A stretch of DNA of 64,000 bases from a bacterium BMS3Abin11 (GCA_002897635.1 BDTD01000011.1:76436-140435); one strand, 5' to 3'. Shown: positions 1 to 64,000, counted from the stretch's first letter. Notes: generated by a model not told the origin, from the sequence alone. Numbers and translations are program-made.

Positions 1-34
1 GGCCCGGATGGCATAGAAATTCATGTTTTATCCT

Positions 35-961
35 TTAGGGCACCCTATTAATGAGGTTAACGAAGATTTCTTCCAGCGAACTCTGGCTGGAGTGAAGATC
101 CTTAAAGTCTATGTCGTGCTTACCCAGCTCACGCAATAAGCTGGAGATCCCCGTGTGCTCCCGCTGTGTATCAAAAGTGTAGGTCAACACCTCACCATCC
201 GACGATAGATGCAGTGAATAATCGGCAAGTTCTTCGGGGATACTGGTTAATGGATGTTGCAGGGTCAGTGCCAGCTGCTTTTTCCCCAGCCTATTCATCA
301 GCACGGTCTTCTCTTCAACCACGCTGATCTCGCCATCCGTAATAATAGCAATGCGGTCGGCCATCTCTTCGGCCTCATCAATATAATGCGTTGTCAGGAT
401 GATAGTGACGCCACTTTCGCGCAGATGACGAACCATGTTCCACATCGCATGTCGTTGCTCAACATCGATGCCCGCTGTAGGTTCATCAAGAAACAGGATT
501 TTTGGCTCATGCGCCAGTGCCTTGGCAATCAGCACCCGCCGCTTCATGCCACCCGACAAATTAATGATCCTCTCATCACGCCTGTCCCACAAAGACAGGT
601 CACGCAGCACTTTTTCACAATGCGCGGGGTTAGCTGATTTACCGAACAGACCACGACTGAAATTCATCGTCGCCCAGACACTCTCAAAGGTTCCAGTAGC
701 AAGCTCCTGCGGTACCAGGCCAATTCTCGACCGTGCCTGCCGGTAATCTGTACGGATATCATGACCGTCCACAGCCACACTTCCCTCACTGGCAGTGACC
801 AGTCCGCAGATAATACTTATAAGCGTCGTCTTGCCGGCACCATTGGGACCCAACAGGGCAAAAATTTCTCCTCGATGTATATTCAGATTAATGTTGTTCA
901 GCGCACACAAGCCAGACGCATAGGTTTTGGACAGGCTTTTGATTGAAATGACTGGCTGCAC
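35..961 (-). CDS. ABC transporter ATP-binding protein (ABC-2 type)
   Basis: Walker [13 protein letters not shown] signature LSGGMKRR and Walker [13 protein letters not shown] are all present in the translated ORF. Confidence 0.85.
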
Positions 962-1067
962 GCATTTTCCTTTACTGCTGATATTGGACAGCTGCTGGCT
1001 GGGCGGCTATAACTTTCAATGGGCCTGATCATCGGGATGGAGCACAGGCCAGATTGTTTAACTATCG

Positions 1068-1427
1068 TCAGGCAACCACATCTGACCAGACTGCAAATTC
1101 ATTGTCATTCGGATCACTGAAATGGAACCGTCTACCGCCCGGAAATGAAAAAATCTCCTTAATAATTTTACCGCCGGCATTTTCTATTTTTGCTTGCATA
1201 GCCTCAAGATCCTTACTATAAAAAACCACCAGTGCACTTCCCTTTTCCGTGGACATATTTTTACCAGATTTAAAAAAACCGCCCTTTATCCCCGCATTGG
1301 AAAAAGTGGCATATTCAAGCCCGTAGTCAACGAAGCTCCAGTTAAACACTGTGGTAAAAAATACTTTAGCTGCATTCAGATCTTCGGCAGGGAATTCAAG
1401 ATAGTTTATTTTTCCGTCTTTGCTCAT
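1068..1427 (-). CDS. VOC family (glyoxalase/bleomycin-resistance fold) protein
   Basis: 119 aa with a PhnB/glyoxalase-like pattern (NYLEFPAEDL...FHFSDPNDNEFAV). Confidence 0.65.
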   Translation of the reverse strand: MSKDGKINYLEFPAEDLNAAKVFFTTVFNWSFVDYGLEYATFSNAGIKGGFFKSGKNMSTEKGSALVVFYSKDLEAMQAKIENAGGKIIKEIFSFPGGRRFHFSDPNDNEFAVWSDVVA

Positions 1428-1460
1428 CTCATGCGCCTCCGCGTTTAGGGTACCTCTAAA

Positions 1461-1865
1461 TTATAAAATATCCCTGGGCAACATCTTAAATGACGGGATG
1501 TTGCCAGAAAGTATACTCCAGTCTGCCTTTGAGCCAACAAAACAATCAGCAACTGGTTTTACATCTACCTCATCATCCACACAGGCCAGTGCAACACTAA
1601 AATACTGAGATTTATCCGGTGCATAATTCATTAACTTTGAACCGCAGTTTGAACAAAAAGCGCGGATACCGCGCCGCCCCTGATATTCGGACAACATCTC
1701 TTCACCTTTTAAAAATCTCAGTGTTCCAGCTTTAGCAAATACCTGCGTCGCAAATGCCGCTCCATGCGATTTGCGGCACAAAGAACAGTGGCAGTTAAAA
1801 ACCTTGTCTGGAATCAGCTCTACTTCATACTCAACAGCGCCGCACAAGCAGCTTCCTTTAACCAT
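1461..1865 (-). CDS. GFA family protein (glutathione-dependent formaldehyde-activating enzyme-like, CENP-V fold)
   Basis: GSCLCGAV...CHCSLCRK...CSNCGS cysteine pattern typical of the GFA domain. Confidence 0.8.
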   Translation of the reverse strand: MVKGSCLCGAVEYEVELIPDKVFNCHCSLCRKSHGAAFATQVFAKAGTLRFLKGEEMLSEYQGRRGIRAFCSNCGSKLMNYAPDKSQYFSVALACVDDEVDVKPVADCFVGSKADWSILSGNIPSFKMLPRDIL

Positions 1866-1947
1866 TATCTCGCCTCCTCAGGAAACAACACCCACAAATC
1901 ATCGCAGGCTGTATAATCAACGCAATTGATAATAACATAATGACCCC

Positions 1948-2352
1948 ATGAAACTACTGATACGTAACCTGGCCCGCACAACTACGGAAGTAGAGCTTCG
2001 GAGAATGTTCGAAGCCCACGGACCGGTACAGTCCTGCAGCCTGGTAATGGACAGGCAAACTGGCAAGTCCAAGGGCTTTGCTTTTATCGAAATGCCCAGA
2101 CCGGGCGATGCCAAAGCTGCTGTAAAAACTCTCAATGGCAAGGATGTCGCCGGTAATGTAATCCGTGTTAAAAGGGCCACTACGAAAAAGTCCACAGCAG
2201 AAAAAGTTTTCCCTGGCAGGACAGAATCTAAAAAAACCGAAACAGGGAATAGTGTGGTAAAGACAGATGAACCAGAAAAACCCGAACCACAAAAGCCCAA
2301 ACTGAAAAAAAATACTGCCGTAAACTATAACATCTGGTCGTCAAATGACTAA
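1948..2352 (+). CDS. RRM-type RNA-binding protein
   Basis: RNP-2 LIRNLA and RNP-1 KGFAFIEM motifs, with a Lys/Pro-rich tail. The stop codon TAA lies inside the MITE terminal motif. Confidence 0.8.
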   Translation: MKLLIRNLARTTTEVELRRMFEAHGPVQSCSLVMDRQTGKSKGFAFIEMPRPGDAKAAVKTLNGKDVAGNVIRVKRATTKKSTAEKVFPGRTESKKTETGNSVVKTDEPEKPEPQKPKLKKNTAVNYNIWSSND

Positions 2353-2565
2353 GGAACCTCTGATGTGTCTGGACGAAGTAGATTGCGATCTAAAATATTC
2401 AGGTTTGAGGCGTAAATCGCAAGGCCGCTCAATGACATCCTGTCATCGCGGCACTTGTACATCCATGTACTTCGTAATAGCTAGCTATTTTGAAGGTTTG
2501 CAACGAAAAAACTGGATATTTTAGGCGTAAGATACGAGTTCATGAATTGATCAGAGGTTCCCTAA
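2351..2565. mobile_element. MITE-like element with terminal inverted repeats AAGGAACCTCTGAT...ATCAGAGGTTCC (about 215 bp)
   Basis: Termini are inverted copies of each other. A second, shorter copy sits at 18078..18241 in opposite orientation and lacks about 50 internal bp. Confidence 0.7.
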
Positions 2566-2798
2566 ATCAGGAGGTGGCGATCCACTGCATGGCGTGACTC
2601 TGGAGATGATAGTCACCCGATTGCAGGGAAAGTACGGCTGGGAAGAACTGGGTCGTCGCATCAATATAAAATATTTTACTAACGATCCAGACATAAACTC
2701 CAGCCTGAACCCCGTATCTCATTCTTGTATGAATCTTGACATAAAGCCCGACCTTGTACTAGATTTACACCGTTAATCGAACGTACACTGAGGATATA

Positions 2799-3023
2799 AT
2801 GAACGTATTGATAATTGCAACCAAAGGCTGTCGCCATTGCAATAACCTGGCTACGGAATTGAATGAACTAGGGATTGAGCACAAACTGGTTTATGCTGAA
2901 TCTGAGCCAGAGTTGGTAGAAAAATATAGTATTCGTCATTCACCTAATTTGATCGTAGATGATGAAGTTAAATTTCGACGGCAGCCTACAGAACAGGAAT
3001 TACGAGAGTGTCTGAATTTATAA
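2799..3023 (+). CDS. glutaredoxin-like thioredoxin-fold protein
   Basis: 74 aa with a CRHC (CxxC) motif near the N-terminus, size and layout typical of NrdH/glutaredoxin-like proteins. Confidence 0.6.
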   Translation: MNVLIIATKGCRHCNNLATELNELGIEHKLVYAESEPELVEKYSIRHSPNLIVDDEVKFRRQPTEQELRECLNL

Positions 3024-3317
3024 TCTCCTCAGAAATATTTTGAACAATTTAGGTGTGGCACTACCCCACTAAGCCATCGTTCGGGCGAATAAATCAGAAC
3101 TGAATTACTGATTCTCGCAAAAGAGGTCAAAAAGAACTTCCGGAGTGTAACCACATGTCATTCCAAAAAAATATCTCGATCAAGACATTTATAGCGACTA
3201 CTTTCCCTGCCACCATACGGGTAAACTCCTGAATACAGAATTATCCATCGGTTCAGCCAGGGTTCAGCCGCCCTGTTATTTAATAGCCCTCAAGCTAACT
3301 AAAACGAGGGCTTAGCC

Positions 3318-3644
3318 ATGAAAGTTACAATACAACCTATTGATAGAACTCACCGACTGATTAAGACCAGTGTTTTGCTGATGGTCACAATCCCATTACT
3401 CGTTGTTGGCACGGCTTACGCAAGTCATCGCCATCATGATTACAATTCAGGGACATCGATAACTTTCGGTTATATTTTTTACCCGAAAGCACCTCTGTAC
3501 CATAAGGCCTATAGGCACCCGCGTCATTATCGATATTACAACTCTCACTACCGGGGTCATTACGGCCGCTACAATCCCTGGAGAAATGAGCATGCGTACA
3601 AATATCGTAGAAATCATTACAACGGCTATCGTGATGATGATTAG
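3318..3644 (+). CDS. hypothetical secreted His/Tyr/Arg-rich protein
   Basis: N-terminal hydrophobic signal/TM segment, followed by a low-complexity region extremely rich in H, Y, R and N (HRHHDY...RHPRHYRYYNSHYRGHYGRY). Confidence 0.4.
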   Translation: MKVTIQPIDRTHRLIKTSVLLMVTIPLLVVGTAYASHRHHDYNSGTSITFGYIFYPKAPLYHKAYRHPRHYRYYNSHYRGHYGRYNPWRNEHAYKYRRNHYNGYRDDD

Positions 3645-3785
3645 AGAAATGGTGGCCTATATGTTTTCGTCATTATCAGAAAGAGTATAAAAGTCCATAA
3701 TAGCGCTAATAATGTATATTATCTTCGCTTAAATATAACGCCTATTATATTTAGCTATTATAAATAATATAGATAAGAATCGCTA

Positions 3786-4247
3786 TTAATTGATGAGTTC
3801 GGGCCTAACCATCCACTGCAACTGCCAAACTCCTTCATCCGTGGATTCCAGGAAAACTATACTTCCTGGTGTGTAGGATACGATGACCACATCGGAAGCT
3901 CCTGTCACCAGAAAACTAACCAGCTTCGACATGAATGGCAGGTGGCCAACAACCAGAATATCTTCGTCCCAGTTCATCAACCGATTTGCAAAACCCTCAA
4001 CCGAGTCATTCGGGTTAATACCACTGATCGCCTCAACTGGAAACTCTCCCGTTATTATTGCTGTAAATATCTCAGCCGTCTGTTGCGCTCGCGTCTTGCC
4101 ACTATGCATGACTCGCGAAACTGTCATATGGCCTGCAAGAAAAGCTGCCAACCGTTCCACCTCTGCATGCCCCACATTACTCAAGGGCCGGTCAGCATCA
4201 ATATCCTTAGTCAGTGCTTCACCATGTTGCACAAGATAGAGTTTCAT
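3786..4247 (-). CDS. sixA: phosphohistidine phosphatase SixA
   Basis: LYLVQHGEA N-terminal histidine-phosphatase motif, about 153 aa, matching the SixA family. Confidence 0.8.
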   Translation of the reverse strand: MKLYLVQHGEALTKDIDADRPLSNVGHAEVERLAAFLAGHMTVSRVMHSGKTRAQQTAEIFTAIITGEFPVEAISGINPNDSVEGFANRLMNWDEDILVVGHLPFMSKLVSFLVTGASDVVIVSYTPGSIVFLESTDEGVWQLQWMVRPELIN

Positions 4248-4491
4248 TCGCGATCCATCCCCCTGATATAAAGAAAGCAGTTATATTTCAGTTTAGCATT
4301 AATTACGGCATCACGAGCGAGGCATGGCAAGCTTAAAAATACAGGGATCGCACGGTTACTCAATAGTATGTGCAGGGGTGGTACTCATACCAATAAATAG
4401 AAGCTCCCATAAAACATAATACGTAATGCGTAAAACATCCCCTCCCCCCCTTGACTAATTAGGACAGTTGTATTATTTTATACTTGATGAT

Positions 4492-4507
4492 TAGGACATG
4501 CGTCCTA
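4492..4507. promoter_or_regulatory. perfect 16 bp palindrome TAGGACATGCGTCCTA, candidate TetR-family operator in the nemA-like promoter region
   Basis: It lies about 50 bp upstream of the OYE gene start, downstream of TTGACT/TATACT-like -35/-10 elements. An additional half-site ATTAGGACA lies 25 bp upstream. Confidence 0.45.
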
Positions 4508-4555
4508 TTTTAATACGGAATATTAAAATAAATACCTGTCAAACTGGAGAAAATA

Positions 4556-5647
4556 ATGAGCAATAACCTGTTTAGTTCAATCACAGTGGGTGATCTCACA
4601 TTACCCAACCGGATGGTCATGGCACCGATGACGCGTAATCGTGCCAACCAGGACAACGCTCCGCACAGTCTGAATGTAAAATACTACCAGCAGCGCGCCA
4701 ACGCCGGTTTAATCATTACCGAAGGCTCGCAGGTCTCGATGGAGGGTGTGGGTTACCCCGGTACGCCAGGCATCTATAGCGATGTGCAAGTGGCCGGCTG
4801 GCGCGAAATTACCGATGCCGTACACGCCAAAGGTGGGCATATCTTTATACAGCTCTGGTATTGTGGACGTATCTCCCATCCAGATTTATTACCCGACAAC
4901 CAGACACCAGTCGCACCTTCCGCAATAAAACCGGAAGGTGATGCCGTTACCTTTGAAGGGATGAAACCTTTTATCACACCACGGGCACTCGAAACCGATG
5001 AGATTGCGGGCATTGTGGCACAGTACAAACATGCGGCGGAAATGGCCATAAAGGCGGGTTTTGATGGTGTTGAAGTGCATGGCGCAAATGGATATCTCAT
5101 CGATCAGTTCCTGCGAGATGGATCCAATCATCGCACTGACCGGTATGGTGGCAGCGTTGAAAACCGTATGCGCTTTCTCAATGAGGTACTCGATGCGGTA
5201 TGTGAAGTATGGCCTGACCAGCGCGTTGGGCTAAGACTGACACCGGAAAATAGTTTTAACAGCATGTCAGACTCCGATCCACAGACGCACTTTGCCTATT
5301 TTATTACACAGCTTAATTCACGCAAGCTGGCATATTTGCATATACTGGAAGGCGATATGATAAGCAAACAACGGCATGTCAACTACCGCAGCCTGCGTGA
5401 TAGCTTTGATGGTATTTACATAGCCAATAATGCATATGACAAAACGCGTGCTGAAGAAGGTATACGCAACGGAGATTGTGACATGGTTGCTTTCGGCATT
5501 CCTTTTCTGGCGAACCCAGATCTGGTATACCGTTATCAAAACGACCTGGCATTAAATGAAGCGGATCCGGACAGCTTTTATGGTGGTGATGAACACGGCT
5601 ACACAGACTACCCCTTTGCCGAGCACGTTAGCGCCGAATCGGCGTGA
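4556..5647 (+). CDS. nemA: NADH:flavin oxidoreductase, Old Yellow Enzyme family (N-ethylmaleimide reductase-like)
   Basis: OYE hallmarks are present: PLTRxR-like MAPMTRNRA, HGANGYLIDQF, RxDxYGGS. Length is 363 aa. Confidence 0.85.
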   Translation: MSNNLFSSITVGDLTLPNRMVMAPMTRNRANQDNAPHSLNVKYYQQRANAGLIITEGSQVSMEGVGYPGTPGIYSDVQVAGWREITDAVHAKGGHIFIQLWYCGRISHPDLLPDNQTPVAPSAIKPEGDAVTFEGMKPFITPRALETDEIAGIVAQYKHAAEMAIKAGFDGVEVHGANGYLIDQFLRDGSNHRTDRYGGSVENRMRFLNEVLDAVCEVWPDQRVGLRLTPENSFNSMSDSDPQTHFAYFITQLNSRKLAYLHILEGDMISKQRHVNYRSLRDSFDGIYIANNAYDKTRAEEGIRNGDCDMVAFGIPFLANPDLVYRYQNDLALNEADPDSFYGGDEHGYTDYPFAEHVSAESA

Positions 5648-5674
5648 CTACGTAAAAAAAAACAGGAACAGAAC

Positions 5675-6268
5675 ATGGGGAACAAAGGTGAAGCATTACG
5701 ACAACGGATTGTCGCATCTGCCGACCAGCTGTTTTACCAACAAGGATATGAAAACACTTCATTCAGCGACATAGCCGAAGACGTGGGGATCTCGCGTGGT
5801 AATTTCTATTATCACTTTAAAAGTAAAGATGAAATTTTAAACGCGGTTATAGACACCCGGCTCACCGACATCGAGCAGATGCTAGATGAATGGAGTAAAA
5901 AGTATACTGATCCCAGACAACGTATTATTATGTACATTGATATACTTACCAACCATCAGGACAATATTAAAAATCACGGCTGCCCCTTAGGCAGCCTGTG
6001 TACCGAGCTGGCAAAACAAAGTCACGTCATGTTGCAGGACGCGAACAAAATGTTTGCCATACAGCGTGACTGGTTAACAGTACAACTGAAAGAACTCGGC
6101 CTGGGTAAAAACGCCAAACAGGTTGCAATGCACTTATTGGCCCGCTCACAGGGCATCGCCACCATCACCAATGCCTTTGAAGATCAAGACTTTCTGCGTC
6201 AGGATGTAAAACGTTTAAAACAATGGCTAGATGAACAGATCCAGGGCCAGAACAAAAGTGGGAATTGA
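5675..6268 (+). CDS. TetR/AcrR family transcriptional regulator
   Basis: N-terminal HTH with GYENTSFSDIAEDVGISRGNFYYHFKSKDEIL. Confidence 0.85.
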   Translation: MGNKGEALRQRIVASADQLFYQQGYENTSFSDIAEDVGISRGNFYYHFKSKDEILNAVIDTRLTDIEQMLDEWSKKYTDPRQRIIMYIDILTNHQDNIKNHGCPLGSLCTELAKQSHVMLQDANKMFAIQRDWLTVQLKELGLGKNAKQVAMHLLARSQGIATITNAFEDQDFLRQDVKRLKQWLDEQIQGQNKSGN

Positions 6269-6345
6269 CCCTGTTATTCTCTCACAAAACGTCCTGGGTA
6301 CGGCAAAAACCTGAGACACTTTACCTGGAAACAGTTCGGTCTGAT

Positions 6346-6494
6346 AATAAACTACCCCGCAGCAAGCTGACGGGGTATTAAATGTAGGTGCGAATTCATT
6401 CGCACAGCGATGCCAATGTTTATGCACATTGTGCGAATGAATTCGCACCTACAGTTTTCGTGGCAAGCCACGGGGAATTATGCCCATAGGGATT
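6346..6494. mobile_element. 149 bp palindromic MITE-like repeat (copy A)
   Basis: Identical to the copy at 23081..23229. Contains a perfect 23 bp inverted repeat, GTAGGTGCGAATTCATTCGCACA / TGTGCGAATGAATTCGCACCTAC. Confidence 0.8.
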
Positions 6495-6540
6495 AACAGT
6501 ATTATCAGCGAAAAATGAAGGCACGAGCAGATACAAGCTG

Positions 6541-6700
6541 GTATATTATGGATCCGAACCTGAGTTGGTAGAAAAATAGAGGTGCCCTAATAGTATTCGT
6601 CATTTGCCTAATTAGGTCATAGATGATGAAGTTAATTTTTAGCGGCAGTCAACAGAACAAGAATTACGAAAGTGTTTGAATTTATAATACCCCACTGGCA
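6541..6700 (+). pseudogene. degenerate segmental duplicate of the 3' end of the glutaredoxin-like gene and its downstream flank
   Basis: About 80% identity to 2895..3070, with indels including a 12 bp insertion GAGGTGCCCTAA. There is no intact ORF. Confidence 0.6.
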
Positions 6701-6733
6701 GCCACATAACTCACAATAAAGTGCAAATCTGAT

Positions 6734-7489
6734 ATGTCAAATGTCAGTCCTGAACCCGTTACTCGTACCCACATGAATAAAATTGTAGTTACTGGATTTG
6801 TACTCATTGTCCTTTCGGTTGTGGCCGCCATGATAGCGCCATTAGGGAGCCGGATAGGTTATTGGGATTATACTGCTGCAGTAATGATTCTTGAATGGGC
6901 AGCCTATACAGGTACTGCATCTGCTTTGATTTGCCTGATTGGCACTTTTGTTGTGCGACCCAGAAATAGCCGCCTGGGATTTTTCTTAACCCTGCTCGGC
7001 TTAGCGATCATTATTCCGACACTTCTGTATTTGATGTACTGGAAGGATGCAGAAGAGAATGCACCACCCATACAGGACATCACCACGAATACAGAAAACC
7101 CACCCGAGTTCTGGGCTGCGCCAAATGCGCGTGTCTATGGGGGAGCCGCAGTAGCCACCTACCAGAAGGAAGCATACCCATATATTCAGCCATTACTGTT
7201 ACCAGTGCCTCCAGACAAAGCATTTGATTATGCAATAGAAGTGGTTCGGCAAAAAGGCTGGGATTTATTGGATGCAAATCGTAAGGATATGCATATTGAA
7301 GCAACTGAATCCACATTCTGGTTTGGTTTTAGTGATGATGTAGCCATAAACATCACTGCAACAGATTCAGGTGGCAGTCGGGTTGATATGCGTTCGACAT
7401 CACGCTTTGGTAGTGGTGGAGATGGCGGGACCAACGCCAGGCGGATTCGATCATTTTTTGCTACTTTAAAACCCAAAGCTGATAAATAA
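6734..7489 (+). CDS. DUF1499 domain-containing membrane protein
   Basis: Three predicted TM helices, then a C-terminal region with FWFGFSDDV...RSTSRFGSGGDGGTNARRI typical of DUF1499. Confidence 0.65.
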   Translation: MSNVSPEPVTRTHMNKIVVTGFVLIVLSVVAAMIAPLGSRIGYWDYTAAVMILEWAAYTGTASALICLIGTFVVRPRNSRLGFFLTLLGLAIIIPTLLYLMYWKDAEENAPPIQDITTNTENPPEFWAAPNARVYGGAAVATYQKEAYPYIQPLLLPVPPDKAFDYAIEVVRQKGWDLLDANRKDMHIEATESTFWFGFSDDVAINITATDSGGSRVDMRSTSRFGSGGDGGTNARRIRSFFATLKPKADK

Positions 7490-7494
7490 TATTC

Positions 7495-7788
7495 TTATCT
7501 CATCGACCTTTTATCTAGCAAATCGGTTGCCATCTCATAGTAGGCGATGGCCTCGTCAATAAGGTGTCTGGATTTTATGGTGTCTTTGTTTAGATTCTCG
7601 CCCGTTGTAGCATCCAGGACATTGACGCGTTGATTCGGTGATAATTCCACTACCACGTTATCTTGCATATACCCGACAGTCAGGTAATTAGCCATCAATG
7701 TGCGCTGGTGACGCCCCTGTTCATTTAATATATCTTCACCAAAAAAATATGAGTCGTAGTTGAAATTTAGCATCCCAAACAGGGTCAA
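7495..7788 (-). CDS. hypothetical protein
   Basis: 97 aa ORF with no recognisable motif. Confidence 0.35.
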   Translation of the reverse strand: MTLFGMLNFNYDSYFFGEDILNEQGRHQRTLMANYLTVGYMQDNVVVELSPNQRVNVLDATTGENLNKDTIKSRHLIDEAIAYYEMATDLLDKRSMR

Positions 7789-8088
7789 ATGGGTAATGAA
7801 ATTCTTTTATAAAAGGATTCGCTGCCATCAGGGACAGGCCTTATATTTTACATTCAAGTGATTCTACTGCTCGATGGACCGCCGCAAACTCACATCAAAG
7901 TGCAAATCAGATATGTCATATTTAAGACCCTGTTACTTTGTAGGTATATTTTTTTTACTTTTTTAATGAAGATATTTGATTCGTTGAGGTATGGGTATGA
8001 TGGGAGTTCATTAAAATATTTAATGTTGATAAATAGGATTGAACATCCCACTTGAAATTTCAACTTTTTCTTATGAATCTGCAATCAC

Positions 8089-9132
8089 CTATGAAGCCTT
8101 GGCTTCAAATGATGCCCGTGCACTACTATCTTCACTTTTAACAATTACAAGATTTGAAACAAACTGGTTTGTCGCACGTTCCCATGAATGTCTTTCTGCA
8201 TATGATTCACACATTTCTGGAGAAACACCAAGCGCCTGTTCTACCGCATAAGCAAGGTTGTCATCTACCCATCCATTAACACCATTTTCTATAATATCTT
8301 TCGGACCAGTAACTGGGTATGCAGCTACAGGCACCCCACATGCCATGGCTTCCAGCAACACCAGGCCAAAGGTGTCTGTCAGGCTGGGAAAGACCATTAC
8401 ATCTGCAGAAGCGAGATGTGCAACAAGATCCTTGCCGGTTTTATAGCCAACAAAACGGGTGTCTGGATATTGTTCTTTCAGTATATTCATCTCAGGTCCA
8501 TCCCCAATAACGTACTTGCTTGCCCTGATATCCAGATCTAGATAAGCCTTGATATTCTTTTCAACGGCAACACGACCAAGATAGACTGCAATAGGTCTGT
8601 CTCCGGTGAAACAGGATTCATTCTGTGGTTTAAACAGGTCGATATCAACACCCCGGCCCCAGCGTTTTAAATTTGTAAATCCCCTGGCATGCAGTTCAGT
8701 CTCTAGCGATGACGTTGCAACCATCGTTACACTGGCAGAGTTATGGAATCGTCTCATGTAGGCATAGGACAACAAAAAAGGCACGGGTAGTCGCAGGCGT
8801 AAATATTCAGGAAAGCGGGTATGGTAGGCCGTTGTATAATTTAGCCCGTGTTTCAGACAATAAGCTTTTGCTGCCAGACCAAGTGGGCCTTCTGTAGATA
8901 TATGTATGGCATCGGCATCAAAAGCATCCAGAATACGACCCAGCTTACGGGCGGGCAACCATGACAGGCGTATCTCCGGGTAACCCGGCATCGGAAATGT
9001 CCAGAAATCTGATGGGTTGAAAACGGCCACCCGGTGTCCCATCCTTGTTAACTGGGCAATGGTCTTTTTAAGAGTAATGACAACACCATTAATTTGCGGT
9101 GACCACGCATCGGTCACGATTGCGATCTTCAT
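8089..9132 (-). CDS. glycosyltransferase family 4 (GT-B fold)
   Basis: MKIAIVTDAWSPQINGV N-terminus and a C-terminal EAMACGVPV-type motif (E-x7-E region). Confidence 0.85.
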   Translation of the reverse strand: MKIAIVTDAWSPQINGVVITLKKTIAQLTRMGHRVAVFNPSDFWTFPMPGYPEIRLSWLPARKLGRILDAFDADAIHISTEGPLGLAAKAYCLKHGLNYTTAYHTRFPEYLRLRLPVPFLLSYAYMRRFHNSASVTMVATSSLETELHARGFTNLKRWGRGVDIDLFKPQNESCFTGDRPIAVYLGRVAVEKNIKAYLDLDIRASKYVIGDGPEMNILKEQYPDTRFVGYKTGKDLVAHLASADVMVFPSLTDTFGLVLLEAMACGVPVAAYPVTGPKDIIENGVNGWVDDNLAYAVEQALGVSPEMCESYAERHSWERATNQFVSNLVIVKSEDSSARASFEAKAS

Positions 9133-9901
9133 GCAGCTGTACTCCATCTATTAGATCAGCACTTTCTTCCAACCAGTGGATCAGGCGCAGTTTGCCATCT
9201 TCTTCCTCTGCCAATGCGGTACAACTTTCAACCCAGTCACCGCAATTAGCATAATTTATTCCATCGAAATCTGTAATTACGGCATGATGTATATGACCAC
9301 ATACAACACCATCTGCGTCATGTTGACGTGCAGCATGGACGACAGCCTCTTCGAAATTGCTAACGTAGTTAACTGCTTTTTTAACCTTGTTCTTGATATG
9401 TTTAGATAGTGACCAGTAGCCAAAGCCAAGTTTTCTACGTACCCAATTGAACCAGTGATTCATTATGATCAGCAGGTCATAAGCTTCACTGCCGAGTTTT
9501 GCTATCCACTTGTTGTTTAGTGTTATGGCATCAAATTCATCACCGTGAAGAATTAAAAGTCTCTTACCGTCTTCCGTAATATGCTCCGCTCTTAACTTTA
9601 TCTGTATACCGGAAAAATCGAAGTCGTTGTAATCACGAAAGAATTCATCATGATTACCAGGTACATAGATAACATGTGTTCCCCTACTTGCCTTTTCGAT
9701 GAGCAACCGAACAATACGATTGTTTATTTCCGGCCAATACCAACCACGCTTAATTTTCCATATATCAATAATATCTCCTACCAGGTACAGGTATTCTGAT
9801 TCTGTATGTCTTAGAAAATCGTAAAGGTATTCTGTACGGGAAGCTTTAAGTCCAAGATGTGTATCGGATATCCAGATGGAGCGATACGTAACTAGCTTCA
9901 T
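9089..9901 (-). CDS. LpxH-like UDP-2,3-diacylglucosamine diphosphatase family metallophosphoesterase
   Basis: Calcineurin-like motifs are present: SDTHLG, GDIIDIW, GNHDE, HGDEFD, GHIHH. It overlaps the GT4 gene end, consistent with an operon. Confidence 0.7.
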   Translation of the reverse strand: MKLVTYRSIWISDTHLGLKASRTEYLYDFLRHTESEYLYLVGDIIDIWKIKRGWYWPEINNRIVRLLIEKASRGTHVIYVPGNHDEFFRDYNDFDFSGIQIKLRAEHITEDGKRLLILHGDEFDAITLNNKWIAKLGSEAYDLLIIMNHWFNWVRRKLGFGYWSLSKHIKNKVKKAVNYVSNFEEAVVHAARQHDADGVVCGHIHHAVITDFDGINYANCGDWVESCTALAEEEDGKLRLIHWLEESADLIDGVQLHEDRNRDRCVVTAN

Positions 9902-10147
9902 AGTTTTCTCCGTTTATCGTATTCGCGCCGAATTTATACTCTTAAAATATGACAAAATTATGATGCTTTTATGATGATTATATTAAACGTGTATAGAGCA
10001 AGTATACTGATAATAATTCATCATCCTGTCATATAACCCATGCATATTCGCAACAATGAATCTTCGCGTTGCATATGATCTTCTTACAGGATTGTCACCC
10101 AGCAGATGGCTGTGTCTTGATGGCTTTAAAAAAGTGATAAGAGAACT

Positions 10148-10531
10148 ATGGCAAAAGCTGACTACCAGAAACTAAACCAACCCATTCGCAGTATCATGCG
10201 TATCATCTATGCAACCCAGTGGTCCATGAAAGGCTTTGAATCAACTCTGAAAACGGAAGAAGCATTTCGCCAGGAAGTACTGCTTCTGATCATTCTGGCA
10301 CCACTGGGTATATGGCTAGGAGATACGGGAATAGAACGGACCTTGCTGATTGGCACAGTCCTAATCGTCCTTATTGTTGAACTACTGAATTCTGCAGTCG
10401 AATCTGCGATAGACCGTATCGGTGATGAACATCACAAGTTATCAGGCAAGGCAAAAGACCAGGGTTCAGCAGCCGTCTTCGTTTCCCTTGTACTTGCTAC
10501 AATGACATGGCTCTTCATTCTAATCAAATAG
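10148..10531 (+). CDS. dgkA: diacylglycerol kinase
   Basis: 127 aa, three TM helices, conserved EELLNSAVESAIDRIG segment of DgkA. Confidence 0.9.
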   Translation: MAKADYQKLNQPIRSIMRIIYATQWSMKGFESTLKTEEAFRQEVLLLIILAPLGIWLGDTGIERTLLIGTVLIVLIVELLNSAVESAIDRIGDEHHKLSGKAKDQGSAAVFVSLVLATMTWLFILIK

Positions 10532-10689
10532 TCAGACGATCAAGTTTCTGTTACTTTCAGATGTATTTTTTTGATGAAACGTAGCTTCATGTTTGATTTG
10601 TTGAGGTATGGACACAGGAAGAGTACGTCATAATTAATCAGAGGCTCCTTAATGTTGTAAAACAGGATTGCCCCCCCCTTTAATTATAA

Positions 10690-11580
10690 TCAGTCCACCT
10701 GGGCCAGGTCATTCAGCGTCCAGTCATGTTTAAAATAGTCTATTGTTACGGTGTTTTCATTCAACCAGCCCCGTGTATCTGGGTCCAGATAGGGCAGTAC
10801 GAAACCGAGCACACCCCTTTTCTTATCCTGGAAAAGGCGGCTATCTTTATTTATAATCCATGACAGCGTCAGCGTTCGCCCAGCACGATTCAGCCGCAGC
10901 CCCTTGTCGGGGTTCTTGAAAAGGCTTCGGATATTTGCATCCAGTTGACTGTCCAGATACTCCGCCATAAAAGGCTTTGCAGTACGATCTGGACAACTGA
11001 CAGCAGCACAGCTTACGGCGAAAACAATGCGCGGATCATTAAACTGCCTGAGCAGAATATCCTTCTCTATCTGTGTCAGCGAATAGCGGTTGTTCCCAAT
11101 TCTGATTGCCTTCTTCGACCAGGGATATTTGATCAGGCTGATACTCAGACTGCGGATAGAATCCACGGGATAATGATCGATTACCAGGCGCATCGCAGCA
11201 AAGTTGTAGGCATTAATCCAGAACGCCTTGGCTACGTTCGTACCCTGCAGTTGTGTGGGATCTACTTGCTCGATGGCTCTCAGTGTTCTATTGAAAAGTG
11301 AGTTCGCGTTTTGCGCGTCCTGTTTCATCTGCGTATAGTCGAACACAGTAGTACGGGTACCGTGTATTCTCACCGCTGGACGCCAATACCTGGCAAGGAG
11401 TTCACCATACAGGCTATTGAATTCCGCAGAATCAGCATAAGACGGACTTACCATCACTGCTAGCAATACAGCAATCCAAAGCACCGATATCTTTTGCAAG
11501 CCAATAGAGTTCATTTTACGGTCTAAAAAAGACGCTACTTTGATTCCCGTACGCGCAAGTCCTGCATGCCGGGTGTTCAA
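10690..11580 (-). CDS. DUF547 domain-containing protein (signal peptide)
   Basis: AFWINAYN...VFAVSCAAVSCP motif characteristic of DUF547. Confidence 0.7.
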   Translation of the reverse strand: MNTRHAGLARTGIKVASFLDRKMNSIGLQKISVLWIAVLLAVMVSPSYADSAEFNSLYGELLARYWRPAVRIHGTRTTVFDYTQMKQDAQNANSLFNRTLRAIEQVDPTQLQGTNVAKAFWINAYNFAAMRLVIDHYPVDSIRSLSISLIKYPWSKKAIRIGNNRYSLTQIEKDILLRQFNDPRIVFAVSCAAVSCPDRTAKPFMAEYLDSQLDANIRSLFKNPDKGLRLNRAGRTLTLSWIINKDSRLFQDKKRGVLGFVLPYLDPDTRGWLNENTVTIDYFKHDWTLNDLAQVD

Positions 11581-11685
11581 TGCATCTATACCTGTCTACC
11601 ATACAATATATCCCCTAAAGAATCTTTCATAACATACCTCCATTGTTCCTCTGAAGGGCTGCCCACAATGGATAACTTTAAGGAA

Positions 11686-11790
11686 CCTCTGATTAAATAT
11701 AAAACCTATGTCTTAAGCACAGGTCAAGGGGTGACAGATCGATTAGCTGGCGGTACTAATTTTCTGGATTAAATCGTTCAGGTATGCATG
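11686..11790. repeat. ~95 bp direct repeat, copy A (5' region of the DUF547 gene)
   Basis: About 90% identical to 12778..12882. Contains the hairpin CCTRTGTCTTAARCACAGG and is preceded by a TTAAGGAACCTCTGAT-like motif. Confidence 0.7.
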
Positions 11791-11859
11791 ACCCGGTTTC
11801 AAGAAAATCTTGTAGCTGAATTCTTTGGGAACTGGGTTTTAATCTTGCTCTGTCCCCGA

Positions 11860-12594
11860 TTATAAAACCGGGCGCTGCAGTAAATCCACACGAATCGGCA
11901 TTAAAAAGTGTGCACCATCTTCACCGATGTATTGTTCAAAGCGTTGTTTGACGAGTGCATATAATTTCTCATCGAGCTCGTGGCTGGAATGCGTGACATT
12001 GATTATGTTATTTTCAAATTCAGAAAAACCTTCAAATTTCATAGGTGAATTAAAAAATGTTTCTTCGACCAGGTTAAACAAGCCTTCGTCCACCGCTTTT
12101 TTTACCGTGTAAAATGCCTCTTCGCGAACCTTTTGTTCATCGTGGAATAAACGCAGGATCTCGTTAAAATCACCGGCAAAGACTGGCTCGGAAATATAAA
12201 CCAGACCACCTGGCTTTAACACTCGTCTAATTTCCCGCATCGATACATCCATAAGTGCTAGCGGGACATGATGCAGAGATTTAAACATAAATACCACATC
12301 GATCGAATCATCGTCGAGAGGAATTTCCTGTGCACCGGATAAAGCAAATGACACATTGGGTAAATCCGTTATCTGCAGATTTTTTTTATGGGCAATTTCA
12401 TCAACTTCTAATGCGGTAATTTTACGATCTGTACCGGATGTCGCAATGTCACGGGTGATTTCAGCCTTGCCACAACCTAACTCCAATATCTGTTTACCAT
12501 CCAGCGATAGCATGCGATTGTATATTTCGGATTCAGGACAGTTAATATCGATTTGTTCTGCTGCTATTTTCATTAAACAACCTCTTGTAGACAA
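11860..12594 (-). CDS. class I SAM-dependent methyltransferase
   Basis: Motif I ILELGCGKA, post-I acidic residue, motif II/III region VDVVFMFKSLHH...LKPGGLVYISEP. Confidence 0.8.
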   Translation of the reverse strand: MSTRGCLMKIAAEQIDINCPESEIYNRMLSLDGKQILELGCGKAEITRDIATSGTDRKITALEVDEIAHKKNLQITDLPNVSFALSGAQEIPLDDDSIDVVFMFKSLHHVPLALMDVSMREIRRVLKPGGLVYISEPVFAGDFNEILRLFHDEQKVREEAFYTVKKAVDEGLFNLVEETFFNSPMKFEGFSEFENNIINVTHSSHELDEKLYALVKQRFEQYIGEDGAHFLMPIRVDLLQRPVL

Positions 12595-12777
12595 ATTCTG
12601 GTTAATACGTCATTGCGTATATAGACTCCATGGTATTCGCAAGAACGATTTTAGTCTATTTTAAGATAAACAGGCACACACGTATATTCGGCCTCTCGTT
12701 ATGGTTGAGAATCACTGACCCTAAATTTGAGCGTACCTTCATGCCCCAGCGAGAAAATTGATAACTAATCAGAGGCT

Positions 12778-12882
12778 CTTTAAATTTAAAACCTGTGTCT
12801 TAAACACAGGTCAAGGGGTAACAGACCGATTAGCTAGCGGTACTAATTTTCTGGATTAAATCAGTCAGGTAAATACATCCTG
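12778..12882. repeat. ~95 bp direct repeat, copy B (5' region of the methyltransferase gene)
   Basis: See copy A. Same orientation, about 180 bp upstream of the minus-strand MTase start. Confidence 0.7.
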
Positions 12883-12996
12883 GCTTAATCAACCTTCTTG
12901 TTCATTTTTATAATTATTTTAAACACAGGCAAGTCTTATAGCTGGATTTTATGGAGAACGGATTATTATCGTGTCTGTCCCTGATTACTTCCATAC

Positions 12997-13635
12997 CTAT
13001 CGAAACACACGCCGCAATAGCAGATGAGTAGGCAGGAATAATACCAACGGGTACAAAGCCATCAGGAACAACACATAAGCGGCAGCCGGCAGCCATTGCT
13101 GAGGTGAATCCATAAAACCGAATACCCAGTTAATGTTTGCGGCCGGTTTACTTACCAGGTAGCTCAACGGGAGTACTGTCCAGGATAACAGAGTTTGGCC
13201 GATCAGGGCCTTGCGATGGTAACCGAGGCGATGGATAGCCCACAGCAGGAATATCGGTAAGACAAAATGATACAGAGACAGGCCGCGCACAATCAACGGA
13301 ATGCCGGGATCAAACATGTAGTGGGTTCCACGAAAGCTGGTAAGCTCCGGACCGGTAATGAATCGAACGGTGAAATCAACGGCCCATCCCAGTTCGGGGA
13401 TTAGCACTGATAGTGCCATCATGCTGACCAGCAACGATGATTCCAGCCAAAGTGCGAGTAGCGTGGTCAACAGTGCCACATTCGAGCCCCACAAAAAATT
13501 GGCCGGGCCGTACTGCCACCAGTAGACCGGTACCAGAACAACGACAAATCCCGTATAAAAAAGCTTCACCCAGAGCGGGATGCTGCCAATCCGGTCCACA
13601 AATATAAACGGAGACTGATTTTTTCTAACACTCAT
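12997..13635 (-). CDS. hypothetical integral membrane protein (about 6 TM)
   Basis: Hydrophobic helices throughout. Overlaps the downstream-facing end of the Mut7-C gene by 11 nt. Confidence 0.5.
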   Translation of the reverse strand: MSVRKNQSPFIFVDRIGSIPLWVKLFYTGFVVVLVPVYWWQYGPANFLWGSNVALLTTLLALWLESSLLVSMMALSVLIPELGWAVDFTVRFITGPELTSFRGTHYMFDPGIPLIVRGLSLYHFVLPIFLLWAIHRLGYHRKALIGQTLLSWTVLPLSYLVSKPAANINWVFGFMDSPQQWLPAAAYVLFLMALYPLVLFLPTHLLLRRVFR

Positions 13636-14368
13636 TAACTCTCTCGATCATTCTTTTCATCTTTTTATAATGACTACCTTTCCAGTAGATATTGTTGCAC
13701 ATATCGCATTGAAAGAACTCGTTATAATACTTTCTAGTATCAGGTGATAACCGAGTTGCTATTACCTCTTTATTCACGGGTCGTATTTTTCCATTGCAAT
13801 GCATGCAACGCGTGAACGGCTGCTGATTATTAAATAAATCAAAACGTAACAGAACCTCTAGAATTTGTTGTTGTGGTTGTCTTGAACGCACAAAGTATCC
13901 GTGTGTTATATGTTTACGCATAAGTAATTGTCTATCGCAAGTGAGCAGTATGCGACGCTCATCGACTGATATCCTGGCCAGATCCAGGTCATCGTAGTCA
14001 TTACGATAGAGTGTATCGAATCCCAGCATACGTAAGTATGCAGCAAGCCGCCCCAGATGGTTGTCTAAGACGAAATGTGTTTTACGCAGCGGTTCTGGCT
14101 GGCAATGATTCAATGGGGAAATATCCAGTGCCTCAAATACCGGGTAAACACTGATACGGTCACCGTCTTGAACCCGATAGTTAAAATCAACGGATTCACC
14201 ATTCACGATAATCAGATCAATTTCTGTGTGCGGCACCCCAATTGATTCGATGAGATCCTTGATGGATCTTGCCTGTTTTAACTCATGACTGAAATCAGTC
14301 TTGCGCTGATCCTGTGGCAGGAAGTCGTTGAGTTCTTCGTAAAAGCGTATGTTAATCTGTTCCGACAT
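13625..14368 (-). CDS. Mut7-C RNase domain protein (N-terminal ubiquitin-like/MoaD-like domain, PIN-like DUF82, C-terminal Zn ribbon)
   Basis: PIN-like acidic residues (FVLDNHLGRLAAYLRMLGFD) and a C-terminal CxxC...CxxC ribbon (CMHCNG...CDMCNN). Confidence 0.65.
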   Translation of the reverse strand: MSEQINIRFYEELNDFLPQDQRKTDFSHELKQARSIKDLIESIGVPHTEIDLIIVNGESVDFNYRVQDGDRISVYPVFEALDISPLNHCQPEPLRKTHFVLDNHLGRLAAYLRMLGFDTLYRNDYDDLDLARISVDERRILLTCDRQLLMRKHITHGYFVRSRQPQQQILEVLLRFDLFNNQQPFTRCMHCNGKIRPVNKEVIATRLSPDTRKYYNEFFQCDMCNNIYWKGSHYKKMKRMIERVNEC

Positions 14369-14569
14369 TAGTTTTGCTAACTAATTTAAAACAAGTTGGA
14401 CTGTGTGGATATTTATACTACACGAGGTGACACGATTTAGGTCAGGGACGCTCTAATTAATTCACAGGTAACTGTCATTTTTTATCGATATGATAAATAG
14501 GGAAACCAGAAAGCTTAAGCTGTTCAATCGCGTCTACCCTGCCCCCCGCAGGTTTTTGTCTGCCCCCGA

Positions 14570-15442
14570 TTACACATTTAGTAGCTGCTCACGGATTGCC
14601 AACAATTCTTCGCGGCGTTTCGCATCCGTAAGCGGGTAGTGCATTTTGAGAGATTCATACGTCTCAAGAATAATATTAGCTATCAGTAGCCGCGCATTCT
14701 CCTTATCATCAGCGGGCACGATATACCAGGGTGCCGTTGCTGTACTCGTTGCACTCAGACACTCTTCATAAGCATGCATGTACTTCTGCCAGCTTTTTCT
14801 CTCCTTAATATCGGCAGAACTGAATTTCCAGTTTTTTTCAGAGTCGTCTATGCGTGCAAGAAAACGCTTGCGCTGCTCTTCTTCTGACAAATGAAGAAAA
14901 AATTTGATAATACATGTGCCGTTGCGATGCAGATGGTCTTCTAGATCAACAATAGATCGATAACGCTCTTGCCAGATCGTATCAACATCAATCAGTTCGC
15001 CTGGCAACTTCTGGCTGTCTAGAATCTCCGGGTGAACGCGTACCACCAGCACTTCTTCATAATAGGACCGATTGAAGATGCCGATACGACCACGTTCCGG
15101 CAAACACTGCGTGGTGCGCCAGAGAAAATCGTGATCCAGTTCTTTTGCGCTTGGGTGCTTGAAGCTGAATACCTGGCAACCCTGTGGATTAACACCCGAC
15201 ATTACATGCTTGATCGCACCATCCTTCCCAGCTGCATCCATCGCCTGAAAAATCAGCAACAAGGAATAGCGGTCGTCTGCATAGTGAAGTTGTTGCTGTC
15301 CACTCAGCTCTTTAATCTGTGCCTTAAGAAGTTTCTTATAGCCTTTCTTCGATTGATAAAATGGCTCCACCCGGGTTGACCATTTATCCAGTTGAACTTT
15401 ACTGTCCGCTGGTACACGGTAATCCCTGATATCAATTTTCAT
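14570..15442 (-). CDS. ppk2: polyphosphate kinase 2 family (polyphosphate:nucleotide phosphotransferase)
   Basis: Walker A-like [10 protein letters not shown] and PPK2 lid motifs (FNRSYYE, DxxW). Length is 290 aa. Confidence 0.85.
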
Positions 15443-15654
15443 ATTGCCCTACCCTGCATAACAAATAATAATTCAACACATAATATAAACCTGTCTGACC
15501 CGCTGTTTTTCTACCTTGATTTTTATGATGACCCGTTTATTTGGTATGTTCCCGGGCATTCTTTACCTGACTAATTATATTGCCTCATAACAGGTTCCAA
15601 AGAAAATCTTAAAGAGGCCGGTGATCGATAAAAATATAATTGATCAGAGGTTCC

Positions 15655-16191
15655 TTAGTTGTCACCGACCTCTTTTAATTGCTCATAGAGATCCGCATTG
15701 ATAGCCTTGAGTCCAGCCCGAGCGCAGGCTTCATCCAATTTACCGCCGGGTGCCCCACCTACGCCAATTCCTCCCACAACCTCACCAGAAAGTTTTACAG
15801 GTAACCCACCCCCCAGAATCAAAATGGAGTCATTCATATCCCTAAGCCCCTGTACCTCCGGAACGCTGCTGATGAGCTCAGCAAAAAATTGCGTAGGTGC
15901 CCTCATACTTGCAGCGGTGTAGGCCTTGCGCCGACTGCTGTCAACGGTATGTACCCCGGCCCCGTCATCCCGGATCTGGTACAACAGGACGCCTGATCTA
16001 TCAACGACAGCAACGCTTACCTTGTAACCATCAAGCCGGCATTGCGCCATAGCGGCGTCAGCAGACTGGCTGGCCAACTTCAGAGGTAAAACAGTTTGTT
16101 TGGGCAAGCCCCCTGCATATACGATATTAGACATTACAGCGAATACAATCAACATTCTGAAGAGATCTCTATGATGTTTTCTATAGTGCAT
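15655..16191 (-). CDS. GlcG/HbpS-like heme-binding protein (DUF336), secreted
   Basis: GGLPVKLSGEVVGGIGVGGAPGGKLDEACARAGL C-terminal DUF336 signature, plus an N-terminal signal peptide. Confidence 0.75.
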   Translation of the reverse strand: MHYRKHHRDLFRMLIVFAVMSNIVYAGGLPKQTVLPLKLASQSADAAMAQCRLDGYKVSVAVVDRSGVLLYQIRDDGAGVHTVDSSRRKAYTAASMRAPTQFFAELISSVPEVQGLRDMNDSILILGGGLPVKLSGEVVGGIGVGGAPGGKLDEACARAGLKAINADLYEQLKEVGDN

Positions 16192-16333
16192 TTTATGACC
16201 CTCTATACTTTAATTTAACAAATTAATTGTGTTTATTGGTCTATTGCTGGATTTAATTGTCTTTCCGATGCTAACCCCCTCATAGTTGTACGGTTGTAAC
16301 TACTATAATCAAACCACCCTTGAGGATAATTTT

Positions 16334-16582
16334 ATGAGTGATGAAGCTGTAAGTGAACAGAATGTCGACAACGATGGCCGATTGATGGGTATTCTTTCCA
16401 TCGCCGCAGCTCCAGGCGCACTACTGGTTAGCCCAACTTACTTTCCATTGCTGGCGTTCTTTCTTGGGCTGATGGGTCTGACTCTGGCAAGCCCCAGGAA
16501 TCGTTACCTCAGCATCATTGGTATTGTTGCTTCTGGAGCAGCTGGTATAGTTGGTTACTACTTTAATACTCCTATCATTTAA
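16334..16582 (+). CDS. small hypothetical membrane protein
   Basis: Two hydrophobic helices. The start was chosen at MSDEAV, but the ORF is open from 16286. Confidence 0.35.
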   Translation: MSDEAVSEQNVDNDGRLMGILSIAAAPGALLVSPTYFPLLAFFLGLMGLTLASPRNRYLSIIGIVASGAAGIVGYYFNTPII

Positions 16583-17192
16583 ATGTGGAGAAAACTGGAG
16601 CCAGATCTCAATCGTTTCTAATATTTGAGAGAATTGAGATCTGCCCCGGACTTTTCAAATAGAAAAACATTGATCAAATAGCAGCTTTTGTCTTACTGGG
16701 TTATTTTACATTGTACTGATCATGCAAATTTGCAGGTTCAATATACACACCATCCCGGGCTAATGTTACTGCCATTTCAGGTATCTTTTTACTGGTAAAT
16801 CGTGTTGCCATAAATCAAAGGGTCAGACTCGATTGATTCAGAATCGTGTCTGTTATTATCAGATATACTGATCAATGGCGCGTACTCCATTGTTTTTTTA
16901 AATGCAAATTTATTGCGATGTCTTTTTCTTTATTACCTTCTTGTATACCAAAACTGGTAAACCATAGAATACCAGAGCAAAAATAAAAGAAGACAGAACA
17001 CCATATTCCATTAACAACCAACCAAATATGATTATTCCACTCAATAACCAGGTCAACATTATTACTGCTTTTGGGAGATCTTCAGTCATTATCCTTACCT
17101 TTTACTTACAAAAATAATTTCATAGCCATCAGAGTTTTGTCCGACGCATAAAGTGTAAACCAGACATGTCAAATATTGCCCCTTTTTGCTTG

Positions 17193-17290
17193 TTATTTAA
17201 TCAGTGCCTGTTCCAGCTTTGGTAACTCTTGTTCAACAACGCTCCATATTACATCTAAATCACCACCAAGAAAATCGTGAACAAGCTTGA
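17193..17290 (-). pseudogene. remnant of a HepT/DUF86 (HEPN) toxin C-terminus
   Basis: Translation ...DFLGGDLDVIWSVVEQELPKLEQALIK* resembles the conserved HepT C-terminal tail. The reading frame is closed by a TGA immediately upstream. Confidence 0.3.
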
Positions 17291-17560
17291 ATCAGAGACA
17301 GACCACGATTCAATCTAATCTTATTTATAATTCGGTCATTCTCCCAAGTCCTGGCTTTTGGTGCAATGGGTGAACTTCAGAGGAAAGGGGCGAACTATAG
17401 ATGAAAGGTTAAAGGGGATAGGAGAAAGGACTTACAAATTACAGATAATTTCTGGATAATCGTATTATTATTAATATTCCCAACATATGATCGATTTTTC
17501 TATTTACATGTACAGTAAAGCAAAGGATCACAGGAAAGTGAAAATAAACAGGGTGGATAA

Positions 17561-18079
17561 ATGGGCCTACTAAGCTACCTATACGTAAGAAAAACAGCCC
17601 GTCTTTCCCAATCAACCACATCAGGTATTGGTAAAGATTTGTATGACGACTGGGCTGCCATGACTGAAGAACAAGGCGGTTATTACTCTGCCCTGACCAT
17701 GTCGAAAAATCTGCATGGTGTCGGCCTTACTTTTCGCTGCAAGGCCAGGGATCAGCAGAAAATAATCTGTCTTTCAATTTCGGAAAAAACGGATAAATAC
17801 TTTTTCGAGCCTGGTAAAAGATACAAATTACGGCTTCAATTTAAAAACTCGATAGTCCTCTATGCATATATGCATGCATATCAGCAAAGACACGCGACCC
17901 TTATTGATATCTCGGATGACTTCATTCATAACATTATTGATAGCGAGAACCTGAAGCTTCAATATCTCGGTGATAACGAAAAAAAAATTACGATGAAATT
18001 CTCACTCAAAGGTTCAGCCCTCGCAATTAACGCAACTATTGCCCGGGCTAATGAACATAAAGAAGAGATAAATCCTTAA
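17561..18079 (+). CDS. hypothetical protein (orphan, in a low-GC region)
   Basis: 172 aa with no recognisable domain. Local GC is much lower than in the flanks. The stop TAA falls inside the MITE terminal motif. Confidence 0.45.
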   Translation: MGLLSYLYVRKTARLSQSTTSGIGKDLYDDWAAMTEEQGGYYSALTMSKNLHGVGLTFRCKARDQQKIICLSISEKTDKYFFEPGKRYKLRLQFKNSIVLYAYMHAYQQRHATLIDISDDFIHNIIDSENLKLQYLGDNEKKITMKFSLKGSALAINATIARANEHKEEINP

Positions 18080-18241
18080 GGAACCTCTGATCAATTCGTG
18101 AACTCGTATCTCACGCCTAAAATATCCAGTTTTTTCGTTGCAAACCTTCGCAATAGCTAGCTATTACGTGCGATTTACGCCTTAAACCTGGATATTTTAG
18201 TCGCAATCTACTTCGTCCAGAATTGATCAGAGGTTCCTTAA
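18078..18241. mobile_element. MITE-like element, short copy with TIR TTAAGGAACCTCTGATCAATTC
   Basis: Reverse complement aligns with 2351..2565 except for a deletion of about 50 internal bp. The terminal inverted repeats are perfect. Confidence 0.75.
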
Positions 18242-18368
18242 TTTTTCGTCGTGGCGATGTGCATGGATGTAGAAAAAACCAATGGTAACCCCATTGTTTT
18301 GTGAGCCCAATTTATCCTATACAATGCCCGCTCACTATTCACATTGCAATCAAACTGTTTGAGGCATT

Positions 18369-20147
18369 ATGACAATTGACCAGATACTGCTGTTTGGATT
18401 GCTGTTTTTCGTTTTTGTATTCCTGGTCTGGGGGCGTTGGCGCTACGATCTCGTTGCCTTTGTCGCTCTGATTGCTGCACTGATTCTCGGGATCATACCT
18501 AAAGAAGAAGCCTTTTCCGGGTTTGGCCATCCCGCCACTATCATCGTTGCGCTGGTACTGATTATCAGCAAAGGCCTGTCGAACTCCGGTGCCATTGAAT
18601 TGATCGCCAAACAGGTCAGCCGTTTCGGCGTCACGCTGCAAACACATATCGCCGCGATGGCGGGCATTGCGGCTGCTCTGTCGGCGGTGATGAACAATGT
18701 CGCGGCACTGGCCATGTTGATGCCGGTAGACATCCAGGCGGCGATTAAGGCGAAGCGCAGTCCATCGCTGACACTGATGCCCTTATCCTTCGCCTCGATA
18801 CTCGGTGGCATGATCACCCTGATTGGCACGCCGCCGAACATCATCATTTCTGAGTTTCGGCAGAGTTCGACAGGTGCGAGTTTTAGCATGTTCGATTTCG
18901 CGCCGGTTGGACTGGTCTCTGCCACGGTCGGCGTATTATTTGTGACGCTGGTGGGTTGGCGACTGTTGCCCAAAGACCGTGTCAGTTACAATTCTGCGCA
19001 GGAACTGCTTGACGCCAGCGGTTACATTGCAGAACTGCATGTGCCTGAAGGATCACCTGCCATCAACAAGCGGGTGCGGGATCTGGATGACACTGCCAAT
19101 GAAAATGACGTTGCTATCATCGGTCTGGTACGGCGCGGCAAACGCCAGCCGGGTCAGGCAAGACTTGTAGAAATCCGTAAAGGCGATATTCTGGTGGTCG
19201 ACGCAACACCGGAAGATATGGACAAGTTCGTCGGCGCGCTTAAGCTTGATTATTCAAGCAAGGGTAAAGACAGTAGCCCACTAAGTGACGAAGATATGTC
19301 GCTGTGGGAGGTGGTGGTGCCAGAAGGCGCAAGGATAGAGGGCCGTACAGCACAATCTCTGCAACTGCAATACCGGCATGGTGTGACACTGCTCGGTGTA
19401 TCGCGTCAGGGTAAACAATTCCGTGAACGCGTACGCCATCTTGAAATCAGGGAAGGTGACGTGCTGCTGTTATACGGTGCCAGCGACATGCTGGCAGAGA
19501 TCAGCTATTGGCTAGGTACCCTGCCGCTGGCAGGTCGAAACACTGACCTGATTAAACGCCACAAGGCATGGCTGGCCGTTGGCCTGTTTGCCACCGCGAT
19601 CGCAACAGCCAGCTTTGGATTGCTCTACCTGCCGATTGCACTGGCAGCGGTGGTTGCCAGTTACGTTATGTTCAACATCATTCCAGCACGGCATGTTTAT
19701 GACTCAATCGAGTGGCCGGTCATCGTGCTGCTTGGTTCTATGATCCCGATTGGTGTTGCGCTGGAATCAAGCGGTGGTACGGCACTGATCGCCGATGCCA
19801 TTACCACACTGTCGGACGGTTACTCACCGGTGGTGGTGCTGACTCTGCTGATGGTCGTCACGATGACTCTTTCTGATGTCATGAACAACACAGCAACAGC
19901 CGTTATCGCCGCCCCGATTGCGGTCGACATTGCTAACCGCCTCGGTGTAAACGCCGATCCGTTTCTAATGACCGTCGCCGTGGCCGCCTCCTGTGCCTTC
20001 CTGACACCCATCGGACATAAGAACAATACCCTGATTATGGGCCCGGGAGGTTACCGCTTCGGTGACTACTGGCGCATGGGACTGCCGCTGGAAATACTGA
20101 TTATCGTGGTATCGATTCCGATGATTCTTTGGGTTTGGCCTCTTTAA
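18369..20147 (+). CDS. SLC13/DASS-family anion permease with two central TrkA-C regulatory domains
   Basis: N- and C-terminal transporter halves with repeated motifs (MPVDI..., TPIGHKNNTLIMGPGGY), and two TrkA_C-like segments (about residues 215-385). Confidence 0.8.
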   Translation: MTIDQILLFGLLFFVFVFLVWGRWRYDLVAFVALIAALILGIIPKEEAFSGFGHPATIIVALVLIISKGLSNSGAIELIAKQVSRFGVTLQTHIAAMAGIAAALSAVMNNVAALAMLMPVDIQAAIKAKRSPSLTLMPLSFASILGGMITLIGTPPNIIISEFRQSSTGASFSMFDFAPVGLVSATVGVLFVTLVGWRLLPKDRVSYNSAQELLDASGYIAELHVPEGSPAINKRVRDLDDTANENDVAIIGLVRRGKRQPGQARLVEIRKGDILVVDATPEDMDKFVGALKLDYSSKGKDSSPLSDEDMSLWEVVVPEGARIEGRTAQSLQLQYRHGVTLLGVSRQGKQFRERVRHLEIREGDVLLLYGASDMLAEISYWLGTLPLAGRNTDLIKRHKAWLAVGLFATAIATASFGLLYLPIALAAVVASYVMFNIIPARHVYDSIEWPVIVLLGSMIPIGVALESSGGTALIADAITTLSDGYSPVVVLTLLMVVTMTLSDVMNNTATAVIAAPIAVDIANRLGVNADPFLMTVAVAASCAFLTPIGHKNNTLIMGPGGYRFGDYWRMGLPLEILIIVVSIPMILWVWPL

Positions 20148-20150
20148 AAA

Positions 20151-20172
20151 CCAGGACTGAGTCCTGGTTTTT
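20151..20172 (+). terminator. rho-independent terminator
   Basis: CCAGGACTGAGTCCTGG hairpin followed by TTTTT, directly after the transporter stop. Confidence 0.7.
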
Positions 20173-20281
20173 AGACTAAAGATTCGGGATTAAAGATGAA
20201 AGAGGAAAGAAAGGTCAAAAAACGTGAACCATTTTTACTTTCATCCCTTATCCTTCGTCCTTCATCTTTTATCTGCCTTCC

Positions 20282-20797
20282 TCAAATCGCCATTTCCAGA
20301 TCATCGGTAATAGCCTTAAGGCCTGCCGCTGCGCAGGCTTCGTCGGTCTTACCAGATGGTGCTCCGCTGACACCGATTCCACCAAGGATTGTGCTGCCGG
20401 CGGTAATCGGCAGACCGCCGGCAGAGATTATCAGGCCATCGAGTTTTGCTGGTCCGAACGGTGAGGTGAAGCGGGTTTCCAGCTCTGACGTTGGGGCATT
20501 AAAGTTCATTGCCGCGTAGGCTTTCTGCTTGCTGACTGGTACAGTAATTGGCATTGCAAGGGTATCCCTTAGTGTTACCTGAGTATGGCCACCACGATCG
20601 ACGATGGTCACCGCCACGTTCAGGCTTTCTTTGCGGCAGGCGGCAATAGTTGCCTGCGCGGCCTTTATAGCCATATTCATGGCCAGACGCTGAATTGGGA
20701 GCATCAGGGGTTCTTCGGCCTGTGCCATGCCACTGGGCAACAGCGCTGCGATAATAAGTATGAGGGTTAATTTTTTCATTAGAGTAATCTCCAGCAC
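20282..20797 (-). CDS. GlcG/HbpS-like heme-binding protein (DUF336), secreted paralog
   Basis: Signal peptide plus GGLPITAGSTILGGIGVSGAPSGKTDEACAAAGL. Confidence 0.75.
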   Translation of the reverse strand: MLEITLMKKLTLILIIAALLPSGMAQAEEPLMLPIQRLAMNMAIKAAQATIAACRKESLNVAVTIVDRGGHTQVTLRDTLAMPITVPVSKQKAYAAMNFNAPTSELETRFTSPFGPAKLDGLIISAGGLPITAGSTILGGIGVSGAPSGKTDEACAAAGLKAITDDLEMAI

Positions 20798-20879
20798 GAG
20801 TTAGTGAGGCACAACATAGCATGTTATTGGCCCAATTACTGGTTTCCCCTTTCACCTTGAGTCTATTATTATCACCATC

Positions 20880-21302
20880 ATGGGCTTACACATATCCAGC
20901 CAGGTCAGCATTCCCGAAAATGAGATAGAACTCAGTGCCATCCGTGCCCAGGGTGCGGGTGGTCAGAACGTCAACAAGGTCTCATCAGCCATCCACCTGC
21001 GCTTCGATATCAATGCCTCGTCGCTGCCGCAGTTCTACAGGCAACGACTGCTGGCCTTAAGCGACCAGCGCATTAGTAAAGACGGCGTTATTATTATTAA
21101 GGCGCAGCAGTTTCGTACGCAGGAAAAAAACCGTGACGAAGCCCTGCGCCGTCTGGCTGAACTGATTCGCAGTGCTGCGGTCATAAAGAAAAAGCGCAGG
21201 GCCACACGACCAACGAAATCCTCACAGCAAAAACGTATGGACAGTAAAACAAAGCGCGGTAGAACAAAAGGCCTGCGCAGGAAGGTGGGCTATGAGGAAT
21301 AA
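20880..21302 (+). CDS. arfB: alternative ribosome-rescue factor ArfB (peptidyl-tRNA hydrolase, YaeJ family)
   Basis: GGQ motif in GAGGQNVNKV, basic C-terminal tail, 140 aa. Confidence 0.85.
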   Translation: MGLHISSQVSIPENEIELSAIRAQGAGGQNVNKVSSAIHLRFDINASSLPQFYRQRLLALSDQRISKDGVIIIKAQQFRTQEKNRDEALRRLAELIRSAAVIKKKRRATRPTKSSQQKRMDSKTKRGRTKGLRRKVGYEE

Positions 21303-21391
21303 ACTATCCCTAACTATAAAGGGACAGGGTATAGTCTGTATCTGAGAGAAATCTTCACTGCATTTTTTAAAAATAAAATGAGGTACATTTT

Positions 21392-21952
21392 ATGAGCATG
21401 ACACCTGCAGCATTCAGAGAGCAATTCCCCGGGATTGCCGGGCACTGTGATCCTGGTGGACTGGAAGACCTGCTGGCCGCGATGGAAACGCGAAATGTCC
21501 ATGCCGGAGATGCCGTGACAACTGATGGTGAATATTGCGATTCACTTTTTCTTGTTATTGACGGAAAGCTTGTTTCCCAGATTACCAGTGAGAAAGAAAC
21601 CATTCGTCTTGGTGTACATAAAAAAGGGGACTGCTTTGGTGAAGTTAATATTCTTGATCCCGGACCGTCTACAAGTTCTGTAATCGCCACTGGTGACTGT
21701 GCACTCCTTGTTCTGACCCATGATGCTTTCCACAAGCTGGACAGACTGCACCCGCAGATGACAGGGAATATTTTACGCATGCTATCCTCAACCATGATTG
21801 AGCGTTGTCGCGTTGCTGACAAATTACTGTTCAGCAAATACGCCTATATAGAGGGGATTAAAGACAATGATTCCAGAAAACACCATGGACTCATTGATTG
21901 GGGACGCGATCTTTTACAAAAACTGCATGGCCACAAAAAGATACAGCTATGA
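21392..21952 (+). CDS. cyclic nucleotide-binding domain protein
   Basis: cNMP-binding beta-roll with FGEVNILD and the following helix. The stop overlaps the next ATG (ATGA). Confidence 0.65.
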   Translation: MSMTPAAFREQFPGIAGHCDPGGLEDLLAAMETRNVHAGDAVTTDGEYCDSLFLVIDGKLVSQITSEKETIRLGVHKKGDCFGEVNILDPGPSTSSVIATGDCALLVLTHDAFHKLDRLHPQMTGNILRMLSSTMIERCRVADKLLFSKYAYIEGIKDNDSRKHHGLIDWGRDLLQKLHGHKKIQL

Positions 21953-22419
21953 ATATTGATGAATATCTTCAATCTGTTCCTTTATTTAGCGAAATGACCA
22001 ATGATGAGCTGAAAATATTAGGCCAATCGATGGTGGTTAAAGACTATCCCGATAAATATCTGTTTATATCTGAAGAAGGTAGTGCTGATACCTTCTATGT
22101 AATTCTCGAGGGTGAAATTGAAATCACTCACGAAAAAGATACAGAGCGTGGACTGCAACGTGTTTCAACATTGGGAGCGGGTAGTATGATAGGCCTGCAT
22201 AGTTTGATAGCCCACCATCGCCCTATTGTGTCCTGTCATGCCAAAGGAAAAGTAAAAGCCGCCTTTTTACCGAGTTCGGCATTTAATTTGCTTTTTCAAT
22301 ACAATACCCGCCTGCCGCATCATTTTCAGATGATTGTTGCCAAACAACTGGCAGCCAACTACCGTAATATAGTAAATGAACTGAAAGAAATGATGCTTAC
22401 AGATGATGCTGCCGAGTAG
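21949..22419 (+). CDS. cyclic nucleotide-binding domain protein (second, translationally coupled)
   Basis: cNMP-binding fold (FYVILEGEIEI...GAGSMIGLHSL). Start taken at MNIDEY rather than the upstream M in the track. Confidence 0.65.
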   Translation: MNIDEYLQSVPLFSEMTNDELKILGQSMVVKDYPDKYLFISEEGSADTFYVILEGEIEITHEKDTERGLQRVSTLGAGSMIGLHSLIAHHRPIVSCHAKGKVKAAFLPSSAFNLLFQYNTRLPHHFQMIVAKQLAANYRNIVNELKEMMLTDDAAE

Positions 22420-22462
22420 AGATTTGTAACTGGTTTTCATCTCCTTATGGGTATTCTTGCCG

Positions 22463-22499
22463 CCAAAAAAAAGCCCCATAAACTCATGGGGCTTTTTCG
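22463..22499. terminator. bidirectional rho-independent terminator
   Basis: GCCCCAT-AAACTC-ATGGGGC hairpin flanked by an A-tract and a T-tract. It lies between convergent cNMP-binding and cspA genes. Confidence 0.75.
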
Positions 22500-22520
22500 T
22501 ACTTCGAGTGAACTAAGTGT

Positions 22521-22721
22521 TCAGGTCTGTACGTTTACTGCTGTTGGGCCTTTTGCTCCATCTTCAACGTCGAAGGTAACTTCCTGACCTTCTGCGAGTG
22601 TACGGAAGCCATCGCTAGCGATAGCAGAAAAATGGACGAAAACGTCCTTAGTGCCATCTGATGGAGTGATAAAGCCGAAGCCTTTGGATTCGTTAAACCA
22701 TTTAACGGTTCCTGTTGCCAT
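22521..22721 (-). CDS. cspA: cold-shock protein, CspA family
   Basis: [18 protein letters not shown]...VHFSAI with RNP motifs, 66 aa. Confidence 0.9.
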
Positions 22722-22961
22722 GATAAATACCTCAATAAATAAAAAAATATAGTGTGTTACAAGATCTTACGAGGTAATCAACAGGAGAGTTTGGATCGTA
22801 CTTCTGACAAAAACCAGGGAGAGTATGTAGCGTGCGCGAGTATACCCTGTTTTTTATAAAGAAAAAAAGACTAAATTCAGATAAAAGATGAAAAATCATT
22901 AAAGATTCCCTTCTGCTAATGCTCTTGTATCCTTAGTCCTTTGTCCTTAGTCTTCTTTCAA

Positions 22962-23355
22962 GCCTTTTCCCCAATGGTGTGAATAACTTCTACATTGAAG
23001 TAGATGCCTTCTTCATCAGCCAGTTCATTGACCTCATCCAGGCCCGTGCCGGTTGCGATATCGAGAATATTTTCATCACCAATAAACTACCCCGCAGCAA
23101 GCTGACGGGGTATTAAATGTAGGTGCGAATTCATTCGCACAGCGATGCCAATGTTTATGCACATTGTGCGAATGAATTCGCACCTACAGTTTTCGTGGCA
23201 AGCCACGGGGAATTATGCCCATAGGGATTTAAATTAAGCAAAGCAGGCAGATGAGAGGCTGCGTTCTCAAAGAATCGCAACGAACCCGTGCCATATTGTT
23301 CGCACACTGTGTTAAACACCTGGCGAATAAATTCTTTACGGTTTTTGTCTTCCAT
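22962..23355 (-). pseudogene. small gene disrupted by insertion of the 149 bp MITE
   Basis: N-terminal part MEDKNRKEFIRQVFNTVCEQYGTGSLRFFENAASHL reads straight into the repeat. A C-terminal part ...DENILDIATGTGLDEVNELADEEGIYFNVEVIHTIGEKA* resumes directly after it. Confidence 0.5.
23081..23229. mobile_element. 149 bp palindromic MITE-like repeat (copy B, inserted in a coding region)
   Basis: Matches 6346..6494 over its full length, with the same 23 bp internal inverted repeat. Confidence 0.8.
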
Positions 23356-23424
23356 GGTGATTCTTTCTTCTGGTGAGTAATTATTATACGCAATTATTTT
23401 GGCCCCTTTGTAGAAGCGCCGTTC

Positions 23425-24069
23425 CTACATTTTCACATACACCTGCGTCAACCAGATCAAATTGGTGTTCTGGTATGCCTTGTCGAAACCCGCTTCAGTA
23501 ACCCACTTCTCAATCAGTTCCGGGTTATGCACATAAGAGCGAAAATCAGAACGTGCGATTTTCAGTATCAGGGCCATAAGTTCCATCACCACCCGGATAT
23601 ACCAGCGGTTTCTCGGGTAGGTCAGGGCATAAACACGGCGCGTTTTGTTTAACGAGGCATGCACCAGGCCAACAGCATCGGGATAACAGCAAACCACCTT
23701 ATCAAGTATGGTGATATCAGCAGCAGGCAGTGACTCGTTGATTTCCATGAAGTCACCTTCGACATATTCCGTTCTGTCGGAAAGCTGGCGCTCTTCTGCC
23801 CAATGTCGCGCCTCTATGATCATCTTCGATGCCAGATCAACACCAATGGCCGATGATGCCCCTTGCTCCAGCAGGGTCTGGTGTAGATACCCTACGCCAC
23901 TACCAATCTCAAGAATTGTGGCATCCTGGTATCCAGCCTGTTCCAATCCCTCCATCAACTGCTTCTGTGATGACTCAAACCCCTTTTTTTCAAAACGCTT
24001 GCGATAGCGTCCTGCAAAAAAGGAGAAGAAACGGTTAGCTGAATTTGAATGCGGACAACAACAACTCAT
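23425..24069 (-). CDS. class I SAM-dependent methyltransferase
   Basis: Motif I ILEIGSGVG, acidic motif II VGVDLA, motif III LKPGG-equivalent region. The start codon abuts a solo AATTGATCAGAGGTTCC motif. Confidence 0.75.
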   Translation of the reverse strand: MSCCCPHSNSANRFFSFFAGRYRKRFEKKGFESSQKQLMEGLEQAGYQDATILEIGSGVGYLHQTLLEQGASSAIGVDLASKMIIEARHWAEERQLSDRTEYVEGDFMEINESLPAADITILDKVVCCYPDAVGLVHASLNKTRRVYALTYPRNRWYIRVVMELMALILKIARSDFRSYVHNPELIEKWVTEAGFDKAYQNTNLIWLTQVYVKM

Positions 24070-24400
24070 AATTGATCAGAGGTTCCCTAGATTATTCTAT
24101 TGTTGATTATGGTACCAGATGAGACAGCGCCAATGTGAATGGGTTCATTACATGTTTGCTGTATAGTTTAAGAAAAATCTGATTAATTTTTAACTAGAGA
24201 GGTCGCAGGATTTCTTTTTTTGAGAACCAGCTCCTTTCATGTACCAGCGTGCAAACAAATCTTTCACGCTGGCTTTTACACTTTTTCATCCTCTGTGTTC
24301 TTCATATCCCCTGTGGTGAATATTTTTTTGTTTGATACGTTATAATGCGCCACCCTTTTGACGGGCTTCCGTCAATCATTCTCTTTAAGGAACCTCTCTC

Positions 24401-27283
24401 GTGTACGATTTTATTCCCGGGCAACGCTGCATCAGCAATGCTGAGCTGGAAATGGGACTGGGTACAGTAATGGCCGTTGACGAACGCACGGTCACTATCG
24501 TGTTTGTGGCCACTGGCGACACCCGTACTTACTCCCGTCAGACAGCACCATTGTCTCGTGTGGCGTTTACTATTGGTGATTTAATCCGCCGGCATGATGG
24601 ATCCAAAATAATGGTAACAACCACTCGCGAAGAACAGGGGCTGATTACCTATTGTGGAACTGATGAGGAAGGTAACAGCATCGAGCTGCCCGAGTCTGAA
24701 CTGGATAACTTTATTCAGCTCAATCGTCCGACTGAGCGCCTGTTTAATAACCAGATTGATCCTGATAAATGGTTTGAACTGCGCTATCTGACCCTGCAAC
24801 AGCAAAATCGCCTTGCCCACACCGATCTGTTTGGTCTAACCGGCTGTCGAACCAGCCTGATTCCACATCAGTTATACATTGCACATGAAGTCGCCAACCG
24901 CTATGCCCCGCGTGTACTGCTGGCCGATGAGGTGGGGCTGGGAAAAACCATCGAGGCGGGTTTGATCCTGCATCATCAGCTACTGACCGGGCGTGCCCAA
25001 CGTATATTGATCGTGGTACCGGAGTCGCTGGTGTATCAATGGCTGGTGGAGATGCTGCGTCGCTTCAATCTGCACTTCCGCATTTTCGATGAAGAACGCT
25101 GCTATGTGGCAACCGATGAGGAAATGCCGGAAAACCTGTTTCATAGTGAGCAGCTGGCCCTGTGCAGCGTCGAATTTCTGATGCAGAACCCGGACATACA
25201 TGAACAGGCCGTGGCAGGCGAATGGGATCTGCTGGTTGTTGATGAAGCCCATCACCTGGCCTGGTCACCGGATCATGCCAGCGATGAATACCTTATGATC
25301 GAACAGCTTGCCACCAGGACGCGCGGCGTGCTGCTATTGACGGCAACGCCCGAGCAACTGGGCAAAGAGAGTCATTTTGCCCGCCTGCGCCTGCTTGATC
25401 CGGATCGCTTTCCTGATTTTGAGCATTTTCTTGAAGAAGAAAAAAACTACAGGCCTCTGGCCCGGACTATTAAAGACCTGATCAATGACAAAGCATTAAC
25501 TGAGGCTGACCAGGAATTAATACACAGCACTTTCAACGAAGGCGATAACCAGTCGTTGCTTGCACAAATTGAAGCCGCTGGCAAAGAAGACCAGGCAGGT
25601 AGCAAGGCCCGCACTGAACTGGTCGAACACCTGCTCGACCGCCATGGCACCGGCCGTGTGCTGTACCGGAATACGCGCTCAGCGATAAAAGGCTTTCCGA
25701 AAAGGATCGTCCGTCCTGCGCCACTGCCACTGCCGGAAATCTATCGAAATAATGATCATGACGATGCTAATGATAACAATCATTTCGCAGCACGACTTTC
25801 ACCAGAACTGAGTCTTATTAACAGCAGCGGGAAACCGGACTGGACGCAGCAGGATCCTCGCATAGACTGGCTGATCAAGGTACTGGAAAAACTGCAACCT
25901 GCGAGAGTGATTATGATTGCTGCCAGCAGAGATACGGTACTTGATATAGCTCAATATCTGAAAAGGTATTCCGGACTCCATGCTGCCGTATTCCACGAAG
26001 GACTTAGCATCGTCGAGCGTGACCGGGCGGCGGCCTACTTTGCTGATGGGGAAGCCGGCAGCCAGGTACTGTTGTGCTCTGAGATCGGCAGCGAGGGCAG
26101 AAACTTCCAGTTCGCCCATCACCTGATACTGTTTGATCTGCCGCTAAACCCGGATCTGCTGGAACAACGTATAGGCCGGCTAGACCGCATCGGCCAGACC
26201 CGCACTATTTACATCCATGTCCCCTATCTACAGGACTCTGCACAATCAGTGATGTTCCACTGGTATCACGAAAGCCTCAATGCCTTTGAGCAGACCTGCC
26301 CGGCCGGCCATTCTGTTTTTGTTCAGGTAGAAGATGCGTTAATAAATGCCTTGCGTCACCCTGCTAGCGACACCACGGATTTAATAAATAATACAAAAAC
26401 CTTATACAGGGAACTGGCGGCTAACCTGCACGCAGGCCGTGACCGGCTACTTGAATACAATTCATGCCGCCAAAATCTGGCAGAAGAGTTAAAACAACGT
26501 GCCGAACAGGCAGACCAGAATGACCCGCTTGCAGGATACATGAGCCGGGTCTTCGACAGCCTGAACATAGATTCAGAAATTCATAGTGAAAACTGTCTGA
26601 TCATTCGCCCCACAGATGAGATGGTCAACCAGTTGCCCGGCCTGCCGGATGACGGCATGACCATCACATTTAACAGGCAGACTGCACTGAGTTTTGAGGA
26701 TGCACAATATCTAACCTGGGAGCACCCCCTGGTCCGTACGGCGATGGAGATGATCACCAGCAGCGAAATGGGCAACACCGCCATGACGGCCATCAACAAA
26801 ACGCACATTAAATCCGGCAGTACATTGCTGGAGTGTATCTACAGCCTGGAAGTGCCGCCAATAAGCAATTTGCAGAGCGATCGCTACCTGCCGCCAACCA
26901 GTATCCGGGTGCTGATTGACGAACAGGGTAGAGATCACCAGCAGGATCTGACGCATTCATTCATCGAGGAACACAGGGTACATGTGCCTGCAAAAATGGC
27001 TAACAAGATCATTCACGCTAAGGAAAAAACGTTACGTCATTTGTTTAGCAACTGTGAAGATGTTGCAAAAAAACAGACACCGGTAATTCTAAAACAGGCC
27101 CATACGCAATCCAGCGAAATACTGACAAAGGAGATTAATCGCCTCAGGGCTCTGCGTCAGATCAATCCGAATATCCGTGATGAAGAAATCGAGTTCTTTG
27201 AACAGCAACTGGCGGCTTTGAATGAGGTGCTGGATGCAGCTAGTTTAAGGCTGGATTCGTTAAGGGTACTTATTTCGATATAA
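24401..27283 (+). CDS. rapA: RNA polymerase-associated SNF2/Swi2 ATPase RapA (HepA)
   Basis: Helicase motif I DEVGLGKTIEAG and motif II DEAHHL, and a helicase-C region. About 960 aa, with an N-terminus like E. coli RapA. Apparent GTG start follows a TTAAGGAACCTCTC motif. Confidence 0.9.
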   Translation: MYDFIPGQRCISNAELEMGLGTVMAVDERTVTIVFVATGDTRTYSRQTAPLSRVAFTIGDLIRRHDGSKIMVTTTREEQGLITYCGTDEEGNSIELPESELDNFIQLNRPTERLFNNQIDPDKWFELRYLTLQQQNRLAHTDLFGLTGCRTSLIPHQLYIAHEVANRYAPRVLLADEVGLGKTIEAGLILHHQLLTGRAQRILIVVPESLVYQWLVEMLRRFNLHFRIFDEERCYVATDEEMPENLFHSEQLALCSVEFLMQNPDIHEQAVAGEWDLLVVDEAHHLAWSPDHASDEYLMIEQLATRTRGVLLLTATPEQLGKESHFARLRLLDPDRFPDFEHFLEEEKNYRPLARTIKDLINDKALTEADQELIHSTFNEGDNQSLLAQIEAAGKEDQAGSKARTELVEHLLDRHGTGRVLYRNTRSAIKGFPKRIVRPAPLPLPEIYRNNDHDDANDNNHFAARLSPELSLINSSGKPDWTQQDPRIDWLIKVLEKLQPARVIMIAASRDTVLDIAQYLKRYSGLHAAVFHEGLSIVERDRAAAYFADGEAGSQVLLCSEIGSEGRNFQFAHHLILFDLPLNPDLLEQRIGRLDRIGQTRTIYIHVPYLQDSAQSVMFHWYHESLNAFEQTCPAGHSVFVQVEDALINALRHPASDTTDLINNTKTLYRELAANLHAGRDRLLEYNSCRQNLAEELKQRAEQADQNDPLAGYMSRVFDSLNIDSEIHSENCLIIRPTDEMVNQLPGLPDDGMTITFNRQTALSFEDAQYLTWEHPLVRTAMEMITSSEMGNTAMTAINKTHIKSGSTLLECIYSLEVPPISNLQSDRYLPPTSIRVLIDEQGRDHQQDLTHSFIEEHRVHVPAKMANKIIHAKEKTLRHLFSNCEDVAKKQTPVILKQAHTQSSEILTKEINRLRALRQINPNIRDEEIEFFEQQLAALNEVLDAASLRLDSLRVLISI

Positions 27284-27315
27284 ATAATTCTTTTTATAAA
27301 CATTCATACTTCTGA

Positions 27316-27370
27316 AGGAGTGTCGCTCGGCGCGATTATACAAACTGGAAATGAATCGCACCGAGCGACG
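27316..27370. repeat. palindromic hairpin repeat GTGTCGCTCGGCGCGATT...AATCGCACCGAGCGAC
   Basis: Long inverted repeat downstream of rapA. A related copy lies at 33737..33812. Confidence 0.6.
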
Positions 27371-27416
27371 AAATACAAACTTACAACAAACAACTAACGA
27401 CTATCGACTTATAAGT

Positions 27417-29303
27417 ATGCTTGTATTCAAAGACCTATCACTTCGACGCGGTAAAAAGACACTGCTTGAAGATACAAGCTTTTCACTCCCACCGGGGCAG
27501 AAGGTCGGCATTACCGGCTCTAATGGTGTAGGTAAATCAAGTTTGTTTTCTCTTATTCTGGGGGAGCTTGAGGCTGATACCGGGTCATTCAGCATGCCTC
27601 CTGACTGGGTTATCGCCCATGTTGCGCAGCATACTCCCGGCGGCAACAGCCCTGCGCTGGATTATGTCCTACGGGGTGATAAAGAATTTGTCGAGCTGCA
27701 GCAAAAAATTGACCATGTCACGGAAAATGGAGACGGTATGACCCTGGCGGAACTGCATTCACAGATGGACATTATCGACGGTTATACAGCGGAAAGCCGG
27801 GCTGCCACCCTGATGCACGGACTGGGTTTCAAAGCGGAAGAAATCAGGCTGCCAATAGAGTCATTTTCCGGTGGCTGGCGCATGCGCCTTAATCTTGCCC
27901 AGGCGCTGATGTGCCGCTCTGACCTGTTGCTGCTGGATGAACCGACCAATCATCTCGACCTGGATGCGGTGATCTGGCTGCAGACCTGGCTTAGTCGTTA
28001 TGCCGGCACACTGTTGCTGATCTCGCATGACCGTGAGTTTCTAGATTCGTTTATCACCCTGATCGCCAATATTGAACATCAGCGGATCACACTGTATACC
28101 GGTCATTACTCAGCATTTGAGAAAACGCGTGCCGAACAGCTGGCGCAGCAACAGGCTGCACATGTTAAACAGCAGAAAGAGATAGCCCACATTGAAAGTT
28201 TCGTGCGTCGCTTCGGTGCCAAAGCCAGTAAAGCGAAACAGGCACAAAGCCGGGTTAAAGCGCTGGAGCGCATGCAGCTTATCGCCGCTGCCCATGTTGA
28301 TTCACCGTTTCATTTCAGTTTCCGTGAACCGGAAAAGCTGCCCGAGCGTCTGTTCGACAGCCGCGAGGTTGAACTGGGCTATGATGACACGGCTCTGTTA
28401 AAAAATGTCGGTGTCCATCTACATGCTGGTGACCGTATTGGTTTAATCGGTCCGAATGGCGCTGGCAAATCCACCTTGATCAAATTTCTGGCCGGCGAGC
28501 TGAAATCACTGTCTGGCGAGAGTTGGCAGGCACAATACCTGAGAATTGGTTATTTCGCCCAGCACCAGCTGGAACAACTGGATGCCGAACAATCTGCTTT
28601 GCAACATCTACGGCTGCTGGACAAAAAAATGCGGGAATCAGACCTACGGGGGTATCTTGGCAATTTTGGCTTTATCGGTGATCGTGTAGAGGAACCCATA
28701 GCCCCCTTCTCCGGCGGCGAAAAGGCACGGCTGGTACTGGCATTGCTGATTTTCCAGAAACCCAATCTGCTACTGCTTGATGAGCCAACCAACCATCTTG
28801 ACCTGGAAATGCGTCACGCCCTGTCTATGGCCTTACAGGAATTTAGCGGCGCCATGGTTATCGTCTCGCATGACCGTCATTTACTAAAGTCTGTGACCGA
28901 CCAGCTAATACTCGTTGAGCACGGCAAAGTCGAGCCCTTTGATGGTGATCTCGATGACTATGCCAATCGCCTACAGGCCCCGTCAGAAAAAACCAGAGCT
29001 GGACCTGTTGTTGAAAATAGCCCGAGCAAAAAAGAAGCTCGCCGTCTTGAAGCCGATAAAAGGAAGAGGCTGCAGCCACTTAAAAAAAGTATTGATCGAC
29101 TGGAAAAAAAGATTGAAGAACATAATAAGCAATTAGAAACTATTGAGCAGCAGCTTACCGAACCCAAACTTTATAATGAAGAAAACGCAGAAAAAATAAC
29201 CTCTCTTTTACAGGACAAGGCTTATCTGGCGAAGGATATTTCAGAACTTGAAGAACAGTGGATGGAATCTGTGGATAAATATGAAATAGCGAGAAAGGCT
29301 TGA
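27417..29303 (+). CDS. ABC-F family ATPase (tandem ABC domains, YheS/Uup-like, with C-terminal coiled coil)
   Basis: Two Walker A motifs (GSNGVGKSS, GPNGAGKST) and two signature motifs (FSGGWRMR, FSGGEKAR), with no TM domain. Start set at MLVFKDL. The track start at 27351 lies inside the upstream hairpin. Confidence 0.85.
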   Translation: MLVFKDLSLRRGKKTLLEDTSFSLPPGQKVGITGSNGVGKSSLFSLILGELEADTGSFSMPPDWVIAHVAQHTPGGNSPALDYVLRGDKEFVELQQKIDHVTENGDGMTLAELHSQMDIIDGYTAESRAATLMHGLGFKAEEIRLPIESFSGGWRMRLNLAQALMCRSDLLLLDEPTNHLDLDAVIWLQTWLSRYAGTLLLISHDREFLDSFITLIANIEHQRITLYTGHYSAFEKTRAEQLAQQQAAHVKQQKEIAHIESFVRRFGAKASKAKQAQSRVKALERMQLIAAAHVDSPFHFSFREPEKLPERLFDSREVELGYDDTALLKNVGVHLHAGDRIGLIGPNGAGKSTLIKFLAGELKSLSGESWQAQYLRIGYFAQHQLEQLDAEQSALQHLRLLDKKMRESDLRGYLGNFGFIGDRVEEPIAPFSGGEKARLVLALLIFQKPNLLLLDEPTNHLDLEMRHALSMALQEFSGAMVIVSHDRHLLKSVTDQLILVEHGKVEPFDGDLDDYANRLQAPSEKTRAGPVVENSPSKKEARRLEADKRKRLQPLKKSIDRLEKKIEEHNKQLETIEQQLTEPKLYNEENAEKITSLLQDKAYLAKDISELEEQWMESVDKYEIARKA

Positions 29304-29394
29304 GGAGGAAGGGAGAAGAGAGAAAGGAGAAAGTAATAAATGAAATATAAAAGAGAACCCGATTTCCCTTTTTGTCTCAGCTGGTGTATTTATA

Positions 29395-29799
29395 ATGAAA
29401 GAAAACCTGTGGGATTTTAGAGGAGGTGTTCTGGTGACTGATCAAAGGCATTTTTTTGCAGTTGAGAAACGAAGGAGGCGCCGATGGGAACTTGTTTTTT
29501 ACCTGCGCATATTCGACCAGGCGGATGGGTCGTTACTGGGCCATGTCGTCGATATCTCGGCAGATGGTCTGATGCTGCTCAGTGAATACCCGATTGGACT
29601 CAACAAAGACTTCGATCTGGGTCTTGAAATGCCAGGTTCAGGAACTAAAAAACGCATGAAGATTACTCTTAAAGCACATAGCATCTGGCAGTCTAACGAT
29701 GCCAACCCTGATTTAATCGATACCGGCTTTCAGCTAATCAATCCTGAAAAATCCTCTATTGATGCCATAACGAAGCTTATTCGGGAATTGCAGTTTTGA
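29395..29799 (+). CDS. PilZ domain protein
   Basis: RRRRR...(about 25 aa)...VVDISADGLMLLS matches the PilZ RxxxR / DxSxGG c-di-GMP binding pattern. Confidence 0.55.
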   Translation: MKENLWDFRGGVLVTDQRHFFAVEKRRRRRWELVFYLRIFDQADGSLLGHVVDISADGLMLLSEYPIGLNKDFDLGLEMPGSGTKKRMKITLKAHSIWQSNDANPDLIDTGFQLINPEKSSIDAITKLIRELQF

Positions 29800-29860
29800 T
29801 AGAATAAAGGTTAAGGAAGAAAGGGGAAAGGCCAAAACCAGGATCAAAATCGGATTCAAA

Positions 29861-31015
29861 TCACTCCTCGGCCGGCAACAACGTCCAGTATGGGAGCCCA
29901 TCCTTTTTCAGCGTCTTCATGTTCGGCCGCATAGCAGCAGCTTCACCATCAGACAACAAACGACCTATATCAATCCTGACATTATCATTATAGATATGGT
30001 ACAGGTGCCCGGTCACTTCACGGCCACCAGATATGCTGACATCAATGGTATCCATGCCTTTCAGTACCAGCAGATTCTCACCGGCCTCACCCAGCCGGGG
30101 GGAACCATGTACTTCGCTAGATAAACGTAAAGGCTGGTCATTTTCAGATGAATAGAGACTGATACGATGAGCAATTTTTTTCAGATCAGGGAAAACTGAA
30201 CGGAAATAATCAGCATCAATATCCGGCGCCAGCAGCACCAGTTCATTAATCTTCTTGCTGTCATCCTCACGAGCTATCAGCTGAAGCACCCGGACGGTAC
30301 CCCTGGCTCCCAGGCTATGGGCAACAATATTCAGGCGTTTTGACCCGTAAATAGTCATCAACTTTCGAATTACAGTCTCAAGTGACTGCTGGCTCCATTC
30401 GATATCCGCTTCATCGCGCGTATAGCTTACCAACGCTCCATCCGAGGGCCAGCTGAACAACAGCAATCGGGAGTGCTCATCAAGTGTCTGCTGAAAAACA
30501 GCAGAGCGGCTGCAGCCCTGAACAAAATTAATGTTATAACCATGCACAAAGAGGACGACCTTGTTCGTCCCAGATGCTTCGGCAGCCTGTTCAAAGGCCT
30601 GCCAGAATTTTTCCTCAGGAAACTCTTTTATCGTCTCCACCGCTTTATTCATGTCATAGACATAAAAAGGCAGGTGCGAGGTAAGGCTCCGATATCCCGT
30701 TGGACTGATCTTTACTTCACATAGCCCGGTGTGGGGGCTGTCTCGCAGATCACCGTAGTAGTCGTCTACGGTTTGTTTACCGGTGTGATTACGCAGCGTG
30801 TAATAGAGGACCGTTTCGGTTGATGAATTTTTCGAGTTGAGGATTCGTGCTTCACTTTGCCCGCTGTCATCTGATCTTGCGACCTGTATGACAAACAATA
30901 CAAGAAGCACCAGAATAAAAAGCAGGCGTGGTGGACATAATAACGACTTCAAAGCTGTAATGAAATCATGCCAGGCTGAAAAAATTTCAGTGCGATGCTG
31001 GCTGTTATGATTCAT
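29861..31015 (-). CDS. alpha/beta hydrolase, DUF900 family
   Basis: VLFVHGYN and nucleophile elbow VAHSLGA, with an N-terminal TM/signal segment. Confidence 0.6.
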   Translation of the reverse strand: MNHNSQHRTEIFSAWHDFITALKSLLCPPRLLFILVLLVLFVIQVARSDDSGQSEARILNSKNSSTETVLYYTLRNHTGKQTVDDYYGDLRDSPHTGLCEVKISPTGYRSLTSHLPFYVYDMNKAVETIKEFPEEKFWQAFEQAAEASGTNKVVLFVHGYNINFVQGCSRSAVFQQTLDEHSRLLLFSWPSDGALVSYTRDEADIEWSQQSLETVIRKLMTIYGSKRLNIVAHSLGARGTVRVLQLIAREDDSKKINELVLLAPDIDADYFRSVFPDLKKIAHRISLYSSENDQPLRLSSEVHGSPRLGEAGENLLVLKGMDTIDVSISGGREVTGHLYHIYNDNVRIDIGRLLSDGEAAAMRPNMKTLKKDGLPYWTLLPAEE

Positions 31016-31021
31016 GATATT

Positions 31022-31090
31022 GTAGGTCCGAATTCATTCGGGCAACGAGGCCAAACAAAACCTTTTTGTGCGAATGAATTCGCACCTACA
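31022..31090. repeat. partial or variant copy of the 149 bp MITE (inverted-repeat arms only)
   Basis: GTAGGTCCGAATTCATTCGGGCA...TGTGCGAATGAATTCGCACCTACA, related to the arms of the 6346/23081 element. Confidence 0.6.
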
Positions 31091-31105
31091 GACCAATATT
31101 CCGGG

Positions 31106-32908
31106 TTATTCCTGGCTACCACTCTGACCATCGCTGCCTTCTTTCTGCAGCGGTTTACGCAGCTTCAAATTCAATTCCTGTAGCTGGGCCGTATCCACTT
31201 CATTAGGTGAAGAAGTCATCAGACAGGCCGCTTTCTGGGTTTTTGGAAAGGCGATGACATCACGAATAGAGCTGGCACCCGCCATCATCGCGGTAATGCG
31301 ATCGATACCAAAGGCAATACCACCGTGTGGTGGCGCACCAAACTTCAGTGCATTGAGCAGGAAGCCAAACTTCTCATTTGCCTCTTCATTGTCAATACCC
31401 AACGCGGCAAAAACCTTTTCCTGTACGTCCTTCTTATGAATACGTATTGAACCACCACCAATTTCAGAACCGTTAAGCACCATGTCGTAGGAACGAGACA
31501 AGGCCGTCGCTGGATCGATCTCACCATCGGTTACCATTGGTGAAGTGAATGGATGATGCAAAGAAACGTTGCGTGCGGCTTTGGTATCATATTCAAACAT
31601 CGGGAAGTCGATTACCCACAGCGGCTGCCACTCACCTTCAACCATTCCGAGGTCATGGCCAAGTTTTTCACGCAGCGCGCCTAAGGCATCATTCACTACT
31701 TTGGCTGAATCCGCGCCAAAGAACAGCAGGTCTCCGTCTTCCGCAGCGGTACGTTCCAGGATTGCAGTGATCACCTCGTCCGGCAGGAACTTGAGTATTG
31801 GTGACTGCAGACCTTCACGTCCCTTTGCTACCTCATTCACTTTCACATAAGCAAGACCACGCGCACCATAGAGACCGACGAACTCGGTGTAGGCATCAAT
31901 CTTCGCACGTGACAGGCTGTTGCCACCCGGCACCCTCATAACCGCCACCCGACCATCGCTGGCCTTTGCCGGCGTGGAGAATACTTTAAATTCAACGTCC
32001 TGCATCATGTCTCCCAGATCCACCAGTTCCAGCGGAATACGCAGATCCGGCCGATCACTGCCGAAGCGTGACATTGCTTCATGCCAGCTCATCTGTGGGA
32101 AGGGATTCGGTAACTCAACATGCTGGATCTCGGCAAACAGATTCCGTATCATATCTTCCATCATATTCATGACGTCAAACTGGTCTATAAAGGACATTTC
32201 AATATCCAGCTGGGTAAACTCGGGCTGACGATCCGCGCGAAGATCTTCATCACGGAAACAACGGGCGATCTGATAATAGCGCTCGTAGCCGGACACCATC
32301 AACAGCTGTTTAAATAACTGCGGTGACTGAGGCAAAGCAAAGAACTCACCGGGGTAGGTACGACTGGGTACCAGATAATCCCGCGCACCTTCCGGTGTCG
32401 AGCGGGTCAGTATCGGTGTTTCAATCTCGATGAAATCCCTGTTTTCCAGGTAGCTGCGCAAGGAGCGTACTATTGCGTGACGTAAACGCATGTTTTTCTG
32501 CATGTGATCACGACGCAGATCAAGAAAACGATGGCGCAGACGTACCGACTCAGTGATATCGTCATCATCAATCTGAAACGGTAGCGGCTCGCAGCTGTTC
32601 AGTACTTCCAGTTCAGTGGTATAGACTTCAATTTTGCCCGTTGGAATATTCAGATTAACTGTGCCTTCAGGACGGTGGCGCACACGCCCTTTTACACGCA
32701 ATACATATTCATTGCGCACGTGCTCGGCCTGTTCAAAGGCAGCGACCTCATCTGGATCGAACACAACCTGGACAATGCCGGTACGGTCACGCAGGTCAAT
32801 AAATATAACCCCACCATGATCACGCCGGCGGTTGACCCAGCCGCATAATTCAACCGTGTCGTCTATGTGTTTTTCTGTGACTTCGCCACAGTTGTGTGTA
32901 CGCATCAT
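31106..32908 (-). CDS. aspS: aspartate--tRNA ligase
   Basis: Class II aaRS motifs ([35 protein letters not shown]) and an N-terminal OB fold. Start set at MRTHNCGEV. Confidence 0.9.
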
Positions 32909-32999
32909 TTCAATATTGCCTGTCTGCTGAAGGAATAACAAAACCGCTGACTCGTTAGAATCAGCGGCCTGATATTTTTAATGAAACATTAGAAAGCGT

Positions 33000-33260
33000 C
33001 TATTTTGACCCAGCCCCACTTGCGCTTGAAGCCACCTTTTTTTCCGGCTTTGCTACCTTTTTCTCCGGCTTTTTTCCTGAATTCTTGAAATCAGTCTCAT
33101 ACCACCCAGTTCCTTTCAAATGAAAAGCCGAAGCAGAAATCATCTTTTTCAATGCCTGCTTCTTACACTTCGGGCACTCAGTCAGTGGGTCATCGGAAAA
33201 TTTCTGGATAACCTCTAGCTGATGACCACATTCCTCACATTTGTATTCATAGATTGGCAT
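33000..33260 (-). CDS. FmdB family zinc-ribbon protein
   Basis: MPIYEYKCEECGH...CPKCK two CxxC pairs, followed by a Lys-rich tail. Confidence 0.75.
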   Translation of the reverse strand: MPIYEYKCEECGHQLEVIQKFSDDPLTECPKCKKQALKKMISASAFHLKGTGWYETDFKNSGKKPEKKVAKPEKKVASSASGAGSK

Positions 33261-33384
33261 GTGTCTGTTCTCTCTGGGCTTTTGCCGGGTATTTATGCTT
33301 GATATGGTGACTTTTTTACCCTTTTTCAAGGATAAGTAGTTAATTATATATGGAAATTGGGGTTAACGCATCAGGGTTCTGGTT

Positions 33385-33680
33385 TTTGTGCTGGCGCACG
33401 GCTAATTTGTGTCCTTTCTGGCTAGTTCTTTCTTTTTTATTCATTTTCCTGAATTGACACGAGCTTTTCGTCCTTCATGGACGAGTTCATTTCTTTTCTA
33501 CGGACAAAAGAAACCGAACCAAAGAAAAGCCGCCCCGTTGTGTTGGCCTGCGGCTGCTCTGCGCGCTTCAGTCTGAACCGGGCGCGGTGAACTCGGGCTT
33601 CGCCCTCAGACATGCACCGCACTTATCCGGCTCAGCCTTCCAGTGCTCGACAACCCAAAAGGGGACTAAAATCAGGGGAA
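33385..33680 (+). repeat. ~290 bp structured non-coding repeat, copy 1
   Basis: About 90% identical to 38590..38885 (same strand) and to the reverse complement of 44760..45065. Frame is not conserved between copies. Base-pair-preserving substitutions occur in predicted stems. Confidence 0.75.
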
Positions 33681-34004
33681 AGAGGAAAGGTTAAAGGGGA
33701 AAGGAAGATCAAGGGTAACAACCATATCCTGAAAAAAATGGTGTAGGAGCGTCGCTCGGCGCGATTGTTACGGGATGGCACAATGTGAAAATAAATCGCG
33801 CCGAGACGGCGCTCCTATCAATGTGCTTTTGGTTCTGGTGTTGATCTTTGGTCCCGTTCAGGCTTGCCGAGCAACTGTGTTCGAAATCAATCTTTTCTAG
33901 ACAGAAGCTGCAGTATTGGGCTCTGCAGAATTAAGTGTGGGCAATATGGATAATTTAATATAGAATAGTAATAGGTACTACTTAGTAATAACGAGGGCTT
34001 CACT

Positions 34005-34277
34005 ATGGCTACATCGGTTAAACTTGATGATGAGTTGAAAAATCGTATTCAGCGCCTTGCTGATACGCAACATCGCTCGGCTCACTGGGTCATGCGCGAA
34101 GCTATCCGTGATTACGTTGAGCGTGAAGAAGCAAGAGAAAGCTTTAAACAGGAGGCTTTGGCATCCTGGACTGCATATCAGGAAACTGGGCTACACCTAA
34201 CCAGCCAGCAAACACGCGATTGGCTTATTACGTGGGGGACAGATAAAGAAACGGAAATTCCCGAGTGCCACGAGTAA
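34005..34277 (+). CDS. type II antitoxin, ribbon-helix-helix (CopG/ParD-like)
   Basis: N-terminal RHH (VKLDDELKNRIQRLAD). Overlaps the downstream toxin gene by 13 nt. Confidence 0.75.
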   Translation: MATSVKLDDELKNRIQRLADTQHRSAHWVMREAIRDYVEREEARESFKQEALASWTAYQETGLHLTSQQTRDWLITWGTDKETEIPECHE

Positions 34278-34558
34278 TTTTCACTCTAGGGGCAGCGAAA
34301 GGATTAGAGCGCTGTAGATTATTTCTGGTAGAAAAAAATCCCCGGGCGAGCAAACGAGCCGGTCAAGTAATAGAGCGTGTATTCACATTATTGGAAACGA
34401 GTCCAGATATTGGCAGGCCGCTCAATAATCTGCCGGAACTACGCGAACTAACCATCACATTTGGAGATACTGGTTATGTGGCGCTCTATCGCCACGAACA
34501 AGTATCCGACACGGTGTATATCCTTGCTTTCCGCCACCAGAAAGAAGCGGGCTATTAA
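34265..34558 (+). CDS. type II toxin, ParE/RelE superfamily
   Basis: 97 aa with a ParE-like pattern (...GYVALYRHEQVSDTVYILAFRHQKEAGY). Confidence 0.75.
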   Translation: MPRVIFTLGAAKGLERCRLFLVEKNPRASKRAGQVIERVFTLLETSPDIGRPLNNLPELRELTITFGDTGYVALYRHEQVSDTVYILAFRHQKEAGY

Positions 34559-34589
34559 TTATAAGATTTTACACTGCCCTTCAGGCGGA

Positions 34590-34760
34590 TGGGCAGCATC
34601 ACGAACGATGGGTTTACCATCATGTGACGAACCGGGGCCACATTCGCAACGCAATTTTCCATGGAGCTGCATCTACAAATATATTTCTGATGGATTGGTA
34701 CGCGGAGATAAGGAAGTAAAAGCATTAGAAAAGCAACTTTACATTGTAAAATAGGCTTGA
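34590..34760 (+). mobile_element. remnant of the 3' end of an IS200/RAYT-like element
   Basis: Aligns with 63600..63716, including the terminal hairpin TACATWGTMAAATAGGYTTG. No intact ORF. Confidence 0.45.
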
Positions 34761-35071
34761 CCTTGACCCGTTATCCTTCCCCCACTTATACCCGCCGCAT
34801 CTACGTCCGCAGCTTCCGTGCAAGTATCGGGCTTTGAAGATAATGGCCTTCTTACCCACTGCGACCGCCTAATATGCGATTTCTGTTCGTCAGGTCAGTG
34901 TTTTGCCTTCGGCTTTCTTCAGATTCCACCTCACGATAGACACCCTTGCCGTTTGGCTAATCGTTCCCCTTGCCGGGTCGATAGTGGACTTTCATCACCA
35001 AGTCATCCGACCGCCACCACACGTATCGGAACAGCACCGTAAGGCGCTACGCGCCATACTTGGCGCACCAA

Positions 35072-35098
35072 TAAAAAACCCGCCGAAGCGGGTTTAGC
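35072..35098 (-). terminator. rho-independent terminator of the PEP-CTERM gene
   Basis: On the minus strand, AAACCCGCTTCGGCGGGTTT hairpin followed by TTTTTTATT. Confidence 0.7.
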
Positions 35099-35103
35099 AG
35101 GAG

Positions 35104-35820
35104 CTATGCAGATTTCCTTCTTCGGGCAAATCCCAGACCAGCAAGGCCGATACCAAAGAGTGCGAGGGTGGCGGGTTCTGGAACAGCTGGAACAGGAGCA
35201 GTTAGCAGGTAATTCACTTGATTCTGATAAAGCTGAACTTCGTCCGCGTAGCTAAGTGTGTTACCCAAAAATCCGTTGATGATCGTCGACCCACCGTTAC
35301 CAATAACTATGCCAGCATTTCCATCTTCAAAACTTGCCGCAACTACACTTCCAGTGTCTGGAAAAAAGCTACGAGAGTAAATGCCATATGTTGGATTAGT
35401 AAGGCTTAATATAGATGAACTTAAACCAGACGAAAACAATGATGTCAAAGTCAAAGTTCCCTGATTGGTATTTGCCTGAATAACATCAAATGCAGCATCA
35501 GCTTCCGTGAGCCAGTGGCCAAATATTGCGGCATCACCACCAGCAACATAACTACTCAAAGCGGCAGATCCTGTTGAGTGGCCGCTAGCATCGAATTGGG
35601 TAACAACGAGGTCCCAAGAGGTAGCTAGCTGGGTTACAAAGTCAGTGTCATTATTCACCCTTGTTACACTGAGTCCCAAACCACTTAAAGCGTCACCCCA
35701 TGTGTCAATACCTGAATACTCATAGTCATCATATAGAAGTATGGCTGCGTTAGCCGTATTCAAACCCGCTAGTAGAACTACCAGGCCCAGCAGAAACTTT
35801 AATCTTATTCTCTTAAACAT
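35104..35820 (-). CDS. PEP-CTERM sorting-domain secreted protein (intact)
   Basis: N-terminal signal peptide and a C-terminal VPEPATLALFGIGLAGLGFARRRKSA motif (PEP, TM helix, basic tail). Confidence 0.75.
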   Translation of the reverse strand: MFKRIRLKFLLGLVVLLAGLNTANAAILLYDDYEYSGIDTWGDALSGLGLSVTRVNNDTDFVTQLATSWDLVVTQFDASGHSTGSAALSSYVAGGDAAIFGHWLTEADAAFDVIQANTNQGTLTLTSLFSSGLSSSILSLTNPTYGIYSRSFFPDTGSVVAASFEDGNAGIVIGNGGSTIINGFLGNTLSYADEVQLYQNQVNYLLTAPVPAVPEPATLALFGIGLAGLGFARRRKSA

Positions 35821-35885
35821 TCTTCTTTACTCCCTAAATTATCAGAACAGAATTTGTGTATATTATGTGTATGTGTAATATTGAA

Positions 35886-35901
35886 AGCAATATCCATGCC
35901 A
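35886..35901 (-). promoter_or_regulatory. sigma-54 (-24/-12) promoter TGGCAT-N5-TTGCT
   Basis: Minus-strand read is TGGCATGGATATTGCT, with canonical GG/GC spacing, about 65 bp upstream of the PEP-CTERM start. Confidence 0.6.
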
Positions 35902-36250
35902 CCATCTAATTTCAATGACTTATAACTACTTAATTTAAGAAGTGTAAAATATTCTGACAATTTTGTTGCGTGTATTACGGTAATCACTTTGCTAAGTAGG
36001 ACGACTGCTAGATGAGTTCAGCGATTCCTGAATGTCTCTTGTGGGTCGAAGGACTAAACCGCTCTCGCGGTAACCCTCCATCAAGTTAATCGCCATTCGA
36101 TAACATAAGGGCACCTCTATTTAGTGCACTTTATGTTCATTTATCCGGAATGATTCTCATTCCTTGTTTAAATCTATTTCACAGGGATATTTTGTCGAGA
36201 TAACCCCGGTTTTTTGCTCAATTCTTATCGTTTTCCACTTGTTTCTGTTT

Positions 36251-37441
36251 TCAAGACACACTCATCCTCTCAAGATAACAGAATCGTCTCATGTTATAGA
36301 CCAGATTCATCATGCCAATCTCTGTTCTTGCACGAACTCGGCCAATCGAACGGATAGCCTTTTTTCGCAAGTTGCTTTGTGCACCAAAAACATGTTCTAC
36401 ACGGCACCGTGTTTTTGAACGGGTATGGTTTCCCTGCTTCTCCCAGTTCGTCAGCTTCTTATTCTTGCAGCCTTTTCGTTGAACCTTGCTACGATAACCT
36501 GCCTTCTTAAGACTCGCCTCTTGCTCCGTTGAACGATAAGCACTGTCTGCCCAAACATCTTTGTTGCTATTGCCTTCATCTAACAGTTCATCAAAAACAT
36601 TCGAGTCATGAACATTCGAGTCATGAACATTGGCCTCGGTAACGTCATAGTCGCGTATCAGCTTATGACCATTATCAATCGATATATGGTTCTTGTAACC
36701 ATAGCTGTGTTTACCGTTCTTTTGCGTCCAGCGGGCATCCGTGTCCTTTTGCCTGCGCTTGTGACTATCCCAGTCCTCTGGAACATCATTTTCTTTGATC
36801 TGTTTGTTTTCTTCCCGGGTGTTTCGCTGAATGGGCACCTGGATTAATGAGGCATCAATGATCTGTCCTTTACGAGCAAGGTATCCTGCCTGGTTCAGTT
36901 GTGCAGTAAAAGCCTTAAACAAATCATCAAGAAGTGTTAATTCGGACAACCGATTTCTAAAAGCCCAGAAGGTCTTCGCATCGGGCGAACGCTGATGATT
37001 GTTCAACCCCAGGAATCTTTGAAAACTACGCCGGTCTTCAACCTGAAATTCAAGTTGGTCATCACTAAGACCGTACAAACTTTGTATCACGAGACCTTTA
37101 AATATCATCACCACATCTTTACGCGGGGCACCCAATTTACTCTTACGTTTCGTTTGCTGTGCTTTATCAAGTAAAGGTCTAAAAGCTTCCCAGTCAATGG
37201 CTTTGTCAAGTTCAAGTAAGGGATTGCCTAACTTGTCCAGGCGGATGTCCTGGGCGTCAAATAAGGAGCCAAATATGTCTCGGGTCATTCGAAATCCTCT
37301 GCAAGTTGGTTGAAGTTTGTAGCTTGGTATTTTAGCATTTATGTGACTAAATAGAGATGCCCATAAAGGTTTCAACTTACCCGTGTCAGCCGGGTCTAAA
37401 TCTATGCTGAGTATTGAGGCATGTTGCCTCAGCTCATTCAT
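36251..37441 (-). CDS. IS5 family transposase (DDE)
   Basis: DDE_Tnp_1 pattern with ...GYKNHISIDNGHKLIRDYDVTEANVHDS...ADSAYRS. Contains an in-frame 15 bp tandem duplication (NVHDSNVHDS). Confidence 0.85.
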   Translation of the reverse strand: MNELRQHASILSIDLDPADTGKLKPLWASLFSHINAKIPSYKLQPTCRGFRMTRDIFGSLFDAQDIRLDKLGNPLLELDKAIDWEAFRPLLDKAQQTKRKSKLGAPRKDVVMIFKGLVIQSLYGLSDDQLEFQVEDRRSFQRFLGLNNHQRSPDAKTFWAFRNRLSELTLLDDLFKAFTAQLNQAGYLARKGQIIDASLIQVPIQRNTREENKQIKENDVPEDWDSHKRRQKDTDARWTQKNGKHSYGYKNHISIDNGHKLIRDYDVTEANVHDSNVHDSNVFDELLDEGNSNKDVWADSAYRSTEQEASLKKAGYRSKVQRKGCKNKKLTNWEKQGNHTRSKTRCRVEHVFGAQSNLRKKAIRSIGRVRARTEIGMMNLVYNMRRFCYLERMSVS

Positions 37442-37672
37442 AGGAGAAGACTCATGACACAGATAAAAGAACCCATCAGCCCGTTACGTCAACGCATGAT
37501 TGAAGACATGTCGTTACGCAAGCTGGCACCCAAGACCCAATCCGGTTATATCCGGGTGGTTAAGAACTTCACCCATTACATCGGCCGTCCGCCGGATACC
37601 GCAAGCGCAGAAGACCTACGTCATTATCAGCTACATTTGAGTATCCCGGGTCGGACCATCACAGGCCGTTGA
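37421..37672 (+). pseudogene. N-terminal fragment of a tyrosine recombinase/integrase (SAM-like N-domain)
   Basis: RMIEDMSLRKLAPKTQSGYIRVVKNFTHYIGRPPDTASAEDLRHYQLHL is typical of an integrase N-terminal domain. Only 83 aa, with no catalytic domain. Confidence 0.5.
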
Positions 37673-37696
37673 TATTTAATACTATTTCGACATTAA

Positions 37697-38467
37697 TCAG
37701 TCAACATTTTGGCTTAGAAGGTTCTTTTTGGTACCAAAATGGGCGGTGTAAGCACATGTCCGCTCCTTGATCTGGTACAGGTCCGCACTCTGGTGGACAG
37801 ATCGCCCTTTAGTCTTGATGCTCATTTGTTCTATTACGTTCTTGACAAAAGTCTGGCTACCCACTGCCACACTCTTACTCCAGATCTTCTGGCGCTGGCC
37901 ATCGTTCTTGCTCAGTGTTTCGTTAATCCATTTTTGATGGTGGACTTGCAGGCGTAATTCATCTTTCAGCCCCAGCAGCAATGCCAGGGCAACCCTGTCG
38001 ATGATGCGGTAGCGCTTTGGCGGCGACTGGATCTCGTGGTAACCACTGTGTTTCCACTCGCCGGGATGTGTGACTACACCCGCGCGCACCATATTCATGT
38101 CAACATAGATAAGACACCTTGCCAGGTATTCATCTGTATCCATGGCAGTAGCAAAATAACGATCTTCCCAGTAGGCCCCCTTTCGCTGTTTGCGCTGGTT
38201 GTATTCCTGTGCGGTACGCCCCGCAATGAGCTGCATGCTTCTGGAAATAACATTATCGCCCGTATCCATTATTACGAGCAGATGGATATGGTTCGACGTG
38301 ACAATATAGTTCAACACACAAAACCCATAGCGCTTCTTCGCCTGGAATAACCAGTAGCACCATCGTTCACGGTCACGGCTAAACTTCAGAAGAAATTCCC
38401 ATTTATGACAACGGCGTGTGATATGCCAGACGTGGCATGGTAGTGAGTGGCGATTGGCTCTTGGCAT
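37697..38467 (-). CDS. IS200-like Y1 (HuH) transposase, REP-associated tyrosine transposase-like
   Basis: HuH motif SNHIHLLV, downstream catalytic Tyr region. Family PF01797-like. Length is 256 aa. Confidence 0.75.
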   Translation of the reverse strand: MPRANRHSLPCHVWHITRRCHKWEFLLKFSRDRERWCYWLFQAKKRYGFCVLNYIVTSNHIHLLVIMDTGDNVISRSMQLIAGRTAQEYNQRKQRKGAYWEDRYFATAMDTDEYLARCLIYVDMNMVRAGVVTHPGEWKHSGYHEIQSPPKRYRIIDRVALALLLGLKDELRLQVHHQKWINETLSKNDGQRQKIWSKSVAVGSQTFVKNVIEQMSIKTKGRSVHQSADLYQIKERTCAYTAHFGTKKNLLSQNVD

Positions 38468-38589
38468 AACACTTCATCCTTAAAGTTGTTATTTTGTAAG
38501 GGGAATGGGCCTTTTAAGGCATGAAACGGGCCAATTCTAGCTCCATTATTCTATCTTATCAATGAGCTGGCTTGGTCTGACCCCAATGG

Positions 38590-38885
38590 TCTTTATTTTA
38601 GTAGTGTGCTGGCGCACGGCTGGAGGTTGTCCTTTTGGGTGTGTTTTCTTTTTTTATTTGATTTCTTGAATTGTTATGCGCTTTTCGTCCTTCATGGACG
38701 AGTTCATTTCTTTTCTACGGACAAAAGAAACGAACCAAAGAAAAGCCGCCCCATTGTGTTGGCCTGCGGCTGCTCTGCGCGCTTCAGCCTGAACCGGGCG
38801 CGGTGAACTCGGGCTTCGCCCTCAGACATGCACCGCGCTTAACCGGCCCAGACTTCCAGTACTCGACAACCCAAAAGGGGATGAA
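38590..38885 (+). repeat. ~290 bp structured non-coding repeat, copy 2
   Basis: See copy 1. Lies immediately upstream of the Y1 transposase gene. Confidence 0.75.
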
Positions 38886-39313
38886 CATCAAAATCGGTGC
38901 TAAGGCCCTTACCAATGGTAATTTGAACAGCTGCTTCCGGCCAAGATAAGTTGTCAGGTGTGTACTAACTCCGTCCAGACTGACGCTGCTAAACCGGCAA
39001 CCCGGTGTTTACTCGATCCCTGCCGGGAAACCCCAAATCAAATCCCCATAGCACGATGTTCTACACCAGCCGCATGGCTTCCCCCCGCGGTTTCCTCCCT
39101 CGAGGTTTGTCAGACGCCTGCCCGTTGAGTGCGTGATGCGCTGACAGGCCGGTGGTTGGGGGCAGGCATCTTACAACCCTTAACAACTGCGGACGTTTGA
39201 TAACGCCTTGCACACCGGCAGCATAAAGCAGAGCGACGAGGAACGGCGCTTTTTGCCGTCCGAGTGGATTTGTCTTGTTATGTGTATTTATCAAGTGCAT
39301 TGGTGTTTTGTTA

Positions 39314-39691
39314 TTACTGACAAATTGCTGGACAATTTTTACCCCCGCCATATCCAGAATAGCAAGGGCCACCATAGCCGTCATAACATGACCCACCATA
39401 GCCACTGTACGCACCACCACCATATCCCTTATTAGCACCACCACCATACCCTTCATATTTAGGTCCTCCATATCCTTTATATTCAGGACCACCGTAGCCC
39501 TTATATTTGGGGCCTCCGTATCCTTTATACCTAGGGCCACCGTATCCTTTATATGCACCACCACCGTAACCTTTATACTCGGATCCACCGTATCCATCGT
39601 AACAAGGGCCGCCGTAGCCTGCATAACCTTTGCATTCTGCAAGCGCAGAATTGAAGTAAAAAATAGACAAAACGAGTATTAGCGTTTTCAT
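39314..39691 (-). CDS. secreted Gly/Tyr-rich protein with about 11 tandem octapeptide repeats (KGYGGPxY)
   Basis: Signal peptide MKTLILVLSIFYFNSALA, then GYGG(P/G)xYK repeats flanked by Cys-containing ends. Strong GGAGG RBS. The overlapping ORF 39061..39642 is an alternative frame of the same repeats. Confidence 0.6.
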   Translation of the reverse strand: MKTLILVLSIFYFNSALAECKGYAGYGGPCYDGYGGSEYKGYGGGAYKGYGGPRYKGYGGPKYKGYGGPEYKGYGGPKYEGYGGGANKGYGGGAYSGYGGSCYDGYGGPCYSGYGGGKNCPAICQ

Positions 39692-39734
39692 TTTAACTTA
39701 CCTCCAAGGCGCTCAATAATGGGCATAGTAGAAG

Positions 39735-40369
39735 TTATGCAGACTTATTTCTTCGAGCAAATACCAAACCAACAAGGCCAAGACCAAATAGTGCAAGGGT
39801 AACGGGTTCTGGAACAACTGTTACGTATGTACGAAATGAAGCATCTGCTCCGTAATTTCTAAAAAATTGCCATTGGCCAAAATTGACCCACAGCTCCCCA
39901 CCCAAATACTGATCACTATTATCATTTTGATAAATATAAGCACTATTACCAAAATTCCCTGTTACGCTTGTATTTATAAATATATAAAAAGTTGTTCTCC
40001 AAAAGAAACTGATATATCTGATAAATCAAAACCAATCCAAGTAAGCGGTTGCTGATTAATTAATGAACCTGTTTCATAAAATAAATAATTTGATTCAAAA
40101 TTATCTAGAGGGGCCCCATTCTCAGAACTTCTAGTTAATCCAATTCCATAAGACCTCGTTTCGCTTCCGTGCCCACTCAATTCAACTTCTAGTCTTGATA
40201 AATACCCATCAATGCCAACTGTAAATGATTGTGCTCCAGGAATCACAAGACCGACAGTAGTATTACCCTCAACTTCTTGATCAAGAATTGGCATGCTGAA
40301 TGAACTCAATGGAAAAAGAAGTATAGCCAAAATTGAACCTATTGATCTATAATTTTTAGTAAATTTCAA
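39735..40369 (-). pseudogene. PEP-CTERM protein gene with an internal frameshift
   Basis: The N-terminal 131 aa ORF (signal peptide) ends at 39974. The PEP-CTERM motif VVPEPVTLALFGLGLVGLVFARRNKSA* is encoded in another frame, which stays open across the junction. Confidence 0.55.
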
Positions 40370-40429
40370 TTTTTTCTCCCCTCTAAAAAGTTTGTTTTAA
40401 ACAACACAATAAATACTGTTTGAATAGTC

Positions 40430-40445
40430 AGCATAAATCATGCCA
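40430..40445 (-). promoter_or_regulatory. sigma-54 (-24/-12) promoter TGGCAT-N5-ATGCT
   Basis: Minus-strand TGGCATGATTTATGCT, about 60 bp upstream of the frameshifted PEP-CTERM gene. Confidence 0.55.
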
Positions 40446-40643
40446 CCAAATAACTTCAATGATTTATGGACACTCATTCTATGAAGTGTAAAGTATACTG
40501 ACAGTTCAGCGGTCCTTGAAGGTCTCAGTAGGGTCGATAGCGGCTGTCTGCGACTGAAGCCTGTGAAAAGCAGTTTCGTGCTGTATGAATTGGCGCTTAC
40601 CGGCCATATGTGGGCATTTAATATCAAGTTATGACAGGAACTC

Positions 40644-41438
40644 CTAACAATTTAATAACTTCAACAAGAAGGTCTTGGCTTTACAAATGAGTGATACGTT
40701 TGAATCAACATACTCTATTTCGACGCCTAATTCTTCAATCACCTGTATTATCAACGATGAATTGATACCCTTTCCTGTTGGTAAGAAATAACTAGTTTCT
40801 TCAATATAACTTTCACCATCCTCAATTTTCACAACCTGCGCTGGCATCAAATGCGTTTCCTGATTAGCAACCATAATTCCTGCAATATAAAAATTCTTGT
40901 TTTGAGTGTGTGCAATTACTGGCGCACCACTAGCACCCTGTAATGCAGGAAATGATGTGTTAAAGCACTGTGTTTTGACTTTTTCCGGATACTCGCTTTC
41001 GATATACCGCATTATGTTACCTTTGTGGGCGAATGGCTCAATTTTAATATGCTTGCCTCCTCCACGCTTTCTTTCAATTGATATTTGACTATATTCATAA
41101 CAGTAAACATCTGCATTAAGAGCAGGCTGCTGCTTAGCAAACTGTAATGGAATAGCACCTTCAATAGGTGCAATTTTGCAAATTGCAATATCATAGTCTT
41201 TGGATGCTACTATTTCCGAGATAGCCCAAATTTCAACACGCTTACCGGAGTTAAAAAGAAATGCATATTTAGCGAATTCATCCCGCTCACCAAGTTCAAA
41301 TATATGTTTGGCTGTGAGAATGTGTAGATTATTACTGGTTCCAATAAAGCAACCTGTTCCTAAAATCTCTTGTATAGGGTCATGTTCCGAGGCAATAACA
41401 ATCGGAACTATTGCTTTTTCTGGCTGAAAAGTATCCAT
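40644..41438 (-). CDS. trypsin-like (S1/chymotrypsin fold) serine peptidase, no signal peptide
   Basis: Catalytic triad context: LTAKH (His), DIAICKI (Asp), GASGAPV (GxSGxP Ser). Confidence 0.75.
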   Translation of the reverse strand: MDTFQPEKAIVPIVIASEHDPIQEILGTGCFIGTSNNLHILTAKHIFELGERDEFAKYAFLFNSGKRVEIWAISEIVASKDYDIAICKIAPIEGAIPLQFAKQQPALNADVYCYEYSQISIERKRGGGKHIKIEPFAHKGNIMRYIESEYPEKVKTQCFNTSFPALQGASGAPVIAHTQNKNFYIAGIMVANQETHLMPAQVVKIEDGESYIEETSYFLPTGKGINSSLIIQVIEELGVEIEYVDSNVSLICKAKTFLLKLLNC

Positions 41439-41454
41439 ATTATCTATTTATCGT

Positions 41455-41580
41455 GAATGATGATTTCGCTGCGTATTCTGCTGAACGTGAACACCTATTC
41501 TGGTGATCGTGAACACCTGGTTATTCCACGTATTGGCTTAGGTTCATTTTACCCTCAAGTGTTCACGATCAGTCAACAAT
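41455..41580. promoter_or_regulatory. promoter/operator region of the peptidase gene with three CGTGAACAC / GTGTTCACG sites
   Basis: On the minus strand, TTGACT...TAAAAT with an inverted GTGTTCACGATC half-site in the spacer, and two direct GTGAACACCT repeats between promoter and start. Confidence 0.45.
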
Positions 41581-42034
41581 TGACTGTAATTTCCGCATAG
41601 ATTCTCCTTTTAGTTTGATTCGATGCAAAACCAACGGGGTCACCCATTAGCCCGCCCCGGTCAATAGGCAAAGTTTAACTCTGCCGATAACAGCATAAAT
41701 CTTCATCTTCATCCATCAACGTTACGCACATCGCATCCGTTATGTCATCGTCTTTGGCATCAGATCGAAACGATCCGCACCAGTCACCCATCTGGATCAA
41801 GGCGAAACCCAAAACTTTTCAGTTCAGCCCCTGGTACCTCGGTACCCCACACAATCTTCGGTACCAAACCGTGTCCAAAAATTAATCACAGAATCGATGG
41901 TTCAGCCTTGGCTGTCCAGACCCAGTACAGCTCACGGTTTGGGCGAAACGTAAATATTGATGGTCGGCTGAGACGTCCAATCAGACTCTATGGTTGTACC
42001 AGACCCCGTTCTGGTTCATCTCAGCCGCCCAAAC

Positions 42035-43045
42035 TTAACCCGGAAACATCCGTCTGGCATCATAGGGTACCTGATGTTTAAGCATCATCCAGGTGGCTCT
42101 TGCCAATTTTCGGGCGACGGCCCGAATGGCAATAATGCCATTTGTCTTGGCCTTTTTTCGTTCATAGAAACGCTGTGCCAATGGCTCAAATCGTACTGCA
42201 AAATGTGCCGCTTCGGAGAAGGCCCAGGAAAGATATTTATTACCCGCTTTGGCATTGCCTTCACCTTTCTTTTTCCCATTACTGGTGCGTGTACTGTCCA
42301 CACAACGGCAATACGATGCAAAGTTGCCCGCACCCGCAAAGCGATGGATATCGCCGGTTTCCAGCATGATGGTCAGGCCGAGTATTTTTCCAATACCGGT
42401 GATTGTTTGTAGTATTTTAAAGACGTCTGTCAACTTCACCGCCTGATGTGCAGACGCCTCCAGAACATCAATTTCTCTCTGGGCGGCCTGATAAACGGCC
42501 AACCCCGCGCATACGGCCTGAAGTGTGTAACCATCCACGTGTGGCGGGACAAACTCAGGTTTGCGTAGTTTCTCCGAGCTAATTCGAATTCCCGTTGATC
42601 GCCATATCTGGCTTTGCACACTAATCAGTTGCGTACTGGCTGTTCTGACCAACGACAGCCTTCGTCGTAGCATGTCTCTAATCGCTCTTTGTTCTTTGGG
42701 GTAGATGTAGCCTGTGGGCAAGATACCCAGTCGCATGAGGTGCGCAAGGTGAAAGGCGTCTTGATGATCACCGCTGTATTTCAGGCCATCGTATTGCTTG
42801 ACTGCTGCCGTATTAACCAGCTGTAGATTGTAGCCCTGTTCTTGTAATCCATCGACTAACCAGTACCAATTGAAAGTCGATTCCACTGCGATCCCGCGCA
42901 AGGTCCTACGGTAAGGACGTAGTGTTTCGAGTGTCAGTGATAAATCATTGTTTAACCGCTTTTCAAACACTCGCTTGTCCTCTTCGTCGATGATAACCAC
43001 AACATGATTATTTGAATGTAAATCAATTCCGCAGTAATGTGACAT
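42035..43045 (-). CDS. IS110 family transposase (DEDD)
   Basis: N-terminal CGIDLH..., central and C-terminal IS110-family motifs (ITGIG...LETGDIHRF...GNKYLSWAF). Confidence 0.85.
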   Translation of the reverse strand: MSHYCGIDLHSNNHVVVIIDEEDKRVFEKRLNNDLSLTLETLRPYRRTLRGIAVESTFNWYWLVDGLQEQGYNLQLVNTAAVKQYDGLKYSGDHQDAFHLAHLMRLGILPTGYIYPKEQRAIRDMLRRRLSLVRTASTQLISVQSQIWRSTGIRISSEKLRKPEFVPPHVDGYTLQAVCAGLAVYQAAQREIDVLEASAHQAVKLTDVFKILQTITGIGKILGLTIMLETGDIHRFAGAGNFASYCRCVDSTRTSNGKKKGEGNAKAGNKYLSWAFSEAAHFAVRFEPLAQRFYERKKAKTNGIIAIRAVARKLARATWMMLKHQVPYDARRMFPG

Positions 43046-43342
43046 GTCAGTCTCCTCTTCGTTTGTGAGCAGCCAGTTTAACAACTGGCTGCGAGGAGGC
43101 TGGCTAGAGGATTATCAGACTCGATTGATCATGAGGAATTAGAATCAATTCGTAATGCCACCAATAATTCCTGGGTGTCTGGTAATGATTATTTCAAAAA
43201 AGAAATTGAACGTTTACTTAATCGTAGAACGGGGCAACTTCCCACTGGTGGTGACAGACGAAGTGAAAAATTTAAGAATCGTCATTGATTCGTTTTCTAT
43301 CGAGTCTGACCCCGTTGGTTTGGACCCCGTTGGTTTGGAGTG

Positions 43343-43873
43343 TTATATTACTTCCCAAGCCTTCAACTCAACCTCAATAGCATTGATGTACTTTAAACAA
43401 TCGTTTTTCTCGACAAGAATTGCACCATGAGCTAGGTCATTTCGAGCCTCTCGACCCTTATCAAGTGTATTGTAATCCTGCCATGTGAGAGTAATTTTTG
43501 AAACTTTCATCATGTAACCCAACTTATCACTTTTCTTGGCAATAACTTCTTCATTTTGTAGTTGGGATAACACCTGACCCAGAACAGAATAGGCGAGAAT
43601 AAGTAGGAGATTATATGACTCTTCAGGACGATCCTCATACATAATCATGCCACCTGCTAAATATAGTTTTGAACTTATCCTACTCTCAAGTTCACGAACC
43701 ACTGCCCAATCTTGGCCAATAGTTCTCTTTATTTTCTTATCTCTTATCACGAATCGTAGTAGGCGTTTAATAACGGGCTTAGGAGGAGCTATGAGGACTT
43801 CTTTCTTCGGGCAAATCCCAGAGACCAGCAAGGCCAATGCCGAATAGTGCAAGGGTCGCGGGTTCGGGGACAA
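43343..43873 (-). CDS. hypothetical protein, possible HEPN-like (Rx4H) domain. Start uncertain.
   Basis: C-terminal region has an R-N-D-L-A-H (Rx4H) motif. The track ORF overlaps the upstream PEP-CTERM gene by 95 nt, so the true start is probably internal. Confidence 0.35.
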   Translation of the reverse strand: MSPNPRPLHYSALALLVSGICPKKEVLIAPPKPVIKRLLRFVIRDKKIKRTIGQDWAVVRELESRISSKLYLAGGMIMYEDRPEESYNLLLILAYSVLGQVLSQLQNEEVIAKKSDKLGYMMKVSKITLTWQDYNTLDKGREARNDLAHGAILVEKNDCLKYINAIEVELKAWEVI

Positions 43874-44474
43874 CCTCTATACTATCAATTGTGCCACTGA
43901 GTTGAAGACTGTTCCTAAAAGAACCAAACAACAATCTGTATGAATACAGGGAAGCATCAAAAGGAACAAAATCTGGAAGGCCTATCCCGTCTAGCTCATC
44001 AGAACCCAATACCGCAGCAAAAGCCGTGGTCACCCAAATATCATCTAAGCTGCCCGTGCTTGGTGAAAAACCACCAAACTTCACAACACTATAGGCCTCT
44101 TCGCGATAGAAGGGAGATGTCGGTAGTACATCACGAACTTGAATATACCCCAGACTTAGACTCGACCATGAAAAATTCCCCACCGATAAATCAAACTCAT
44201 TTACCACATAATAGCGACCATAAGCCAAATTGTCAGGAAGCACATCCACTGGATTCGTTGTGTCATAAGTATATCTGCCAAATATTCTGTCTCATAAGCT
44301 GAAGCTAGATTCTAGGCCAGACTCTATAAATGATGCTGCGCCCCTGAACTCTACTGCTATCAGATTGGCCATGCTAGGAGTAGACAGTATCAGGGCAAAT
44401 AAGCCCGCGATATTCTGAGGCCGAAGATGCCCTATAGCTAATTTTTTAATTATAATTGTATTCCAATATTTCAT
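43779..44474 (-). pseudogene. PEP-CTERM protein gene with at least two frameshifts
   Basis: Signal-peptide exon (44292..44474) is out of frame with the body (43779..44249). The C-terminal VVPEPATLALFGIGLAGL is followed by a CT insertion that replaces GFARRKKSS* with WDLPEERSPHSSS*. Confidence 0.55.
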
Positions 44475-44580
44475 TATGGAGCCTCTGATTATGGAGCCTC
44501 TGATTAATAATTCTTTGTATCTTAGACCGTGTCTTTACTATTGAGTGAGCCTGAACAGTGGCCTTCCGACTAATACAAAA

Positions 44581-44595
44581 GCAACATCCATGCCA
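44581..44595 (-). promoter_or_regulatory. sigma-54 (-24/-12) promoter TGGCAT-N5-TTGC
   Basis: Minus-strand TGGCATGGATGTTGC, about 105 bp upstream of the signal-peptide fragment. Confidence 0.55.
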
Positions 44596-44759
44596 CTATG
44601 CAATTACAATGACTTACGACACATAATGCTAAGTAGTAATACTTTGTCCGTAAAATATTCTGACACTTTTATTGAATATACTACGAAGCCGATCAATTTG
44701 CGCTGTTAGATGAGTTCAGCGATTCCTAGAAGTCTCTTGTGGGTCGACAGCAGTCAATT

Positions 44760-45065
44760 CAGGACACCGGTTTTGACTTCCTTTCCCCTTTTGTGTCGTC
44801 GAGCACTGGAAGGCTGGGCCGGATAAGCGCGGTGCCTGTCTGAGGGCGAAGCCCGAGTTCACCGTGCCCGGTCCAGACTGAAGCGCGCAGAGCAGCCGTA
44901 GGCCAACACATCGGGGCGGCTTTTCTTTGGTTCCGTTTCTTTTGTCCGTAGAAAAGAAATGAACTCGTCCATGAAGGACGAAAAACGAGCATTAATTCAA
45001 GTTGAGAACAAAAAAGTACTCAGAAAGCTAAGAGAAAACCCAGGCCGTGCGCCAGCACAAAAGAA
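44760..45065 (-). repeat. ~290 bp structured non-coding repeat, copy 3 (inverted)
   Basis: Its reverse complement aligns with copies 1 and 2. It abuts the pmbA stop. Confidence 0.75.
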
Positions 45066-45074
45066 AAAACAACC

Positions 45075-46442
45075 CTACTCCCCCGCTACTGTTATCTGCT
45101 CAAGCAAAATAGACCCGGTAATGATATTGCCGCGTTTATCCAGGTCATTACCAATTTCAACAAAATTCTGAAACATATCCAGCAGATTACCCGCCACGGT
45201 AACCTCACTCACCGGATACTGGATCTCGCCATTCTCCACCCAGAATCCGGCCGCACCACGGGAATAATCGCCGGTGACATTATTGATGCCAAAACCTATC
45301 AACTCGGTCACGAACAACCCGGTGTCCATCTGCTTCAATAGAGCCGACAGGTCTTTATCGCCGTGTTTTATCATCAGGTTATGCACACCACCGGCATTTC
45401 CTGTCGTCAGCAGACCCAGTTTACGGGCGGAATAGCTGCTGAGGACATAGTCCATCAGTATGCCATCTTTGATTATTGATCTTTGTTTTGTTGCCACCCC
45501 TTCATTGTCAAAGGCAGCTGAGCCCAGGGCCTTAGGAATATGTGGATTTTCCGATATGTTGATGTGTTCAGGAAAAATCTTTTTGCCTTTATGATCCAGT
45601 AGAAAGGACGATTTTCGATACAGGGCTCCGCCACTGATGGCTGAGATCAGATGAGACAATAAGCTGCCCGCCACCTGTGCTTCGTAGATGACCGGAGTCT
45701 TGCAGGTGGCGATTTTTCGGGAACCCAGGCGATCCAGTGCACGCTGGCCTGCGATTCTGCCGACTTCCTCTGCAGACTGCATTTCGGTGCGGTCACGGGC
45801 CTCGCTGTACCAGTAGTCACGTTCCATCTCCTCGCCTTCACTGGCAATAACCGAACAGCTGAGGGAGTGGCGACTACCGTAGCGCATGCCATTAAAGCCA
45901 TGTGTATTGGCATAAATCCCTACCCCTTCATGGCTGCTAACCGTCGCACCTTCTGAATTACTGATGGCATCACCCATCTGGCGGGCGACTTCTTCACACT
46001 GCAGAGCAAGGTCACGTGCCGTGCCCGTATCCGGGTTCCACGGATACCAGAGATCAAGCTCGGGAAATTCTGTCGCCATCCGGTCAGCATCTGCCAGCCC
46101 GCCGCAGTCATCCTCTGCGGTTAATTTTGCGATACTGCATGCCGCATCGACGGTATGCCGGATACCGTCAGCAGTCATATCAGAGGTACTGGCCGAGCCG
46201 CTTTTTTTACCGAAGAAGACTGTCAATGACAAAGATTTATCACGATTATGTTCAATGGTTTCTATTTCGCCCAGGCGCACTGTCAACGAGGAACCCTGTG
46301 ACAGACTCGCGTCGACCTCGGCACTGCTGGCACCACTGTGGCTCGCGGCAGCCAGTACCTGCTCGACCACATCCTGCAGGGGATCAGCAATGTCCTGAAT
46401 ATCTGGCTCCATTTTCTGCTGCAGGTATTTTGCGGTACTCAT
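45075..46442 (-). CDS. pmbA: metalloprotease PmbA (TldE)
   Basis: PmbA/TldD family with a C-terminal conserved region. Start overlaps the tldD stop (ATGA). Confidence 0.85.
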
Positions 46443-47884
46443 ACCTCGGTACCTCCTACTGTCAGCTCATCAATTTTTAATGTCGGTTGACCGACACCGA
46501 CTGGAACACTTTGTCCATCCTTGCCACAAACGCCGACACCGTGATCCAGTTCCAGGTCATTACCGACCATTGAAACCTGCGTCAGCACTTCCGGGCCGCT
46601 GCCAATCAACGTGGCGCCCTTGACCGGATAGGTGATTTTACCATTTTCTATCATATAGGCTTCAGAGCTGGTGAAGACAAACTTGCCGGATGTGATGTCC
46701 ACCTGCCCGCCGCCAAAATTGACGGCATATAAACCTTTGTCCACCGAGGCGATAATCTCTTCAGGATCTGATTTGCCTGCCAGCATATAGGTATTGGTCA
46801 TGCGCGGCATCGGTAAACAGGAATAGGATTCGCGTCGGCCATTTCCAGTCGCTGCCACACCCATCAGGCGCGCATTCATCTTGTCCTGCATATAGCCTTT
46901 AAGAATACCGTTTTCGATCAGTACCGTATTCTGTCCGGCTGTCCCTTCATCATCAATAGAAAGAGAGCCGCGCCTTTCTGGCAGCGTAGCATCATCAACC
47001 ACCGTACACAGTTCAGAGGCCACCTTCTCACCGACACGTCCGGAAAAGGCAGAGGTTCCTTTACGGTTGAAATCTCCCTCCAGACCATGGCCTATCGCTT
47101 CATGCAGCAAAATCCCCGGCCAGCCATGACCGAGTACAACAGGCATCATACCGGCAGGGGGTGCCTTAGCTTCCAGTTTGATCAATGCCTGTTGCACTGC
47201 ATCCCTGGCATATTGCAGCGCTCTGTCTGAATCGGTAAAGACAGTCAGACCAAAGCGGCCACCACCACCTGCCGATCCCTGTTCACGACTACCCCTGTCA
47301 TCGACAATAACGGTAACGCTAAGCCTCACCATGGGGCGTATATCGGCGGCCAACGTACCATCACTGGCTGCAATGAGGACAATATCCTGCACCGAGGATA
47401 AACTGGCCATCACCTGAGAAACTCGCGTATCCTGTTTGCGGGCTTCGGCTTCTACTCGCTCCAGCAGATCGACTTTGGACTGATCTGCCAGTGTGCCAAT
47501 TGGATCGATAGCTGCGTATAGCGCACGATTTGATTCACCTTTCAAAGCTATCGCAACCTGTTTGTTTTCACCGCCGGATGCGATTGCCTTTGCCGTATTC
47601 GCCGCCTGCTCCAGTGCCGGTAACGCCAGCTCATCAGAATAAGCAAAGCCGGTCTTCTCTCCACTAATGGCGCGAATTCCAACACCCTGATCAATATTAT
47701 GACTGCCAGACTTTACCTTCCCTTCTTCCAGATTCCAGCTTTCGTGGCGGCTGTATTCAAAATAAATATCGGCATAATCGATCTGATTACTCAACAACTG
47801 GGACATCAGCATGTCCAGATCCTGATTACCGAGTGCAGTGGGTTCCAGCAAACGCTGGCGCGCCAACTCCATGATTTCTGACAT
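46439..47884 (-). CDS. tldD: metalloprotease TldD
   Basis: HExxxH-containing region [11 protein letters not shown] and a conserved TldD C-terminus. Length is 481 aa. Confidence 0.9.
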
Positions 47885-48005
47885 ATATATTTCCTTGATA
47901 GGGTCTGCCAGAGTTAGTGAAGGCAGGTAAGAGGGTTATTACGCTATAAATGGGGTCAAAGATTTTGTTTTCACATAAAACATAACACGTAAAACCTTCT
48001 TCTAA

Positions 48006-48818
48006 TCAACATTTCAAGCGCCGATGCTTAAGGGAAGGCAGGTTTTTTCGAATATCACCTAATAGATCGAGGTCAATTTCAGATAGCACGATACCCGGCC
48101 CGCGGGAAAGACGGTTGGCTACCCGGCCCCAGGGATCTACGATCATTGAATCACCATAGGTTTCTCTGCCGTTTGCATGAAACCCCCCCTGTGCAGCTGC
48201 CAGCATATAAGCCTGATTCTCGATTGCACGTGCCCGCACTAGTACCTCCCAATGCACGCTGCCGGTAATCGCAGTAAATGAGGACGGCACAGCCAGTATC
48301 TGGACACCCTCCTGTGACAGTTGCCGAAATAATTCAGGAAAGCGCAGGTCGTAGCAGATAGCCAGACCAAGTCGGCCAAAAGGTGTATCGACGACTACCG
48401 GATCACTGCCGGCTTCTATCGTAGCAGACTCTGTATAGGCCTCAGAATTATTCAGTTCTACATCAAATAAATGTATCTTGTCATAGCGTGCAACCCGCTC
48501 CCCCTGGTCATTGAAGACCAGACAGGCGCTACGGCATTTATCTGCAGACTCTGATGCCAATGGCACGGTGCCACCGACCAGCCAGATTTTATGCCGGCGT
48601 GCGGCTTCAGCAAGAAAATTCTGGATGTGCCCATCACCAGCCTGCTCTGCTTCAGCAAGACGGTCGGAATCTTGCATCGGCATCAGGCAAAAGTTTTCCG
48701 GCAGAACTATCAGTTGCGCCCCGGAATCAGCTGCCTGTGTTATCAGCCTTCCCGCCTCAAAGAGATTTGCGGCTACGTCCGGCCCTGATGTCATTTGTAT
48801 TGCTGCAACTTCAGTCAT
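48006..48818 (-). CDS. carbon-nitrogen hydrolase (nitrilase superfamily) protein
   Basis: Catalytic E-K-C context: LIVLPE (Glu), ...YDKIHLFD (Lys) and GLAICYD (Cys). Confidence 0.85.
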   Translation of the reverse strand: MTEVAAIQMTSGPDVAANLFEAGRLITQAADSGAQLIVLPENFCLMPMQDSDRLAEAEQAGDGHIQNFLAEAARRHKIWLVGGTVPLASESADKCRSACLVFNDQGERVARYDKIHLFDVELNNSEAYTESATIEAGSDPVVVDTPFGRLGLAICYDLRFPELFRQLSQEGVQILAVPSSFTAITGSVHWEVLVRARAIENQAYMLAAAQGGFHANGRETYGDSMIVDPWGRVANRLSRGPGIVLSEIDLDLLGDIRKNLPSLKHRRLKC

Positions 48819-48871
48819 GCTTTTTCCTTAATAAAGATGCCCTAATTATCAGCTTTCTAATTTACACTAAA

Positions 48872-51800
48872 TCAGCCACCGGGAGCAGTGTCATCCACCG
48901 AGTTTTCCGTGTCATCACTGGCATTAGTAGTCTGTATTTTTTTAACCAACGGGTTACCCCAGGAACCACTGATAGTGTATTGATAGTTAGTAGATTTTTC
49001 TATCTGATTCTTTATTGCCTTTGATGCAAGATATGTCGCTACCCCGCCCGCAGGCCCACCGAGGACATAACCGGCGATCGCGAGGTTTCCACCTAATGCA
49101 GGTAATATGGACATCTTCATATCGACATTCTCTTTTACCAGTCCCAGTTGACCTTCAAGTTTGATGGTGGCTGAAGGGCCAGACACGATCAATTTTGATA
49201 TGTCGGCAATACCCTGATTTATTGAGACATCAGCATCTATAGAATCAAAAGCAAAACCTTCTTTGGACAGATCACTGAAATCCAGTTGTAGGCGACGGCG
49301 CAGGCTGTCAATATTGAATACACCGAGCAATCTCCCTGCACCTACCTCTACACCTGACAAACGTCCCCTGTCTGAATGGATTTCTAGATTGCCATTAAGA
49401 ATTCCCAGTCTGTAATCATAAGGTGCGCCCTTCCAGGAAACATTACCAGTAGTACGAAATATCTTACTTTCAAAATCAAGATTTAAATCAAGTGCTATAA
49501 GCGTTGCCAGCATATCGGTACTGGTAAAATCTACATCAAAGCTTGATGTTTGGTTATTATTACGGCCGCGCCAGCGCCCATTTGCCTTCAACCTCATCTC
49601 TGGGCGGTCAAGTTTCAGTAACTGTAACTCCCATTCATAATCCGTTGCCTCCCCAATTAAAGTTAATCTACCAAGATTCATTTTATGGAAAACCAGATTC
49701 TCGATAGCAACGTCCAGCGAGGGGAAATCTACCGGATCCAGAGTCGGCTCAGTGGTAGTTTGTTTTTCCACAGCTTCATTCCAGATCAACTTTTCCAGTC
49801 GCATATTTACCCATCTTGATGAACTATCAAGCTTAAATCCAACGTCACCTTTTATTCGCTCACCATCTACTTTACCCTCCCAGCTACCATCCTTCTGACG
49901 GTCAAATATGACGTCTACATCCGCCATATCAACCTTTGAATAATAGACTCTGTCAATTTTTCCTGACATCTGCGTGACCACTGCTGGAATGCCTTCGTCA
50001 CCTTCCTGTCTCTTTATATAGTTATCCCATGGATCGAGATCCAGCTTAGCTTGCTCAACGGCTACAGTGAGACCTTTTCTATCAGTACAGCTTGCCTTAT
50101 TTCTGCCAACAAGCAGACATCCACCAGTTAACGCCATGACCTGTTCTTCATCAGAAAAGAACAGGTTGCCGTTGACGAATGACGGCATGGAAAAAGTAAC
50201 ATTAGTCTTTTTATCGGGCAGGAAGCTGACATCAAGTTGTAGTGGTAATTTTTCTTTGCTTTGTTTTGCCAGCGGGTAAGGAAAAAGAGAAGCAAGCCCT
50301 TTGAGATCAGAGCTCACCTTAAGACTGATTTTGTCCTCATCAAATCTCATCTTCCCCTGCCAGACCGCCTTGCCTTTGAGCTCCTTTGCTATCCATTCTC
50401 CAAGCAATGGCCCAAGATAGCTAGCATATGCCTCGCCTTTAGCGTCAACCTCAACCACTGGCGGCTGACCTTCCTTAAGTGTTTTCACACTGAAGGATAA
50501 GGGGCCACCCAGTTGTTTCCCCTGCAGGCTCGGTGATGACAATGACCGCTCGGTGAAATCAAGTTTGCCTTTAAGTTGTGTGATCCATGAATCATCTGGC
50601 AACTGCAATGAGGCATTAATTGTTTTGTATTCACCTTTAACATGCGTGTCAACCGTATTTGCAAGTGGGATGGAGAGATCAAGATTCATCTTCCCATGCC
50701 CCTTACCCGCAAGGTTTAATTTCCGAAAAGTAGAATTACGAAACAATGGGCCATTTTGCAGAAAATCAATTACCTTACCAAGATCACCGTGCAAGACCGT
50801 ACTGACATCGACGACCTGTTTACCGGATTCAGCAAGGTGCGATAAATGTACGATACTCTTCTCCAGCTTCTGGCCATATAAATCTCGTGCGTAGCCATTC
50901 ACCCACAGATCGTTTTTGCTGATCACCAGGTCAGCATCTACGCCTGTCAGCCGTGGCCACCCCGGAGCAAAATACATACTGCCAGCGCCAATGTTGGCTA
51001 CCACATTGAAGCTCCTGGCCCCGGCAACTGGAAATCCTTTTACAGTTCCATCATAGTCCAGTTTTGCTGTATTCAGACGGCCACGAAACCGTGTTCCCTC
51101 AAACCATTGCCGGATACCCGGCTTCATCAGCAGAACAGGAAAATAGTGATCTGCTTTCGACAAATTACCGCCTGTGAGGTCAACATTTAGTTTTAGTAAC
51201 GGCGGCAGTGAGCGATCAATCGGAATAGTCGCAATAAAGCTAGCTACAGCCTCAGCGTCTTTATTCTTCATCCAGATACGGTTACCTTCCACCTGCCAGG
51301 ATTCTTTTTCTTTTTTCCAGTTTACGCTCGCCTGTAGATCATCCATCCTGAGTGGGTGTTCATATACCCTGTCAAGTACAATGCGCGATTTCATTCCCTC
51401 TGCTACAACACTGCCGCCTTTTTTAGTAACACTAATATTAGCCTGCAGGCCAGTTACAGAAGGGTACATCTGATATGCATTTATGGTCGTCTCACTGACA
51501 GACATTTTGTACAGAAAATCACTGGGCTTCTTAATTGGCCCATACAATGTGAGGCTAATATCACTTGCATTTCCCGATGGATAGAGTGATTTTACCAGCT
51601 GCACAATCTTATTTTTACTAGTTAGTGCGTCCAGTACAGGATGCAGATCGGCAAGCTTAAGCTTACTGACATGCAGGGATGATTCACCCTCGCTATAGGA
51701 CACCTGTATACGACCTGTCGGCCAGGGCTTGCCTGCTACTGCAAATAATGTATTTTCAAGTGTCAATAACCATGACTCACCAGAATTCTCAAAATTGATA

Positions 51801-52756
51801 TCAGCTTCAACACTCCGTACCGAAAATGGTGAGCCAAAATTACCCAGTGGAATTAATAAATCACGCCCTTTGATATGACCCACAGAGGACTCCAATACCC
51901 CATTAGTCCAGTCAGTCAAAAGATCCACAGACACCCTTCCCGAGACGACTGGAAGCGCCAGCTTTTCATTTACTATGCCAGGCAAACCTGAAAGCTCCAG
52001 GTCACTAATTTTAGAGCTAAGGCTGCCGTTCCATGAATCCATTTCCAGAACATTGCCGTGTATATCAAACTTCGTTGACACTACTTTCCCGAGGCTTTCT
52101 GGGAGTTTTACTGATCCTTCGAAAATATGTCTTTTACCTTTATTCTTCATGGAAAAATTAATATCGGTGACGATAAAATTCTTTTCCTTTAGGAAATGAT
52201 CATGCCAGATAAAACGCCCATCACTGATTGTAATTTTATGCTGGCGAAACAATGTTGCCAGCCTGCCTTTTTTTGGTGGCGGGGCCTTGAACTTACCAAT
52301 ATAAAACTCCCCCTCGGGAGAACGGCTAACATGAATAACCGGATTTTTCAGGGTGATCTGCCTGAATACGAGCTTACCCTGGAGCAATGGCACAATATCC
52401 AGGTCAAGTCTCAGTTCACCCAGACTTATCTGGATGTCTTCTTTACCGCTAGCATCCTTTAGCACCAGCTTTCGCGCATACAGCGATGGATAAAGACCCT
52501 GCCAGTCAGCCGCCATCTCGCCAATCACCACTGTCTGCCCTATCTGTTTAGTCAGGTAGGTTTCAACCTCGGCCTTGCGGTCCACCAGTGCAGGTAGCCA
52601 GAATCGAAAAATGGTAATCGCCACAGCGGCAACAACGAACAGCATGACACCAAAATACCAGGCGACACGCGCACAGTGGATACAGGTAATACTGAACCAG
52701 GACCATAGGCCAGCCAGTAAATTGGTTTCCTGTTTGCTACGCATTAGTTCATACAA
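48872..52756 (-). CDS. yhdP: YhdP/AsmA-family large inner-membrane-anchored protein (DUF3971)
   Basis: 1294 aa with an N-terminal TM anchor. Its size and position between rng and tldD match yhdP synteny in gammaproteobacteria. Confidence 0.8.
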   Translation of the reverse strand: MYELMRSKQETNLLAGLWSWFSITCIHCARVAWYFGVMLFVVAAVAITIFRFWLPALVDRKAEVETYLTKQIGQTVVIGEMAADWQGLYPSLYARKLVLKDASGKEDIQISLGELRLDLDIVPLLQGKLVFRQITLKNPVIHVSRSPEGEFYIGKFKAPPPKKGRLATLFRQHKITISDGRFIWHDHFLKEKNFIVTDINFSMKNKGKRHIFEGSVKLPESLGKVVSTKFDIHGNVLEMDSWNGSLSSKISDLELSGLPGIVNEKLALPVVSGRVSVDLLTDWTNGVLESSVGHIKGRDLLIPLGNFGSPFSVRSVEADINFENSGESWLLTLENTLFAVAGKPWPTGRIQVSYSEGESSLHVSKLKLADLHPVLDALTSKNKIVQLVKSLYPSGNASDISLTLYGPIKKPSDFLYKMSVSETTINAYQMYPSVTGLQANISVTKKGGSVVAEGMKSRIVLDRVYEHPLRMDDLQASVNWKKEKESWQVEGNRIWMKNKDAEAVASFIATIPIDRSLPPLLKLNVDLTGGNLSKADHYFPVLLMKPGIRQWFEGTRFRGRLNTAKLDYDGTVKGFPVAGARSFNVVANIGAGSMYFAPGWPRLTGVDADLVISKNDLWVNGYARDLYGQKLEKSIVHLSHLAESGKQVVDVSTVLHGDLGKVIDFLQNGPLFRNSTFRKLNLAGKGHGKMNLDLSIPLANTVDTHVKGEYKTINASLQLPDDSWITQLKGKLDFTERSLSSPSLQGKQLGGPLSFSVKTLKEGQPPVVEVDAKGEAYASYLGPLLGEWIAKELKGKAVWQGKMRFDEDKISLKVSSDLKGLASLFPYPLAKQSKEKLPLQLDVSFLPDKKTNVTFSMPSFVNGNLFFSDEEQVMALTGGCLLVGRNKASCTDRKGLTVAVEQAKLDLDPWDNYIKRQEGDEGIPAVVTQMSGKIDRVYYSKVDMADVDVIFDRQKDGSWEGKVDGERIKGDVGFKLDSSSRWVNMRLEKLIWNEAVEKQTTTEPTLDPVDFPSLDVAIENLVFHKMNLGRLTLIGEATDYEWELQLLKLDRPEMRLKANGRWRGRNNNQTSSFDVDFTSTDMLATLIALDLNLDFESKIFRTTGNVSWKGAPYDYRLGILNGNLEIHSDRGRLSGVEVGAGRLLGVFNIDSLRRRLQLDFSDLSKEGFAFDSIDADVSINQGIADISKLIVSGPSATIKLEGQLGLVKENVDMKMSILPALGGNLAIAGYVLGGPAGGVATYLASKAIKNQIEKSTNYQYTISGSWGNPLVKKIQTTNASDDTENSVDDTAPGG

Positions 52757-53224
52757 AAAATACTTGTGATCTGTGACATTATTATATTCTCTAACATGAC
52801 TTTAATCCTGTTTCCTTTCTGTACCCGGCTTCAGCACGATATAGCTACTCCTGCAAACATCTTTCACCTTGCTGGAAGTCAAGGGTACCGCCATATCTAC
52901 CGCTCGTCTGCCTAAAAACTACATCTGTCAGGGTATTCTTTACACTTCTCATTCATCATCTACAATTTTATGTAAGCCATTAACATATTTCTGGCAAGCA
53001 TAGAAAACTAATAAAATAGAGAAAGAAACAATGGAAACAGTTATCGAACCAGTACTTGACAGCTTTGCAGGTAATATAGAAATAGCCATCTATATGGCAA
53101 CGGAAATAGAGGATGAACTGACAGACATCTGTAGCAATAACAAAAAGCGCATCATTAAAAAATTAAACCAACTGCGTGATGGAAGGAAACACTGACAGGC
53201 GCACGCTCTCGCTCTGATTCGTAG

Positions 53225-54685
53225 TCAAACCATGACAACATCATACTCATCTGGCATATAAAGCGTTTCGACCTGTAATTCTATCTCCGCATTAATGAAT
53301 TCCTGCAGATTTGCCAGACTCATCTGCTCTTCATTCAACAACATATCTATTACCTTTTCCGAGGCAATAATACGATAGCTGACATCTTCATATGAGTCAC
53401 GCATGATTTCACGAAAGATATCGTAGCAGATGGTCTGAGCAGTTTTAACTACCGCCTTGCCATGACAAACCGGGCAGACTTCACACAGAATATGCTCAAG
53501 ACTTTCACGTGTTCGCTTGCGTGTGACTTCCAGCAAACCCAGTGAAGTCATTTCGGTAATATAGCTTTTTGCCGGATCTTTCGACAGTCCGCGTTTAAGT
53601 GCACGCAACACCTGGTGTTGATGCTCAATTTCGACCATATCGATAAAGTCGATGATAATAATACCTCCAATATTGCGTAGGCGCAGCTGCCTGGCGATGG
53701 CCTGAGCTGCTTCAAGATTGGTTTTGAAGAGCGTCTCTTCCTGATTGCGACGACCGACAAAAGTACCAGTATTGACATCGATAGTGATCATTGCCTCTGT
53801 CTGATCTATGACAATATGGCCACCGGATTTAAGCGGCACAACACGGCTTAGCGCCTTCTGTATTTCATCTTCAATGGAATAAAGGTCAAAAATTGGCCGC
53901 TCACCGGGATAGTACTCAACTCTTTCAGCCAGCTCCGGTAGGTATTCTGCCGCCAGTTCGTAGGCTAGCCGCCAGGTCTCACGTGAATCGATGCGCAGCC
54001 TTTCTACATTATCCCGCACCATGTCACGCACCGTACGAACCGCCAGCGGCAAATCCCGATAAATGACATCACCGGCCTTACTTCCTTCAAGTTTCAACTG
54101 CAGCTGTTGCCAGATTTTGTGCAAAATCTCGATATCTGAACGTATCTCATCCTCTGTTGCAGTCTCAGCGATTGTGCGAATGATATACCCGCATACCACG
54201 CCCTCAACATGACTTTTTACTATATCTTTCAGTCGTTTCCGTTCACTGTCTCCTTCAATTCTCTGTGAAACTCCGATATGGGATGAGTACGGCAGAAAGA
54301 CCAGATTTCTTGCAGGGATAGCAAGCCGGGTAGTCAGCCGTGCACCCTTGCTGCCGATAGGATCTTTAATTACCTGTACGACCAGCTTTTGGCCATCATG
54401 CAACTTGTGGGAGATACAGTCATCTTCTGTGGCCTTGCTTGACGTCCCGTCCATGGTATTGGGATCTATGTCGGAAGAATGCAAGAAAGCCGTGCGCTCT
54501 AACCCTATATCAATAAATGCCGCCTGCATGCCGGGTAGTATTCGCACCACCTTGCCGACATAGATATTGTTGACTATGCCACGTGCAGTACTGCGCTCAA
54601 TCTGTAATTCCTGCAACAGTCCGTTCTCAACCACTGCAACGCGGGTTTCCTGCGGGGTAACGTTGATTAAAATTTCCTGGGACAT
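53225..54685 (-). CDS. rng: ribonuclease G
   Basis: S1 domain N-terminus and an RNase E/G catalytic core (DQTEAMITIDVNTG). Length of 486 aa fits RNase G rather than RNase E. Confidence 0.9.
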   Translation of the reverse strand: MSQEILINVTPQETRVAVVENGLLQELQIERSTARGIVNNIYVGKVVRILPGMQAAFIDIGLERTAFLHSSDIDPNTMDGTSSKATEDDCISHKLHDGQKLVVQVIKDPIGSKGARLTTRLAIPARNLVFLPYSSHIGVSQRIEGDSERKRLKDIVKSHVEGVVCGYIIRTIAETATEDEIRSDIEILHKIWQQLQLKLEGSKAGDVIYRDLPLAVRTVRDMVRDNVERLRIDSRETWRLAYELAAEYLPELAERVEYYPGERPIFDLYSIEDEIQKALSRVVPLKSGGHIVIDQTEAMITIDVNTGTFVGRRNQEETLFKTNLEAAQAIARQLRLRNIGGIIIIDFIDMVEIEHQHQVLRALKRGLSKDPAKSYITEMTSLGLLEVTRKRTRESLEHILCEVCPVCHGKAVVKTAQTICYDIFREIMRDSYEDVSYRIIASEKVIDMLLNEEQMSLANLQEFINAEIELQVETLYMPDEYDVVMV

Positions 54686-54807
54686 TGAATTAAAACTTTG
54701 CGTCTGGTGACTAATAATTCAAATTGTACCATTGTGGATCAAAAGCAGGGGAAAGGTAGAAGGGAAAAGGAAAGTCAAAACCTTGTTAGTACAGCCGAAT
54801 TTACCAT

Positions 54808-55071
54808 ATGAGAGTAAACTGTTGTGGTCAACTGTTTCCGGACACTTTGTTAAGCCTTTTCAAAAACACCCCAGATGAAGTTATCAGGGAGCAGGTATCC
54901 TCCTGCCAGGCAGCAACCTGTAGCTGTTGTACGCCTGCTTTTAGAGAAAATGTAGAAAGGTTCTCAAGTGAGATAACCAATCAGGGAACTAAAGTAACTA
55001 TCAGAGGTATTATTACCGAAGAACAGGTTAAGAAAAATGTTTTAAGCTGTGCACCAAAGCTGGAAAGGTGA
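54808..55071 (+). CDS. hypothetical small Cys-rich protein
   Basis: 87 aa with CCGQ...SSCQAATCSCCTP...SCAP. The end abuts or overlaps the ArsR start. Confidence 0.3.
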   Translation: MRVNCCGQLFPDTLLSLFKNTPDEVIREQVSSCQAATCSCCTPAFRENVERFSSEITNQGTKVTIRGIITEEQVKKNVLSCAPKLER

Positions 55072-55072
55072 T

Positions 55073-55426
55073 ATGAACGATATCTGTAGTACAAACTGTA
55101 AAACAGCCCAGCTTATAGCGGCTAATCGGAAAAAGATTAGCCGCTATAAAAATTTTAGCAAGGCTGTCGTCTTTTATAAATTGCTGGGTAATCAGACGAG
55201 ACAAAAAATACTTTTAATATTAATAAAAAGTGAACTTTGTGTCTGTGATATAGCTGAGTCGATTAACTTGTCCGTTCCTGCTACGAGTCAACAACTTAAA
55301 ATGTTAAAGCAGGCAGGAATTCTGGTTCAACGCAATACAGGTAAAATGGTTTACTACTCATTTGCCAACCTGGAAGTCGAAGGTGTTATAACATCTTTGT
55401 TATCTAATATCATAGAGAAAATATGA
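55073..55426 (+). CDS. ArsR/SmtB family metalloregulatory transcription factor
   Basis: Winged HTH, ELCVCDIAESINLSVPATSQQLKMLKQAGIL. Confidence 0.75.
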   Translation: MNDICSTNCKTAQLIAANRKKISRYKNFSKAVVFYKLLGNQTRQKILLILIKSELCVCDIAESINLSVPATSQQLKMLKQAGILVQRNTGKMVYYSFANLEVEGVITSLLSNIIEKI

Positions 55427-55462
55427 ACATAAACCCCGACCTAAACTCTCGCCTTAAAGATT

Positions 55463-56137
55463 ATGAAGATTTTAATTGTTGAAGACGAACCCAAAACAGC
55501 AGCATTCGTCAACCAGGGTTTCACCGAAGAAGGCTTTGTGGTCGATGTTGCTATCGACGGCGCGGATGGACTTCATCTGGTTATGACCGGTGACTACGAT
55601 TTGATCGTGCTCGATATTATGCTGCCGAAACAAGATGGTTGGTCAGTACTCCAGGAAATCCGGAAACATCGGCCTGACCAATGCGTGATCGTGCTCACTG
55701 CGCTGGATGCCCTTGCTGAGCGGGTCAAGGGCTTGAGCCTGGGAGCGGACGATTATTTGATCAAACCCTTCGCTTTTTCCGAATTGCTTGCGCGTGTACG
55801 TAACCTGTTGAGGCGTGGGTCGGTACGGCAGAAGCTGGTGCAGAGATTTGCCGATATTGAAATGGACCTATCGCGGCATCGGGCTTCGAGAGGAGGGATT
55901 CCACTGGATCTTGCCCCCCAGGAGTATCGCTTACTGGAATATCTATTACGCCATTCCGGAGAGGTGTTGACTCGTACGCGGCTCGCCGAGCAGCTGTGGG
56001 ATATGAACTTTGACGGCGATAGCAACGTCATTGATGTCGCGATCCGCAGGCTGCGCAGGAAAGTCGATAATCCCTGTCAACGAAAGTTGATTCATACCCT
56101 GCGAGGTGTGGGTTATGTTCTGGATGAGCGTGACTGA
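55463..56137 (+). CDS. heavy-metal response regulator (OmpR family, CusR/CopR-like)
   Basis: Receiver domain with D-D-K (LIVLDIMLP) and an OmpR-type winged-helix C-terminus. Confidence 0.9.
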   Translation: MKILIVEDEPKTAAFVNQGFTEEGFVVDVAIDGADGLHLVMTGDYDLIVLDIMLPKQDGWSVLQEIRKHRPDQCVIVLTALDALAERVKGLSLGADDYLIKPFAFSELLARVRNLLRRGSVRQKLVQRFADIEMDLSRHRASRGGIPLDLAPQEYRLLEYLLRHSGEVLTRTRLAEQLWDMNFDGDSNVIDVAIRRLRRKVDNPCQRKLIHTLRGVGYVLDERD

Positions 56138-57542
56138 GGTGGCCACTGCAAGAGAAGGTTCGATTGCTGCGCGTCTCACCGCCTGGTATGCGCTGCTCAG
56201 TGTTGTGCTGATCGCCTTCTCCGGCAGCATATTGTATTGGGTGGCAGTGAACCACCTGCGCCAGGAGGATGACAAGCTCCTTACGGCCAAGATCTCCGAG
56301 TTACGCGCTGTACTGTTACTGCATCGTAATGACTACGCGGCGTTGCGCGAGGAAGTTGAACAGGAGGCTACCTCGTTTCGAGGTATCCACCTACGGGTAC
56401 TGAATGCCCAGGGTGACATCATCGCAGAAAGTCCTGTGTCCAGCACAACAGCCGGCGATGACACCCCGTTTGCCACCGCATGGCTTCAGGCTGATGAGCG
56501 CGGTCGGGATTGGGTTGCCGGGAATGGGAAGACTTACCGCGTGATGTCTAGCAACTTCGAGATAGGTTCCCGTTACACAGTACACGCGGCCATGAGCCTG
56601 TTGAAAGATGAGCAATTTCTGGCGGCCTACCGGAGTACATTGCTACTGGCCGTTGCCTTCGCCCTGTTGGTGGCCATCGCTACAGGTTATTTTATTGCCC
56701 GCAGAGGTTTGCAGCCCGCCTCCCGCCTCGCCGTTATCGTCGATGGGTTGGGCGCGGGACATCTGCACCGACGGGTTGGCGACGAAGCCTGGCCTTCGGA
56801 GCTGCGTCCACTTGCGACAAACTTTGATCACCTCCTGGCACGACTGGAAGATTCGTTCGCCCGCATCTCGCGTTTCTCGGCGGATATCGCCCATGAACTG
56901 CGCACTCCGCTCCATATTCTCCGAGGCGAAGCAGAGATCGCCCTGTCCAGGGGGCGGTCGCGTGAGGATTACCGGGCATGTATCGAATCCGCGGTGGATG
57001 AGTACGACCGCCTGTCCCGCCTGGTGGATGGGCTGTTGTTCCTGGCTTCCACTGAACAACCGGATAAGCAACTCGAGAAGCGATCACTGGACCTTACACA
57101 GGAGATCGATGCCGTGTGCGCCTTGTACCAGGCCATGGCCGACGAGTTGAGTATCACTCTGCTGGCCGGCGGTTGCGGGCAGTTGGTCGCGGATTCCAGC
57201 CTCCTGCGACGCGCGCTGGGCAATCTCGTGGCGAATGCGCTACGTCATACGCCGAGTGGTGGACGCGTCGTCGTCGAGGCGAAGACTACCCCGAACCATG
57301 CCGTCGAGATCGTCGTGAGCGATACCGGGTGCGGGATAGCGCCAGAATATATGCCGCGTATTTTCGACCGCTTTTACCGTGTTGACGGGGCCCGGCCACG
57401 GCAGGGGAAAAGCACCGGTCTCGGTCTTGCCATTGTCCGGTCGATCATCCAGTTACATGGTGGAACCGTTTCGATCGACAGCGAACCTGGTCAGGGTACG
57501 ACCGTCACGCTGACATTCCCTTCCCCAGTCAATTCAACCTGA
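56124..57542 (+). CDS. heavy-metal sensor histidine kinase (CusS/CopS-like)
   Basis: Two TMs, HAMP, H-box DIAHELRTPL, and N/G1/G2 boxes (DTGCGI, GLGLAI). Start at MSVTEV, overlapping the RR gene end. Confidence 0.85.
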   Translation: MSVTEVATAREGSIAARLTAWYALLSVVLIAFSGSILYWVAVNHLRQEDDKLLTAKISELRAVLLLHRNDYAALREEVEQEATSFRGIHLRVLNAQGDIIAESPVSSTTAGDDTPFATAWLQADERGRDWVAGNGKTYRVMSSNFEIGSRYTVHAAMSLLKDEQFLAAYRSTLLLAVAFALLVAIATGYFIARRGLQPASRLAVIVDGLGAGHLHRRVGDEAWPSELRPLATNFDHLLARLEDSFARISRFSADIAHELRTPLHILRGEAEIALSRGRSREDYRACIESAVDEYDRLSRLVDGLLFLASTEQPDKQLEKRSLDLTQEIDAVCALYQAMADELSITLLAGGCGQLVADSSLLRRALGNLVANALRHTPSGGRVVVEAKTTPNHAVEIVVSDTGCGIAPEYMPRIFDRFYRVDGARPRQGKSTGLGLAIVRSIIQLHGGTVSIDSEPGQGTTVTLTFPSPVNST

Positions 57543-57691
57543 CCCGGCCAATCTCTCCATCTACCGGTGTCTTCAGATTCAGCGCGAGTGAAGATGACCA
57601 AACGGTCAGGTTGTCGTCACTTTCTGGTCCCCCTTGTCTGTTTATCATACTCCGGTCAAACATAACCATTGCCCGGTGAAGCACGGAGAAG

Positions 57692-59089
57692 ATGAAGCGC
57701 CTGTCGATTGCCTGTATGGTGCTGTTGCTCGCCGGTTGCGCGAGCTTCACGCCCAAACCACTGGATCCGGAGGCACGGCAGGTGGCGTTCGAATCACGCA
57801 GCCTCACGAGTTCCGGCGTCCGCCAGTTTATTGAACACACCCTGGACCACGCGATCGCTCCCTGGCCACCAAAATCCTGGGACCTCGCGACGCTCACACT
57901 GGCGGCCTACTATTTCCAACCCGGTCTCGATGTGGCGCATGCCCGCAGTCTGCTTGCACAAGCCCGCGTCATCACAGCAGGAGCCCGCCCGAACCCCACG
58001 CTACCCGCGTCCTTTGAGTACAATACGGATGTGCCCGCGGGCATTTCCCCATGGACCAATGGTCTGGGCATCGCTGTGCCGATCGAAACGGCCGGCAAAC
58101 GAGATTACCGCATTCAACAGGCGCAGTATCTCGCACAAGCAGCAAGACTTCGTGAGGTAGATACGCTGTGGCAAGCGCGCAGTCACGTGCGGAGCAACCT
58201 CCTGTCCGCTTACCCAACCGAGGCCCTGGCGCGGCGGCAAAGAGACCTCCAGCAGGAGATAGTCCGGTTGCTGGAGCGCAGATTTGCGGTTGGATTTGCC
58301 TCCCAGCCAGAGATGACCCAGGCTCACCTTGCGCTCAATCAGGCCATACTGGCCTTGCAGAAAAATCAGACACAGCGCGCCGAGAATCTTGCCCGTGTCG
58401 CGGCCTCAGTCGGCGTCCCCGGCAACGCCATCGAAGATGTAATCATTTCTTTCGATGCTTTTAATCTGCTTCCATCGGTTTCTGGGTTGCCGTCTGTCGA
58501 TATGCGGCGTCAGGCTTTGTTACACCGGCCTGATGTCCTGGCTGCGCTGGCAGATTACGAGGCGAGTCAGTCCGCACTGCAACTGGAAGTTGCCAAACAA
58601 TATCCTGACATTTCTCTAGGCCCCGGCTATCTCTGGGATGCCGGCGAGGTGAAATGGTCGCTCGGGCTATCGCTTGTGCTGCCATTGTTTAACCGTAACA
58701 CAGGCCCCATCGCCGAGGCAGAGGCACGTCGTAAAAAGGTGGGCGCGATCTTTTTGGCCATTCAGGCCAGAGCGATCGCGGAAGTGGAACAGGCATTGGC
58801 GGGCTACGGACGCACTGTCCAGATAGTTGATACTGCCGATACCCTGTTGCGCAATCAGAAAAAAAAGGAACAGGCCGCCAGTGCAGCCTACAGGGCTGGT
58901 GAAGCGGATCGGTTGGCACTGCTGAGCGCGCAGTATGAAACCGTGACCGCTGAGTTCACACGTGCCAACGCCCTGATGCAGGCACAGCAGATTCTCGGGC
59001 GGCTGGAGGACGCACTGCGCTCACCGTTGGGCGCTGACACGTTTATTCCTACTGCGGCGCGTGCGGTCTCATTGAAACGGGTTCACTAA
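57692..59089 (+). CDS. outer membrane efflux protein (TolC/CusC/CzcC family)
   Basis: Lipoprotein signal LLLAGCAS and tandem OEP repeats. Length is 465 aa. Confidence 0.85.
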   Translation: MKRLSIACMVLLLAGCASFTPKPLDPEARQVAFESRSLTSSGVRQFIEHTLDHAIAPWPPKSWDLATLTLAAYYFQPGLDVAHARSLLAQARVITAGARPNPTLPASFEYNTDVPAGISPWTNGLGIAVPIETAGKRDYRIQQAQYLAQAARLREVDTLWQARSHVRSNLLSAYPTEALARRQRDLQQEIVRLLERRFAVGFASQPEMTQAHLALNQAILALQKNQTQRAENLARVAASVGVPGNAIEDVIISFDAFNLLPSVSGLPSVDMRRQALLHRPDVLAALADYEASQSALQLEVAKQYPDISLGPGYLWDAGEVKWSLGLSLVLPLFNRNTGPIAEAEARRKKVGAIFLAIQARAIAEVEQALAGYGRTVQIVDTADTLLRNQKKKEQAASAAYRAGEADRLALLSAQYETVTAEFTRANALMQAQQILGRLEDALRSPLGADTFIPTAARAVSLKRVH

Positions 59090-59098
59090 GAGAAAAAC

Positions 59099-60139
59099 AT
59101 GAAGAAGAAATCAGTAGTAATTTTTGTCGCGGGTGTGGCGATAGCGGTCCTTGCCGTTTGGGGATTCATGAAGGGACGTGAAGAACTCACTCGAGAACAG
59201 CAGCATGAAGCGCCCATCAAGGTGCCGTTGCGGGTGAAAAATGAGGCAGGCGGGCCAGTGGTCACCTTCGATGCGGCTACGCAAAAAAGGGCCGATATCG
59301 CCGTAGCTGCGGCAGTACCAGGTACCCGGCATGCCGATATCGAAGCGTTAGCGGTGGTCCTGCCACCGCGAGGATTGATCGAACTGCGTAATCGCTACGT
59401 GGCAGCGACGGCACAGGCTGACAGGGCAAGTGCCGCACTGCACGCATCACGCCGGGAATATGAACGCCTCAAGGCACTGCACGGAGATGATCGGAATATC
59501 TCGGACAAGGTGTTGCAGGCAGCTGAAGTAGCCTGGCGTAGCGATGAAGCGGCCGTGCGCGCTGCGCAAGCCGCCGTCGATGCCCTCAAGCGTAGCGCAA
59601 GGCAACAATGGGGTGCAGTATTGACCTCGGCAGTGGTGGAAAATGCATCGAGCTTTCAGCGTCTCTCAATGCAAAATGAGGTGCTGCTGCGGATCGCGGC
59701 ACCGTCAGGCGTCCGCTTATTGACGCCGCCTGCGACAGTGAGCGTGGTCCGGGACGATGGTCAGCTCAGTACCGCTCGGCTGATTTCCCCGTCGCCCCAG
59801 GCCGATCCGCGTATTCAGGGTCCTGCCTTTTTCTATGCGGCCGCAGCCGCAGGGTTGCTACCCGGTACCACGCTGATAACCCGTCTGCCTGTTGGACCGG
59901 AGAAAACGGGGGCCGTGATACCTGCATCTGCCCTGGTCTGGTGGCAAGGCAAGGGATGGTTCTATGTCCAAAGTAAGCCGAATAAGTTTGTGCGGCGTGA
60001 GCTTATCGGTGCAATGCCGGTCTTGGAGGGCTGGTTCGTTCCACAACTTCAGACGGCGCGAGTTGTGGTGAGAGGTGCCCAGACATTGCTCTCGGAAGAG
60101 CTACGCGGACAGATCCAGGCCGGTGACGAAGGCGGATGA
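59099..60139 (+). CDS. efflux RND periplasmic adaptor subunit (CusB/CzcB-like)
   Basis: N-terminal TM anchor, coiled-coil-rich middle, beta-barrel C-terminus. Positioned between the OMF and RND pump. Stop overlaps the RND start. Confidence 0.65.
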   Translation: MKKKSVVIFVAGVAIAVLAVWGFMKGREELTREQQHEAPIKVPLRVKNEAGGPVVTFDAATQKRADIAVAAAVPGTRHADIEALAVVLPPRGLIELRNRYVAATAQADRASAALHASRREYERLKALHGDDRNISDKVLQAAEVAWRSDEAAVRAAQAAVDALKRSARQQWGAVLTSAVVENASSFQRLSMQNEVLLRIAAPSGVRLLTPPATVSVVRDDGQLSTARLISPSPQADPRIQGPAFFYAAAAAGLLPGTTLITRLPVGPEKTGAVIPASALVWWQGKGWFYVQSKPNKFVRRELIGAMPVLEGWFVPQLQTARVVVRGAQTLLSEELRGQIQAGDEGG

Positions 60140-63100
60140 ACCCAATCCCTCGTACCGGCCTGCTGGCCGCTGTCATTGGTTTCTCCCTACGTTACAAGGG
60201 TGCAGTGATTACGCTTGCGCTGCTGTTTGCAGGCTATGGCCTTTACGCGTTTAGCGGTGCCCGCTACGATGTTTTCCCTGAGTTTGCTCCGCCTCAGGTG
60301 TCAATCCAGACGGAGGCCCCCGGCCTGGCGCCGGAACAGGTCGAGGTGCTGGTAACCCAGCCCATCGAAAACGCAATCAGCGGTGTGCCGGGTGTGCAGG
60401 CACTGCGCTCGCAGTCGATTCAGGGACTGTCAATTATCACCGTTACCTTTGATCCCAAAAGCGATATCTACCGCGACCGCCAGAATCTGGGTGAACGCCT
60501 GGCCACCCTGGCGACGCAGATGCCTGGCGGAGTGGGGGCTCCCGGGATGTCTCCATTGACGTCCTCCACCAGCGTGGTGCTGGTGGTTGGTCTCACTTCA
60601 CCAAAGCGCTCGCTGATGGAATTGCGCACGATTGCCGACTGGACGCTCAAGCCACGCCTGCTTGCTGTACATGGTGTATCCAAGGTGGCGGTATTCGGCG
60701 GTCAGGTGAAGGAGTATCAGATTCAGGTCGATCCCCGCAAGCTAGTCAAGTATGGATTTGCCTTGAGTGATGTTCTCGCAGTCGCTCGACGTGCTACCGG
60801 GGTGCGTGGCGCAGGGTTCATCGACAACGCCAACCAGCGCATCGTTCTACAAACCTACGGCCAGTCCCAGAACGCCGAACAGCTCGCACAAACTATCCTG
60901 CGCCACCAGGACGGCGCCAATCTAACGCTGGCCGATGTCGCCCAGGTACGTATGGCACCCGAGCCGCCCATCGGCGCTGCCACCGTTGACGGGGTGCCGG
61001 GTGTGCAACTGGTTATCTCCGGGCAATACGGCACCAACACCCTGGCGGTCACCAGGGCTCTGGAGCGTTCACTAACCAGTTTACGGCCGGCACTCGCATC
61101 CGAACAGGTGGTACTGCATACCGAGGTATTCCGGCCTGCGGACTTCATCCAGAGCGCGACCCGTAACGTACAACATTCCCTCATCCTGGGCGCGATCCTG
61201 GTGGTGGCAGTGGTAGTACTCTTCCTGTTTAACTGGCGTACTTCAGCCATCTCCCTTGCCGCCATTCCACTGTCCATGCTGGCTGCGGTCACTATCCTCA
61301 ATCAGCAAGGTTTTAGCCTCAACACCATGACGCTGGGCGGGCTGGCCATTGCCATCGGGCTATTGGTCGATGATGCCATTATTGTGGTCGAGAATGTCTA
61401 CCGGCGGTTGCGGGAAAATCAGCATGTCCCGCAGCCGTCGCCGGTCTTCCTGGTGGTGTTCGATGCCACGCTGGAAGTGCGCAGCGCCGTAGTCTATGCG
61501 ACGCTGGCTATTGCACTGGTACTCATACCGGTGCTCACGCTTTCGGGGCTGGCCGGACGGTTATTCTCCCCCCTCGCGATCGCCTATCTAACGGCGACCC
61601 TGGCTTCGCTAGTCGTGGCAATTACTGTCACGCCGGCGTTGTGCCTTGCACTTCTTCCGGGGAGCGTACTCCCCGAACGCGACGCGCCAGTTGCCCGCTG
61701 GCTGAAGAAGAAGTACCGCTCGCTTATTGCCGGGGTCGAACGGCGCTATCGTCCCGTGATCGTGGTGGTCGGGTCGTTTATGCTGGCGGGACTGGTGGCA
61801 CTGCCTTTCTTTGGCGGTAGCTTCCTGCCTGAGCTCAAGGAAGGGCACTACATCGTGCATATGGCGGCAGTGCCCGGTACCTCGCTCACCGAATCGCTAC
61901 GCATTGGTCGCCAGGTATCAGCAGAACTGATGCGGCTTCCCATCGTGCGCGCGGTCAGCCAGCGGGTTGGCCGGGCCGAAAAAGCCGACGACACCTTTGG
62001 CACCCACTACAGCGAATTCGAGGTAGATCTTAAGCCGCTGTCCGGAGAAGAGGCCGAGTTTGCCCAGGTGGACATTCGCAATGCCCTGGCGCGCATCCCC
62101 GGCGTCAACTTTGCCGTCAATACCTTCCTTACCGAACGTGTCGAGGAAACGCTTTCTGGTTACACCGCTTCCGTGGTGGTCAATATATACGGTAATGACC
62201 TCGATACCCTTGATGCCGAGGCTCTGCGAGTCGCACAAACCTTGAACCAGATCCCGGGTGCTACCGAAATCCAGATCCAGTCCCCACCAGGTGCGCCGCA
62301 GATAGGGGTTCGGCTGCGTCCTGAAGCACTGGCGCGTTGGGGGTTTGATGCGGTGGACGTGCTTGATGTGGTGCAGACTGCCTTTCAAGGGGCGTTAGTC
62401 GGTCAGGTCTATAGCGGTAACCGCGTATTCAACGTGAACGTTATTCTGTCGCCGTCCGAGCGCAAAAGCATCACGGACATACGGACGCTGCCGCTGCGCA
62501 ATACCGCGGGCACCTTTGTGCGCCTGGGCCAACTGGCCGAGGTCTATGCGACATCTGGTCGCTATGTGGTGTTGCACAACGGTGCCCGCCGTGTTCAGGC
62601 AATCACCAGCAACGTCACTGGTCGGAACGTGACCTCCTTCGTCGCGGAGGCGAAGCGACGCATCACACAAAATGTTCGCCTTGCGCCTGGAAACTACGTG
62701 GAATTCGGTGGTACTGCTAAAGCCCAGGCCGCATCAGTACGGGATTTGATCGTTAATTCAACGATTGCCGCCATCGCCATCGGCTTGTTATTGTGGATCG
62801 TGCTGGGATATGCGCGAAACCTCTTTCTGGTGTTGCTCAACCTGCCCTTTGGCCTGACAGGAGGCGTCCTGGCCGTGTTTGCGACCGGCGGGGGTATCTC
62901 TTTGGGTTCTTTGGTAGGCTTCGTTACATTATTTGGCATCACGCTGCGCAATTCCGTGATGCTGCTCTCCCACTACGAGCATCTGGTCACCGTCGAGGGT
63001 ATGCAGTGGGGACCGGAAACAGCGCTACGCGGTGCAATGGAACGCTTGACGCCGATCCTTATGACCGCACTCGCCACTGCTTTGGGTCTGTTGCCGCTGG

Positions 63101-63291
63101 CTATCGGCAGTGGTGCTCCAGGACGCGAAATCGAAGGTCCAATGGCGTTAGTGATCCTGGGCGGACTCTTTACCTCTACCGCACTTAACCTGCTCGTGAT
63201 GCCGAGTCTGGCACTACGCTACGGCCGGTTTATGGCAGCAGATTCACAGTGTGAATTCCCGGTGCAGGCCGCACAAACACCCGATGAGTAG
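60136..63291 (+). CDS. CusA/CzcA family heavy-metal efflux RND transporter
   Basis: 1051 aa with 12 TM helices and two large periplasmic loops. Conserved RND motifs include GLLVDDAIIVVEN. Confidence 0.9.
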   Translation: MNPIPRTGLLAAVIGFSLRYKGAVITLALLFAGYGLYAFSGARYDVFPEFAPPQVSIQTEAPGLAPEQVEVLVTQPIENAISGVPGVQALRSQSIQGLSIITVTFDPKSDIYRDRQNLGERLATLATQMPGGVGAPGMSPLTSSTSVVLVVGLTSPKRSLMELRTIADWTLKPRLLAVHGVSKVAVFGGQVKEYQIQVDPRKLVKYGFALSDVLAVARRATGVRGAGFIDNANQRIVLQTYGQSQNAEQLAQTILRHQDGANLTLADVAQVRMAPEPPIGAATVDGVPGVQLVISGQYGTNTLAVTRALERSLTSLRPALASEQVVLHTEVFRPADFIQSATRNVQHSLILGAILVVAVVVLFLFNWRTSAISLAAIPLSMLAAVTILNQQGFSLNTMTLGGLAIAIGLLVDDAIIVVENVYRRLRENQHVPQPSPVFLVVFDATLEVRSAVVYATLAIALVLIPVLTLSGLAGRLFSPLAIAYLTATLASLVVAITVTPALCLALLPGSVLPERDAPVARWLKKKYRSLIAGVERRYRPVIVVVGSFMLAGLVALPFFGGSFLPELKEGHYIVHMAAVPGTSLTESLRIGRQVSAELMRLPIVRAVSQRVGRAEKADDTFGTHYSEFEVDLKPLSGEEAEFAQVDIRNALARIPGVNFAVNTFLTERVEETLSGYTASVVVNIYGNDLDTLDAEALRVAQTLNQIPGATEIQIQSPPGAPQIGVRLRPEALARWGFDAVDVLDVVQTAFQGALVGQVYSGNRVFNVNVILSPSERKSITDIRTLPLRNTAGTFVRLGQLAEVYATSGRYVVLHNGARRVQAITSNVTGRNVTSFVAEAKRRITQNVRLAPGNYVEFGGTAKAQAASVRDLIVNSTIAAIAIGLLLWIVLGYARNLFLVLLNLPFGLTGGVLAVFATGGGISLGSLVGFVTLFGITLRNSVMLLSHYEHLVTVEGMQWGPETALRGAMERLTPILMTALATALGLLPLAIGSGAPGREIEGPMALVILGGLFTSTALNLLVMPSLALRYGRFMAADSQCEFPVQAAQTPDE

Positions 63292-63362
63292 GAATAGGAA
63301 TAGGGGTCAAGGGAATAGGGGTCCAAGGAATAAAAGGGAATAGGGGTCAAACCTATTTGACT
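63292..63362. repeat. tandem GGGAATAGGGGTC(C)AA repeats (3x) followed by REP hairpin GGTCAAACCTATTTGACTATG
   Basis: Direct repeats immediately after the RND gene. The hairpin is inverted relative to 63693..63716. Confidence 0.6.
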
Positions 63363-63392
63363 ATGTATAAAAACTGAATTAACCTTTCAGCC

Positions 63393-63707
63393 ATGCCCAG
63401 ACCTCCCCGAATTGAATATGAAGGAGCGTTTCATCATGTAATGAACCGTGGCCGAGATCACAGAGCCATCTTTCATAATGATACGTACTTCAATGCCTTT
63501 CTTGAAACGTTGCAGGAAGTCTGCCAACGTTTTGATGCAGTCATTCACGCATACTGCCTGATGACGAATCATTACCACCTACTACCCGGCCTTGGCCATA
63601 CTGGCAGTGCATTATATGCTATCAATAAGATTAGGCATGAATTTGGAAGTAGCAAGTGGAAGAAGGAAGTAAAAAAAATGGGGAAGTTCTTATACATAGT
63701 CAAATAG
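63393..63707 (+). pseudogene. truncated IS200-like Y1/RAYT transposase flanked by inverted REP hairpins
   Basis: HuH motif TNHYHLL is present, but the ORF ends after 104 aa and lacks the catalytic Tyr region. It is flanked by inverted copies of CAAACCTATTTGACTATGTATAA. Confidence 0.55.
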
Positions 63708-64000
63708 GTTTGCTATTCTCATACTATTCTTCATTTTATTATGCTGGGAGTAGGTAAGCTTAGGGATACGGATAGGTTCAATGCGATAGATACGACCAAG
63801 CTCGCAAAAAGATGCTTTAGCGCAATAAAGAAGATTTCGGATCATTTAGATATCTCTGGCTTGGAGTGGATGGTTGAATTGAAAGAGAAACTCGAAACTG
63901 GTCTGAAAATCGTATAACAACACGCTCAAATTCGTTCCGGCAAAAACCCGCCTCCACCGGACGCGTAAACGCGCCGCTTAGCTCAACGTTGATATGATTC

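Follow-up and report, generated by a model that had tools for sequence, protein, structure and literature searches.

The locus considered here raises two questions: whether a gene for a trypsin-like peptidase, standing alone among repeats and insertion sequences in bacterium BMS3Abin11, encodes a real and regulated intracellular enzyme, and whether, as the initial annotation proposed, that enzyme belongs to an anti-phage or abortive-infection module. The window analysed is the whole 64,000-nucleotide stretch that contains the gene, and the features discussed are collected in the table.

The protein matches the Pfam profile Trypsin_2 (PF13365) over residues 27-177 with 38.9 bits against a cut-off of 27.6 (E=1.8e-9). 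In an alignment of 39 homologs the catalytic residues come in the order His45, Asp83, Ser170; D83 and S170 are invariant, H45 is present in at least 90%, and T42, A43, K139, G140, S162, P164, A165, G168 and P173 are invariant as well. The profile match and the alignment together bear out the intact His/Asp/Ser triad that had been claimed for the 264 aa protein. Ser170 sits in a GASGAP loop, and the motifs of the family are HKGN (138-141), FPALQGASGAP, ANxExHLxPAQ (also written ANxERHLLPAQ) and EExxYFLPxG. An AlphaFold2 model built on the homolog alignment (pLDDT 90.5, pTM 0.85) is all-beta and forms a double beta-barrel, with an extra predicted beta-hairpin at residues 201-217. Foldseek matched this model to elastase, urokinase (uPA), DegS and Rv3671c at probability 1.0 and E about 1e-8, with TM about 0.5-0.6 and identity of 11-19%, and the likeness of the predicted fold to known structures is at the superfamily level only. 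By sequence profile, the best PDB matches were SplD, SplA and SplB (E about 1e-4) and HtrA1 (about 2e-3); a BFVD search returned generic viral 3C-like or trypsin-like matches only, and no PHROG or NCBIfam model matched. An identical database entry is BMS3Abin11_00930, annotated as a hypothetical protein of "bacterium BMS3Abin11".

No signal peptide or transmembrane segment was found in the protein, whose N-terminus is polar and whose maximum mean Kyte-Doolittle value over 19 residues is 1.09, and a Pfam scan found no PDZ or any second domain, in agreement with the earlier description of a protein with neither signal peptide nor partner domain. Against relatives that are 75% and 72% identical, dN/dS is 0.13 and 0.11; at a value of about 0.12, the gene is by this measure under purifying selection. 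The low dN/dS and the lack of a hydrophobic N-terminus or membrane segment therefore indicate a real, selected, cytoplasmic S1-type peptidase. It belongs to a known enzyme class, the S1/PA peptidases of chymotrypsin fold, as an uncharacterised member that is predicted to be active.

At 40701-40703 the ancestral stop codon (TAA/TGA), at which the homologs terminate as ...EYVE-stop, has become TCA, and the window protein therefore runs on for 19 aa more than its relatives. This loss of the stop could mean relaxed constraint on the protease. The frame is otherwise uninterrupted, all invariant residues of the family are kept, and the locus is identical across five independent assemblies.

A word-indexed search recovered 111 homologs, and an exhaustive profile search recovered 153 representative clusters at E<=1e-30 and 528 at E<=1e-10. 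Judged from the 150 best representatives, family proteins are nearly all 225-265 aa long (about 245) and are spanned end to end by the protease profile, while the few longer members owe their length to a misassigned start codon or to a zinc-ribbon/SEC-C tail; across the roughly 150 representative clusters there was no sensor domain or fusion partner. The analysis thus defines an uncharacterised, always stand-alone S1-like family of about 150 clusters with distinctive invariant motifs. Only 25 family loci occur among 185,579 species-representative genomes, spread over at least eight phyla or classes (Nitrospinaceae, Gamma-, Alpha- and Deltaproteobacteria, Acidobacteriota, Actinomycetes, Coriobacteriia, Dehalococcoidia and one clostridial MAG), and metagenomes yield 80 more. 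Carriage by phages or plasmids was considered and ruled out, with no match in 50,697 phage records and one among 72,556 plasmids. As far as these searches reach, the family is rare, horizontally scattered, and without a characterised member or an obligatory partner gene.

Among better-known S1 proteases, the nearest in kind are the staphylococcal Spl/V8 enzymes (S1B) and HtrA/DegS (S1C), which share with the window family the chymotrypsin double beta-barrel, the His-Asp-Ser order and a G-x-S-G-x-P loop. Those enzymes are secreted or periplasmic and have signal peptides, and HtrA has a PDZ domain, whereas the window family is cytoplasmic and single-domain. The window family has GASGAP as its loop, the invariant motifs HKGN, ANxERHLLPAQ and EExxYFLPxG, which are unique to it, and the extra predicted beta-hairpin. 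The window protease is accordingly not one of the secreted or periplasmic S1 proteases (V8/Spl, HtrA/DegP).

Table. Features of the protease locus and its surroundings in the 64-kb window.
Feature	Coordinates	Strand	Basis or remark
Protease ORF	40644..41438	minus	264 aa, stand-alone cytoplasmic S1/PA-clan (Trypsin_2) serine peptidase
C-terminal read-through extension, 19 aa	40644..40703	minus	homolog alignment; low-confidence modelling
Candidate -35 hexamer TTGACT	41571..41576 (41576->41571)	minus	read from sequence
Candidate -10 hexamer TAAAAT	41546..41551 (41551->41546)	minus	read from sequence; 19-nt spacer to -35
Site O1, TGATCGTGAACACTTG	41556..41571	minus	inverted copy, fills the candidate promoter spacer
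Site O2, GGTGTTCACGATCACCAGAATA	41496..41517	minus	22-nt unit; about +24..+32 from inferred transcription start
Site O3, GGTGTTCACGTTCAGCAGAATA	41474..41495	minus	second 22-nt tandem unit
IS110-family element, 1,484 bp	41636..43119	minus	ends from independent 87%-identical copy (L188)
IS110 transposase	42035..43045	minus	NCBIfam NF033542, 4.7e-52
135-aa conserved ORF ("HEPN-like")	about 43343..43750	minus	gene callers and five homologs
PEP-CTERM cassettes	35089-36049, 39720-40537, 43774-44747

The second element of the locus is the repeat array in front of the gene. The 64-kb window contains just three copies of the motif CGTGAACAC/GTGTTCACG, where 0.41 would be expected, and all of them fall within the 82 bp of 41486-41567, arranged as originally described with one inverted copy in the candidate promoter spacer and two direct copies before the start. 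A 22-nt tandem repeat (41474-41495 and 41496-41517) is 91% identical between its units, and a 16-nt inverted repeat (41504-41519 / 41556-41571) is complementary at 15/16 positions with 36 nt between the arms; for the degenerate 22-mer pattern, 0 chance matches are expected. On the gene strand the order is TTGACT, the 19-nt spacer containing O1, TAAAAT, O2, whose left part pairs with O1, then O3 and the ATG at 41438. The automatic promoter scan missed TTGACT-N19-TAAAAT because it permits spacers of 16-18 nt only. The three-copy array is real, and it overlaps a plausible predicted promoter of the protease.

The Shine-Dalgarno sequence of the gene reads as weak, and its leader RNA folds well (z=-3.06). 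The possibility that the leader or the insertion sequence encodes an RNA element was considered and rejected, with 0 Rfam matches and with O1 lying upstream of the inferred transcription start. Read against known operator classes, the array shows one SoxR-like half-box only, and neither a LexA-type palindrome nor the attC consensus. Viral contigs held 62 isolated single matches to the 16-mer, which by estimate is roughly chance for a collection of that size, and no three-site arrays. Upstream of the closest protease relatives (L121-L124; 75% and 72% identity) there is no such array, nor is there one at the remaining roughly 110 protease loci fetched, with the exception of L030.

L030 is a gammaproteobacterial MAG (JBNLGQ01) that carries the same layout of one inverted and two direct copies at 5121-5193, in the order TCGTGAACAC, 21 nt, GTGTTCACGATCACACCAGAAT, TG, CTGTTCATGATCAAGCAGAGAAT. 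Both arrays are of the GTGTTCACGATCAC type and their 22-nt units are about 90% identical. The array in L030 lies upstream of, and co-oriented with, a family protease (6004-6693) that is 29% identical to the window protease. O1 and O2 lie 42 nt apart in the window and 21 nt apart in L030; the two gaps differ by two turns of the helix, so that proteins bound cooperatively would still lie on one face of the DNA in both. This phase-preserving change of spacing favours the array as a candidate protein-binding unit and is the best evidence for a functional unit of this kind. A direct regulatory link to the protease in L030 is doubtful because the array is about 810 bp from the gene, with a terminator-like palindrome between them. 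No regulator gene adjoins the array in the window locus or in L030.

The layout has parallels in the lambda OR/OL operators and in iteron-type rep promoters, which likewise combine several direct and inverted sites at spacings close to whole helical turns, one of them lying across the core promoter. Unlike those, the window array is a candidate operator only; no cognate regulator was found for it, and its sequence matches no operator that we recognise. The initial annotation had taken it as a sign of tight regulation by a repressor; the array, which is real, lies across a plausible promoter and is seen again in L030, would fit the binding of a regulator.

The reading we prefer, about which our confidence and our doubt are evenly balanced, is that of an active cytoplasmic serine endopeptidase whose promoter is occluded by a trans-acting protein at O1, stabilised via O2/O3. 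The protease would be transcribed from its own sigma-70-type promoter, which has an over-long 19-nt spacer, and a trans-encoded DNA-binding protein would occupy the three GTGTTCACG-centred sites, O1 in the spacer and O2/O3 near the beginning of the transcript. Protein bound at O1 would keep RNA polymerase from the promoter, and cooperative binding or looping to O2/O3 would tighten the repression. An intracellular protease that might do harm would thus stay unexpressed until some signal displaced the regulator. In this scheme we infer that the promoter is used and repressed, that the enzyme is toxic and that there is a biological trigger. If the scheme is true, the three-site array would give a handle for finding the regulator and the signal.

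Several observations belong beside this scheme. A spacer of 19 nt is poor for sigma-70, which counts against it, as do the weak Shine-Dalgarno sequence, the lost stop codon, the lack of an adjacent regulator gene and the missing array at the closest relatives. Expression could also have another source, as read-through from the co-oriented IS110 transposase gene could drive the protease.

On another reading, which we consider rather unlikely, a small mobile element brought the low-GC protease module, and the array is no operator but part of that element, as its recombinase- or transposase-binding end, an att-arm or a MITE-like remnant. Transposon ends and the arm sites of integrases typically comprise several direct and inverted sites of 20-22 bp. 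In L030 the array stands at a drop in GC, from about 0.44-0.46 to about 0.34-0.40, at the edge of an inserted low-GC segment with housekeeping genes adjoining, and in the window it stands within about 290 bp of non-IS DNA of the point where synteny with relatives stops; these edge positions mean that the end of a mobile element also fits. The 22-nt unit is far better conserved between the two loci than the proteases are, as if it had been shared recently, and the closest protease relatives lack it. However, a search of the 64-kb window and of L030 turned up no second, inverted array and no matching end; the array is flanked by neither an integrase nor a matching transposase, and the ends of the IS110 map elsewhere. 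Read from the sequence, the 68-bp palindromic unit has no target-site duplication around it, and the site differs from the attC consensus of integrons. The phase-preserving 21-nt difference in spacing fits cooperative protein binding better, although a recombinase would fit too.

The preferred reading, of a repressed protease gene, leaves the matter of partners. The nearest neighbouring ORF on each side was collected for all family loci after ORF calling, and the resulting non-redundant set of 146 flanking ORFs fell into 131 BLAST clusters, with no conserved neighbour. Close neighbours on the same strand include housekeeping genes (RtcB two to three times, RecO three times, homoserine dehydrogenase, lumazine synthase, PAPS reductase, glyoxalase, DinB and an enolase-superfamily enzyme) and conflict-type genes (a CAP12/Pycsar-type TIR (PDC-S35), HEPN_RiboL-PSP (1e-21), HEPN, AbiJ-like, PIN, MqsA-like and a DSP-phosphatase toxin domain). 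Within 3 kb of the protease at 24 loci, there were three integrases, two HTH-M78 genes, a CBASS-like cyclase with a 2TM effector, PDC-M41 and PDC-M30 candidates and RmrA, together with the housekeeping genes chorismate synthase, tRNA synthetase, GTP cyclohydrolase and DNA polymerase III delta'; ParE and integrase genes are also near the protease at some other family loci. Counted without a control set, defence, toxin-antitoxin or integrase genes are near a minority of the family loci and housekeeping genes near many. A FAM111-type DNA-protein-crosslink protease, an idea prompted by the RecO, RtcB and DinB neighbours, was set aside, as the paper examined gave the bacterial link no support.

Some individual loci do lie among conflict genes. 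At L005 a TIR/PDC-S35 gene is 12 bp upstream of the protease and SMODS and SLATT genes adjoin, the island at L001 holds HipA, AbiEii, NYN and HTH-M78 genes, and at L030 a TIR protein is encoded 149 bp downstream of the protease. The family is a self-sufficient accessory gene of the flexible genome that sometimes sits within conflict islands.

The trypsin-like proteases of known defence systems are described as paired with a co-evolving effector, such as an MBL nuclease, an alpha/beta-hydrolase, Pepco/Trypco, EACC1 or a gasdermin, and are mostly fused to sensors (PMC12642450, PMC12799240). The intracellular trypsin-like fold is common to the window protease and to protease-LmuA (Lamassu), the retron type XI RT-protease, Avs1/Avs2 and trypsin-HamA, and so is the logic of a latent, dangerous protease kept within the cell (PMC12642450, PMC12799240). 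As described there, the defence proteases have a specific effector gene and mostly a sensor fusion, whereas the window family, at about 245 aa, has no fusion in about 150 clusters. No MBL, Pepco/Trypco, EACC1, alpha/beta-hydrolase or gasdermin neighbours appeared among the top 25 families listed for each of the Pfam and PADLOC neighbour scans, and the 64-kb window holds no candidate for an effector or sensor partner of the protease. The neighbour clustering and the two scans found no conserved partner or effector. A PADLOC search returned profile matches of the protease to LmuA (2.5e-15), the retron type XI RT-protease (6.6e-7) and Avs1b (2.7e-3), all at the domain level only; none of the single-gene defence candidates in PADLOC matched the protease. 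In its domain the window protease resembles the defence protease-effector modules, and it departs from them in having neither an adjacent effector nor a sensor fusion.

Homologs were also checked for secretion signals and for conserved housekeeping contexts, both of which the initial annotation had set against its own proposal, and both are absent. The proposal that the protease is part of an anti-phage or abortive-infection module did not hold up against the scattered and partly housekeeping neighbours and the absence of the known effectors and sensors: it is weakly supported, the gene context does not back it, and membership of the family in a defence system is not demonstrated.

A narrower version dispenses with partners altogether. 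The protease might be a self-contained, single-gene abortive-infection or defence effector that is latent in the healthy cell and cuts essential host or phage proteins upon infection, a suggestion that is compatible with the main reading and adds a claim to it. Lit, encoded by the e14 prophage of E. coli, is a single-gene abortive-infection zinc metalloprotease triggered by the T4 Gol peptide bound to EF-Tu. Like Lit, the window protease is a single-gene, cytoplasmic, partnerless enzyme of flexible genome regions, a conceptual analogy only, between proteins with no sequence or fold relationship. A role of this kind would fit the best PADLOC matches, which are the protease domains of defence proteins, as well as the rare and patchy distribution of the family, the obvious conflict islands at some loci (L005, L001 and L030, and others with HEPN, AbiJ-like, PIN, ParE or integrase genes) and the apparently tight regulation, which suits a toxic product. 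Against it, the single-gene candidates of PADLOC are unmatched, tightly linked neighbours are often housekeeping genes, sensor domains are lacking in the roughly 150 representative clusters, and the family has no match in the phage records and one among the plasmids; the literature, moreover, pairs defence trypsin-like proteases with a specific effector, mostly with a sensor fused to the protease (PMC12642450, PMC12799240). On this evidence a Lit-like role seems a minority prospect, improbable enough that we do not adopt it.

A more speculative extension, to which we give distinctly little credence, would make the family a set of sensor-less, single-gene conflict proteases that are transcriptionally caged by a three-site operator kept across members only 29% identical. 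Derepression, for example by phage or mobile-element attack, would then kill or arrest the cell or destroy a protein of the invader, and minimal cassettes of about 1 kb would spread, landing beside toxin, TIR, HEPN or housekeeping genes. If the protease is such an autonomous, transcriptionally caged effector, it adds a minimal one-gene design to protease-based bacterial immunity.

It is very unlikely that the window copy is a decaying, functionless passenger stranded by IS activity, with repeats made by slippage duplication of the arm of a chance palindrome: the lost stop codon with its 19 extra residues, the IS110 just upstream of the promoter, the poor ribosome-binding site and a setting of several IS elements and of PEP-CTERM cassettes that are split or degraded would fit decay, but the intact frame with all invariant residues, a dN/dS of 0.11-0.13, the identity of the locus in five assemblies and the recurrence of the array in L030 speak against it and against chance.

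The analysis corrects the annotation of the immediate surroundings of the protease gene in three respects: the borders of the IS110, the lost stop codon and the linkage of the 135-aa ORF to a PEP-CTERM gene. The "mobile island" consists mainly of three paralogous PEP-CTERM cassettes with conserved leaders and 3' ends, and the protease module is a low-GC segment of about 1.1 kb between such cassettes in an IS-rich stretch. Besides the IS110, the region contains three copies of a repeat of about 216 nt, an IS5-like element, an IS200-like Y1 transposase and a group II intron fragment, and one of its sides adjoins pmbA/tldD. Some of the PEP-CTERM cassettes that surround the protease locus are split or degraded.

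The initial annotation had pointed to a possible HEPN-like ORF just beyond the IS110. The Rx4H motif on which this rested is real, R103-x4-H108 being invariant in five homologs, while the product is 135 aa long and the frame first given, 43343..43873, overlaps the 3' end of the PEP-CTERM gene. Against Pfam HEPN_RiboL-PSP the product scores 14.5 bits (E=0.035), below the cut-off of 28.4; its AF2 model has a pLDDT of 58 and a best Foldseek match of E=0.39, and no PDB sequence match was found; a HEPN fold is a candidate assignment only. In two relatives (L119, L120) the ORF follows the PEP-CTERM gene by 38 bp and is itself followed by an intrinsic terminator and unrelated DNA, the homology with the window ending right past its stop codon. 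Because the relatives pair the ORF with the PEP-CTERM gene and then a terminator, it is not the partner of the protease. An ancestral operon of this ORF and the protease, later split by the IS110, was likewise rejected, since the relatives show the PEP-CTERM gene and the ORF's own terminator and no protease.

The IS110 carries the domains DEDD_Tnp_IS110 (4.2e-16) and Transposase_20 (1.8e-17). The element lies outside the protease unit; it shares the orientation of the protease gene, and its insertion point is 65 bp upstream of O1. IS110 elements recur near the protease at L124, L007 and L008, and hitch-hiking was considered as the cause; because the transposases are only 20-24% identical, the recurrence is a coincidence in IS-rich DNA. 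The 15 bp tandem repeat reported beyond the IS110 exists, at 43308-43337 and not at 43301-43335, about 190 bp outside the 5' end of the element, and there is a third, inverted copy at 41628-41642. Given the borders of the IS110, the 15-mers are not its terminal repeats, and the ends mapped from L188, at 43119 and 41636, also ruled out an insertion inside a palindromic terminator or REP built of these 15-mers. Of the 15-mer at 41628-41642, one half is the IS terminus (TGACCCC, which L188 shares) and the other is flank.

Two kinds of setting were noted among the loci that carry homologs of the protease gene. A TIR-domain gene directly adjoins the homolog in two loci: in L005 it is a CAP12/Pycsar-type TIR lying 12 bp upstream, with SLATT_4 and SMODS genes adjoining, and in L030, from a gammaproteobacterial MAG, it is a 518 aa protein of TIR plus Gly-rich type lying 149 bp downstream. 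In two further loci, L019 and L026, the protease gene sits inside long same-strand runs of small ORFs, which are 110-225 aa in length and separated by about 70-130 bp, and in L026 paralogous ORFs flank it on either side. These runs are reminiscent of cassette or immunity-gene arrays.

Around the protease gene itself, the window carries three paralogous PEP-CTERM gene cassettes, among which both the 5' leader (for example 35884-36049, 40428-40537 and 44578-44747) and the 3' end are conserved. The middle copy is apparently split into ORFs of 131 and 56 aa, and may therefore be a pseudogene. The interval from the first cassette to the second holds the genes for two transposases, one of IS5/DDE_Tnp_1 type and the other an IS200-like Y1 enzyme, and the cassette region is flanked on both sides by copies of a repeat of about 216 nt that are 86-93% identical. 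No Rfam match was found for this repeat, which may be a MITE or an intron fragment.

Coordinates of features in the window and in loci carrying homologs.
Feature	Position	Strand or orientation	Remark
PEP-CTERM cassettes	35089-36049, 39720-40537, 43774-44747	-	three paralogs
~216-nt repeat	33450-33665, 38665-38890, 44784-45001	direct, direct, inverted
Group II intron D1-D4-3	34767-34940	-	strong Rfam match, RF02001, 139.5 bits, E=2e-29
IS5/DDE_Tnp_1-type transposase	36251-37441	-	396 aa
IS200-like Y1 transposase	37697-38467	-	256 aa, possibly REP-associated
125-aa ORF	39314-39691	-	signal-peptide-like N-terminus
Mini-ORF	41569-41598	-	9 codons, MRKLQSIVD
15-mer GACCCCGTTGGTTTG	41628-41642, 43308-43322, 43323-43337	inverted, tandem pair	three copies
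IS110 non-coding region	41636-42034	-	3' of transposase, ~400 nt
135-aa ORF, window	43343-43750	-
135-aa ORF, L119	833-1240
135-aa ORF, L120	778-1185
Protease homolog, TIR gene and adjoining genes, L005	7206-8726, 9013-10549
Protease homolog and TIR gene, L030	6004-8399
ORF run with protease homolog, L019	2152-10678
ORF run with protease homolog, L026	2422-9768

The 135-aa ORF always follows its PEP-CTERM gene at 38 bp, in the window as in the relatives' loci L119 and L120. Even where overall identity is 45%, its C-terminal 15 or so residues (INAIEVELKAWEVI) hardly vary, which suggests that an interaction or an overlapping element constrains them.

Two smaller ORFs were also noted. The 125-aa ORF consists of some nine repeats, 24 nt (8 aa) long and with the pattern YKGYGGP(K/E); it is without a Pfam or PHROG match, and would encode a Gly/Tyr-rich repeat protein that is apparently secreted. 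A strong Shine-Dalgarno sequence (AAAGGAG) accompanies the mini-ORF, whose 3' end falls within the -35/O1 region of the protease's candidate promoter; this ORF is probably a chance occurrence.

The inverted copy of the 15-mer straddles the 3' terminus of IS110 (TGACCCC) and its flank, while the tandem copies lie about 190 bp outside the 5' end of the element, immediately past the stop of the 135-aa ORF. These copies might have been left behind by earlier IS110 events, or might mark a sequence that is preferred as a target. The non-coding DNA downstream of the transposase sits where the bridge RNA is encoded in IS1111-type elements, and no Rfam family matched it. This IS110 has relatives by the thousand in metagenomic data: 7,971 proteins match at E<=1e-50, and the top 120 of them show 83-94% identity.
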